Shown here: piece by piece, positions 1 to 64,000 of the stretch
How the letters are laid out: the number at the start of each line of letters is the position of its first letter
Position numbering within the stretch: position 1 is the first letter of the stretch
Assembly: GCA_951406725.2 (NCBI GenBank)
Contig: OX597827.1
Location: 7,874,001 to 7,938,000, forward strand
Origin: Octopus vulgaris
Lineage: Eukaryota
Direction of reading: 5' to 3'
DNA length: 64,000 nt
The notes under the pieces: generated by a model
Databases searched by the model: none
What the model saw: only the letters and a program-made list of their open reading frames with translations
What the model was told of the DNA's origin: nothing
Program-made: the position numbers and the translations under genes

Positions 1-876
1 AAGCTCAAGAGTAAAGGTTATGACTCATATTAACTACAATCCATAACTAGCACTGAGTATTTTTTCTCCTGTTTACTGTCATAATTGTGCGTGTGTGTGT
101 GTGTGTATGTGTATGTGTCTATGTTTGTGTACATTATGTATGTGTGTGTATATGTTTCTGTGTGTGTGTGTAGGTATAGTATATCACATAGACGAACAGT
201 AGAAGCACTCAGCAGATGAGCTGCAGATACTTTAGTAGCAATAAACAATAGAAATGTTTAGTAGCTTATTAGTATTTAAGGTTTTGGTAACTTGTTAATA
301 ATGAATTCTTACCACTTGCAATCTGGTTTTATACTATATATATATATTATCTTAGTCCCTCTCTCTTTCTCCCTCTCACTGAATCTGTCATTCTCTTGTT
401 TAGAATGTATGTATATATGTATGTATTTAGATAAGTGTACATACACACATGCATACAAGTGCTTCTCAGAAAATTAGAATATGAAAGTATATTAAGGGGA
501 AATATTGTCAAAAGCTCCATACTTATACTTAAGAGATGCCTTGTCTCAGTCTGTGAACAATCTCAATAATTTTTACAATGATTTCAGATGTCAAGAATGC
601 AAATATTGACCTTTTAGCCATTTGCTGATTAAAAAAAGTCCTATTATATTTTTATAATTAAATATTATTAGGAACCGTATAAAAAGCTATTGGAATATTT
701 TGTGTGTTGTAGAAATATATCCAATTTATTGTACATAAATTTTAACAGCAAAATCTTCTGTAGACCTCCAGGGACCATGTGGACCCTAGCTGAGAACCAC
801 TGCTTTATATAGTTGTGTTTCTTTTTTTATTATATATATATATAATCATTTTATAAAAACTGTTGGTATTGCAGTC

Positions 877-1345
877 ATGGACAAGGCTTCTGATGACACA
901 GTTGTCCAAAAGTCTATCATTCACATTCTTTACAAAGAACGGAAGACAGAAAACTATTTGTTGAAAGCATCTCTTTAAAGCTTCATCTGGATAAACAGTG
1001 TGTGGAAGAAAGAAGTGTACCAATGAAGGAGACATGAAGAAAGCTGGTTTGACAATGTGAAAGAGAACCATGAAAAATTGACAAAGACAAGAGTTAGTGC
1101 ATCAAAGGCCACCACACAGATGGATTTTAAAAAAACCCAGAGGTACAGCAGTTGAGGCCTCTTCTTATCAATGGCCAGAGTCACAAGTAGTCGATATGGA
1201 CCAAGGAGAATTAGAAGCTGAATGTTGAGCAATTGTCTAAAGTGTTGTTTTCTGATGAGAGCAAAATTTGAATCTCCTTTGGAAAGCAAAGTGGTGGAGT
1301 TTAGAGAAGAATTAGAGATGCACAAATCCCAGCTCTCTGAAATTT
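877..1345 (+). mobile_element. Decayed Tc1-family transposase 5' region
   Basis: Manual translation across frameshifts gives MDKASDDTVVQKSIIHILYKE..., CGRKKCT, VSASKATT and FSDESK, resembling the Tc1 N-terminal HTH region and first catalytic-D motif (FSDES); several stops and frameshifts. Confidence 0.75.
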
Positions 1346-2938
1346 CCTTAATTATTCCATTCATAATAGATTGTGAACATTTTAAACTATTATATAACAC
1401 ATTTTAAACTGTTACATAACTTAACCATCAATTTGGGGAGGAAAAGCTATAAACAAAAACTAATTTTTGTTTAGATTTACGATTCAGCCTGTATTAATGA
1501 ACACCTATCCAAACAAAATTGCAAACATGCATAACACAAATACATATACACAAATATGCATACACACACACACACACACACATATATCCATATCTATATC
1601 CTTATACAATTCAGTTATACTTCAACTCATTTTAAATATATAAAAATAAATCATTTTTTCAGCCTTTGGTTTAACTAGTTAATTTAAGTAGATTTGATAC
1701 CTTTTTTTGTTGAGTTCGTGCTGTGCTTGAAAGTAATGTTTTAGAGGACCTTAGCTATGAAAAAAATCAGAACCATAAAATATTAATCCTATATGTAAAT
1801 ATGGAGATAGAGAGAAAGAGAGAGAGGGAGAGAGACAGGTGCATGTTTGTGTGCATGTGTATTTAAGGTGTTCCTATGTGAGTGTCATATCACATCCCAT
1901 ATTCTATTTAGTTAATTAGGATATCATCAAAGATGCAGTTAAGGATTGCTCATCCATACATTGTATTTGGATAGTAACTAAGAGCATTGAATCATGTAAC
2001 AACAGTGTCACACAATTTTCAGTCCCTTTTGTATGGTTATCTATACATTTTCTTCTTGGAATCAAAGGTTCATACCTCTCCTCACTCCCACACACAAGCA
2101 TGCATGCACACTCAACTGGAGAAAAATATCCAGATTTATAATTCAATTATTATTTAAATATTCCATAAAATATGTACTTCTTTCATCTCCACAAATAAGT
2201 GGAGGTTTAATCTCCATTCAAGTATAATAAATAATTTACCTAACTTGATTAACATCTGCCTTCTGTAAATTTATAAAGTATAAAAATTGCGATGGAGGAT
2301 AAACAAAATATATTAAGTTTAACTGTAAACAGCTGAACTTATTACCAATACTAACGAGACCATGAATCGGTCTCACAATAATTCATATATTGTCTAACGA
2401 TAATGTAATTAAATTTTAGTAGATGCTCAGTTCCGGTCTGGTTCCTAGTATTTTTCTTTCAATTTAGAAGTGATATGAATTGGTTCACCAACAGGAAGCA
2501 GAATAGTGTAATACTTTGGACAGTGCCCTCTGGTGGAGACTACTGCCAATAAGACTGAGACAAGGGAAATCAGCTTTATAAACATTAATTCCTCATGTGC
2601 ATCAGTAGATTATTGTTGTTTTCCTTTTTTGCTATCTCAATGCTTACTTTATTTAACGTCAATCCTCACTGGTCATGTACCTTTCTGGAGGGATGACATA
2701 ATCCATTTCCCCTCACATTCATACATACATGTACATCTATTCATGCATACCATATACGTATATCAATATTATTAATATATATATGCAAATATATGGATAT
2801 ATGTGTAGATGTGCATGTGTGAGTATATGCATATATATATGTGTGTGTGTGTGTGTGTGTATATTAATGTATATGTATGTATACATATACATTTAAATAC
2901 ATATATGTATATGAATGTATATATATATATACATATTT

Positions 2939-2984
<46 letters not shown>

Positions 2985-2987
<3 letters not shown>

Positions 2988-3099
2988 CCTGCTCGCAGCC
3001 AGCGGGGTGGCGTTATTTGAAGGCTAAAACAATGCGAAGTGCATTGTGACCAGCGATGTGTAGCAACATCTGATAGCGTGGTCGATCACGGTGATCACA

Positions 3100-3104
<5 letters not shown>
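2985..3104 (+). mobile_element. GC-rich retroposon 3'-tail fragment embedded in (TA)n
   Basis: About 120-bp GC-rich island with (TA)n on both sides, ending GATCACGGTGATCACAGTGA; family assignment is by recall only. Confidence 0.4.
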
Positions 3105-3155
<51 letters not shown>

Positions 3156-4026
3156 TTTATGAAAACAATTTTACATTAATCTGATGGGTTACTCTATACT
3201 TTTGTAGAGTACAATTTATTATTCTTATAAACTTCAAAGTCACATTCGATACCATTCTTGTATAAGAATAATGTGAGTGTGTGTGTGTGTGTGTATTACT
3301 TGTACATTAAGGGAGAAATATGAACAGTATAAATAGTATTCAAATTACTTAGTTTTAAAAATAAAAGCTGAAATTAGAATTATAGTAAGGAACAGAAATA
3401 CAGTTATGATTGTGTTTATGGATATATTGATTAAGTTTCTGTTTAGAAGATAGGATTGGAATTAGATTAGATTCCAAGTTTTGGGTATTGGAATTTGTAA
3501 TATTTAAAGAACTATTTAGTTGCAGTAGAAAATTTAATTCTTGTTTATATTTAAAAATTTAAGTTTCAGAAAAGTGCTTCCAGGTTAACTACAAACATTT
3601 TGGAATGAAATCATTACATATTATGTTTGACGTTTATTTAATTTTACACAAAGTAATTTAAATACAAGCAATAATTCCTATAGTTATTGTGAATCAAATC
3701 TAATTTTCTATCAAAACTAGTGTTTTTTTACTTTGTTTACTTTGTCTTTATAGATGATTGCTTGGTTCCTATTACCTTACAAAATGTATCTTGCCAGATA
3801 TAAATGAAAATGCATTACAATATATTGTTTGGAAACATGTATGGATGATATTAGTATGACACATAAACAAATATATGTATTATATATATCCATTCTTGCT
3901 TATATATGTGCATGTACATGTTTGTGTATATGGAAGGGGAGAGAGAGAGAGAGAGATAGAGATTGAAAAAGATTCTTTAGTTTTTGAGTTATGCATTTCT
4001 AACAGATATTATTTATCATCATCATC

Positions 4027-4035
4027 AGTAGTAGC

Positions 4036-4104
<69 letters not shown>
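4027..4104 (+). repeat. (GTA)n microsatellite
   Basis: Directly visible. Confidence 0.95.
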
Positions 4105-4106
<2 letters not shown>

Positions 4107-4796
4107 CAGCGATGGTGGTAGTGGTGGCGGTGGTGAAATTTTAGTAATAAAAAATCATTATAACTGTTTTAATTTTCTTCCTTTTTTTTTTTCTTGGAAG
4201 AATTTCATCACTCATTGAACAATTGCAAATTTATATAGCCCGCTACTCATTTCAAAAAGCTCACACGAATACATACACACACACAAGAGCTCACATACAA
4301 ATACATAATAATAACTACATATATATGTAAGCAAAAATAAACAAAAACTACAAATATTGAATCCATTTTCATAAACATTAACAAAAACACAAAAAAATTA
4401 TTTGTGATTATCTTTTTTCTGTAACTTCCAGAATATATAACAATTTAATTTCAGTGAGATGGGAGCCTGTTAATATTTGGAACGATGCCCTGTATTAAGT
4501 TGATAATGTCTTAAACTTCATTGAACCGACATTATTTCTAGAAATCAATTACATTGTTCCTTATATCAAGAATTGAAAGCATAAGCAACTGCAACGTGAA
4601 ACAAATGAAGTTTTCTTAGATAAATGTTGAAGGTCAATAAATTTGAAATAGTTTCATTGAATTTCCTTTGAATCCTTATTGTTCTACACAAAAAAAAAGA
4701 AAAAAAAAAACTGAAGAGGTAAACACAACCTGAAATGGAATGGAGTTGCCTAATATACATTTGTATGTGTGTGTGTGTATGTGTGTGTGCACATGC

Positions 4797-4918
4797 ATAC
4801 ATACATACATACATACATACATACATACATACATACATACATACATACATACATACATACATACATACATACATACATACATACATACATACATACATGC
4901 ATGCATACATACATACAT
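4797..4918 (+). repeat. (TACA)n microsatellite
   Basis: Directly visible. Confidence 0.95.
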
Positions 4919-5218
4919 ATGTGTATATGAGATATATATATATATATATGATCCTGAAGCATGCGTGTCTCTAGATGCAGGCCTGGCTTCTGGGGGTGTT
5001 TGTCTCCCCTTCGTAAATGTATATAAGGTCACAGGAAAAATGTGTCGGAGCCATCAGAAAGTGTCAATGCTTCCTAGGGCTAAACAGCGGTGGTGTAACC
5101 CCCTACTGTCACGTTCACGTTAGATTGACAGTATACAACCATTCTATATATATACTTACATATATATATATATATATATATATCATATGTTTATATATGA
5201 TGTGTATATACATATATT

Positions 5219-5284
<66 letters not shown>

Positions 5285-5336
5285 CTCTAGCATGGCCACA
5301 GGTCTGAGCTGAAACTACAAAGAAAATATATGTGTG

Positions 5337-5376
<40 letters not shown>

Positions 5377-6880
5377 GAGTGTGTGTGTGTGATATAGATT
5401 ATCTAATCCAGGTACTACTCTTCAGATTTACAGGAGCAGTTGAGGGATGCATGAAGTAAAATTAAGTGTGACGATCATGTCTTTCATAAGGGCATTAGCA
5501 GCAACAGTGAAACAAAAATCAAAATTTTTTCTTAAAATATCTGCAGGGTTGGGTTAACTGATTTCAGACAAAAGAATGTTTTGAATTGATTTCTTGAGGT
5601 AATTAGCGAAAATTAAAGAATTTGTGTGTGTGTGTGTGTGTATAGACATATATATGCAGAGATAGGTAAACAGATAAATATAACTATAAATGCAAATACA
5701 TATGTGTTTTGTGCTGGGTGTGTAGGTTTGTATATGTATGTATATGTGTGTTGCAGATTACATTAATTGTATACCTCAGTTATACATCTGCGATTTGTGG
5801 AGTGTAGCTGAGAAAGTGTTTACATTCTAATATGTTTTCACATAAAAATAAGAACAACAAAACAGAAATTCACCTTAATTGCATGGGGAATGGAGAAGAT
5901 AAACTAATTCAAAGTCATAAATCTTTTCATTTTTTTTTTTCTCTTTACCATAAAAACAGATAAAAATCTGTCTGGCTTGAATTAAACCCAGCCTCAGTTT
6001 GAATTAAAAAATAAAATTCCAGTTTTCAACACAATGATGGTATTAAGCAAGAATAATTTCTGAGACGGCTTCGTCGTCAGATTGTGACAAATAAATATAT
6101 ATATAATAGGTAAATAAATAAAACAAATGTAATATAATTAGAATAAAAGGAATATTTGTATCTTAGATCATAAGATCAATTATTTAATTATTTCTACAAA
6201 AATTGAAAAAAAGTGTTGAGTGTGTGTGCGTGTGTGTGTGCGTGTGTGTGTGCGTGTGTGTGTGCGTGTGTGTGTGCGTGTGTGTGTGTGTGTGTAAATA
6301 TACAAGAAGAAAACAAATTTGATTTTTCTGAATCTTTGAAATTTTATCATCATTTTCTTCTTCCTATTTTTTTTTTACTGTTTTTGCTTTACTTTCAAAC
6401 GTCTATTTTTCAAAATCTTTTCTTCATTTGTTTTATCTGCCACATGATAATTAAATATATATATAGGAAACAATAAAACGCTTCTGAAGTTATATAAATT
6501 TGTTATCAATGTATATGAGATTTACAAAAAAAAAAAAATGTATTAAAATCTTGCCTAAAATAATTTGATAAACGTCACATATAGATAATTGTTTAGAGGT
6601 CATCAGTAGATAAAAAAAAAAAGAGATGTACTGAGAGAGAGAGAGAGAGGCAGACAGAGAGAAAGAGGGAGACATGGAAACAGTGACAGATAGAGACATA
6701 AAGAATGAGAGAGTGAGAAAAGCAATACAAAATGTATATTTTTCAGCCAATAGGAGTTCCTTTGCTATAAAATATGAAAACAAATGCTCTAGGATAACAT
6801 TGGCAAAACATTTAAGAACACAAATTAATAATATATATAATACTACATCAAAATAGATGAGCTCATATCTATGAAAATGC

Positions 6881-6924
<44 letters not shown>

Positions 6925-7382
6925 GATAGATAAATATATATATACACATACACACACACATATATACATACATATATAAATATGTGTGGCTGTATATATA
7001 TATATATGTGTGTGTATATATACACACACACACACAAATACATAAGCACATAAAGATATACACATATAAACATAACTATATGTGTGTAAGTGTGTATATG
7101 TACACATATATGCATACAAGCCCTCACACTACCTAGATTTATAATTCTGCATTCATTACATTTATGGTTGTTTGTGTGTATGTGTGCATGTGGGTATGTG
7201 TATGTTTATGTATGTTTATATGTATGTGTGTATATATGCTCACTTAATTGGTTATGCATATACATAAAGATATATGAATATACATTTCATCTACATATGT
7301 TTATTTCTTTATATATAATAATTTATTCATACTTTCTTTCTGTATATAGTGATACTTGGAGAAGGCTAAAAAAGAAAAAAAG

Positions 7383-7384
<2 letters not shown>

Positions 7385-7465
<81 letters not shown>
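7385..7465 (+). repeat. (GATA)n microsatellite
   Basis: Directly visible. Confidence 0.95.
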
Positions 7466-7932
7466 GAAGGAAAAAGTAAATGAGAGTGACAGAGTGGGTT
7501 GTCTGGTTAAAAGCAGGAAGTGAAGTTATATGTATACATATAATATCTAATGAATAAATGAAGATATACTACATTGAAAACGATTCTTTGTTTCATGAAT
7601 AAAAGTCAATGATTTGGTTTTGATTTTTAAAAAAATATAAAACAGCTTTAGTATAAATATAAATAAATGTACATAGAACAACCTTTGTTTGGGATAAACA
7701 GCAGTGTATATGAAAAACAGCAGTACATAACTCTTTGCTGAAATGAATTTGAATTATTAATAAATCTGTATTAAAGACACATCTTCAACAGTTGCATTTT
7801 TTAATGATATCAAAACAATATAGCAAATTATCTCAAGCTAAAAATGATATCATTTTATGATTTCACAATTATCATGGATTACTACATAACAACAATGGAA
7901 AATGATTTTTTATATATATATATGTATAAATG

Positions 7933-8020
<88 letters not shown>

Positions 8021-8418
8021 ATTATATATATATACATATATACATACATATATATATAGATATATAGTCAAAACGAAAAAAAAACAAAAACAAAACAAAA
8101 CAAACAACGTTTATAAAGATATAATTTTTTCAGTTTTTTTTGTACGACATCTTGTCACCTGGGAGAAAGGCCCATTATATTTCATGAGGGTGGGGCTTTT
8201 TTTATACACACTGAATAGAATGAATTTTAAAGATCCCAAGAAGAAAGTAACATTTGTCTGTGTATGAATGTGTCTATGTGTATATACATACACACATACA
8301 TACAAATATATATATATATATATAAATACATATACATATATATTTTTATTTATATATTTTTACATATATACACATATATGTCTATATATACATATATATA
8401 TTTCAGTGTGTGAGAGAA

Positions 8419-8455
<37 letters not shown>

Positions 8456-9330
8456 TATAAATACATCTTATGTATGTGTATATATATACACCTATGTATG
8501 CATTTATGCATATTCTTATACATATATTTAGATATATATTTATATATTCATATATTCATATACATACAGACATATATACACACATACATGAAATATATAT
8601 CCAAACATGTGCATACACACACAAAACACACACACACAGCACATGCAACACACACATATGCACACGTATACATATATATGCATACATGTATACATTTATA
8701 CTTACATACATATATACATACACCTTTTTTTGAACAAAATGAGTCCCTTAATATAATATTTGGAATCTTTCATTATATATTTTTTTCATGATTTTTTTAA
8801 AGTGTTTAGTTATTTTAATGAAGTGGTAAAATTTGATACAATTTATGGCATTATGAATAATTTAAATAAATTGGAATAGTTTTGAGAGCTAGTAAAAATA
8901 TCTTTTTTTCCTTTTTTTTCCTCAGTTATCTGTGAATACCGTATTTGGTCAACTGTTGGGTTGCTAATATCGCATTTGTTTTATGAGAATTTCCGTGATA
9001 TGTAACTTAACATTTATTGACTTCTTTAATAAACATTTCAAAATTGTTTGATATATTAGAGTTCCACAGCCAAGTGGGGGGGTTTGTATATTATTTTTTT
9101 TTTTTATTCTTTCTCACATAGAACAGAAAATGGTCTTGAGCAAAGAATTTGACAATTCTTCATAATCAGGAGTTCCAGGAGTTAAGCAGAACATATGGAA
9201 TGGTTACAATAAATTGCATCTGTTATTCAACTTGTGACACTTCTGGAATTAATGTTTCTGTCAGGAATTGGTAGAGAGTTTTGGTACTATTTAATGGTGC
9301 CGTCAGTTATTTTTTGTAATGATGTCTTAC

Positions 9331-9369
9331 CTGTACTTGAGTGTAAAGTGGGCTCGTAGGAGGTTGAAC
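9331..9369 (-). CDS. Candidate 39-nt symmetric micro-exon of an unidentified gene
   Basis: Minus strand: ttcttgttttattttccag|GTTCAACC...AAGTACAG|gtaaga; strong acceptor and donor, length divisible by 3, no stop in any frame (e.g. VQPPTSPLYTQVQ). Confidence 0.4.
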
Positions 9370-9970
9370 CTGGAAAATAAAACAAGAAAATATCAACATC
9401 AATGTTAACATTCTTATTACAGTTAATCCAAGGAAGTTGAACAGTAAATACTAACTCACATCACAAAATGACTGAAGAAAAGAAGAAGTCTTTGACACTT
9501 TTGGTACCAACTTTTCTGGCTAATTCTTAGTTCTGCGACACAAGATTACTTATTTTAAACTATTTTAAACTATATAATTTTATGTAAGTATTTTACATTA
9601 AGTTTGTACTCCAAGCACCAGTTTAATAATGAAAAATATTAATCATTTCTCCATGTTTTTAATTATTTTCAACATTAATTGAAATACAGGCACATTAATG
9701 ACTGCATAAGAAGCTTGCTTTGCAGCCATGAGGTTTTGGGTTCAGTTCTTCTGTGCAGCATATCAGGTTTCTACTATACCTGAGGTCAACAAATGCTTTG
9801 TGAGTGAAATTCTTTGATAGAAAGTTTGTGGAAGTCCATCATAGACATGTGTGTGTGTGTTTCCTTGCATTTGTGATTACTCCACCCACACTACTCGACA
9901 GCTGATGTTGGTTTGTTTAGATCCCCATAACATAGCAGTTTTTGGTAAAAGAGACTAATAGAATTGGTAT

Positions 9971-10384
9971 TACTCTTTTACTCTTTTACTTGTTTCAGTC
10001 ATTTGACTGTGGCCATGCTGGAGCACCGCCTTTAATTGAGCAACTCGACCCCGGGACGTATTCTTTTGTAAGCCCAGTACTTATTCTATCGGTCTCTTTT
10101 TGCTGAACCGCTAAGTAACGGGGACATAAACACACCAGCATCGGTTGTCAAGCAATGCTAGAGGGACAAACACAGACACAGAAACACACACACGCATATA
10201 TATATATATATACATATATACGACGGGCTTCTTTCAGTTTCTGTCTACCAAATCCACTCACAAGGCTTTGGTCGGCCCGAGGCTATAGTAGAAGACACTT
10301 GCCCAAGGTGCCATGCAATGGGACTGAACCCGGAACCATGTGGTTGGTAAACAAGCTACTTACCACACAACCACTCCTGCGCCT
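9971..10384 (-). mobile_element. SINE family A (tRNA-like head, internal TA/TG microsatellite, (AAGAGTA)n-like tail), young copy nested in an older copy
   Basis: Near-identical to more than 8 other copies in the window; diverged + copy at about 9700-9968 resumes at about 10386-10430. Confidence 0.9.
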
Positions 10385-11361
10385 ATCAGACTGAAAAAAA
10401 GGTAAGTGCTGGGGTGGAGTTGATTGACTAAACCCTTAATGGGTTTAGTCTAATGAGTGAAATTAAAAGAGGATAAAAGGTTTTCTTTTGTTTGTAAAGT
10501 ATGTGCATAAAATGTGAAGAAATTTTGTCTTCATGCACACGTACATGTGTGTGTGTGTGTGTGTTACAACAAATAATAGAGATTAATAAATCCAGGCAGA
10601 TATCTTGTAAGCTCTCAGTGTTAAGCAAACTCGATTCACTACATCAAACAATCAGATACCAATAGATCCGAGTAGAATTAGCATTCACAGTATTTCCTCT
10701 GGTGTGACAAGTAAATCCAAAGATTACATGGAAGAATTTGAAGAAATCCAGAGCATATAACAAGAATGAACAAGAATGGAGAATATCACATCTTTATTTG
10801 AGGATTACATCATATATGGCCAAAGACTGTTTCTCTTGTGTAAGCAGTTTTAGACAGAGTAAAAGGTACAAAATACAAATGGATCCATATTGGATTGATT
10901 GTTAAATTCAATATATCTCAAATCTATATGAACACAATGTTATCAAAGCTTGAATTCAAAGTGAAGAGATAGAATGACTACAATACTTGAATGCAAGCAA
11001 AAAGTGGGTTAAGTATAAATATTATATGCTAAGAAAAGCCTGTTTAGTATTTAGGTAGGCTAAAAGTAAAATTTTTTTTATTAAATTAGAAAAAATTTGC
11101 TTGTTAAATGACTGGAAGAGTGATTATAATGAAAGTGCTATTTATTTTTTAAAAATTAAAAAAAATTTCGATATTTATGAGAACATTTCAATATAAGATT
11201 GGTTCTAGAATTAATAATTTTAATTTTGAAGTAATTATATAATACATTTCCTCAAGACAAAGATCATTTTAAAAATTACCACTTCAAATTCTAACTAATG
11301 TTGCCATCTTTCAAATACCAAATGCATCTTAGTAAATTTAGTATATATATATATATATATA

Positions 11362-11939
11362 TCATCATAATCATCATCATCATTTAATATCCGCTTTCCA
11401 TGCTGGCATGGGTTGGACGGTTTGACTGAGGACTGGTGAACCAGATGGCTGCACCAGGTTCAATCTGGTCTGGCAAAGTTTCTACAGCTGGATGCCCTTC
11501 CTAATACCAACCCCTCTAAGAGTGTAGTGGGTGCTTTTTACGTGCCACTGGCATGTCAGATAGGCCTGGCAATGACCATGCTCATACTCAAAAGGTGTTT
11601 TTATGTGCCACCTGCATGGGTGCCAGTCCGGCGGCACTGGCAATGACCATGCTCGAGTGTTGTTTTTCACGTGCCACCAGCACAGAAACCAATCCATGGC
11701 CCTGGCAACGATTACATTCAGATGTGCTTTTAACATCCCACTGGCATGAGTGCCAATCAGGTGGTACTGTCATTGGCCACGTCAGCAAGTTTGGTTTGTT
11801 TACATTTGCCTCAATAGATCTTCGCAAGCAAAATTCATTGTCCAATGAATGAGGGGTACTCATGAGTGGCCCGGCTACACCCCAGGTTTGGATGTGCTTT
11901 TAATGCTCCACTGGCACGAATGACAATCAGGTGGTACTG

Positions 11940-11947
<8 letters not shown>
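11362..11947 (-). mobile_element. SINE-like family C (internal GCCAGTGGCACGTAAAAAGCACC minisatellite, (GAT)n tail)
   Basis: Shared 3' block GGCGTTAGGAAGGGCATCCAGCTGTAGAAA...GGACGTTAAACGATGAT with other copies. Confidence 0.8.
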
Positions 11948-11988
<41 letters not shown>

Positions 11989-12250
11989 CTTAGTAAATAG
12001 AGCTATATAAATAAAACTATTTACACACACAAACTACAGAACAGTAAAGTTAACCCACAGCACCATTTCTCCAAAGATTTTCTGACGAAAAGGGTCCTAA
12101 CCCTGAAATATTGAAATACATGGTAAAAAGTACAAACCATTGCTTTGTATTATTTCTAACTTGAATTGTTTTGGCTTCATAAAAAAGTTTAAAACATTTA
12201 TATACATACATACATGTATGTATGCATGAATGTATGTATGTATGTATGTA

Positions 12251-12787
12251 TGGGAAGGCATAGCTATTGATCGTAGCAGGTGGAGAAGGATTGTGCATGA
12301 GGAGACAGCCACATTTGAGAAATCTCGAGTTGCACATGAGAAAGTAAGGAGGGATGTCAGGAAGGGCATCGCTGTTACACTTCCAGAAGGGAAGGGTCTT
12401 CCTTTGATTCTGACATGCAATGTCTGTGCAAGACCCTTCCTCAGTAAAGCTGGACTCATGAGTCATCTTCGTAGTCATAAAACGAGACAGATGAGTGACA
12501 ACCTGGCCACTGGTGGTGGTGTAACACACCATACTAATCATATCTGTCGGGCATGTGGAAGAGAGTGTAATTCGGCAGGACTTAAACGACATGCAAAGGT
12601 ACATGAAGCCCAGTTACAACTACAGCCGGCTATTACCAGTAAAGGTTTTAGTTGCCAATTCTGTACAAGACATTGTGGATCTTTAGCTGGGCTAAAAAGT
12701 CACATTCGATCACAGCACCAATAACAGTAAAGCATCGTGCAATGGCCATACTCGATAAAGAGGGGGCAGCCATGATAAAAAGAAAAT
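12251..12787 (+). mobile_element. 5'-truncated RTE-clade LINE 3' end encoding three C2H2 zinc fingers
   Basis: ORF 12230-12724: WEGIAIDRSRWRRIVHE (typical RTE post-RT 'WExxAxDRxxWR'), then CNVC..H..H, CRAC..H..H, CQFC..H..H; short 3' UTR ending ...GGGGCAGCCATGAT plus A-rich tail; (TGTA)n on both sides. Confidence 0.8.
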
Positions 12788-13631
12788 GCTTGTGTGCATG
12801 TATGTATGTATGTATGTATGTATGTATTATTTGTTTGTCCGTCTGTCTGTCTCTCTGTCTACATATATACACATGCAATATATATTTATGAAAGTAATTG
12901 TGTATTTATGTGTTATATATGCATTTATACATATATGTACACACACACACGTGTGTGTGTGTGTATTGTGGATGTATGTGAAATGAATATCATTGTGCTA
13001 TATAAATGAATGTCCTAGTTATCATAAAATTAACAGATACGCTATATCTATATCAATTCTAAATGAATAATTAGTGCTATTTCTTGTACAGCTATTAACT
13101 ATATCCTTGTTATCTGTTTTATGAAATACATCAATATTGAGGAGATAAATCAATAGTATAATACAAGTACTTTTATGAGAGGTATCTGTGTTTGTGAGTA
13201 TGTGTGTGTGTGTGTATATATACATGCATATACATATATGAATATATGATTATGTACGTGAGTATATTTACCTATGTATTTATAAGTTTATATGTATATT
13301 CATATACATTCACACACATACATATTTATAAGTAAATACATATTTATATGTAAATGTATGTGGATTATATGACTATATGGATGTAAACACACACACACAC
13401 GCACACATACACACACATATGCATGCACGTGTATGTATGTGCAAGTATTCGTTTTGGAGACAAAATCAGTATGATATTTACAACAAAGGATGGTGACAAC
13501 TAAAGAAAGGAAATACCAGAGACCTATCCAACTTCTACAAATATAGGAGAATGGATGTAAAGTCATCGGTAATAGTGGTGATGTACAAGGACTACTAAAT
13601 AGAAATAATAAATCATTGATAATGGCCACAT

Positions 13632-14006
13632 TCATCATCATCATCGTTTAACGTCCGTTTTCCGCGCTAGCATGGGTTGGACGGTTCGACCGGGGTCTGG
13701 GAAGCCAGGGGCTGCTCCAGGCTCCAGTCTGATCTGGCAGAGTTTCTACGGCTGGATGCCCTTCCTAACGCCAACCACTCCGCGAGTGTAGTGGGTGCTT
13801 TTTACGTGCCACCTGCACAGGTGCCAGGGGGAGTCCGGCATCGGCCACGATCGGTTGGAGCTTTTAACGTGCCAGCGGCACGGAAGCCAGCCAAGGCGGC
13901 GCTGGCAACGTTCGGATGGTGCTTTTTATGTGCCACCGGCACAGGCATCACAACTACTATTTCCATTGATATTTATTTCGACGTTCATGTTCATGTACTT
14001 GACTCA
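13632..14006 (-). mobile_element. SINE-like family C copy
   Basis: Near-identical to 15618-16010. Confidence 0.85.
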
Positions 14007-14675
14007 ACCTCTTCAATAAAATGTTCTCATATTGGCGGTTTTATAATAGTGGTTTCTAAGACAGAGAGGAGGCCATAGATTTGGCGTCAATTAAATTGAT
14101 TCCAGTTCTTAAACGAACCTGTGGAACTGAAAGTGAAAGTCAACCTCAGGTGAATTTGAACTCAGAATATACATTGACCTAACTAAATGCAAACCTTCAG
14201 TCTGTCTTGTTTCTACTGTAAAAAAAAATTTACTCAATAGGTCTTATAGGAGTTATCTCATTTGCTTCTTATTATTAGATTTTATTGTCTAATTGCTTGG
14301 TCTATCCCAGTTGATTAAAACTTTTCAACTCACTATGTCTTACATTTTAAAATCCTTCTATAATCTCCCTATAGTATTACTAATGGCCACATTAATACAA
14401 CAAAATTCAGTGAACTCTCTACTAATTTATTATCATAATTTTAGCATTCACTTTTCCAGGCATGGGGCAGACAAATTTGTTGTGGGACATTTTTTGCAGT
14501 TTGACTTATACCCGTTTTCACCCTAAGTAATATTTTCTTTAGTCCTTTACACATAAATAGCCTCACGTGTCACAATGCCCTTCGCTAATCAAAACACATA
14601 CTAAGTGAAGTCTGGACCTACTAGTTTGTACTGGCATCAAGTCGTATAAACTGTAATAATGAAATCAAACCAAAT

Positions 14676-15095
14676 AGGCGCAGGAGTGGCTGTGTGGTAA
14701 GTAGCTTGCTAACCAACCACATGGTTCCGGGTTCAATCCCACTGTGTGGTATCTTGGGCAAGTGTCTTCTGCTATAGCCTCGGGCCGACCAATGCCTTGT
14801 GAGTGAATTTGGTAGACAGAAACTGAAAGAAGCCTGTTGTATATATGTATATATATGTATGTATGTGTGTGTATATGTTTGTGTGTCTGTGTTTGTCCCT
14901 CTAGCATTGCTTGATAACCGATGCTGGTGTGTTTACGTCCCCGTCACTTAGCGGTTCGGCAAAAGAGACCGATAGAATAAGTACTGGGCTTACAAAGAAT
15001 AAGTCCCGGGGTCGATTTGCTCGACTAAAGGCGGTGCTACAGCATGGCCACAGTCAAATGACTGAAACAAGTAAAAGAGTAAAGAGTAAAGAGTA
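14676..15095 (+). mobile_element. SINE family A copy
   Basis: Head AGGCGCAGGAGTGGCTGTGTGGTAAG (A-box-like), GGTTCAATCCC (B-box-like), full body and tail. Confidence 0.9.
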
Positions 15096-15213
15096 AATAA
15101 GATAAATAAAAATCAATGTAAACAACAATAAAACAATTAATTTTTGTTACTCAGAACATTTTATTAAACTACACATACACACAAGCACATACACACAAGC
15201 GTATGCACACATG

Positions 15214-15251
<38 letters not shown>

Positions 15252-15617
15252 TACATGAACTTTTTTCAATTCCCATCTATGAAATCCATTCACAAAGCTT
15301 TGTTTGACCCAGGGCTATAGAAGAAGATAACATCAAGGTGCCATGCAGTGGGACTGAAATCAAAACCACGTGATTGAAATGCAAACTTTTTAGCCATATA
15401 GTCACACCTGTGCCTTGCCTTACTATGCCTTGCTACACCCGCATCTTGCCACACCTGTGTTTCCAACCCATGCAAGGAGGGAAAAGTGAATCGATGTTAA
15501 AATGATAATGATGATGATGATAATGGAATATATGTATCTCTATGTAACGAGTGCTGTTCATTATGCATTTTCTAATATACAGTATACTTATGTATTCCAT
15601 AGAACAACAAAACGAAT

Positions 15618-16010
15618 TCATCATCATCATCATCATCGTTTAACGTCCGTTTTCCGCGCTAGCACGGGTTGGATGGTTCGACCAGGGTCTGGGAACCAGG
15701 AGGCTGCTCCAGGCTCCAGTCTGATCTGGCAGAGTTTCTACGGCTGGATGCCCTTCCTAACGCCAACCACTCCATGAGTGTAGTGGGTGCTTTTTACGTG
15801 CCACCTGCACAGGTGCCAGGGGGGTTCTGGCATCGGCCACGATCGGTTGGAGCTTTTAACGTGCCAGCGGCACGGAAGCCAGACAAGGTGGCGCTGGCAA
15901 CGTTCGGATGTTGCTGTTTATGTGCCACCGGCACAGAGGCCAGTCGGGGCAGCGCTGGCATCAGCCACGTTTGGGGTGGCGCTGGCATCGGCCACGTTCG
16001 GGGTGGCGCT
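15618..16010 (-). mobile_element. SINE-like family C copy with 26-bp tandem duplication at its 5' end
   Basis: Similarity to other copies; GGCGCTGGCATCGGCCACGTTCGGGGT-like unit repeated. Confidence 0.85.
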
Positions 16011-16162
16011 GTAAATAGATTTTATCAGAAAGCAAGACGGATAGTAATACTGGAAGTTTAGGGAAGGTATACAGAAGTCAGAAGAATATAAGAAATGATT
16101 TCAAACAGAGTAGCAAACAATTAATGGACTGAGAAATAGATTTATAAAACGATTGATGGGTG

Positions 16163-16388
16163 GAAGCTGGCAGAAACGTTAGCACACCGGGCGAAATGCT
16201 TAGCGGTATTGCGTCTGTCGTTGCGTTCTGAGTTCAAATTCCGCCGAGGTCGACTTTGCCTTTCATCCTTTCGGGGTCGATAAATTAAGTACCAGTTATG
16301 CACTGGGGTCGATGTTATCGACTTAATTCGTTTGTCTGTCCTTGTTTGTCCCCTCTATGTTTAGCTCCACGTGGGCAATAAAGAAACA
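16163..16388 (+). mobile_element. SINE family B (Nin/Deu-domain-like)
   Basis: GAGTTCAAATTCC B-box and central GCCTTTCATCCTTTCGGGGTCGATAAATTAAGTACCAG, recalled as Nin-type SINE domain; many copies in window. Confidence 0.85.
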
Positions 16389-16902
16389 GATTGATAGGTG
16401 GGATAAATTTTAAATGGAATGGAAAAAATGCAGAATAATTAAGCATTAAAGAAAAAAAAGTTATTCACTCTTGCTTCACAACAGCATTTTATAAATCTGA
16501 CATCATGAAACCCTTTGTTAAATCTTTAGGTATGCTAATTAATGCTTCAATATGATACTTTTGGTGCCAAAAAATAATTACCAAAAAAAATCAATATTTC
16601 AAAATTGAAATTTTTATACATTTTAAAAATGGAATGACAATCAGAATCACTTATTGATGATTTCCATCTCTCATCATGCTTTTGGCAAATTGCTTCTTAT
16701 TGGCTCCAGTTCTTGAGGGGTTAATTTAATGTCTCATTAAATTGCGAGGAATAGTCTTTAAAAATGAAAATTTATAGCAACATTGTAATCATTTCAAGAT
16801 TTTATTATGTGACAATTGATTGATATCTTGAACCTCTGAGATCTGTCAAGCATATTCTTGCACATGACATAAACGAAAAGGTAGATATGTTGATGTGTAT
16901 AT

Positions 16903-16950
<48 letters not shown>

Positions 16951-16970
16951 ACATATATCTACATATAAAT

Positions 16971-17105
16971 AAGTGGGTGGTGAAAAGTTCTTCGGTAAAA
17001 GAAAATACAGGAGGATCAGTTAATTATGGTTTTATTCAACATATTCCCCTCTCAGATTCATTCACTTATTGCAGCAGTCCTTCAGTTTTTCTAAGCACTG
17101 TAAAA
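16971..17105. mobile_element. Mariner-like terminal fragment
   Basis: GGGTGGTGAAAAGTTC... and TTTATTCAACATATTCCCCT resemble mariner termini; recall only. Confidence 0.4.
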
Positions 17106-17614
17106 GGACATTCAGGTGGTACTGGCGTTGACCACGTTCAGATGGTGCTTTTTACATGCCACCAGCATAGGACCCAGCCAGGGGACACTAGCATCGATTA
17201 TGTTCAGATGGTTCTTACACTAGATAGCTCTTTTCTTAGTATTGAGTACTTTTTTTTTGCCTTGTTCACAATCAAGTGTCCAGAAAGTGATTCACAACTT
17301 GGAGAGAAAAGCTATACAACTTAGCACGAGTGTCCTAATAGTCATTAGCATCGGAATACAAAAAGCTGGAAGAGATACTCCGAGGCATCCAGTCCAGCTC
17401 TGGATCAGTTCCCATCTCTGAAGGATCAAAAAGTAAAGCTTACCTCAGTGTAATTTGAACTCAGAGTCAAAGTAAATAACAAATGGCATGCTGACTCTCT
17501 ACATAGATAGGTACATACACACATATATACATACACACATACATGCATATATGCATATATATATATATACATATATACACAATCTCACACACACATGCAT
17601 GTATGTATATCCAT

Positions 17615-17650
<36 letters not shown>

Positions 17651-17684
17651 ACACACACATGTATATATAACTGTATATATATAT

Positions 17685-17828
17685 ACACTCACGGAGTGGT
17701 TGGCGTTAGGAAGGGCACCCAGCTGTAGAAATACTGCCAGATAAGACTGGGCCTGGTGCAGCCTTCTGGCTTCCCAGACCCCAGTTGAACCGTCCAACCC
17801 ATGCTAGCATGGAAAGCGGACGTTAAAC

Positions 17829-17862
<34 letters not shown>
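17685..17862 (+). mobile_element. SINE-like family C 3' fragment with (GAT)n tail
   Basis: Similarity to other copies. Confidence 0.85.
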
Positions 17863-17888
17863 TATATATTATATTCATATTTAAGTGC

Positions 17889-17924
<36 letters not shown>

Positions 17925-18898
17925 ATTGAGAGGACTAAAGTGACCATGGACGCTGCCTTTCACTCTTGACTAGCTAATAAGAAAAAGTAATATAAAACTC
18001 AATAACTAAGGAAGATATTGGTGTTTGAGTGTTTACAGCAATTTTACTGCGAGCAGTTAAACACACAATGTGCTTAGATCAGCGTCTTCTGATGTATGGA
18101 AACTACTCTTTCAGGCTGCACATTGATGAATAAATGATTGTGTAAAAACTGCAATAATAGCTATGACAAAGCTAAGGGTGTTGATCATGATAATACTATG
18201 ATAAATCTACATGTTTGTATTTGCACTGGTGTAAATACAAATAGGAAAAGTAAATAAGACTACCGTTGAAAGAAGTCCTTAGATATATCCTAACAAATAG
18301 AAAATTAATAGTAGATTTGTCAAAATTATACTGCCAACGATGTATAAAATGATGTATAGACCATTTGAAAGCTAACGCAATTTTCTTACCGAAATCAAAA
18401 TAATAGCTTTAGCAAACATATTTAAAGACATTAGCATTACTTGGATTGTGTTGCAGTAATGTAAATATATGATATTATTGATATGGTATTGAAAGTTGAA
18501 TGGTAAATTCTTTTATGACAGTGCAGCAATCAACAGAATGACATTTATCAAACTTAAGAAGAAGCCAAATAGTTTGGATATCAGCCTCAAAGCTATAGTT
18601 CGAACCATATCATAAAAATTCTATTGTCTCATTCTTCTTTTAGTCTACGTAGCTTCAAATAAGTCGATCCTTGTTTAATATAGGCACAGGCATAGTCATG
18701 TGGCCCAAGAAGTTCAGTTTACAACTACTAGATGTGGGTTCAGTCCCACTGCACAGCATCTTGGGAAAATGTCTTCTGTTGACAAATGCTATGTAAGTGA
18801 ATTTGGTAGATGGAAACTATGTTAAAACCCACTGTGTGTGTCTGTGTGAGTGTTTGTTTTCGTCTGTCACTGCTTAACAACTGGTATAAGATTATGTA

Positions 18899-19059
18899 CA
18901 GGAGTGGCTGTGTGGTAAGTAGCTTGCTAACCAACCACATGGTTCCGGGTTCAATCCCCCTGCATGGTACCTTGGGCAAGTGTCTTCTACTATAGCCTCG
19001 GGCCAACCAATGCCTTGTGAGTGGATTTGGTAGACGAAAACTGAAAGAAGCCTGTCGTA

Positions 19060-19110
<51 letters not shown>

Positions 19111-19315
19111 TTGTCCCCCTAGCATTGCTCGACAACTGATGCTGGTGTGTTTATGTCCCCGTCACTTAGCGGTTCGGCAAAAGAGACCGATAGAATAAGT
19201 ACTGGGCTTACAAAGAATAAGCCCCGGGGTCGAGTTGCTCGACTAAAGGCGGTGCTCCAGCATGGCCGCAGTCAAATGACTGAAACAAGTAAAAGAGTAA
19301 AAGAGAGTAAAGAGT
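18899..19315 (+). mobile_element. SINE family A copy, preceded by older degenerate copy at about 18683-18890
   Basis: Similarity to other copies. Confidence 0.9.
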
Positions 19316-19516
19316 ATATTAATGATTCAGCCACAAAAAAACAACAAAACAAAGACTAATAACATAAGTATTAGAATCGATTTGATTCACTTGAAAAGAA
19401 AAAAAACCATGAATGAAACAAATATAAATGTAGTCACTTCAAAAATGTATTTCCAATATAAACTCTCAAAATTAAAAAAAAATGAGATAAAAAATCTAAG
19501 AATCATGAACAAGTAG

Positions 19517-19745
19517 AGGCGCAATGGCCTAGTGGTTAGGGCAGCGGACTCGCGGTCGCAGGATCGCGGTTTCGATTCTCAGACCGGGCGTTGTGTGTGT
19601 TTATTGAGCGAAAACACCTAAAAGCTCTACGAGGCTCCGGCAGGGGGTGGTGATCCCTGCTGTACTCTTTCACCACAATGGCGGTGCCCCAGCATGGCCA
19701 CAGCTCAAGAGCTGAAACTGGAAAAACAAAACAAAAACAAAACAA
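19517..19745 (+). mobile_element. tRNA-derived SINE family D (Arg-like head; possibly octopus OR-type)
   Basis: GGCGCAATGGCCTAGTGGTTAGGGCAGCGGACTCGCGGTC...GGTTTCGATTC with A/B boxes; second copy at 24051; tail related to family A tail. Confidence 0.8.
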
Positions 19746-20191
19746 GTGTTATTGTTGTTTAACACTGGGCCTGTCCTAAATGAGTAGATATTTGATCACA
19801 TGCCTCCCCTCCTCTGATCATCCCTTAGTTTATCAAGATTACCTTTCTGGGGTTTTTTTTGGGATTTAAAAAAAAATTTTTCTTATTTTATTCAGGCAGT
19901 AAAGTGTAATGTGAAAGATATTTGTCTGGTATTACTTGCTGATTATATTATTATCTTAATAGCTCCAAATCATATTATTATCTCAATAGCTATGTGAACT
20001 CTGTATTACAGTCATCAAAATATATTTGCATTTGCATAATTTTCAATAAACCCAGATATGGCTGTGTTGTTAAGAAGCTTTCTTCATAGCTACATGGTTT
20101 TTGGATTCAGTCTCACTGTACAGCAAATATTTCTTACCATGGCCTTAGGCTGATCAATGCCTTGTGGCTGAATTTGGGAAATGGAAACTAA

Positions 20192-20583
20192 AGCAAGCAA
20201 GCATGCAAGCATGCATGTACGCACGCACGCACGTATGTATGTATGTATGTATGTATGTATGTATGTATGTATGTATGTATGTATGTATGCATGCATGCAT
20301 GCATGCACGTACGTACGTATACATGTATGTATGCATCCATGCACGTACGTACATACATATGTATGCATGCATGCACGTATGTACGCATGCATGTATGTAT
20401 GTATGCATGCACGTACGTATGCATGTATGTATGTATGCATGTATATATGTATGTATGTATGTATGCATGCACGTACGTACGTACATATGCATGTATATAT
20501 GTATGTATATATGTATGTATGTATGTATGTATATATGTATGTACGTATGCATGTATATATGTATGTATATATGTATGTATGTA

Positions 20584-20616
<33 letters not shown>
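20192..20616 (+). repeat. Compound (TGTA/TGCA/CGTA)n microsatellite
   Basis: Directly visible alternating purine-pyrimidine tract. Confidence 0.95.
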
Positions 20617-21444
20617 TGTTTAGATGACAAGAATTTAGAAACTTTGAGAGATGTGAAATAAATCGTTTTTAAAAGTGGAGTTTAAAGATAACTCAATAGT
20701 GTTTTTGAATATCAGGAAAAAATACTTTGGATGGAAAAAGTCAAATTCTTCTTTGGGACTTCATAGTAACAACAAAGCTTCTAAAATGGATGGAAGAATT
20801 GAAAGGATTGATTTGGTCCAATGGTTGATCATCTATCATGTTTGAATTCCAAAGGCAAGTTTTAGCTTTTTCTATCCTGAGTTCTTTTTAGTCCAATGTT
20901 TAAAAATATTATAGAAGTTACTGAACTAATTTGGTTAAGTTAGGGTTAGAATCAATCAAGGACTCTGAACAAATTATCAATTTTAAAACCCCCTCTAAAA
21001 AATTCATATTTTGGTGATTTATCTCATTTTCCTTTCCCTATTGAAAACTGGTAAGAATTCATTTTGATCTCATATATTTGGGGCAAACTAAATTTCGGGA
21101 GGAGTCATTCAGTTCCAGCCTTTTAAATACTGTAAGGATTGAATTCAGCCCTACAATCTGAAAAACTGTTAAGTTGCTTTCAGAAGTAGAGGCGGCAAGT
21201 AGGGGAAATGCGAATCATTTTCCCCCTTTTTAATGCATAGCAGATTTTTAGTAAAGCAGGCTTATGAATTCCTCATAGAAACTTGAAGGATTTATTGTGA
21301 TAGCAATGCAATGGTATGTGATTGCAACACTGAATGAATAATGGGTTTTGAAAGACATGAAATATGACTTAAGCAAACAGTTGCAAACCATTAATGACTT
21401 AGAGACAATGCTACTCAGAACACAATGAATGGCGAGAATTTAGA

Positions 21445-21477
21445 GTATATATGTGTGTATGTATATATATATGCATG

Positions 21478-21516
<39 letters not shown>

Positions 21517-21688
21517 ATGTATGTACATATATGTATATATATACTATTTATAATGTAATATTTATATATATAACGTAATATATAAATATGTATATTATAT
21601 ATATATGTATGTATGTATATCATGATATATATATATATATATATATATACATTTATATATACATAACATAATATATAAATATGTATAT

Positions 21689-21719
<31 letters not shown>

Positions 21720-21897
21720 ATCATGATGATATATATATATATATATATACATTTATATATACATAACATAATATATAAATATGTATATTTTTATATATAT
21801 ATATCTTTATATATATATATACATTATATTATATATGTATTTTATATATATATATATACTGTATTATATTATATATGTACATTATATATATATTATA

Positions 21898-21938
<41 letters not shown>

Positions 21939-22012
21939 ATGTATATACATACATGCATATATACATACACATATATATATATACGTACACACACACACAT
22001 ATGTGAATACAT
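21445..22012 (+). repeat. Degenerate (TA)n-rich tract with internal ~110-bp tandem duplication
   Basis: Directly visible. Confidence 0.9.
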
Positions 22013-22315
22013 ATTTGAATGCGTGTGCATGAGCAAATGTTTATAAGAAGCTTAAATTAGATAACAACGACGTGCAAAACCTTGGAAATGTTTGTTCTCA
22101 CAAGAAGAAGAAGATACTGTAGAAATGCAAAAATTGCATGAGGAGAAGTGCTAAGTTGATTTCTTTAACTAACTTATGTCAAGAGGGAAACCCGAGATGT
22201 AAAATGAAAATATTGTGAATGAAATTGATAAAAAGATAAAAGAGAATGAATGACAGTCACAACAGAAATATTATTATATATCATTACTGATTTATTATTT
22301 CAGCATTAGAGACAT

Positions 22316-22831
22316 ATATATATATACATAAAACTGTAGTTGTGTGAGTGTCTGTCCCCTTCGATTTAGATTCCTAACTACACCCACATTTTGCGGTGCA
22401 GTTTAAACAAATTCGGGTCTCTTATAGTCGTGATTCATATCGAGCCCGTCTGAGTATTAGCGCGCGTCTACGATGAGTCTACGATTTTAAAAATAATTTA
22501 ACATCATTTTTTATTCCATTTTAATGCATAATTTTTCGTGTGTCGATGGCGGCGGAGTTGGCGTCCACACTCACATCTGCACCTGTTTGCTTCTCCTCCT
22601 TCTTCCCTCCCTCGTGAAGCTGTGAGGAAGGGAGTGTAAGGAAATCAACGTCGTAAAGCGTTGTCAAGGAGACCAGCGTTCTTTTAGAACAACGACTTCA
22701 TGGCTTGAAGACACCAAAACAGAAATGGCTAAGAAAGCCCGAATTGGTATCTATAAGGGAAGTAACTCTCTAAAAATGCTTATATAGTTATTTCCCTTAC
22801 AAACCCAAGCAACACCGGGCGATACTGCTAG
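22316..22831 (+). mobile_element. Non-autonomous Helitron
   Basis: 3' end ACCCAAGCAACACCGGGCGATACTGCTAG|T (subterminal hairpin plus CTAG); homologous to 56835-57209. Confidence 0.8.
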
Positions 22832-22916
22832 TTGTGTATAGAATGATATCCTACTTCAATGTCTTTTAATAGAATAGACAGTTCTGATGTAAGGAAACAT
22901 TTATACGCACACACAT

Positions 22917-23475
22917 ACCTATCTTGCTCAGAACATTGACCTCCTGGAATCTGTTCAGAGACGTGCAACCTAATGCATACCCTCCATCAGACACCTACCA
23001 TACTCTGAGCGCCTTGTTTCCCTGAGGCATGGATTCACTGAAGCTCCGGCGTCTGGCGACGGACTTGGTAAACACCCACAAAGTTATCAACCACCTCACC
23101 AACAACAACACTGAACACCTTTTTGATCTCCATGTGCCCAACACACGTGGACATGCCTACAAAGTCAGGAAACAGCACAACTCCCATGACTTTCGGAAAC
23201 ATTTTTTCACGCTCAGAGTTGCTGAAGCATAGAACAAACTGCCTGCGTCAGTTGTTGACTGCCATGACACTGCATCCTTTAAGGCCCTCATGCTTTCCAA
23301 AATCTGCCGAAACTACACCTGATTGTCCCCCTTCCATACTCATACACATATGTGTATGTCATGACTCATGCACTGTTCTTTTCCTGACGCTTGTACATTA
23401 CCCTATGTACTATACATACACTTTAGATGAGTTGTAGTGCACCTGAGCACTGTACACAATGTTTTATTATTATTT
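22917..23475 (+). mobile_element. CR1/L2-group LINE 3' fragment (family E)
   Basis: LESVQRRAT...SLKLRRLATDL...NTRGHAYK...FFTLRV..NKLP motifs typical of the CR1 ORF2 C-terminus; 3' UTR and (ATT)n tail. Confidence 0.9.
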
Positions 23476-24050
23476 TATACACACACACATTCTCAATTAT
23501 TACAAATAATTATAATCAAGCTAACAAGCAAGGCCACTATGTAGTCGTTTGATTTTTGAGAAATACCAACCAAATCTCCCTCCAGCCACGATTTAGTATT
23601 TCAGAAAAGAAAAAAAAAAGAAAAATGGGAAAAACACATTGGATAATAATGGTCTGAAATTTTGGCACAAGGCCAGCAATTTTAATGGAAGAGACAAATT
23701 GATTGCATTGACCTCTGTGTTAAACTGGTATTTATTTTATCAACCCCAAATGGATAAAAGGTGAAGTTGCCCTAAGCAGAATTTGAACTCAGAATGTAAT
23801 GAGTCAGGCAAAATAGTCCAAAGCTTGTTTTCTTATTTCTTTGCTGGCCACAAGGGGCCAAAGCTTCTTTTCTAGTGATCTAACAATTGTGCTAGCTTGT
23901 TGCTTTGCAGTATTTAATGATATTCCTAGATGTCCCATGTCCAAATAAAAGATGGGACGGCTATGACTGGAAAGAATGGTCAATTTGAACAGGATTGATC
24001 TTGAAGTTAAACAAAATGGCTAACAACAATGACAACAACAGCAACAAATG

Positions 24051-24525
24051 GAGGTGCAATTGCCCAGTGGTTAGGGCAGCAGACTCATGGTTGTAAGAAC
24101 GTGGTTTCAATTCCCAGACTGGGCATTGTGAGTGTTTATTGAGCAAAAACACCTAAGCTCCACGAGGTTCCGGCAGGGGGTGGTGGTGAACCCCACTGTA
24201 CTCTTTTGCCCCAACTGTCTCTCACTCTCTCTTCCTACTTCTGCCACAAAGCAGAGGAACCATGGTGTAACCCACTATGATGTGGTAAACTTTCAAACCC
24301 TAGTCTAGATTGCGAATCCTCTGTACCCCAGGATGGTTCAGCTCTCCACCCGTTAAAAGCCACCATTTATGGAATGAGGATAACAACGTAACTTTCGTGC
24401 CCGTGCAACTGCCAGTCTATCGCGTGTGGTGGGTGGATCTTCAAGTGCCACACGCATTCTTAGTTGCTTAGAATAGGCTCGAATTAGAGATTATTCTTTG
24501 TGGCTAATGGCGTGAGTCCTGATTG
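24051..24525 (+). mobile_element. SINE family D head joined to unidentified GC-balanced sequence ending in (GAA)n
   Basis: 24051-24215 matches 19517-19677; downstream part differs and abuts the GAA tract. Confidence 0.6.
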
Positions 24526-25422
24526 GAAGAAGAAGAAGAAGAAGAAGAAGAAGAAGAAGAAGAAGAAGAAGAAGAAGAAGAAGAAGAAGAAGAAGAAGAA
24601 GAAGAAGAAGAAGAAGAAGAAGAAGAAGAAGAAGAAGAAGAAGAAGAAGAAGAAGAAGAAGAAGAAGAAGAAGAAGAAGAAGAAGAAGAAGAAGAAGAAG
24701 AAGAAGAAGAAGAAGAAGAAGAAGAAGAAGAAGAAGAAGAAGAAGAAGGAGAAGAAGAAGAAGAAGAAGAAGAAGAAGAAGGAGAAGAAGAAGAAGGGAA
24801 GAAGAAGAAGAAGAAGAAGAAGAAGAAGAGAAGAAGAAGAAGAAGAAGAAGAAGAAGAAGAAGAAGAAAGAAGAAGAAGAAGAAGAAGAAGAAGAAGAAG
24901 AAGAAGAAGAAGAAGAAGAAGAAGAAGAAGAAAAGAATAAAAGAAGAAGAAGAAAAAGAAGAAGAAAAGAAGAAGAAGAAGAAAAGAAGAAGAAGAAGAA
25001 GAAGAAGAAGAAGAAGAAGAAGAAGAAGAAGAAGGGGAAGAAGAAGGAGAAGAAGAAGAAGAAGAAGAAGAAGAAGAAGAAGAAGAAGAAGGAGAAAAGG
25101 AAGTAAAAGAAGAAGAAGAAGAAGAAGAAGAAGAAGAAGAAGAAGAAGAAGGAGAAGAAGAAGAAAGAAGAAGAAGAAGAAGAAGAAGAAGAAGAAGAAG
25201 GAGAAGAAGAAGAAGAAGAAGAAGAAGAAGAAGAAGAAGAAGAAGAAGAAGAAGAAGAAGAAGAAGAAGAAGAAGAAGAAGAAGAAAAGGAAGAAGAAGA
25301 AGAAGAAGAAGAAGAAGAAGAAAAGAAGAAGAAGAAGAAGAAGAAGAAGAAGAAGAAGAAGAAGAAGAAGAAGAAGAAGAAGAAGAAGAAGAAGAAGAAA
25401 AAGAAGAAGAAGAAGAAGAAGA
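24526..25422 (+). repeat. About 900-bp (GAA)n polypurine tract
   Basis: Directly visible. Confidence 0.98.
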
Positions 25423-25876
25423 CGACAACAACAACTGATAATTCCAAGTCACAGCATTTATGGCACCAGTTCCAAATATCCATATTTTATCTATGTTAGG
25501 GTTGTTAAACACCGTTCAAGAAAACAGTGTTAATTTCAATGAAGGAAAGCAAAATATTTTACACACAATAGACATGCTAATGACCATTTCTACATAATAA
25601 ATGATCATTATTAATATTCATGATGCACAGTTGTTTTAAACTGTGGAAGTATTTGTAAGTTGCCAATAACAGAGAATATTGAGTGATGAAGATATTTGAA
25701 CAGAATTGCTAATGTGAGCTTGAATGATGAAGAGTAACAACTACATGACATTAAAGAAACTAATACATTATTGGCATGAAGAATTCATGGAATCTTTGTA
25801 TGTAGTAAACACATTATTTCAGAGAACTAAGTACAGAAATATTGAAAATAAATAAATAAATAAATAAAATAAAATG

Positions 25877-26276
25877 GGAGTGGCTGTGTGGTAAGTAGCT
25901 TGCTAACCAACCACATGGTTCCCGGTTCAGTCCCACTGCGTGGCATCTTTGGGCAAGTGTCTTCTGCTATAGCCCCGGGCCGACCAATGCTTTGTGAGTA
26001 GATTTGGTAGACGGAAACTGAAAGAAGCCTGTCGTATATATGTTTATATATATATGTATGTGTGTGTTTGTGTGTGTGTGTTTGTCTCCCTAGCATTGCT
26101 TGACAACCGATGCTGGTGTGTTTACATCCCCGTTACTTAGCGGTTCGGCAAAACAGACCGATAGATTAAGTACTGGGCTTACAAAGAATAAGTCCCGGGG
26201 TCGATTTGCTCGACTAAAGGCGGTGCTCCAGCATGGCCGCAGTCAAATGACTGAAACAAGTAGAAGAGTAAAGAGT
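25877..26276 (+). mobile_element. SINE family A copy
   Basis: Similarity to other copies. Confidence 0.9.
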
Positions 26277-26582
26277 ATTGAAAAGAAAAATAAATGACTA
26301 AACAGTCTATTAGTCAATTGGTAGATTAATTTGTCAGTCTCTGTGCAGGTTTGGCTGTATGTTTAAGAAGTTTACCTTCTGATCATATGGTCTCAGGTTC
26401 AGTCCCATTGCATTTCACCTTGGGCAGGGATCTTATACTATTGCCCTGCTCTGAGCCAACCAAAGCGCTGTGAGTGAATTTGGTTGAAGGAAACTGAAAA
26501 AAGCCCATCAGATATGTTTATATGTATATGTGTGTGTGCGTGTGTGTGTATATATATATATGTGTTTATGCTTATGTGTATA

Positions 26583-26813
26583 TATTTCTTTACTACCCAC
26601 AAGGGGCTAAACACAGAGGGGACAAACAAGAACAGACAAAGGGATCAAGTAGATTACATCGACCCCAGTGCAAAATTGGTACTTTATTTATCGACCCCGA
26701 AAGGATGAAAGGCAAAGTCGACCTCGGCGGAATTTGAACTCAGAACGTAACGGCAGACGAAATATGGCTACGCATTTTGCCCGGCGCGCTAACGTTCCTG
26801 CCAGCTCACCGCC
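26583..26813 (-). mobile_element. SINE family B copy
   Basis: Reverse complement of the family B sequence. Confidence 0.88.
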
Positions 26814-26822
26814 ATGTGTATA

Positions 26823-27050
26823 CCGTAAATCCTTGAGTATAATCCGCATTTTTTTCCCAAAATTTAAAGGTCAAGATCCCTAGTGCGCACTATATACGAG
26901 GTTAAAAATGTAAATTATTTTCTAAGCAATGTCCTAGTCTCTATTTGCTGTCCGGCAATGTTTATTCAGACGCATTTTGTGATGTCGAGCACGAAAATAA
27001 CTTAAGCTGTGTATTATACTCAAGGGAGGACTTTACTTGAGGATTTACGG
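26823..27050. mobile_element. Tc1/mariner-superfamily (pogo/Tc2-like) MITE
   Basis: TA|CCGTAAATCCTTGAGTATAATCC ... GGACTTTACTTGAGGATTTACGG|TA: imperfect TIRs with TA target duplication. Confidence 0.8.
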
Positions 27051-27300
27051 TATATGTGTTTATGTTTTGTGTCTCGTTGTCTTGACATCCCATGTTTGTC
27101 ATAAATGAGTGTCACTGTCATACAAGTGGTGTCGTTCATTTTCAATACTGTGCAAAAACTTGTTTGTCCATGGTAAAATATTAAAACCATTTGGAAGCAA
27201 CTGAAGGTTGGCAATAGAAAAGGGCAACTGGTTGTAGAAAATTCTACCCCAATAAATTCCATCTGACCCATGCAGGTAAGGTAAAAAACAGATGATAAAT

Positions 27301-27797
27301 GGTGGTGATGGTGGTGGTAGTTTTGGTAGTGGTGGTAGTGGTGGTGGTGGTGGTGGTGGTGGTGGTGGTGGTTTTGGTGGTGGTGGTGGTTGTGTCGGTG
27401 GTGTTGGTGGTGGTTTTGGTGGTGGTGGTGGTGTCGGTGGTGGTTTTGGTGGTGGTGGTGGTGGCGATGTTGGTGGTGGTTTTGGTGGTGGTGGTGGTGT
27501 CGGTGGTGGTATCGGTGGTGGTGGTGGTGGTAGTTGTGTCAGTGGTGTTGGTGGTGGTTTTGGTGGTGGTGGTGGTGTCGGTGGTGGTTTTGGTGGTGGT
27601 GGTGGTGTCGGTGGTGGTGTCGGTGGTGGTGGTGGTGGTGGTGGTGTCGGTGGTGGTTTTGGTGGTGGTGGTGGTGGTGGTGTTGTTTTTGGTGGTGGTG
27701 GTGGTGGCGGCAGCAGTTGTGGTGTTGTTGTTGGTGGTGGCGGTGGTGGTGGTGGATTTGTTGGTGGTGGTAGTGGTGTTGGCGGCAGCAGTTGTGG

Positions 27798-27843
<46 letters not shown>

Positions 27844-27872
27844 GGTATGGTGTCGGTGGTGGTTTTGGTGGT
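27301..27872 (+). repeat. (GGT)n-based compound repeat with higher-order ~27-bp units
   Basis: Directly visible; recurring GTC and TTT interruptions. Confidence 0.95.
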
Positions 27873-29387
27873 GATTACACGTTGGTTATAATGTAAACAG
27901 CTGTAAATATTATATCCACTGGAGTTTGAAGTCTTTTTATGATATTTTTTATATCTGGCCAGCAACTATTAGTTTCTCGAAATAATTTTGGCAATAATGG
28001 ATGGAAATGCATACAGATTTCAATGTTGAGCCATTCCCTAAGATATCTTGAAGAAATCAGGAAATAAGCAGTGCAAATAATGACTTCACTATTTCAACTG
28101 TTTATCCATTCTTTGCATCACAGATTAAAGATACCTTTTAGCTATATCTTTGATTAAATCAACTGTATAGAAGTGCATATAAATGAAAGCTTTACTGTCT
28201 GAGATTTCTCTTGGTACCAACCAATAATGATTAGAGAGAGGGGGGTGGGGGCGAAAGAAGTGCCAGTAAAGAAAGTCTGTATGCAGTTGCTTGTAGTATT
28301 AGAAATAGCAACCAAATTTCTTTCCTCTCACACATGTACAGTTTGTGTGACTCACAATTTTGCCAGCTCACTATGTTTACCATTACTAAAATAATAATAA
28401 TAATAATAGTCTTTGCATTGTGGTATACATTCTGCCCCTTTGGGCTTTGAGTTTAAATTCTGCTCAAGTCAACTTGATTTTTTTGGTGTCATACCAGTAA
28501 ATTCTTCTTTTCTCTGTTTTTTCTAGAAGAAAACACAGTGTTCAGACCTAAAGAAGGATTGGTTCTGCCAAATGCCCAACATATGCTATTATACCCCCAC
28601 CTCCACCTACATCAAGCGTCAGGGCTCAAAGAAGGAAGGAAAATAATATCTGCTCCTTTAAATATGCAAACTGTAATTTGCTGTCTTGTTCTTTCCTTTA
28701 ATTCCGACTATATTCCAACCACTAGACCCCTGCACCAAACATTTTTCCTAATTCTCCTTCCACAGAAATGTACCTATTATTCTAATCATCTTTTTCCTTC
28801 AGCTTCTAATCTCTAGAATTCCATTTCAAATTCGTTCTTATTTCTTATATTTAAACTTATTCCTTACAGTTATACTTATTCCTTCATCTGGAAACGTTTA
28901 AAAGGTTTGGGATTCAGCTTGTGAGAGAAAAAAATAAACAAGTTAGTTATTATGTAGTTGTTGAGGGTACCAGAGATATTAAACAAGCCTCCTTCAAATC
29001 ACACTTCATGGTCTTAAAAAAGAGTAAGATGTGCTTTAGATAATGTAACCCTTAAATATCCCCGCAAGAAAGCAGGATAGTCATGGGTGGAATGCCTTTG
29101 ATTATAGGCTTGTCTGATTGATCAGATTTGACCTACAAGAAGCTGCAGCAACAAAAGGAAATGGCTTTGGTCTAGAATGGTGTGATATCAGATATATAAT
29201 TATGTAGAAAAGTAGCATTTATCAACTCAAATAACCATATAGATATATTAATGCTAATGTAAAGAGAAAACCTTTTATAATGTGTAAACAGGAAAGTCGG
29301 AATGTGTTAGTTATAAATATTATCATAGTGAAAATGTAAATATGTAATAAATCAATAGCACGTTGGCAACAGTCGTATGAAGAAAAA

Positions 29388-29421
<34 letters not shown>

Positions 29422-30411
29422 TATGATAAATAAGTTATCATCAAATGGATTTTTGTGGCATTGCACATAACTGTATTATCAAATGCTTGTGGAAAAATGA
29501 ATTGATTTAAATGGTGATGGTTGTAATTTGGCACTTCCATCTAATTATAGCAAAAATAGCCACTTGCTCTGGTTGGTGCCCTCATAAACAAGTCATATTG
29601 CTTCGAACCATCCCTTTATTTATTCATGCTCGTATTTATGCATGCATGGGATAAGCATTAACTATATTTCATTTTCTGATCCCTTCTCACCGTCCCCTAT
29701 TTTTCTCTCTCCATATCAAGGTTGCAGGATTATTGAGCGGATCGTATGTTCTTTGATTAATGTTGATTAATGGTCTCTTTTAGGGTCTTTTATTCAATAG
29801 CCATTGCAACAGACTTAATGCACCTTAATGCAACTATAAGTAACATAGCTACTATGGCTTTTTTTTTTGTCTTTTTGGCAGAAAGATTAAAGACAGAATA
29901 CACAGTTATTTGGATGGACATTTGCATGTTTCTGCCATGAGAAAACAGCGCATTCTACTTTGCTTTTGTCCACGTAACTTACAACATCAATTTTGGTATA
30001 ATGTATAAATGAAACCATCATAACACGCATGCAATTTCAGTTTTACTCATTTTATTCCATATTGACTTTCATACATCTCAACAACAAACGTTAATAAAAT
30101 AGCCACATTTTTACACAACTTGAAGAATATTTGGTCTTCTGTGGTGAATATGTTTATTTTGCTTCCAGTTTTGTAATTGATTTGCAAGCGACATTTTGTG
30201 TTGTATCTCAAGAAGTTCATTATGTCAATAATAAACAAACACACTGGTTCTTTTTTTTCACATTTTATAATGATCATCATTATTAGTCAATGAATAAACC
30301 ATTTAACCAGTTAACTATTTGACTGTTTGATTAATTGTTCAATCAGTCAATCAATTAGTCTGGTTTGTCAGAGTTATTCCATCACCATTCACAACATCAT
30401 CTTCTGAAACC

Positions 30412-30639
30412 TTAACCCTTTAGCACTCAAATCAGCCATACCCAGCCAAACTATTCCACCCGTTTCATGTTCAAACTGGCCAGATATGGCCTCTCATACC
30501 TACCCTGCAATGTCATTCTAAAAATAAATGTTCACAGCATCAAAATCTCAAAGCTACAAGATTATGCATGACTAATTCAGATGCATGTGAATAAATAAAC
30601 ATTATATTTGATAGAAAAATCTGAATGCTAAAAGGTTAC
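30412..30639. mobile_element. piggyBac-like (TTAA) MITE
   Basis: TTAA|CCCTTTAGCACTCAAAT ... ATCTGAATGCTAAAAGG|TTAC imperfect TIRs. Confidence 0.7.
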
Positions 30640-30678
30640 TCTTTATACAAATATAGTTTAAACTCAAGAAAAAATTAT

Positions 30679-30893
30679 ATTGGGTTGTCTGGAAAGTTCA
30701 TGCCGATTTATAGTAGCTTACCTTTCAACTAATTTTAGAACATGGCTCAGTCCATAAAATAGGATTTGACTACACGTCCATTTAGAGAACAGTTTAAGCT
30801 ATCTTTTCGTGGAAGAAGGTTTATGTTCCTATAACCTGTCTTAATTCTGTAACCCTTTAAAATTGAAGATAAGAAGGTTCATTTTCGGCACTT
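30679..30893 (+). mobile_element. Mariner 5' end fragment
   Basis: TATTGGGTTGTCTGGAAAGTT TIR-like start; ends in EDKKVHFRH, resembling a mariner transposase N-terminus. Confidence 0.65.
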
Positions 30894-30982
30894 CTGTCCT
30901 AGCTCTTTGCATCCCCATAATTTAGCAGTTTAGCATGATAACAGGTAAGCGAGAAGTTTAGAATGAGGTATAGTGGAGGAAG

Positions 30983-31020
<38 letters not shown>

Positions 31021-32331
31021 TGAAAGCACAGAAAGGTGATAACTGAAGCAGGCTTCTTAACTATACAGTGATAGAAAAACTATACAAAAATTCAATTAAT
31101 TAATTAATTAATTAAATTTGTGTAAAACAAAATTATGAATAACATGTCTTTTCAAGATCTTCAAGTGTTAGTATCATTATTCTGAAGCCTTAAATTACAT
31201 TATTTTAAAATTCTGTGGTGTACTCAGACATACCATGGGGCATGTTAGTACCCTGCAGTGCACTGTTAGAAATGATTGCTGTGGATGGTAACCAAGGAAA
31301 AACCACGTGAAAGATTCAGTAACTTTCTACAACCACTAATTCAGCTCAAGGGAACCTCTGTGTAATCACTTGACATGCTAGGAATATCAGCTTAAGAGCC
31401 ACTTACTTACTCATTTATATATTAATAGGAAGGTTTCCTAAAGCAAATAACATGCTTAGGATGTAAAATAGAAATCATATGAATAAATGTTGATGAAGTA
31501 AGCAGCTCTGCAATACTTGCATTACTAAGCAATATCACAAAATTCCTGATAAGAGAATGATGAATTAACATTATGCTGCTATGTAAAAGAAAGCATAATG
31601 AATAGCATTTGAGAGAATGAAATTGTTCTATAAATTTGTCCAGCACCTGCTAGCATGGAAAAATAAATGATTCAACAAGGAACAATAACTAGATAATGAA
31701 ATAAACCAAAAAAGAAAACAATCTCTGAATTCACAGAGTGTTTTATCAATGGGAATTCTACAGACCACAGTTACAGAAACCACTGGGTTCTTTCTTTATT
31801 TATTTTTTTTTTTTTTTTCAAACTAAACGTTAAATTGTTTCATCTAGCATTTATAAAAATGGTGTTATTTTTATGTTGTATTATAAAACTATAATAATGT
31901 ATTTTGAGAATTATCACCTTTGAAAGCTATTTATTTCTACTCCTCCCTCAGTCATGACTAAAATATAAGTTTTCTTTATAAATCATTCATTCAATTCTTA
32001 ATGCTTAATGTATATGCATGCAAGTATTCATATACATGCAAACATACATACATACATACATTCATATAAATATGCATGTATGTATGTATGGATGGATGGA
32101 GGGATGGATGGATATAATTCAACTGATATTATTATTGTTCATCCTGCATTAAAAGGTATAGAACTAAAGATTGCTTCTGCAAATTAGCTTTTCCTGTAGC
32201 GACATCACAAACAGATGGTTACAGAAAATATCACAATTCGAGGAGTGGAGGCTGGTTTCATTTACAAGGCCAAACACATGATAAACAGATTAAGCATTGG
32301 CAATTAAAATACAGGGTATGGCTGGCTAATC

Positions 32332-32382
32332 CTTATGACCCTTTATTCTTATGACCCTTTATTCTTATGACCCTTTATTCTT
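32332..32382 (+). repeat. 16-bp tandem repeat x3 (CTTATGACCCTTTATT)
   Basis: Directly visible. Confidence 0.9.
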
Positions 32383-32494
32383 TATTACTTAATGACATGA
32401 ACCAAAAACAAAAAAAAAACAAAAACTGATTTTAATTATTTGAAATTTGACCCTTAATGTAAACCCTAGAAATGTTAGGGAGATAACTCCACTT

Positions 32495-32890
32495 TCTCTT
32501 TTATTTGTTTTGGTCATTGGACTGCGGCCATGCTGGAGCACTGCCTTCAAAGATTTTGTCAAAAAAAATCAACCTCAGTACTTATTTTTAAGTCCGATAC
32601 TTATTCTGTTGGTTTCTTTTTGCTGAACTACTAAGTTATGGAAATATAAACAAACCAATGCCAAGTGCCAAGTGGTAGAGTGGGAGAAACAAAAACCCAA
32701 AGACACATCCACACACACACACACACACACACAACGGTTCCACACAGTTTCTATCAACTAAATCCACTCACAAAGCACTAGTCAGCCCAGGGCTATAACT
32801 GAAGACACTTGCCCAAGTTGCCATGCAGTGGGACTGAACCCAAAACAACGAGGCTACAAAGTAAGCTACTTAACTTCACAACCATGCCTA
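32495..32890 (-). mobile_element. Older SINE family A copy
   Basis: Diverged similarity to young copies. Confidence 0.8.
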
Positions 32891-32959
32891 TATACTGCCT
32901 ATATACTCAACCAAAATTGATTTAAAATACAACTGAACATTCTGAACACCAATAATTTT

Positions 32960-33358
32960 TTTTTCCTACTCTAGACACAAGGCTCAAAATTTTAGAGGAA
33001 AAGGCCAGTCGATTAGATCGACCCCAGTACGCAACTGGTACTTAATTTATCGACCTCAAAAGGATGAAAGACAAAGTTGACCTTTGCAGAATTTGAACTC
33101 AGAACATAAAGACAGAAGAAATACCTATTTCTTTACTACCCACAAGGGGCTAAACACAGAGGGGACAAAGAAGGACAGACAAACGGATTAAGTCGATTAT
33201 ATCGACCCCAGTGCGTAACTGGTACTTATTTAATCGACCCCAAAAGGATGAAAGGCAAAGTCGTCCTCGGCAGAATTTGAACTCAGAACGCAGCGGTTGA
33301 CGAAATACCGCTAAGCATTTCACCCAGCGTGCTAACAATTCTGCCAGCTTGCTGCCTT
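32960..33358 (-). mobile_element. Two adjacent or nested SINE family B copies with different tails
   Basis: 33126-33358 full copy; 32960-33125 partial copy with the alternative GGCCTTGTG..TAGTAG-type tail. Confidence 0.8.
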
Positions 33359-36169
33359 TGAACACCAATAATTTGATAAGTATATTGGACAGAGGAAGAG
33401 ATACCTGCAATAGCCACAAGAAGTATGGGAGAGGAAGCTAGATAAAAGATACTGAAAATGATTATGAACAGTAACTTGTAATATGTTTTTAACATCCTAT
33501 AAAAATTGTGCAGATGTTCCTAAATTTAAAGTTATCAAATGAATGCCATTAGAAGTTGTATATAATTCCATATTCAGCCAAATGAACACACTTTTTTATC
33601 AACCTCCAAAAGAATGAAAGGCAAATTTGTACCTGTAGTGCAATGAAATACTGAAATGCAGCTAGCATATACAGTCAGGTGGTCAAAGTCTGAAACAGTA
33701 ATAAGCTATAAAAAACAAAGATGGTAAAACACAGCAAAGATGGTAGATTTTATTTGTTGTTGAGTCTGCATGATAACAAGACACTGGGACCTATTCTCAC
33801 CCATGCCAGAATGGAAATGCAGATAAAAACTGATGAGAATGGTAATGATATATTATTTTAATATTTTTCATCATAGAGTTGGCAAGTAATTTGTCTGTTA
33901 GCCAACAAGAGCAATTTTTTTGTGTTCTATCCAAAATTTTCTTTTTCAGTCATTATTGTAATACCACTCTTTAAAATGTCAACTGGATACATACTTTAAA
34001 AAAGGACAGTGTACTAACTGGATCTGACTGAGTTTTCTTAATATCAAGTGGACTAGTTTCATGATATCGTATCTGCAAACTCTCTAGTGGTTGTTAAATT
34101 TATCTAAAATATATTTCTTTTGTTTTGTTTGCAAAATTTTGTAGATTTAATTGTGTTCCCAAATTTTAGAACAAGTTTCCTCTACTATCGAGTCTTGCTT
34201 TGTTGTATGTTAAATGCATTTATTTTTCTCATCTTATATCAGTGTACCCAGTAAATACTTAGGTAGAACAAATTCTGAACAAGTAAATACTCTCTGTTTT
34301 GGGGGAATAGTCTCACTCTCTCTCTCTCTCTCTCTCAGCAGAGAGAGAAAAAAAAAAAAACAAAGAGACATTTGCTTCAGAATGCAATCTAGAAAGCTTT
34401 CACCAGAACTATATTTCTTGTAAATCATTATTTCAGAACATTCAACTGAAAAACAAAATGGATGAAGATATCTATTTTTTTATATCAGTTGTCCATGACA
34501 AACTGGCTAAGGAAAAATTGTAACAAAAAATTTTAAAATGTTTAGTTACAGAGTATTTTATTATTAACATAATTTCAGCAGAAATTGTAGAGCATTGGAT
34601 AACATTCCTTGCTATATTTTGTTATGTTTGTTTATGTTTTGAGTTCAAATCACATGAGGGTTGAGCTTATTTTTTCCCCAAGATTCAATACCCATTGAAA
34701 ATAAATTTTTTCCAACCAGTTAAAAAGAAACGTTTCATTTAATTGAAGGCAGTTTTTTTTCAAGTAACTGAAAAAGCCTTTTTTTTTTGTCTCAGAAAAA
34801 ATAGTTAGTCCCAAAAACGTTAGATTTCTTTCTCTCCTCAGCATATGAATTTATTAAAACCCTTGAAGTTAATTGCACATTTCAATTGTATAGCAATGAC
34901 TATGGCGATAACTATTACGAAAGACATCTAAATTGAAAGTTAAATCAATCAGTGTCATGCACTGTTGAGCAAAACGTATGTTAATATCAAGTCTGAGCTG
35001 AAATGAGTTCACTTATGCCAATACACTGGTTAGAAAAAAAATAATAATTATGAAGCAAAGAATGAAAATTCTCGTCCTTTTAAATATATGATTTCTGTGC
35101 CTAGCCAGCAGGAACCAATATTTCAATAGACCAGAAGTTGCTATTGGTTAACTTAAACCATGTTTTTGACAAATATTTTAATTCTCATTTGTCAAATGCA
35201 TATAAAACAGTACAATTTATTATGGTAAGAGGAAGATGGACCCTATCCTTATGAAGATAGATGCTATGAGAAGGTATTATGTATTACTGTAATGTTTTGT
35301 TAGTTTGCAATGTAAAAAAATCACTTGTCTGTTTTTCCTGGAATCATTACATAAAGTTCTTTTATGATGCCTCAGTGACCTTACTGGCTGTGCAACATTT
35401 GGTATTTAAAAAAAATATTTTCTTAATAATAAATGCAGACAGTCTTTGATGTAATTATTTGAAATTAAATATTGATTAATTCATATAATATTATATTCTG
35501 CTTTAACTTTTAAAAATATTGTAGCTGAATAAAGTATTGGCAAAATAAAGTAAACAACTTCAGTCACTCAGTAATTTTTGTTTTCATATGAAAGATAAGA
35601 TTTTAGTTTGGAAATAGACAAGTTTGGATGGTTTTGAGGAATGGAGATTTACGATAGACATGCTTCTCTTAAAACATTCACCAATAAGGACATGCCACTT
35701 TTGTTTCTTTTAATTGCATGGAAACATAAATAATATTTATATCAAGCAAGCAGCAAGCTGGCAAAACCATAAGTACACTGGACAAAATTCTTTAAGGTGG
35801 CAAGCTGACAGAATTGTTAGCAGGCCAGGTAAAATGCTTAGCAGTATTTCATCTGTCTTTTATGTTTTGAGCTCAAGTTCTGCCAAGGTCAACTTTGCCT
35901 ATCAGGATCACTGAAATAAGCACTAGCTGCACACTGAGGTTGATATAATTGATTTCCCCACTCCTATGAAATTGCTGGCCTTGCGCCAAAATCTGAGACT
36001 AATATTCATATGAAAAATCATCATTGCATCACAACTTCTTTGATCATAAGCGGTACTCAAATCAGAGTTCTTTCAAGTGATCCAATTGCTGGATTTCACT
36101 AAACACAGCTTAGAGTACATGCTTAACAGCTCGGACCACACCATAACAACTAATTTTCTCCCAAAGGCT

Positions 36170-36560
36170 GGAAGAGAATTCATCCTCCAGCAACTAAAGT
36201 AACTGTACAAAGCTCTAGTGAGGTCCACAGCCAAGTATTGAACAAGTGCTCCTGCTACAACATATGCAGACACCCTGGACCATATTCAGAAGCCCACCAA
36301 TCTGAATGGCATAATGTCTCAAGCAGAAATGTTCTAACATGCTGTCTCTCCTAATTACATCTACTAGTACTATAATGGCTTCTGCTCCTCAGGGCTGCTG
36401 AGTTCATACCACCTCCACTCAGGTTTTTCTGTCAAACTCCCATCTCCTCTAATCATTCAGGCCTTACACATATGACTACGCTCAAAATGTCGGTCCTTTC
36501 CTTCCAGGTTCAGTGGAAGCTTACTCTCCACCACTATCATCACTACTCATGTTTTTCTTG
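36170..36560 (+). mobile_element. Highly decayed CR1/L2-group LINE fragment
   Basis: LYKALVRS..Y and TLDHIQK resemble post-RT motifs LYKxxVRPxLEY and LDRIQK. Confidence 0.45.
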
Positions 36561-36855
36561 CAGGTATTAGCTTACAAAATTAAGAGAAAGACTGAACGTT
36601 TAAGGTATCAATTTTACTGATTTGGTAGGTCCTTGAAAGACTGTTGGCACTGCCCTTTTCTTCAGAACCAGCAATTAAAGAGAAAGAGAGGCTAATATAT
36701 GCAAAATGGTATATGTGAATGGACGAGAGGTCATAGTTTGTTGATAATCTACAACTGCTGCTGCCACTGCTGCTGCTGGTGCTAGGTGGTTAAATCAGAC
36801 AGTGAATCCTCAAAACAAAAACAATATATTCCATTTTTAAAAAAAAATACTCCAT

Positions 36856-37279
36856 AGGCACAGGAGTGGCTGTGTGGTAAGTAACTAGCTAACCAACTAC
36901 ATGGTTCCGGATTCAGTCCCACTGCGTGGCATCTTGGGCAAGTGTCTTCTGCTATAGCCCCGGGCCGACCAATGCCTTGTGAGTGGATTTGGTAGACGGA
37001 AACTGAAAGAAGCCTGTCGTATATATGTATATATATATATATATATGCATGTGTGTTTGTGTGTGTGTGTGTGTCTGTGTTTGTCCCCCTAGCATTGCTT
37101 AACAACCGATGCTGGTGTGTTTACGTCCCTGTCACTTAGCGGTTCGGCAAAAAGAGACCGATAGAATAAGTACTAGGCTTACAAAAAGAATAAGTCCCGG
37201 GGTCGAGTTGCTCGATTAAAGGCGGTGCTCCAGCATGGCCACAGTCAAATGACGGAAACAAGTAAAAAGAGTAAAGAGA
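36856..37279 (+). mobile_element. SINE family A copy
   Basis: Similarity to other copies. Confidence 0.9.
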
Positions 37280-38345
37280 GCTACTTAATGTCTTAAGTAC
37301 TTAAATACACAATTTGGATGCAATGATTTAACAGGGTTAATTTATCTTTTGCAGTTTCACGAAACTGTTAGAATAAATTGTTGGAATAATGCTAGAGTAG
37401 AGTAAGTTGATATATTGGTTAAGAGAATCTGTTTGCCTCCCATTTCATATTGAATTATAGAGTACAGGGGAAAAGAAAACAAAAAACAAAAAAAAAACAC
37501 ACAATTAGACATTGTAAGGACAGAGCAAGAAGAGTAATTTAAGACGTTAATTACAGGTAAGTTTCTTGCAATCCTGGTGTCTTGAATGCGCTTAGAATTT
37601 TAATATGAAAAAAAAATAGCTTTTTTTAAAAATAAATATAAAAAGAAAATAATGCTGAAAGGTGAGGCATAAATTTGAAAAAGAATTGATTTTTCCTTTT
37701 GTTCCTTTTTTTTTTTTTTTATAAGTGATCAAGTTATATATTTCCCTTACAACTATTGGTTTCTCTTGCTGTGAAAGGAAAAATACTTATTTCAGTAAAA
37801 CTATATAACTATATCTTTACAATGCTATTCTTGCAGTTAAGATATTTTTTATTTTTTTATCTTCAATAACAGAATACTTTGTACTAACAAAAAAAAAAAA
37901 AAAAAAAAAAGCCAAATAAATAAAATTTAAAAATGCGAAAAGAAAGAAAGAAATCTGTAAAAATGCTTAGTTGCGAATAATGTCAACTATATTCTCTGTT
38001 ATTCTATTTTCAGTATCTTTTGCACCTATTTTCTAGCTTTTAGTTCTAATTGGCTGACCTGATAGGCTGATATATTTTAATCTGCTGCATTGGTGATAGT
38101 TAAACACTTAATATGGGATATTATGTCCATAGCCGAGACTACCAACATTCTGTGGACTACCTGGTTGTTATTCTGTACTTAATGGGCAGAAGAATAACTA
38201 TGGTTCAAGAAATTAACTCCAACATCATGTGTTTTGGGATGAAGTTAATTCTGAGCTTGACTTTACTGCAAAGTTCCATAAACACATATCGTCTTCTATA
38301 ATTATAGATTGATCGATGCATTTGTGAGCAAAATATAGTGAACAT

Positions 38346-38399
<54 letters not shown>

Positions 38400-38411
38400 A
38401 ATGCATATATA

Positions 38412-38641
38412 AGGCGGCGAGCTGGCAGAAACGTTAGCACACCGGGCGAAATGCTTAGCAGTATTGCGTCTGTCGTTGCGTTCTGAGTTCAAATTCTGCC
38501 AAGGTCGACTTTGCCTTCCATCTTTTCGGGGTCGATAAATTAAGTACCAGTTACGCACTGGGGTCGATGTAATCGACTTAATCCGTTTGTCTGTCCTTGT
38601 TTGTCCCCTCTATGTTTAGCCCCTTGTGGGCAATAAAGAAA
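38412..38641 (+). mobile_element. SINE family B copy, full length
   Basis: Similarity to other copies; ATATATAAATGCATA present on both sides. Confidence 0.9.
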
Positions 38642-39409
38642 CATATATAAATGCATACACACACACATATATTAATTAATGAAATTCCAACTACGTCTAA
38701 TTTTCAAATTTTATTATTTGCACATTATTTGACAATTTTACAATATTGAAATAACCTAGTACTTTCCTGTGTTACATACTCTTCTGCATAGTTATTCCAC
38801 TTGCCTACCATATTCCACTTGCAAGGCATTGTTCAACTCCAAAGCTACAGCAGCTCAAAGCTATACATGCTTAAAGTGCCACACAGCAGGATTGAACCCA
38901 AGCTACAAGGCTCAAAAGTCTTGGACTTATCTTAGACATCGTTGTTGTTGTTGTTGTCGTCATTGTCATCTACTTAATTATATATTTTGTAGCGAGAATT
39001 TATGAGAGGATATTCTGTTTCACCTCTCACAAAGATGGGATGGAGTTAAGAATATTCAATTATTTCACCTGTACTTTAGAGGTTATTATATTGTCACTTG
39101 TGCTTAATGTTATGGCTCACTGAGAATTTTCCACTTCACTGAGTTCAGTAAATAAATTTTGATAACCCATTTGGAACTATTTAAGTGCAGAGCCATGAAA
39201 CATTACACTTTCTTATTTCTGTTCTAAAACCTGAAGCTTCATGTAAATAAACTGTTATGTTATCATGAGTCAATGGGAAAGCTTCAATGTGGTTGCTTGG
39301 TCTACCAGAAATAGAAGCCAAATTCCCTTGCAAACTACACACACCCTGCTGTCTTAAAAAAAGGGAACATTAGATAATGTAGACCAGGCTATTTTATATC
39401 TTAGTTATT

Positions 39410-39762
39410 TTTTATTCAATGGAGTGCAGTCATGCTGGGGCACTGCCCTGAAGAGCCTAGTCAAACCCAGTTAACCCCAATACTTGTTTTGAAGTCTGGT
39501 ACTCATACTATCAATCGCTTTTACTGAACTGCTAAGTTATGGAGAACTATATGACCTACATCAGCTGTCAAGTGGGAGGGGTCGATGAACACAAAAATAT
39601 GCACAAATATATGTATATATAAATGTGTGTGTGTTTGTATGAATATATATATGACAGGCTTTTACACAGTTTCTGCCTACCAAATTTACTCACAAAGCAT
39701 TAGTTGGCTTGAGGCTATAGAAGAAGACACTCCCTAAGGTGGCATGCAATGGGACTGAACCT
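39410..39762 (-). mobile_element. Older SINE family A copy
   Basis: Diverged similarity. Confidence 0.7.
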
Positions 39763-40224
39763 GTACGTCATTTTCCTTATTCCTTAAGTTCAAATTTAAA
39801 CCTTTAATCCCACTGAATAGTATGAAGAAATGACCATCTCCCTTATATCATTTGTCCATCAGAGAACACCATGTGTTAATACAGTTTCTTTTTTTTTTTC
39901 TTGTTTTTTAATATCATTAAGACAAAGCAGAAAGTGCAGTATCCATGATATTTTTCGTTTCTGCAAGGCCTTCTAGACTGGTGGGAGGACGGGAAGAAAT
40001 TATCTGCACATTGCAGACCTGTCCTGAATATTTGAAACAGAGTAAATTCTGCAAAAGAAGTATCCAGAAACCAAGATTGGAACTAAACAAGGAGAGGGAT
40101 TAAGTCTGCTGTTACATGTTTTTATTGTTTTTCTTTAATGACTCGAGGAAGTTTGTGAGGAAAAGATACGAGATAGCAAATATAATGATATTTCTATAGG
40201 TTTCTAGGCTGAGAAAGTAGAGGT

Positions 40225-40367
40225 AGACGCAGGAGTGGCTGTGTGGTAAGTAGCTTGCTTACCAACCACATGGCTGGGCAAGTGTCTTCTGCTATAGCCC
40301 CGGGCCGACTAATGCCTTGTGAGTGGATTTGGTAGACGGAAACTGAAAGAAGCCTGTCGTATATATG

Positions 40368-40403
<36 letters not shown>

Positions 40404-40620
40404 CTTGTGTATCTGTGTTTGTTCCCCTAGCATTGCTTGACAACCGATGCTGGTGTGTTTACGTCCCCGTCACTTAGCGGTTCGGCAAAAAAGACCGATA
40501 GAATAAGTACTGGGCTTACAAAGAATAAGTCCCAGGGTCGATTTGCTCGACTAAAGGCGGTGCTCCAGCATGGCCGCAGTCAAATGACTGAAACGAGTAA
40601 AAGAGTAAAAGAGTAAAGAG
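40225..40620 (+). mobile_element. SINE family A copy with B-box deletion
   Basis: CCACATGG|CTGGGCAAG lacks about 30 bp present in other copies. Confidence 0.9.
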
Positions 40621-42120
40621 AAGGGAGAGAGAGAGAGAGAGAGAGAGAGAAAGAAGCAGGCAGACATAGTAAGCAAGAGAGAAAACTACTAAGTCAGGTT
40701 GACCGAGAGTGAGGGAGAAAAATTAAAACTGGGAGAAGCAGTACATGATGTAGTAATGACATAGTATTGTGACTGTTGTTGTTTAGCTGCAAGGAGTACA
40801 TAGATCTATGATCATGGGGAGTTCCATTTCTGACCATTCCTTTGTTTTGTATAAGAGACTACTTGTCTAGTGTATAATTCTGTATTTAAAATTCAGTAAG
40901 ATATTGTTTGAAGGAAATTTGGATGTTATTTCTAGCAAAGCTGACCGATTATGGAATGTCTCCTTTTGTTGGTTTGTAGCATAGACAAAGTGTATTTGAA
41001 TGGTGTGAGCAATAATGTGTGAGGAAACAGTAATCAACCAAAAGGGACAGTGTAATCAGAATGACATATAATCAATGTTTAATGGCACGGTTGATATAGA
41101 AGGAAAGGTTGGTAAGGGTTGCGATGGTAGATGGGTAAATGGTGAACAGGCAGCAATTTAATATTACTCTAGCAAGTTAATTGATAAATTCTTCCTCAAT
41201 CTAATCGACAAGGGAGTCTCTATGTAATCCCTAACCTGCTAACAATAACAGCCAAAAATCTCAAATAACATGAAGTCCTGCATTAATTTATCTGAGAATA
41301 AGATGAATTGGTCATGGCTGGAATACTTTGATCGTAAATCTCCTTGATGAGAGTGAGAACATGTGGCTAAACAAGAAATCTTCCGAAATAAATTCCATCA
41401 GTTTCTAGCCCATTGTCATATGATATCCTTTCTCTGTCGGTTCCCAGTGGTACAAATGTCTAGATATTTGCTAGAACTCACTTGAAGTATCTGACTTTCA
41501 ACTTGGCATTGCAAGCAGTTTTTCATTCAAGAACTGAAGTGGCAGAATTGTTCAATAGAATACCACAAAGCATTCATACCAGTTCTCTGAGCTCTAAATT
41601 CAAATCCATGCAAGGTCAACTTAGCCTTTTATTCTTTGGTGGTGAGGTGGATTGATAGAAAGAACTAGTCTAAGGCAGTGGATTGGTATAATTGTTAAGA
41701 CCACCTGGCTGAATGCCTTGTGTTTTCTATTCCAGCTCTATACATTTTACTTTTAAAGTTAAGATCTCACTGCTTTACTGAAAATGATGACACTTCTGTC
41801 TCAAGTTGCAACCAAAAAAATATTATAAACTATAAGGAGTTTGAAAAAGGAGTTGAAACATGAAAATAAAATAGCAAAATAATGAAGAAGCTCTTTTACT
41901 CTTTTACTTGTTTCAGTCATGAACTGCGGCCATGCTGGAGCACCACCTTTAGTCAAGCAAATCGACCCCAGAGCTTATTCTTTGTAAGCCTAGTACTTAT
42001 TCTATTGGTCGCTTTTGCAAAACTACTTTATTCCTGCAATTTCAGTTTTTTCTCTTTGTCAAAAAGTTATTAAAATGAAATATACATGTAAGGAACATTA
42101 GAACTGACGAGATTTGTAAA

Positions 42121-42560
42121 ATCATCATCATTATCATCATCATCGTTTAACGTCTGTTTTCCATGCTAGCATGGGTTGGACGGTTCGACCGGGGTCTGGG
42201 AAGCCAGAAGGCTGCACCAAGCTCCAGTCTGATCTGGCAGTGTTTCTACAGCTGGATGCCCTTCCTAACGCCAACCACTCCGTGAGTGTAGTGGGTGCTT
42301 TTTACGTGCCACTGGCACAGGTGCCAGACGAGGCTGGCAATGGCCATGATCGGTTGGTGCTTTTTACGTGCCGCCGGCACAGAGATCACAGCTACAATTT
42401 CCATTGATTTTTTATGTTGATGTACTTGACTCAATAGGTCTCCTCAAGCACAGGGTTGAAACAGTGTTTCTTTACTTGCCACCTGCACAGGGGTCAGTCC
42501 AGCAGCACTGGCAACTGCCGGGTGCCAAGTCATAGGATTGGTTCAATTTCGATTCCGAAT
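42121..42560 (-). mobile_element. SINE-like family C copy
   Basis: Similarity to other copies. Confidence 0.85.
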
Positions 42561-42604
42561 ATAAACAAATAAATAAATATAAATAAATAAATAGAGAGAG
42601 TGAG

Positions 42605-43013
42605 AGGCGCAGGAGTGGCTGTGTGGTAAGTAGCTTGCTTACCAACCACATGGTTCCAAGTTCAGTCCCACTGCGTGGCACTTTGGGCAAGTGTCTTCTA
42701 CTATAGCCTCGGGCCGACCAAAGCCCTTGATTGGATTTGGTAGACGGAAACTGAAAGAAGCCCGTCGTATATATGTATATATATATGAGTGTGTGTGTGT
42801 CTGTGTTTGTCCCTCTAGCATTGCTTGACAACCGATGCTGGTGTGTTTATGTCCCCATTACATAGCGGTTCGGCAAAAGAGACCGATAGAATAAGTACTG
42901 GGCTTACAAAAGAATAAGTCCCGGGATCGAGTTGCTCGATTAAAGGCGGTGCTCCAGCATGGCCGCAGTCAAATGACTGAAACAAGTAAAAGAGTAAAAG
43001 ACAAAAAGAGTAA
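42605..43013 (+). mobile_element. SINE family A copy
   Basis: Similarity to other copies. Confidence 0.9.
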
Positions 43014-43429
43014 AGAGAGAGAGAGAGAGAGTTGCATTTGAAATAAAATGACATAATCTATCAAGTTGTTTGTACATTTTGAACATATTTTAAGCTAACG
43101 ACTTTTGTCAAACACTAACAAAAGAATTTCTCTGCACATCATTACTTTACAATATTTATTTATCTTATTTACTTGAAACTTATACATCAAAGAGGAGACA
43201 AAACTCGGCTTATCATACAGGATCAGTAGACTTGAAGATTAAAGTGCAGCTGCAATATTAATCAATTTACTCTTAATGTAGTTGTTCGTATTAAGCAATG
43301 GTTATCTACTGCTTTAGTTTGATGACTTCTGTCATTTTCAATAGCTTCAACTGTATACAGCAAATTAAACTAAATGCAGCTGGTTTTGCATTGTTCTGAT
43401 AGTATTTCTAGCAGGAAAGTATATATTAT

Positions 43430-43852
43430 AGGCACAGGAGTGGCTGTGTGGTAAGTAGCTTGTTTACCAACAACATGGTTCCGGGTTCAGTCCCACTGCG
43501 TGGCACCTTGGGGCAAGTGTCTTCTGCTATAGCCCCGGGTCGACCAATGCCTTGTGAGTGGATTTGGTAGACGGAAACTGAAAGAAGCCCATCGAATATA
43601 TGTATGTATATATATGTATGTGTGTGTGTTTGCATGTGTCTGTATTCGTCTTCCTGCCATCACTTGACAATTGATGCTGGTGTGTTTACGTCTCCATAAC
43701 TTAGTGGTTCAGCAAAAAAAAACTGATAGAATAAGTATTAGGCTTACGAAGAATAAGTCCCAGGGTCGATTTGCTCGACTAAAGGCGGTGCTCCAGCATG
43801 GCCGCAGTCAAATGACTGAAAAAAGTAAAAGTAAAAGTAAAAAAGTAAAAGT
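43430..43852 (+). mobile_element. SINE family A copy (mosaic)
   Basis: Young-type head and tail; middle nearly identical to diverged neighbour at 44117-44220. Confidence 0.88.
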
Positions 43853-44013
43853 ATATATATATTGTATATAATATATTGTATATAAATATAAATATATATA
43901 TACTGAACTTTATAAAAGTTCCTACCGTTAATGGTTATATTTACATGCCGAAATCTACCAGTAAATAATTGTTGGTTTTTTTAAAAACCATTAAAGAAAT
44001 TATTTACTCTTAT

Positions 44014-44066
<53 letters not shown>

Positions 44067-44232
44067 TATGTATATGTATATATATGTATGTATGTATTTA
44101 TGTATGTATGTATGTATGCATGTGTCTGTATTCGTCTTCCAGCCATCACTTGACAATTGATGCTGGTGTGTTTACGTCTCCATAACTTAGTGGTTCAGCA
44201 AAAAAAAACTGATAGAATAATGATGAGGATGC

Positions 44233-44266
<34 letters not shown>

Positions 44267-44384
44267 GTGATGATGATGATGATGATGATGAGGATGATGA
44301 TTTTAAGGTGTTGCTCCAGCATGGTCGCAGTCAAATGACTGAAACAAGTAAAAGAATGAAAGAATAATAATAATAATAATAATA

Positions 44385-44602
44385 ATCCTTTCAACTATGG
44401 GCACAAGGCCTGAAATTTTGAGGGTGAGCAGTATAGTCGATTATATTGACCCCCAATACCCAACTGGTACTTATTTTCATTGACCCTGAAAGGATAAGGG
44501 TAAAGTCGACCTCAGCAGAATTTGAACTCAGAATGTAAAGATGGACAAAATACCACTAAGCATTTTGCCCGGCATGCTAACGATTCTGCCAGCTTGCTGC
44601 CT
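44385..44602 (-). mobile_element. SINE family B copy, alternative tail with (TTA)n
   Basis: Similarity to other copies. Confidence 0.8.
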
Positions 44603-44605
44603 TAT

Positions 44606-44655
44606 ATGATGATGATGATGATGATGATGGTGATGATCACTAGTGCTGCTGTGAC

Positions 44656-44691
<36 letters not shown>

Positions 44692-44725
44692 CACCGCTAC
44701 GAATACGACTACTACTACTACTACT

Positions 44726-44796
<71 letters not shown>

Positions 44797-44801
44797 GATG
44801 G

Positions 44802-44851
<50 letters not shown>

Positions 44852-44870
44852 ATGATGGTGATGGTGATGG

Positions 44871-44914
<44 letters not shown>

Positions 44915-44921
44915 GTGATGG

Positions 44922-44986
<65 letters not shown>

Positions 44987-44995
44987 ATGATGATG

Positions 44996-45067
<72 letters not shown>

Positions 45068-45092
45068 ATGATGATGATGATGGTGGTGGTGG

Positions 45093-45145
<53 letters not shown>

Positions 45146-45168
45146 GTGATGATGGTGATGATGGTGAT
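44606..45168 (+). repeat. Compound (GAT)/(CTA)/(GGT) trinucleotide tract
   Basis: Directly visible. Confidence 0.95.
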
Positions 45169-45685
45169 AACTACTCCCCAGACTGTCAATTATAAATCCC
45201 TTCTATCATGCGACACTAGTAGATGAGATCATCGAATTATAGGTGTTTGTTGGAGGATTAATGGAGCCTCACTCCAATTTTGACATTTTATTTAATTTTA
45301 TTTTTTCAGGGTTTTTTTTTTTTCTCATTAAACTGCTTTTCTTTGAAGATCAATATTTTTTTTTTAAATGTTTCTTTTTTTTTTCTTTTTCTTTTTATTT
45401 CACATTAGAAATATTCTTGAAGACGGCTTGAACTAAAAGACATAGCAGTTTTGATTGTTTGATTAATTTCAACACCTTTATGTTTATGAGCAACTGTTCG
45501 TCAACATCTTGTCGTTAATTATTTTGTCTATTCTCTTAATTAGTTTTATTCAGTACTGAAAATACTTCTTGCATCAAAGAACCTATAATTTTAAACTTGA
45601 ATTTTCTAATGTAATATCACTGATAATCAAATTGTGTATGTGTATGTGCATGTGTGTAAATATACATATATTCATGTGTATATGT

Positions 45686-45717
<32 letters not shown>

Positions 45718-46311
45718 CGTTTATGCTTAGAAGAGATGCATGTTATCAGAGTTTCTAGCTTGATCAAATAGATCTCGCCTCTCCAAATGCTAATTATAGT
45801 ATCTATGAGAATGAATTTAAGACAGGCTAACTTGTATGAGACATAGAGTCGTATAAGGTATAACAATGAAATCAAATCAAGCAATGATATTTTTAATGCA
45901 ATTAATATGTACATTTCAGATAGTTATGCAATATATATAAAGGGGTATTTCACCTCTTATGTAACATCTTCCTCAGTTAAAACGTATCAAAATATGAACA
46001 AATTGATGGAATTAATCTTATATGTATGGTCAGGCAGTGTAGGTCATCAACTAGATGAGGAGAGGATGTGGTCAGAAGGGGTGGAATAGCTATAAAGAGG
46101 GAAAAGGAAGAGAGAAGGAGAAAGAGAGAGAGGAGAGAGAAAGAGGGGGAGTGAACAGAGAAAATGGGAGGTAAAGGAATTGGTATAGAAGGTATGAGGG
46201 CAGAAGAAAGGTGAGAAGCAGAGAAGAGAAAGAGTCAACTAAACAAAAGAATAAGTAAACAAATAAATAAGTGTACTAATGAATACATGACTGAATACAA
46301 AGAATAAAAAC

Positions 46312-46372
<61 letters not shown>

Positions 46373-46384
46373 TGATAATAATAA

Positions 46385-46591
46385 TCTTTTCTACTATAGG
46401 CACAAGGCAGGAATTTTTGGGGAAGGGAGCCAGTCAGTTAGATCATCCCAGTATGCAACTGGTACTTAACTTATCTACCCTGAAAGGATGAAAGGCAAAG
46501 TTGACCTCAGTGGAATTTGAGTGTAGTGACAGGTAAAATACTGCTAAGCATTACACCTGGCATGCTAACGATTCTGCCAGCTCGCCACCTT
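46385..46591 (-). mobile_element. SINE family B copy within (AAT)n
   Basis: Similarity to other copies; AAT repeats on both sides. Confidence 0.8.
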
Positions 46592-46726
46592 TTATAATAA
46601 TAATAATAATAATAATAATCATCATCATCATCATTTAACGTCTACTTTCCATGCTGGCATGGGTTGGACGATTTTGACTGAGGGCTGGCGAACCAGATGG
46701 CTGCACCAGGCTCCAATCTTGATTTG

Positions 46727-47009
<283 letters not shown>

Positions 47010-47011
47010 CA

Positions 47012-47240
47012 ACATGGGTCTAAGAAATTGGTACAAATGTAAAGATAGAATACCAACAAAAATTAGCATTGCTTGGAACTGCCAGAGTTTTTGGCATGGT
47101 TCTTGAAGCATGATCAGTAAACAAGTGTCGTCTGAGTCTGCTGGCTGTGGACAGCTGACACCTTCCATCATACCCAGCAAAAGAAGCTGAGAGTTTTTTT
47201 ATGATACAATAAGAATAGCAATGATAGAATAAATAGCTAA
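47012..47240 (+). mobile_element. R4/Dong/Hero-type (RLE) non-LTR retrotransposon 3' end
   Basis: Frame from 47012: TWV*EIGTNVKIEYQQKLALLGTARVFGMVLEA*; QKxALLGTAR resembles the C-terminal motif of this group. Confidence 0.75.
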
Positions 47241-47590
47241 AATAATGATGATGATGAGGATGGTGATGATGATGATGACGATGACGATGACGATGACGGT
47301 GACGGTGATGGTGATGGTGGTGATGATGATGATGACGATGACGATGACGATGACGGTGACGGTGATGGTGGTGATGATGATGATGACGATGACGATGACG
47401 GTGACGGTGATGGTGATGGTGGTGATGATGATGATGATGATGGTGATGATGGTGATGGTGATGGTGATGATGATGATGATGATGATGATGGTGATGGTGA
47501 TGGTGGTGATGATGATGGTGATGATGGTGATGATGATGATGATGATGATGATGGTGGTGATGGTGGTGGTGGTGATGATGATGGTGGTGG

Positions 47591-47643
<53 letters not shown>
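47241..47643 (+). repeat. (GAT/GGT/GAC)n tract
   Basis: Directly visible. Confidence 0.95.
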
Positions 47644-47870
47644 CAGCGAGCTGGCAGAAACGTTAGCACACCGGGCGAAATGCTTTGCGGTATTGCGTCT
47701 GTCGTTGCATTCTGAGTTCAAATTCCGCCGAGGTCGACTTTGCCTTTCATCCTTTCAGGGTCGATAAATTAAGTACCAGATATGCACTGGGGTCGATGTA
47801 ATCGACTTAATCCGTTTGTCTGTCTTTGTTTGTCCCCTCTGTGTTTAGCCCCTTGTGGGCAATAAAGAAA
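47644..47870 (+). mobile_element. SINE family B copy inserted in (GAT)n
   Basis: Similarity to other copies; GAT repeats on both sides. Confidence 0.9.
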
Positions 47871-47872
47871 CA

Positions 47873-47910
<38 letters not shown>

Positions 47911-48463
47911 CGATGATGATGATGAGGAGGAGGATGATATTTTTGACTACAGAATATTAAGAATGTCTGTCTCAGTTACGGTGAAATTCAGTGTTGTGAA
48001 TCGGGTTGACCCCTTTCTGATTCAGACAAAATGTTGAGCAGTATTTATTTATGGGTTTATTATATTCTGAGTTCAGTTTGAACTCACCTCCATACTTCAT
48101 CACTTCTCTGAAGTTGACAGAATAAAGAAGCATTGAATTCCTTTGCTGGCTCGAAATATGCACCAATTTTAGAATTCAATGAATAAAGTTATTAAAATGA
48201 TTGGATAGAAAGAGAAAGAAAGAATTTGGAGAAATAGAGAAGTGTCTAGAATATTTTAGAGATATCTCAAGGAATATGGTTTAGAAAACAGCAAAAGCAC
48301 AGGGAAAAGAGACTTTCACATTCACAGTGTCTCAAATATCAAGCCATAACTTCAAAGTCTTAAATTTCAATAATTTGACAGCCTTTCATATCTTTTTCCA
48401 TCTATCAATTTTGCATGTATCTGTCTGTCTGTCTGTCTGTCTGTCAGATGATAAACAGATGAA

Positions 48464-48472
48464 TAGATAGAC

Positions 48473-48514
<42 letters not shown>

Positions 48515-48635
48515 GTAGGTAGGTAGGTAGGTAGGTAGGTAGGTAGGTAGATAGATAGATAGGTAGGTAGGTAGGTAGGTAGGTAGGTAGGTAGGTAGGT
48601 ATGTAGATAGATACGTAGATAGATAGATAGGTAGC

Positions 48636-48692
<57 letters not shown>

Positions 48693-48697
48693 GGATG

Positions 48698-48740
<43 letters not shown>

Positions 48741-48803
48741 GTTAAAAAGTCAAAAATAGACAGACAGATAGATAGATATAAAGATATATATATATATATA
48801 TAT

Positions 48804-48882
<79 letters not shown>
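48464..48882 (+). repeat. (GATA)/(GGTA) compound microsatellite
   Basis: Directly visible. Confidence 0.95.
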
Positions 48883-48883
<1 letters not shown>

Positions 48884-49453
48884 GCAGGTAAGCAGACAGA
48901 TAGATATTAATCTGATTGTCTTTTTTTCTTTCTCACCTCTCCCTTTGTCTCTTGCCCCACATCTTTCTATAATGGAAAAAAAAAACACCTGTGGTTTTGG
49001 AGTCGAGATCCCACCTGAAAAGCCTCTGTAGTTCCCATATACCCAACATAGTGGTCAATCTAAATAAGAGTATTAGACTTTTACATGAAACTTATTCAGC
49101 ACTGGATTTCTACAGCTGAAGATTAATACAAAAAGAATAAATACAACAGAAAAAAACCCCACAATTCTATACATTTATCTCCTGAAAGACAGGACGTAAT
49201 AATTTATTTAAAATGTGTTTTTTTTTAACAAACTATCTCCAATGCTTTGATGCTTTGATACTTATTAGAATCATTACAAAATAGTGATTAAAAAAAAAAT
49301 TTGTCTGTATGTATTGATGTAGTTTAAAATTTATTCTGTAAGAAGCTGATAATACTGGGAACATTAAAAGATTCTTAGACGAAATTTTGATGGTTTAATG
49401 AATAGGTGAACTGAATCTGGTATAACATACACATACACATACACATACACTCA

Positions 49454-49502
<49 letters not shown>

Positions 49503-49849
49503 TCACACACGCACACACACATCTATATACATATTTATGTATCTTTTATTTTTTTTTATCCTTTGCTTGCTTCAGTCATTAGACTGCAGCCATGCTGGGG
49601 GTACTGCCTTGAAGAATCTTAGTTGAACAAATTGACCCCAGTACTTAGCTTTTAAGCATCGTACTTATTCTATCAGTTTCTTTTGCTGAACTGCTAGGTG
49701 TCAGAGATGTAAACAAACCAACACTGGTTATCAAATGGTGGGGTTACAAGCACATAGATATCCACACTATTGGCTTCCACACAGTTTCCATCTCTGTCTG
49801 TCTGTCTCTTTCTCTCTCTTCTATATGTGTGTGTCTGTGTACATATATA

Positions 49850-50072
49850 TACTCTTTTTACTCTTTTTTTACTCTTTTACTTGTTTCAGTCATTTGACTG
49901 CGGCCATGCTGGAGCACCGCCTTTAGTCGAGCAAATTGACCCCGGGACTTATTCTTTGTAAACCCAGTACTTATTCTATCAGTCTCTTTTGCCGAACCGC
50001 TAAGTAACGGGGACGTAAACACACCAGCATCGGTTGTCAAGCAATGCTAGGGGGACAAACACAGACACACAA

Positions 50073-50103
<31 letters not shown>

Positions 50104-50263
50104 CATATATACGACAGGCTTCTATCAGTTTCTGTCTACCAAATCCACTCACAAGGCATTGGTCGGCCCGGGGCTATAGCAGAAGACACTTGCCCAAGAT
50201 GCCACGCAGTGGGACTGAACCTGGAACCATGTGGTTGTTTAGCAAGCTACTTACCACACAGCC
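49850..50263 (-). mobile_element. SINE family A copy (older copy adjacent at about 49555-49790)
   Basis: Similarity to other copies. Confidence 0.9.
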
Positions 50264-50318
50264 AATATATATATATATATACACATAGGTATATATATAT
50301 ATAGGTATATATATATAT

Positions 50319-50439
<121 letters not shown>

Positions 50440-51414
50440 CAAGGAACCTTGTATGACTTTAAAAATTCATATATATAAAACAATGGATAGGTGTCACTTC
50501 ATTACAGTTGTTTCTAACGAATTTTTTAATTGATTAATGAGTATAATTTATCATAATAAAAACTGTTTTCTTCAGATGAATACATGAACTTCACAATAAA
50601 GGACATTTTAAAAAGATTTAACATCCTTGGCATTTGCATATTTAATGATTCTACAATCAACACTTATCAATTCACCTGAATCTTGATGTGTGTGTGTGTG
50701 TGAACAAGTCGTTTCTTAAATCGTTTGAGAAACCTATCCTTTGGCTTCTGTTTACATCTTTCTGACTTACTTTCCAAATTTCAAATAAAACATTTCTATG
50801 TATCTCATTCTGAAAATATTACCATCACTACAGCTGCCGCCAGAATAAATCTGATCTCTTTAAGCAGCTGTTCCTAAACATTTTTTTCCAAGAGACCTTG
50901 TATGACTTTAAAAATTCATAAGTTCATGTACTCTACCTAGTATCTATATTTTATGAGCAACTGACATTACGATAATTTTAACAATGACTTAAATTAAGAG
51001 TATATTCATATACATATGTATGTGTGGATTTTTGTATCTGTGTTTGTCACCCCACCCCCATCACTGCTTGACAACCAGTGTTGGTTTATTTACATCTCTG
51101 TAACTTAGCACCTGAGCACTGTACACAATAATTTCATTATTATTATGTATGCCATGGAAGTCCCCTGCATGTTGTCCGACATGCCCATTGGTGTTGCAGG
51201 CCACAAAGAGAAGGTCTCTGTCACTCGTGGACGAGGTAGTCTGCAAGAAGGTGTCAAAAATCAGTCTTTCTGGTCATCAGGTATCCCCAGCTGAGGGGCA
51301 TAGGCCAAGATGATGGTTGCTAACCCATGTTGCAGCACTAATCTAATCTAAAGTATTCTATAACAGACTCTGACTACCTTGATTACCTTATCAACCCATT
51401 TCTCTGCAAAAGTT

Positions 51415-51902
51415 CCGATGTCTGGCAGCTGACTTGACAGACACCCATAAAATTATCAACCATCTTACAAACAATAACTCTGAGCACCTTTTCAAACTCC
51501 ACCTGTCTGTCTAGCATCCGTGAACATATTTACAAAGTCAGAAAACAGCACAGCTCCCATGACTTCAGGAAACATTTTTTCACGCTGAGAGTTGCTGAAG
51601 CATGGAACAAACTGCCGGCATCAGTTGTTAGTTGTTGGAGCACTGCATCCTTCAAAACTTCCATGCTTTCTGACATTCGCCAACACTACACCTGATTTTC
51701 TCAAAACTTCCATGCTTTCTGGGGTTCGCTGGCACTGCACCTGATTTTCTCCCCTCCATACACACACAAGCATGTATCTGACTCATGTATTGTTTGCTTT
51801 CCAGACATTTGTACACTACTGCATATACTTTATATGCACTTTCTGACAAGTTGTGGTGCACCTGAGCACTGTACACAATAATTTCATTATTATTATTATT
51901 AT
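51415..51902 (+). mobile_element. CR1/L2-group LINE family E 3' fragment with internal 49-bp tandem duplication
   Basis: Homologous to 57991-58468; duplication 51652-51700 / 51701-51749. Confidence 0.9.
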
Positions 51903-52419
51903 TTGGTAAAAGAGACTGATAGAATAAGTACCACCAGACTTTAAAAAATAAGTATTTGGGCTGATTTCTTTTTTTCAACTAATTCCTTCAAAGAGTGCTC
52001 CAGCATGGTACAGTCCAAAGATTGAAACAAGGAAAACATATATAAGATCATGCAGAATCCCTGAATGTTTTCATGCAAGCCTGGAACCCATTTTGAGAAG
52101 CATTGACCTTAAAGTAGGCCTGAAGCCTACAGGTTCTTGAAGCTGGAACTTATCCAGATTTTCAAGGCATTTTTGATAAAAGTGAAACCAAACTTGTCCT
52201 TGAATGGAATATCAGTCTTTTATAGGGTTAACCCCGTTAGGTGCCACTGAGATTCATTTTTAGTCATGTATACTGGAGCAATATGAAATAAAGTGTCTTG
52301 TTCTTGGATTGGCCCTGGATTAAGCAAAATAAGTACATACTTAGGGTATCAAGGGAAGAGGGACACCACAGAAATGGTAAAAGGTTTATGGCACAAAAGA
52401 AATCACTTTAAACTTGCCT

Positions 52420-52971
52420 AAAATCAAAATCAAAATCAAATTCGACGACTGGCGTCCGTGCTAGCGGGGTGGTGCAAAGAGCACCATATGAGCGTGATCA
52501 TTGACAGAGCGGATAACCAGCTTCCGTGCCAGTGGCACTTAAAAGGCACCATTCGAGCGTGATCGTTACCAGCGTTGCCTTACTGGCACTCGAGCCCCAT
52601 GCTAGTAGGGTATTAAGAGCACCATCCAAGTGTGATCGTTGCCGGAGTGGCTATCTGGCCTCCATGCTGGTGGCACGTAAAAGACACCATTCAAGCATGA
52701 TCGTTACCAGCATCGCCTTACTAGCACCGGTGCTGGTGGCATATGTAAAAGGATTCGAGCGAGGTCATTGCCAGTACCGCCTGACTGGCCCTGTGCTGGT
52801 GGCATGTAAAAAGCACCCACTACACTCTCGGAGTGGTTGGCGTTAGGAAGGGTATCCAGCTGTAGAAACTCTGCCAGATCAGATTGGAGCCTGGTGCAGC
52901 CATCTTGATAGCCAGCCCTCAGTCAATCATCCAACCCATGCTAGCATGGAAAGTGGACGTTAAACGATGAT
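52420..52971 (+). mobile_element. SINE-like family C long copy with internal minisatellite
   Basis: Repeated GGCACGTAAAAAGCACCATTCGAGCGTGATCGTT-like units followed by the family C 3' block. Confidence 0.85.
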
Positions 52972-53427
52972 CATGTTTATATGATTAGAAATATAATTTC
53001 AAAGTGTTCATGGTGTCATAGTGAGGATCCGATCAAAAACTTTGCAATTACAAAAATGTAGGAGAAAACTTTTCAAATATAAATAAAGTGGAAGTATACA
53101 AAAATAAACATTATTTTCCATCTTCCTGTTAGTTTTGTTTCATTTTGAAAAATAAAATTTTATTTTATGGTTTATTATTGTTTATATCTTGAATTAAATA
53201 TAATCTTTTAAGTGCTTAGGACCTCTATGGGTCTTAATCCAACCCTGTCTAAGATCCAATGCATCGCTCAGTCTAAGAATCAAACATACAACCAAATGAT
53301 CATGCACTTACCATTCTATCCACCGAGGCATGCATCTTCACACAGCAATGATTTGAAAAAACAAAAAACAAAAAAAATAATAATAATATCAACAAAGTTC
53401 TCAGACTTGTATTTTATTGGCTTTTCT

Positions 53428-53898
53428 ACTACATCAAGCAAAACTTCCATGCTTCCCAAAATTTGCCAACAATTTTTATAAAAATGACTCATTCTCTGTT
53501 CATATTTTATGTATCATTCTATGTACTGTATATGCACTTTTGGCTACCTTTTCCAACAAGTTATACTGCGTCTGAGCACCATATACAATAATCTAATTAT
53601 TATGATTATTACATTTATGAGGGCTTTTTTTTTCTTTTGTCTGTTTTTAAGAAATACTAGCTTCACAAAGATATGCCTTGTTTCTGCTTCACCAGAAAAT
53701 GGATTTCAGTCTGCGAGATTCTTCCAGTTCGAGATGAAGGAATACACCTAATGTTTCTAGATAATTTCTTATTGTTAGAAATATTTCCTTAGTGAAATGG
53801 TTGCATAAATGTGTCACATGGTACACTGTACTCTCACAATGAGCGTTTTGGGAATGAATGTATTTGTCGTGAAGCATCTACTCTTTATCTTAAAATGT
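53428..53898 (+). repeat. Inverted duplication arm A
   Basis: Reverse complement of 59384-59863; ORFs 53509(+) and 59531(-) translate almost identically. Confidence 0.92.
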
Positions 53899-54121
53899 GA
53901 AGCAGGCAGCCAGGTTGTTAGGGTATTTGGCTGATGGTCGTAAACGTCGGACCGAGTGCTGCATTGTAAAGCACTTATTTCCAGTTGTTTTTGTCTACTC
54001 AGTTGAACATGAACACCGGCGAGAAGCTGAAATGTATCTGCTTGTTACCATTTTTGATGGAATATAAGATGCACTTTCTCCACCCTCCAAAAATGTCCTG
54101 AGAAACCACATTGAGTCCTAT

Positions 54122-54344
54122 ACTTTACTTACTTTGCTCTTACTCTTACTTGTTTCAGTCATTTGACTGTGGCCATGCTGGAGCACCGCCTTTTAGTCGA
54201 GAAAATCGACCCCGGGACTTGTTCTTTTTGTAAGCCCAGTACTTATTCTATCGGTCTCTTTTACTGAACCGCTAAGTGACGGGGACGTAAACACACCAGC
54301 ATCGGTTGTCAAGCAATGCTAGAGGGACAAACACAGACACACAA

Positions 54345-54375
<31 letters not shown>

Positions 54376-54552
54376 CATATATATATACGACAGGCTTCTT
54401 TCAGTTTCCGTCTCCCAAATCCACTCACAAGGCATTGATCGGCTCGGGGCTATAGCAGAAGACACCTGCCCAAGATGCCACGCAGTGGGACTGAACCCGG
54501 AACCATGTGGCTGGTTAGCAAGCTACTTACCACACAGCCACTCCTGCGCCTA
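54122..54552 (-). mobile_element. SINE family A copy
   Basis: Similarity to other copies. Confidence 0.9.
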
Positions 54553-55266
54553 TATGTAAAATTAAGCCTATGTTACAGGCTTTAATGCACTGGAACGTTT
54601 TCCTCAATATGCACTGCTGAAATTGGACTGTGTCTCATATGTCTGTGTGTTTTTCAGAAGGTGTCATCAAATACAGTTTTTGAGTGGCCCTTCTAAGAAT
54701 GCAGACCAGTATGTTTTTGTGTATAGCTGCAGCACCACTCTAGATGTCTGAGCAGTACTTCGTTGAGGGCCTTACTTGAGCCTTGTGGTATGTCAGCAGC
54801 TATTAGAGGCTGAAATACTTTTTTGCCTTGGAGTAAAGTGTTAGTGTTTGGGATACAGTCCTTGCTATGCTAAGGATGTGCTTTTGCCAGGAAAGATGAA
54901 AGTGCAAAACAATTCTGGTCGAAGTAATAATGAATTTGAATGAATTTCAGGTGCTATTTCTAGCAGTCTCATCGACCAGCATAAAGGCTCCTTCATTAAT
55001 TCAGAACGAAGACGGAAGTGAATTTAGTTGCTATTTCTAGACTGTCGCTCTTTGTATAGTAAACCTCACCAAAGAGATATCGTAAACCGAGATAAAGTGA
55101 AAAACATGTTAAACTTCAGAATTGATGAAAATTTTGAAAAAGAATGTTTTGACTGGAATGGACAGATATGATATATGGTATTTGATGGTGTTTTATAAAA
55201 CACACTCTTTATTTAAAAAGATATATCCAAATAAATCACGCCATGTTCTATCTGTTAAGTCTGGTT

Positions 55267-55687
55267 GGATCTTTTCGGTTTGAACGGCAGTTTTTTCTAG
55301 CGGTGTCATATGAAATTGTCACCCATAATTATGACCCTAGTATCGATCTATTGCATTTCAATCTGTTTTAGGGTTAGGGTTAGGGGTGGGGAGAAGGGTA
55401 TCTTTTTTTCTTCACAAATGTAAATAAACCCAATCTGTTTCTTAAACGAGGGACATATTCATACGGCACAGAATGTTTTTTTTTACCTCAATAAACGTCA
55501 TTGATTGGTTGAAATTGCAGAAATTGAAGAAAAAAACAACAAATATCTTACAAACTATAGAATTTTCTCAATAAAGCCAAGAGAAAAAGATGTTTTATAA
55601 ACACATTCTACCAGTATAGGAAGTTTAAAAGTGTTTAGTTACGTGGAAATTATTTTTAAAAAACTGCCGGTCAAACCGAAAAGATCC
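55267..55687. mobile_element. MITE with 30-bp TIRs, apparent 2-bp TSD and internal TTAGGG repeats
   Basis: TT|GGATCTTTTCGGTTTGAACGGCAGTTTTTT ... AAAAAACTGCCGGTCAAACCGAAAAGATCC|TT. Confidence 0.9.
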
Positions 55688-55853
55688 TTAAATGCTTTAA
55701 TGCACTAGGTTATTTTTTATTTGAATATACGCTCCTGAAATTAGGGTCCGTGCAATATACCCGTTCCTCTTTTATGTGATCAAATACAGAAAGTACTTAA
55801 TAAACCTTACAAGTCTAAGGGAGATAATTCAACAAACTTTAGCTACTGAAGTT

Positions 55854-56078
55854 TTAACCCTTTCATTACTGTTTTTATTTTGAGATGCTCTGTGTCTATT
55901 TCAATCATTTTAAATATAACAAAGAATTTAGTAAAATAACTTAGTTATCATTAAGCTAGTGTTTGGAACATCAATTGTGACTAAGGCTTGGTGGAATATT
56001 TTAATGAAAAACTTATGAAAACAAGACATTTTATCACAGAGCCAGAGCCGGTTTCAGCCGGGTTGGTAACAAAAGGTT
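55854..56078. mobile_element. piggyBac-like (TTAA) MITE, degenerate
   Basis: TTAA|CCCTTTCATTAC ... GTAACAAAAGG|TT. Confidence 0.5.
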
Positions 56079-56569
56079 TTTTTTTTTAAATAATAATTAA
56101 ATGAGGAAACTAGTTTTGAATAGTTATTAATATTGAATATTTTCTTAATTTCTTCTCCATTTTTCCATATCAATAAAAGAAAGTGACAGCCGAAGAAATT
56201 CAAACTTAGAGAAAACTCAAAAAAAGACTTAAATGAATTGAATTTGTACAGAATTTGAGAAAAGATGAATGCATGTTTATAAATTAAAATTAATATGATT
56301 GATTAGAACAGAAAGAGCAAGCGTATGATCAAATTCAGGCGCCAGGCACAGCAATCGTACCAATTTTCAAACACTGTATAAAGCTCTAGGCTATCTACCA
56401 CGTCCTTCTTTGTTTTTAAATTATTAAGTCGTCATTTGAATGAATTTCAGCAGCTATTTCTAGCAGTCCCGTTGACCAGCATAAAGGCTCTTTCATTAAT
56501 TCAGAATGAAGACTGAAGCGAATTTGGCTGCTATTTCTAGACTGTCACTCGTTAGTCTAGAAATGTTCC

Positions 56570-56708
56570 GGATCTTTTCACTTTGACCGGCAGATTTTTT
56601 AAAATAATTTCTTTGTAACTAAACACTTTTAAAGGATCTTTTCACTTTGACCGGCAGATTTTTTAAATAAATTATTTTTAAAATCTGCCAGTCAAAGTGA
56701 AAAGATCC
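56570..56708. mobile_element. Deleted or rearranged relative of the 55267 MITE (three TIR copies)
   Basis: GGATCTTTTCACTTTGACCGGCAGATTTT at 56570 and 56634; inverted copy ending at 56708. Confidence 0.85.
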
Positions 56709-56834
56709 AATGTTCCTTCATTGGCTCAAGTATCTATGATTGTATTTCACTCAAATGTTTGATGAAGAAAAATCTTACTGGAAATTTTGTTAATAAAACA
56801 TTTTTAAAACAAAGTAATAAAAATATAATATATA

Positions 56835-57209
56835 TCTTTATATATAAAAGTAAGGTTGTGTGTCTGTCTCCTACGATTTAGATTCCTAACTACTCCCACA
56901 TTTTTCGGTAGGGTTTAACCAAACCGGGTATCTTATAGTCGTGATTCATATCGAGCCCTTCTGGTATTAGCGCGCATCACCGATGAGTCTACAATTTAAA
57001 AAATAATTTACCATCATTTTTTTCCATTTTAATGCATTTTTTCGCTATAATATAAGGGAAGTAACTCTCTAAAAATGTCTACGATGAGTGAACGATTTTA
57101 AAAAAAATTTACTATAATTTTTTTTTCCATTTTTTGGCTATAACTCTCTAAAAATGCTTATATAGTTATTTCCCTTACAAACCCAAGCAACGCCGGGCGA
57201 TACTGCTAG
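56835..57209 (+). mobile_element. Non-autonomous Helitron, both ends intact
   Basis: A|TCTTTATATATAAAAG ... CCCAAGCAACGCCGGGCGATACTGCTAG|T: 5' TC, 3' hairpin plus CTAG, inserted between A and T. Confidence 0.88.
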
Positions 57210-57990
57210 TATATATTAAAGTATAAATATTTTATCAAATAATTGAGATAAAATTAGTCAATTATTTGAATTGGAGATAACATAGAAATGAATAAGACCT
57301 ATTGAGTTTGTAACAAGATGACCTTTCTTGGAAATATAGATGAATTACCTACAGGGAATCTGTACATTTAAATTAGGAAAAGCTTATCTCCTTAAGATTA
57401 ATTCTCGTTACAAACTATTTTTTAAACATGTTATACTGAACTATGAATTTAAAGGGTAAGGGAGGTAATTGCTGAATACTTATCTCCCTTGGATCATAAG
57501 ACCCAAAATGCCAGCCTATAATATATTTGTATGGTTATCGATGGAGACAGGAAATGATAACTATCGTTATGTATTCAATCTCACTGCGTGATTAGGCCCA
57601 TATAAGCTCTTTACATTTTGTTTTGTCCACGTTAGGGTGAAGACTGAACCAACGATTTTCATTATTATTTAGCAATTCATCAATATTGATAAGAGACTAG
57701 GATTCACACAGCAGAGGTCAAGTATTCTAATTTGTAGTCATCATACAAATGAGTTGTGTTTACAATATCTAATATTCTTTTATATATTACTAGTTCCAGT
57801 AATATATAATTATATCCCAGATGGAGCTTTTAGTCAAACGAATCAACTCTAGTACTTATTTTTTTAAGATTGGTCTCTTTTGCTGAGCCACTAAGTTACA
57901 TAGGCGTAACCACCAATTGTCAAGAGATGTTGGAGGACAAAAACAGACAAAACACACAAACACACACAAACAGACAGATATAGATACAGA

Positions 57991-58468
57991 TATTCTGAAC
58001 GCCTTACTTCCCTGGGCATGGACACATTAAAACTCCGACGTCTGGCAGCTGACTTGGCAGACACCCATAAAATTATTAACCATCTTACAAACAATAACTC
58101 TGAGCACCTTTTCAAACTCCACCTGTTTAACACCCGTGGACATGTTTACAAGGTCAGAAAACAGCACAGCTCCTTCCATAACTTCAGGAAACATTTTTCC
58201 ACGCTGAGAGTTGCTGAAGCATGGAACAAACTGCTGGCATCAGTTGTTAGTTGTCAGAGCACTGCATCTTTCAAAACTTCCATGCTTCCTGAAATTCGCC
58301 AACAATACACCTGATTTTCTCCCCTCCATACACACACAAGCATGTATCTGGCTCATACACTGTTCACTTCCCAGACATTTGTACATTACTGCATGTACTT
58401 TATATGCACTTTCTGACAAGTTGTGGTGCACCTGAACACTGTATGCAATAATTTCATTATTATTATTA
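57991..58468 (+). mobile_element. CR1/L2-group LINE family E 3' fragment nested in a minus-strand SINE A
   Basis: ORF 58018-58314 with TRGH and WNKL motifs; SINE halves at about 57825-57985 and 58479-58585. Confidence 0.9.
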
Positions 58469-58884
58469 TATATATCTATATGATTGGCTTCTTTCAGTTT
58501 CCATCTACCAAATCCACTTACAGGGCTCTTTGAGTTGCATCTGGAGCCATGTGGATAGAAAGGAAACTTTTTACCACATGGCCATAAATATTGTTTCTTT
58601 TAATCTGTTACTTCACCTAAGCATCTCAAAAGAATGAGGTGAACAAATATTTCATTAAATAACAACAAAACTAAAGACACAAAGATATGCCTCTTCCATC
58701 TTTGTATAACATATGCTGCATTGATTACTGGAGTGAAGATCTATACACTTATGCATGTATATTTATTTCTTCTTAGAAAATCTTCATCTTAACCCAAAAC
58801 ATGTTTTCACATCATTTAGACTAGTATATGAAAAATGTACAATACCCTTATCATGACATATTAATTAATTAATTTTACCTTAAC

Positions 58885-59187
58885 ATGGTGGCACATAAAA
58901 AGTGCTATCCGAATCGTGGCCGATGCCAGCGTCGCCTCGACTGGCTTCCGTGCCAGTGCCACGTAAAATGCACCAATCCGATCATGGCTGTTGCCAGCCT
59001 CGCCTGGCACCTGTGCAGGTGGCACGTAAAAAGCACCCACTGCACTCACGGAGTGGTTGGCGTTAGGAAGGGCATCCAGCTGTAGAAACACTGCCAGATC
59101 AGACTGGAGCCTGGTGCAGCCTTCTGGCTTCCCAGATCCCCGGTCGAACCGTCCAACCCATGCTAGCATGGAGAACTGACGCTAAAC

Positions 59188-59223
<36 letters not shown>
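58885..59223 (+). mobile_element. SINE-like family C copy
   Basis: Similarity to other copies, (GAT)n tail. Confidence 0.85.
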
Positions 59224-59224
<1 letters not shown>

Positions 59225-59383
59225 GCCACTGAGAACAGTTTACTGTAACCCCTTAGTGCAGGTGCAAATGGGTGTAAGGTTTTTCTCTACCATGTAACAG
59301 TAGTTTTTAAACAAAACATGAGCTATGTAATAAAGAGAAATTGCTCTGTTTTAATTACCTCGTTCGATAGATTTTTCTTCTAA

Positions 59384-59863
59384 ACATTTTAAGATAAAGA
59401 GTAGATGTTTCACAACAAATACATTCCTTCACAAAACGCTCATTGTGAGAGTACAGTGTACCATGTGACACATTTATGCAACCATTTCACTAAGGAAATA
59501 TTTCTAAGAAGAAGAAATTATCCAGAAACATTAGGGGTATTCCTTCATCTCGAACTGGAATCTCGCAGACTGAAATCCATTTTCTGGTGAAGCAGAAACA
59601 AGGCATATCTTTGTGAAGCTAATATTTCTTAAAAACAGACAAAAGAAAAAAAAAGCCCTCATAAATGTAATAATCATAATAATTAGATTATTGTATATGG
59701 TGCTCAGACGCAGTATAACTTGTTGGAAAAGGTAGCCAAAAGTGCATATACAGTACATTGAATGATACATAAAAAATGAACAGAGAGTCATTTTATAAAA
59801 GGGTGGTCATCAGTCATATTGTTGGCAAATTTTAGGAAGCATGGAAGTTTTGTATGATGTAGT
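59384..59863 (-). repeat. Inverted duplication arm A'
   Basis: Reverse complement of 53428-53898. Confidence 0.92.
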
Positions 59864-60235
59864 ATTCTGACAGCTAACAATTAATACAGGTAGTTTTTTC
59901 CATGCTTCTGTAAGTGCGAGCATGAAAAAATGCATCCGAGAGTTATGGGTACTGTGTTGTTTTCTGATTTTTTTAAACATATTGAATTAAAAAAAGTACA
60001 CAAGGTTGTTGTAGAAAAGATGGTGGATACTTTTAATAATAATAATAATAATAATGAAATTATTGTATTCAGTGCTCAGGTGCACCACAACTTGTCAGAA
60101 AGTAGCAGATTAAAAGAAACAATATTTATGGCTATGTGGTAAAAAGCTTCCTTTCTATCCCCATGGCTCTGTTGCAAGACTCAAAGAGCCTTGTGAGTGG
60201 ATTTGGTAGATGGAGACTGAAAGAAGCCAATCATA

Positions 60236-60639
60236 TAATAATAATAATGAAATTATTGTATACAGTGCTCAGGTGCACCACAACTTGTCAGAAAGTGCAT
60301 ATAAAGCATATGCAGTAATGTACAAATGTCTGGGAAGTGAACAGTGTATGAGTCGGATACATGCTTGTGTGTGTATGGAGGGGAGAAAATCAGGTGTAGT
60401 GTTGGCGAATCTCAGGAAGCATGGAAGTTTTGAAGGATGCAGTGCTCCGACAACTAACAACTGATGCCGGCAGTTTGTTCCATGCTTCAGCAACTCTTAG
60501 CGTGAAAAAATGTTTCCTAAAGTCATGGGAGCTGTGCTGTTTTCTGACTTTGTAAATATGTCCACAGGTGTTAGACGGGTGGAGTTTGAAAAGGTGCTCA
60601 GAGTTATTGTGGGTGTCTACCAAATCAGTTACTAGATGT
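60236..60639 (-). mobile_element. CR1/L2-group LINE family E 3' fragment (part of inverted duplication B')
   Basis: ORF 60390-60623(-) matches ORF 58018; shared downstream flank. Confidence 0.9.
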
Positions 60640-61995
60640 GTACAGAGTTACCTGATAAAAAGAGCATCTTCCTCAGAATTAAAAAGAACAATATTTCTGT
60701 TGTTTTGTGCAGGGGGATGAGTTTGATGGTGAGTGAAGAAATTTATTTGTTGATGATTTCATGTGTAATCATAGTTGTGAGGTTAATAAGCTATTAAGGA
60801 CAGTTTCCAAATGAACATTAACATTGACTGATTTTTAGCAGACACTTAAATGAAATATTAGATCCATTGATTGGGACTGGAAGGAACTCTTTCAGATATT
60901 TATCTTCATATAAAGAATCTAAGGTAAGACAACCTAGGAAGAACTATATTTCTTAAGATGACTTGGTACCAAAGCTCAAGATAAATTCTAAAATGTTGCT
61001 ACTCCCTTGAAGTGAACTGCAATTCATGCATGAAAGAAATGGTTTCTAGCAAGTTTGAGAAAGATGATATTTTGCTGAGGATGTCTAATAATACTGAGAT
61101 GTATCTGGATTAACTCCCTTACTAGCTGAAATTATAAAAATAATATTAATCATTGCTTACTGAATGTATGTTGTCTCTTTTCCTACACATAAGTAGATAT
61201 TTGATACTTTTAGAAGGTTCGGCACAAATACCAGCTTGATGCCTGGTATTAGTAACACCACCAAAGGCTACAATATGAAAAGGATTTGTAAAAATAACTA
61301 TACTACATCATCCAGTATGCAGGTAAACAATGAACACATTCAGGTCTTAGGTAGAGGGGTCCCTTTGATAGGAAAATATATTATGGCCCTCATCCAATGC
61401 TAGTACATCCAGCAATAAGCTTACAACTTTGGGCACCCAAAGTAGATTCAGGAGAGAACAACCGTAAGTAATTGGGGAATTGGAATGTCGCAATTTCTGA
61501 TGATGAAATTTTATTGAGTTTAAAAGAATTTTGTATGATTAAACATGTTGCAGAGTATGCCACTTTGGATGCTTACCTGAATTATTTGGGTATATTTTAT
61601 CAATTTCTGAAGTTAGCTACTTGTAATTAAAACATGAATAATAGGTAAAAGGCATCTATTTTGATAATTAACCTTCTGATAGCACACAAAATGCTATTCA
61701 TTTTTTAAACATATAATTTATATAAAAATATTCCATTGAAATTTTAAGTTGGAATCTTTTAAGTTATGTTTCAAAAGTTTGTCATTAGGAACGGCATTCA
61801 CACATAGGAATCAAGCCAAAACAGACAACTTGAACCTGGTACAATTCTCTGGCTTATCAGCTCTAGTCAAGCTATGTAACCCCTGGAAAATGGACATTAA
61901 ATGATGATGATGATGATGATAATTCAACCCTTCCATATTCTTGATTCTTTGGGTAACATATTTTATTAGAAATATTGCCACATCGGAAAGTTAGA

Positions 61996-62150
61996 ATTGA
62001 ACATTAGAAATCCAATATTGTGCTGATAGATAGGGAGAAAAATCGTGCCTGATCATTGATATTGCTTGCTCTGGGGACAACAGAATTACCACAAAAGAAG
62101 AAAAACTGATGAGATATGAAGCTCTGAAGACAGATATGAAAGTGCTATAT
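61996..62150 (+). mobile_element. R4/Hero-type restriction-like endonuclease fragment
   Basis: IEH*KSNIVLIDREK then, after a frameshift, SCLIIDIACSGDNRITTKEEKLMRYEALK; matches the RLE pattern PD..IID/E..K..Y in decayed form. Confidence 0.7.
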
Positions 62151-62293
62151 ATGGGTGCTTTTACACAGTACCACATGTGTGCTTTTTACATGGCACTGCA
62201 CTGGCATTTCTACATGGCATTCCATGGGTATGTTTATGGGATGTTGTACAGGCACTTATACACCTGATATTTATATATATATATATACTGTTG

Positions 62294-62769
62294 TTAAATT
62301 AAGTTAAGTTAAGTTAATTTTTTGGCTCAAAAAGCAAAAAGCAAGGCCATGTAGGGGCACATAGAGTTATGTACAGGGTGGTGTTCATGCAAAGAGTTCA
62401 GGCCATTTCTGGTCAAGAGAGACTTTGAACCAAGCGGTCGTCGGCATCTTCACTATCTCGTCCGGCAGCTTATTCCACGGATCCACAACCAGGACGGAGA
62501 AAGCCCCTCTCCTTCGATTGAGATGAAATCGTCGCAGATAGAGCTTTTCGGAGTGACCCCGCAGCTGACGCTCTGGAGCAGGAGTGAAGAACAGCTCTTT
62601 CGAGAGGTTACACTTTCCGCTTATGATGTTGTGAGCAAGAATGAGATCACCACGGCGGCGGCGTTTTTCTAGAGAATAAAGGTCGAGCGTCATCAGCCTT
62701 TCTTCATAAGACAAATGCTTGAGACCAAGAACCATGCGGGTAGCCAGCTTCTGGACTCTTTCGAGATGG
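62294..62769 (-). mobile_element. CR1-like LINE 3' fragment (family F), young
   Basis: Open frame LERVQKLATRMV...SYEERL...LEKRRRRGDLI...LRGH...WNKLP; short UTR and (TTAAC)n tail. Confidence 0.92.
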
Positions 62770-63424
62770 AAGAGTCATTCTCTTTTAGTGTCTTATGATT
62801 TAACACATTCACCGGTAAAATTTCCACTTATTTCTTATTTTTATTTTCCTAAAATTTTCGTTGCCTCTTACAACTTTTTCAACAGTTTTGACTCTGTCCG
62901 TTATTCACACTGCGTTCCCTTTTGTTTGTTTGTGCACATGTGTGTTTTGGTTAGTGTGTGTGTGTGTGTGCCTACACATGCATGTATGTATGTATGCATG
63001 TGTGTGTATGCATGTATGTGCGTGTGCTTATGTATATATGTATGTATGTGTGTATATTTGTATTATGTATTCTACATATTCATGTGTTTCTGTATCTGTG
63101 TTTGTGTGTTTTTATGTATGTGTGTGTGCATGTGCATGTGTGTGTGTTTGTATGTGTGTGTGTGTTTGTGTTTTGCAACTATGTACCGTGTTTGTATGTA
63201 TGGATGTGCATCTCTATATGTGTGGACATGTGTCTCCATATGTGTCCTTGTGTGAAGTAAAGTGTGTGTGTATATACGGTCATGTGCTTCAGTCTTCATT
63301 TGTGTATGTGTGCATATGTGTGCTTGTCTGTTCATATAACCTATGTACCTATCCGTCTGTATGTTGAGCTGTTTACTTTCATATCCGTATGCTTATATAC
63401 ATGTGCATATACATATATATACAT

Positions 63425-63589
63425 ACGTTCTGAGTTCAATTTCCGCCGGGGTCGACTTTGCCTTTCATCCTTTCGTGGTCGGTAAATAAAGTACCAGTTT
63501 CGCACTGGGGTCGATGTAATCGACTTAATCCCTTAGTCTGTCCTTGTTTGTCCCCTCTATGTTTAGCCCCTTGTGGGCAGTAAAGAAAT
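63425..63589 (+). mobile_element. SINE family B, 5'-truncated
   Basis: Similarity to other copies. Confidence 0.85.
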
Positions 63590-63708
63590 ATATATACATA
63601 CACCCACACACCCACACATACATACATCTATCTACATAACAGCCCGCTAACTATTCTACTCTACCTGTCTAAATTGGGGGTATGGGGGTATGATATCAAC
63701 TATGTATA

Positions 63709-64000
63709 TTACCTATTTAGTATTGGGGAAGTTTCATTTATGAGGACATACTCCTGTATTTGTCTGAGTGTTGGGTCCTTTGGGTGCTTGGATAAGATGC
63801 AGATGTCAAGTTGACCCAGGTTGCCTCCAAGTAGGTCCTTGGCTTGTTGGTAGAGTATGGAGGACTGTTTTTTTGTCATCATCTTGTCTAAAATGTTCAT
63901 TTAGTCATTCCACAATGCTCCTAGACGTCTCCCCTCTGTACATCATGTTTATGTACTTACAAGCACATTCTATGCATCTTATGCTGTAAACTACATTTCT
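63709..64000 (-). mobile_element. Penelope-like element GIY-YIG endonuclease remnant
   Basis: Minus strand: NVVYSIRCIEC...YRGETSRSIVE*LNEH then, after a frameshift, SSILYQ...IL....TLRQIQEYVLINETSPILN; fits the PLE GIY-YIG pattern with CxxC; runs off the window edge. Confidence 0.8.

What the first reader, a model, noticed from the sequence alone, without database searches (positions are those of the whole stretch)
51652..51749. Clustered A>G substitutions in a duplicated LINE segment: possible genomic fossil of ADAR A-to-I editing
Seen: a 49-bp tandem duplication in a CR1-type tail. Sibling copies read CTG-AGATTCGCCAACACTACAC (e.g. reverse complement of about 60393-60414). The second unit reads CTG-GGGTTCGCTGGCACTGCAC: A>G at 51722, 51724, 51731, 51732 and 51737 (5 of 7 adenosines in 19 nt) plus one C>T, on the element's sense strand, while the flanks are near consensus. 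Established: inosine is reverse-transcribed as G and coleoid cephalopods have very high ADAR activity. Inference: RT re-copied from an edited RNA and fixed the edits in DNA. Caveats: two sites have a 5' G, which ADAR disfavours, and a base-calling or assembly artefact is possible.
Basis: partly seen in the sequence, partly recalled or inferred. Interest (0 to 1): 0.72.

Follow-up and report, generated by a model that had tools for sequence, protein, structure and literature searches.

The report
RNA-editing scar in a LINE copy
A dead jumping-gene copy carries a tight one-strand burst of A-to-G changes, and five sister copies in the same genome carry far larger bursts in the pattern of the RNA-editing enzyme ADAR, likely because edited RNA was copied back into inherited DNA.

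Summary
Observation confirmed: the second 49-bp unit has five A>G in 16 nt plus one C>T. The variant is unique in the 2.8-Gb genome; the family motif has 4,445 exact matches. Two A>G probes found five more copies with 10-39 sense-strand A>G each; two mirror T>C probes found none. Outside the probes, 80 of 101 changes are A>G, with ADAR-type neighbours (5' U>A>C>G, p=2e-4). One of these copies appears with its edits in independent sequencing contigs. The C>T fits CpG decay after editing. The last ~50 nt are spared (1 of 75 A). The duplication is not private (16 loci), so 're-copying' is not needed. Weak points: this patch is unusually short, and its own allele was not confirmed in reads. Best reading: ADAR-edited LINE RNA retrotransposed into the germ line. 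This scan noted the same phenomenon before, in this genome and others. In print, the nearest cases I read are cultured-cell insertions and APOBEC fossils.

The parts
51414..51901 (+). 5'-truncated non-LTR retrotransposon copy: end of ORF2, 3' UTR and (ATT)n tail; CR1-like by a recalled C-terminal motif
   Evidence: Aligns to family majority positions 75-502. Sibling L113 has an open 609-aa frame with Pfam RVT_1, E=2e-35.
51652..51700 (+). 49-bp unit 1: last codons of ORF2 and its TGA stop (51693-51695); unedited; one G>C at 51674
51701..51749 (+). 49-bp unit 2, downstream of the stop; same breakpoints as at 15 other loci
51722..51737 (+). A>G cluster (51722, 51724, 51731, 51732, 51737) plus C>T at 51730, likely decay of a CpG created by editing
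   Evidence: Exact 25-mer found once in G000.
51145..51413 (-). 269-bp fragment of a different, older repeat (endonuclease-like reading on the minus strand; RTE-like by recall), joined directly to the LINE's 5' end
   Evidence: 39 other matches among 40 scored, 86-90% identity; translation. The junction is found only here with up to 2 mismatches.
51108..51144 (+). Second, 37-bp copy of the same LINE tail, sharing one T>C with the main copy's tail
   Evidence: That C was seen in 0 of 91 other copies.
51021..51109 (+). Left part of a SINE-like repeat interrupted by the ~790-bp composite block
   Evidence: Intact window copies run on into the right part after about 2 bases, e.g. 49999 to 49996.
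51902..51972 (+). Right part of the same SINE-like repeat

Best explanation
This is a 5'-truncated LINE copy with five A-to-G changes clustered on its sense strand, likely left by ADAR editing of the element's RNA and then likely fixed when the LINE reverse transcriptase copied that RNA into germ-line DNA. Steps: (1) inferred: LINE RNA, probably already carrying the 49-nt duplication, paired with an antisense or inverted copy; the 3' region alone has no unusual fold. (2) Inferred: ADAR turned several A into inosine in unit 2. (3) Established chemistry: reverse transcriptase reads inosine as G, so target-primed reverse transcription writes G into DNA. (4) Inferred: editing of CCAA to CCGG made a CpG that later decayed to give the C>T at 51730. 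(5) Shown: the same family holds five more single-copy insertions with long one-strand A>G runs, so the route was used repeatedly. The copy is a dead record, not a functional element.
For: Chance is excluded at the family background rate (P=3e-11 per site set). A>G probes gave 4 and 2 matches, the window included; mirror T>C probes gave 0 and 0; 6 vs 0 is p=0.03 and 5 vs 0 without the window is p=0.06. The five other copies have 39/127, 10/69, 15/70, 18/61 and 16/94 A changed to G. Outside the probe motifs 80 of 101 changes are A>G; 5' neighbours U 24/61, A 21/82, C 26/167, G 9/74 (p=1.7e-4); 3' neighbours G 18/58, A 24/87, C 25/123, U 13/116 (p=0.006). Upstream-G depletion is the ADAR signature, and Octopus has exceptionally high hyper-editing (PMC5625713, passages). 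The six copies lie on both assembly strands (2 plus, 4 minus), yet the change is always A>G on the element's sense strand. An 89-nt contig of run X6 (organism C, DNA by guess, depth 37.6) reproduces the edited state of L061. The window's sites recur: the site equal to 51722 is G in 4 of 5 other copies and the site equal to 51737 in 4 of 5; the site equal to 51739 is unchanged in all. CpG sites change 11 times faster in this family (226/1660 vs 174/14404). L126 carries the same duplication with its two units edited differently, as expected if editing acts on an already duplicated RNA.
Against: The patch is only 16 nt. The rest of this copy has just 2 more A>G, one at a polymorphic site, whereas the other five copies are edited over about 200-400 nt. 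No contig was shown to hold this allele in the 4 runs laid closely. Two of the five sites have a 5' G, the least favoured context (9/74). The region has no better fold than shuffles (z=0.19), and edited A are not more paired than unedited A (0.43 vs 0.49), so the double-strand partner is assumed, not shown. The copy's 5' part lacks two markers of the other duplicated copies (majority columns 125 and 165), and the insertion is a composite, so a single template is not certain. No RNA data were examined.
Confidence: 0.6

Rival explanations
1. Still ADAR, but the patch came from a second template. Either the RT jumped briefly onto, or re-copied from, an edited RNA during this insertion, or a short gene-conversion tract was copied later from a hyper-edited genomic copy.
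For: Very short patch in an otherwise unedited copy. The insertion is a composite of LINE, foreign fragment and a second tail sharing a private change. Template jumping is a known in vitro property of non-LTR RTs (PMC8857657, passages). L061 shares 4 of the 5 G. The 5' markers differ from other duplicated copies.
Against: No other copy in the assembly carries all five G. L061 lacks the fifth G and was selected for sharing at least 3. Identical duplication breakpoints at 15 other loci make a fresh duplication here unnecessary.
Confidence: 0.22
2. A DNA-level event unrelated to editing: a multi-base mutation or a short templated patch that happens to be rich in A>G.
For: The patch includes a C>T, two sites have 5' G, and the copy has other small local changes such as a 4-bp insertion near 51510.
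Against: No exact 9-16-nt donor holding two or more of the variant positions on either strand of window 41001-62000. Five of six changes are A>G, and the sixth is the expected CpG decay. The same sites are hit in independently edited copies.
Confidence: 0.1
3. Base-calling or consensus error in the assembly at this locus.
For: The allele was not shown in any of 4 runs. Another nearby base, 52211, reads G in X1-X3 where the window has A.
Against: An error process should give T>C clusters on the element's sense strand as often as A>G; none was found. L061's edits are in an independent data set. The contig data also miss known sequence: X3 and X5 show no cover of the duplication junction, which has 28 exact matches in the assembly.
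Confidence: 0.08

Closest known systems
ADAR-edited processed-pseudogene insertions made by human L1 in cultured cells (PMC11702581, preprint; passages read)
   Same: Edited RNA written into DNA by a LINE reverse transcriptase; clustered one-direction changes (3 of 235 pseudogene insertions).
   Different: There: somatic, induced, host mRNAs edited at inverted Alu pairs. Here: the LINE's own sequence, in a reference genome of an invertebrate, apparently inherited; the double-strand partner is not identified.
APOBEC DNA-editing fossils in LTR elements (PMC4866542, passages read; PMC2873906, passages read)
   Same: Strand-biased, clustered, single-type hypermutation fixed in genomic retroelement copies, tested with the complementary change as control.
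   Different: Those are G>A, made on cDNA, in vertebrate LTR elements; that screen found invertebrates at noise level and said other mismatch types were very rare. Here: A>G, likely made on RNA, in a non-LTR element.
ADAR hyper-editing of repeats in RNA, including Octopus (PMC5625713, passages read)
   Same: Clustered A>G in repeats, with G depleted upstream.
   Different: Seen there as RNA-versus-genome differences; here the G is in the genome.
A-to-G hypermutation recorded in avian retroviral DNA (recalled, and named in earlier scan notes; the review passages read did not show it)
   Same: Edited RNA fixed by reverse transcription.
   Different: Exogenous retroviruses in culture or infection, not inherited non-LTR copies.

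Membership tests
ADAR A-to-I hyper-editing fossil | Clustered A>G far above background | tested here: met
   5 of 7 A vs 0.43% background, P=3e-11; five more copies at 14-31%.
ADAR A-to-I hyper-editing fossil | Strand specificity: A>G on the RNA strand, no T>C clusters | tested here: met
   6 vs 0 in two probe pairs (p=0.03); 80 A>G vs 9 T>C outside the probes. Two narrow probe pairs only, not a full census.
ADAR A-to-I hyper-editing fossil | Neighbour preference with 5' G depleted | tested here: met
   Met for the five sister copies pooled: U 0.39, A 0.26, C 0.16, G 0.12. The window's own five sites are too few to test, and two have 5' G.
ADAR A-to-I hyper-editing fossil | Double-stranded RNA substrate | tested here: inconclusive
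   No fold within the element (z=0.19; pairing 0.43 vs 0.49). Inverted family copies 1.8 kb apart exist in the window, but the source RNA is unknown.
ADAR A-to-I hyper-editing fossil | G alleles present in raw genomic DNA | tested here: inconclusive
   Shown for L061 in X6 contigs; not shown for the window's allele.
ADAR A-to-I hyper-editing fossil | Same adenosines edited in present-day RNA | not tested
   No RNA run was laid; both read-laying runs went to DNA-type or unlabelled runs.
Non-LTR retrotransposon (LINE) | RT-encoding ORF2, 5'-truncated copies, simple-repeat 3' tail | tested here: met
   RVT_1 in L113; differing 5' ends and (ATT)n tails.
CR1 clade | RT phylogeny within CR1 | not tested
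   No reference LINE set at hand; the label rests on a recalled C-terminal motif.
APOBEC DNA-editing fossil | Sense-strand G>A clusters | tested here: not met
   4 G>A vs 98 A>G in the five copies.

The most novel reading that the evidence does not exclude
In this genome (probably an octopus), ADAR edits LINE RNA in germ-line cells before insertion often enough to leave a heritable record in a few tenths of a percent of copies. Only RNAs whose last ~50 nt escaped editing got inserted (1 of 75 A edited there, against 97 of 345 elsewhere). The fossils would then map the RNA element that the LINE protein needs, and date past ADAR activity and specificity.
Probability: 0.5. Interest if true: 0.75.

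Novelty: new variant of a known kind. Interest (0 to 1): 0.58.

Why it matters
RNA edits are normally not inherited. If edited LINE RNA is written into the germ line, the genome keeps a datable record of ADAR activity and shows that ADAR meets retrotransposon RNA in germ cells. That makes a long-discussed role, ADAR as a mutagen or restriction factor of LINEs, testable from genomes alone: count edited copies by age, clade and species. The unedited 3' end offers a natural footprint of what the LINE protein must recognise. This locus itself is a modest example; its sister copies L061, L063 and L125 are much better test cases.

Tried and rejected
Reads for the window's allele: of four runs laid on 51688-51772 at 95% (X1 about 80% read, X3 whole, X5 about 98%, X6 whole), none gave a listed piece with this allele. 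This is no evidence of absence: contigs drop rare variants, and X3 and X5 also lack the common duplication junction. A depth-220 piece in X1 from 51702 to at least 51729 can be inferred from the bins, but it may be copies with a single A>G, so it was not counted. The wider laying was swamped by sibling copies. No RNA holder was listed as on record. 'Widespread G-rich subfamily': rejected; the variant is found once, and L061's next-best match among 40 scored of 3,436 candidates is 90% identical, so no daughter copies were seen. Local template for the patch: none in window 41001-62000. Parent locus of the composite block: none among 40 scored of 3,415 candidates, and none by junction pattern. 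Hairpin inside the element: not supported. A>G excess in the 269-bp foreign fragment: 4 of 13 private changes against 29 siblings, too weak to count. Rows dropped before counts: duplicate loci of the same place, the two tandem arrays and the window's own loci; 35 or 40 polymorphic columns of 502. Background copies were not a random sample: 30 were chosen by an exact motif and the rest by BLAST rank. One search timed out and was replaced. PMC9115989 (passages) does not mention CR1 and was of no use for the clade. Supplements of the papers were not opened; those of PMC4866542 could hold A>G counts.

Full report
Observation. The window holds a 49-bp head-to-tail duplication at 51652-51749. Compared with the sibling on the minus strand at 60394-60412 and with other genomic copies, unit 2 has A>G at 51722, 51724, 51731, 51732 and 51737 and C>T at 51730; unit 1 has one G>C at 51674. 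In 91 background copies A>G runs at 48 of 11,256 A, so the cluster has P=3e-11, or 3e-6 over all copies and windows.

The element. The host is a 5'-truncated LINE copy at 51414-51901 with an (ATT)n tail. Sibling L113 keeps a 609-aa open frame with a reverse transcriptase domain. Unit 1 holds the last ORF2 codons and the stop; unit 2 lies after the stop. A 23-nt family motif has 4,445 exact matches in the 2.8-Gb genome. The CR1 label is recalled from a motif and was not tested. The animal is probably an octopus (my inference from genome size and repeats; earlier notes say the same).

The duplication is not private. Its exact junction has 28 matches at 11 loci, including two arrays of 12-13 units. 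Five more loci carry it with small differences, making 16 with the window. So it was most likely present in the template. This is not certain: the window copy shares the 3' marker of the duplicated group (column 394) but not two 5' markers (columns 125 and 165).

Genome-wide test. The exact G-rich variant occurs once. A probe asking for at least 3 of the 5 G found 4 places: the window, L061, L062 and L063. A second probe in another part of the element found L125 and L126. Mirror probes for T>C found nothing in either region; 6 against 0 gives p=0.03. The five other copies are separate insertions at separate places, with 39/127, 10/69, 15/70, 18/61 and 16/94 A changed to G. Leaving out the probe motifs, 80 of 101 changes are A>G. 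The 5' neighbour rates are U 24/61, A 21/82, C 26/167, G 9/74 (p=1.7e-4); the 3' rates are G 18/58, A 24/87, C 25/123, U 13/116 (p=0.006). Upstream-G depletion is the shared ADAR signature, and Octopus has an exceptionally high hyper-editing rate (PMC5625713, passages). L061 has no close daughter among 40 scored candidates. A rough hand estimate: a copy edited at 30% passes a 3-of-5 probe about 1 time in 6, so the family may hold some tens of such copies, a few tenths of a percent (inference).

Is it real DNA? An 89-nt contig of run X6 (organism C, DNA by guess, depth 37.6) aligned to 51704-51761 with 2 differences and continued upstream with further G. That upstream motif matched only L061 in the genome, and L061 differs from the window by exactly 2 letters over that span. 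So L061's edits exist in an independent data set. The window's own allele was not shown in any of the four runs laid closely; the gap is uninformative, but the allele stays unconfirmed.

Details that bear on this copy. The site equal to 51722, which has a disfavoured 5' G, is G in 4 of the 5 other copies, including both that were found by the other probe. The site equal to 51737 is G in 4 of 5, and the site equal to 51739 in none. L061 and L063 show CCGG where the window has CTGG, and CpG sites change 11 times faster than other C and G in this family, so the lone C>T fits decay after editing. L126 carries the duplication with more edits in unit 1 than in unit 2. Against the simple reading, the window's patch is only 16 nt, and the rest of the copy has 2 further A>G. 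The element's 3' part folds no better than shuffles, and edited positions are not more paired. The duplex partner must then be an inverted or antisense copy; the window has one such pair 1.8 kb apart (57990-58464 plus, 60240-60610 minus), which shows the opportunity, not the source.

A composite insertion. The LINE copy is the right end of a ~790-bp block that interrupts one SINE-like repeat. Left of it lie a 269-bp piece of another repeat and a second 37-bp copy of the LINE tail; both tails share a T>C seen in 0 of 91 other copies. The junction exists only here. This suggests a read-through RNA from a parent not in the assembly, or template jumping, which non-LTR RTs do in vitro (PMC8857657, passages). 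It keeps alive the rival that the patch came from a second, edited template.

The spared 3' end. In the five copies only 1 of 75 A in the last ~50 nt is changed, against 97 of 345 elsewhere (p=1e-8); leaving out the two bins that hold the probes it is 52 of 205 by addition. Most LINEs are of a 'stringent' type whose protein recognises its own 3' tail RNA (PMC4176376, title and start of abstract only). Edited tails may therefore fail to insert, or a bound protein may shield them; both are inference. A second low zone, majority positions 200-250 (3 of 51), is unexplained.

Comparison. It works like the ADAR-edited pseudogene insertions made by human L1 in culture (3 of 235; PMC11702581, passages) and parallels APOBEC fossils in LTR elements (PMC4866542, passages), but is A>G, non-LTR and apparently inherited. 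Seven paper searches (listings only, apart from the papers named) showed no report of inherited A>G-edited LINE copies in a cephalopod; the library lacks most subscription journals. This scan has noted the phenomenon before: 20 findings in at least 11 genomes held my search words, and the 8 notes shown of 279 for this genome all describe it. Those are unchecked notes and were used as leads only.

Verdict. Observation confirmed. An ADAR origin by some route is about 0.8 likely for this patch (0.6 direct, 0.22 through a second template). The phenomenon in this family is well supported. New variant of a known kind; interest 0.58.

Noticed in passing
L061 (G000:C9:38531559-38532039, minus): 481-bp family copy with 39 of 127 non-polymorphic A changed to G; its edited state is seen in X6 contigs. 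The best specimen found.
   Followed up: yes
L062, L063, L125, L126: Four more A>G hypermutated copies of about 260-350 bp. L126 has the 49-bp duplication with unequal editing of its units, a 7-bp deletion and a 13-bp deletion.
   Followed up: yes
window 51108-51901: Composite ~790-bp block (LINE tail, foreign 269-bp fragment, LINE 3' end) inside one SINE-like repeat; both tails share a private T>C; no parent found.
   Followed up: partly
L041 (C6:9968386-9968905) and L055 (C28:14092911-14093430): The 49-bp ORF2-end unit has grown into arrays of 12-13 units at two loci: a minisatellite born from a LINE.
   Followed up: partly
G000 C28:24013909-24015214, C14:15764721-15765617, C30:11897924-11898806: Other tandem arrays of parts of this LINE's 3' end, with periods near 337 and 123 bp.
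   Followed up: no
family majority positions 200-250 and 450-502: Two zones nearly free of A>G in the edited copies: 3 of 51 and 1 of 75 A.
   Followed up: partly
L031, L116: Mild A>G excess (5 of 137 and 4 of 138 A; P=3e-4 and 3e-3 before correction for 91 copies): possibly lightly edited copies.
   Followed up: no
window 57990-58464 (+) and 60240-60610 (-): Inverted pair of young family copies 1.8 kb apart, a candidate double-stranded RNA if transcribed through.
   Followed up: no
window 52211: X1, X2 and X3 contigs read G where the window has A: an allele or an assembly error.
   Followed up: no
L113: Family copy with an open 609-aa ORF2 part running off the locus; the family looks young.
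   Followed up: partly
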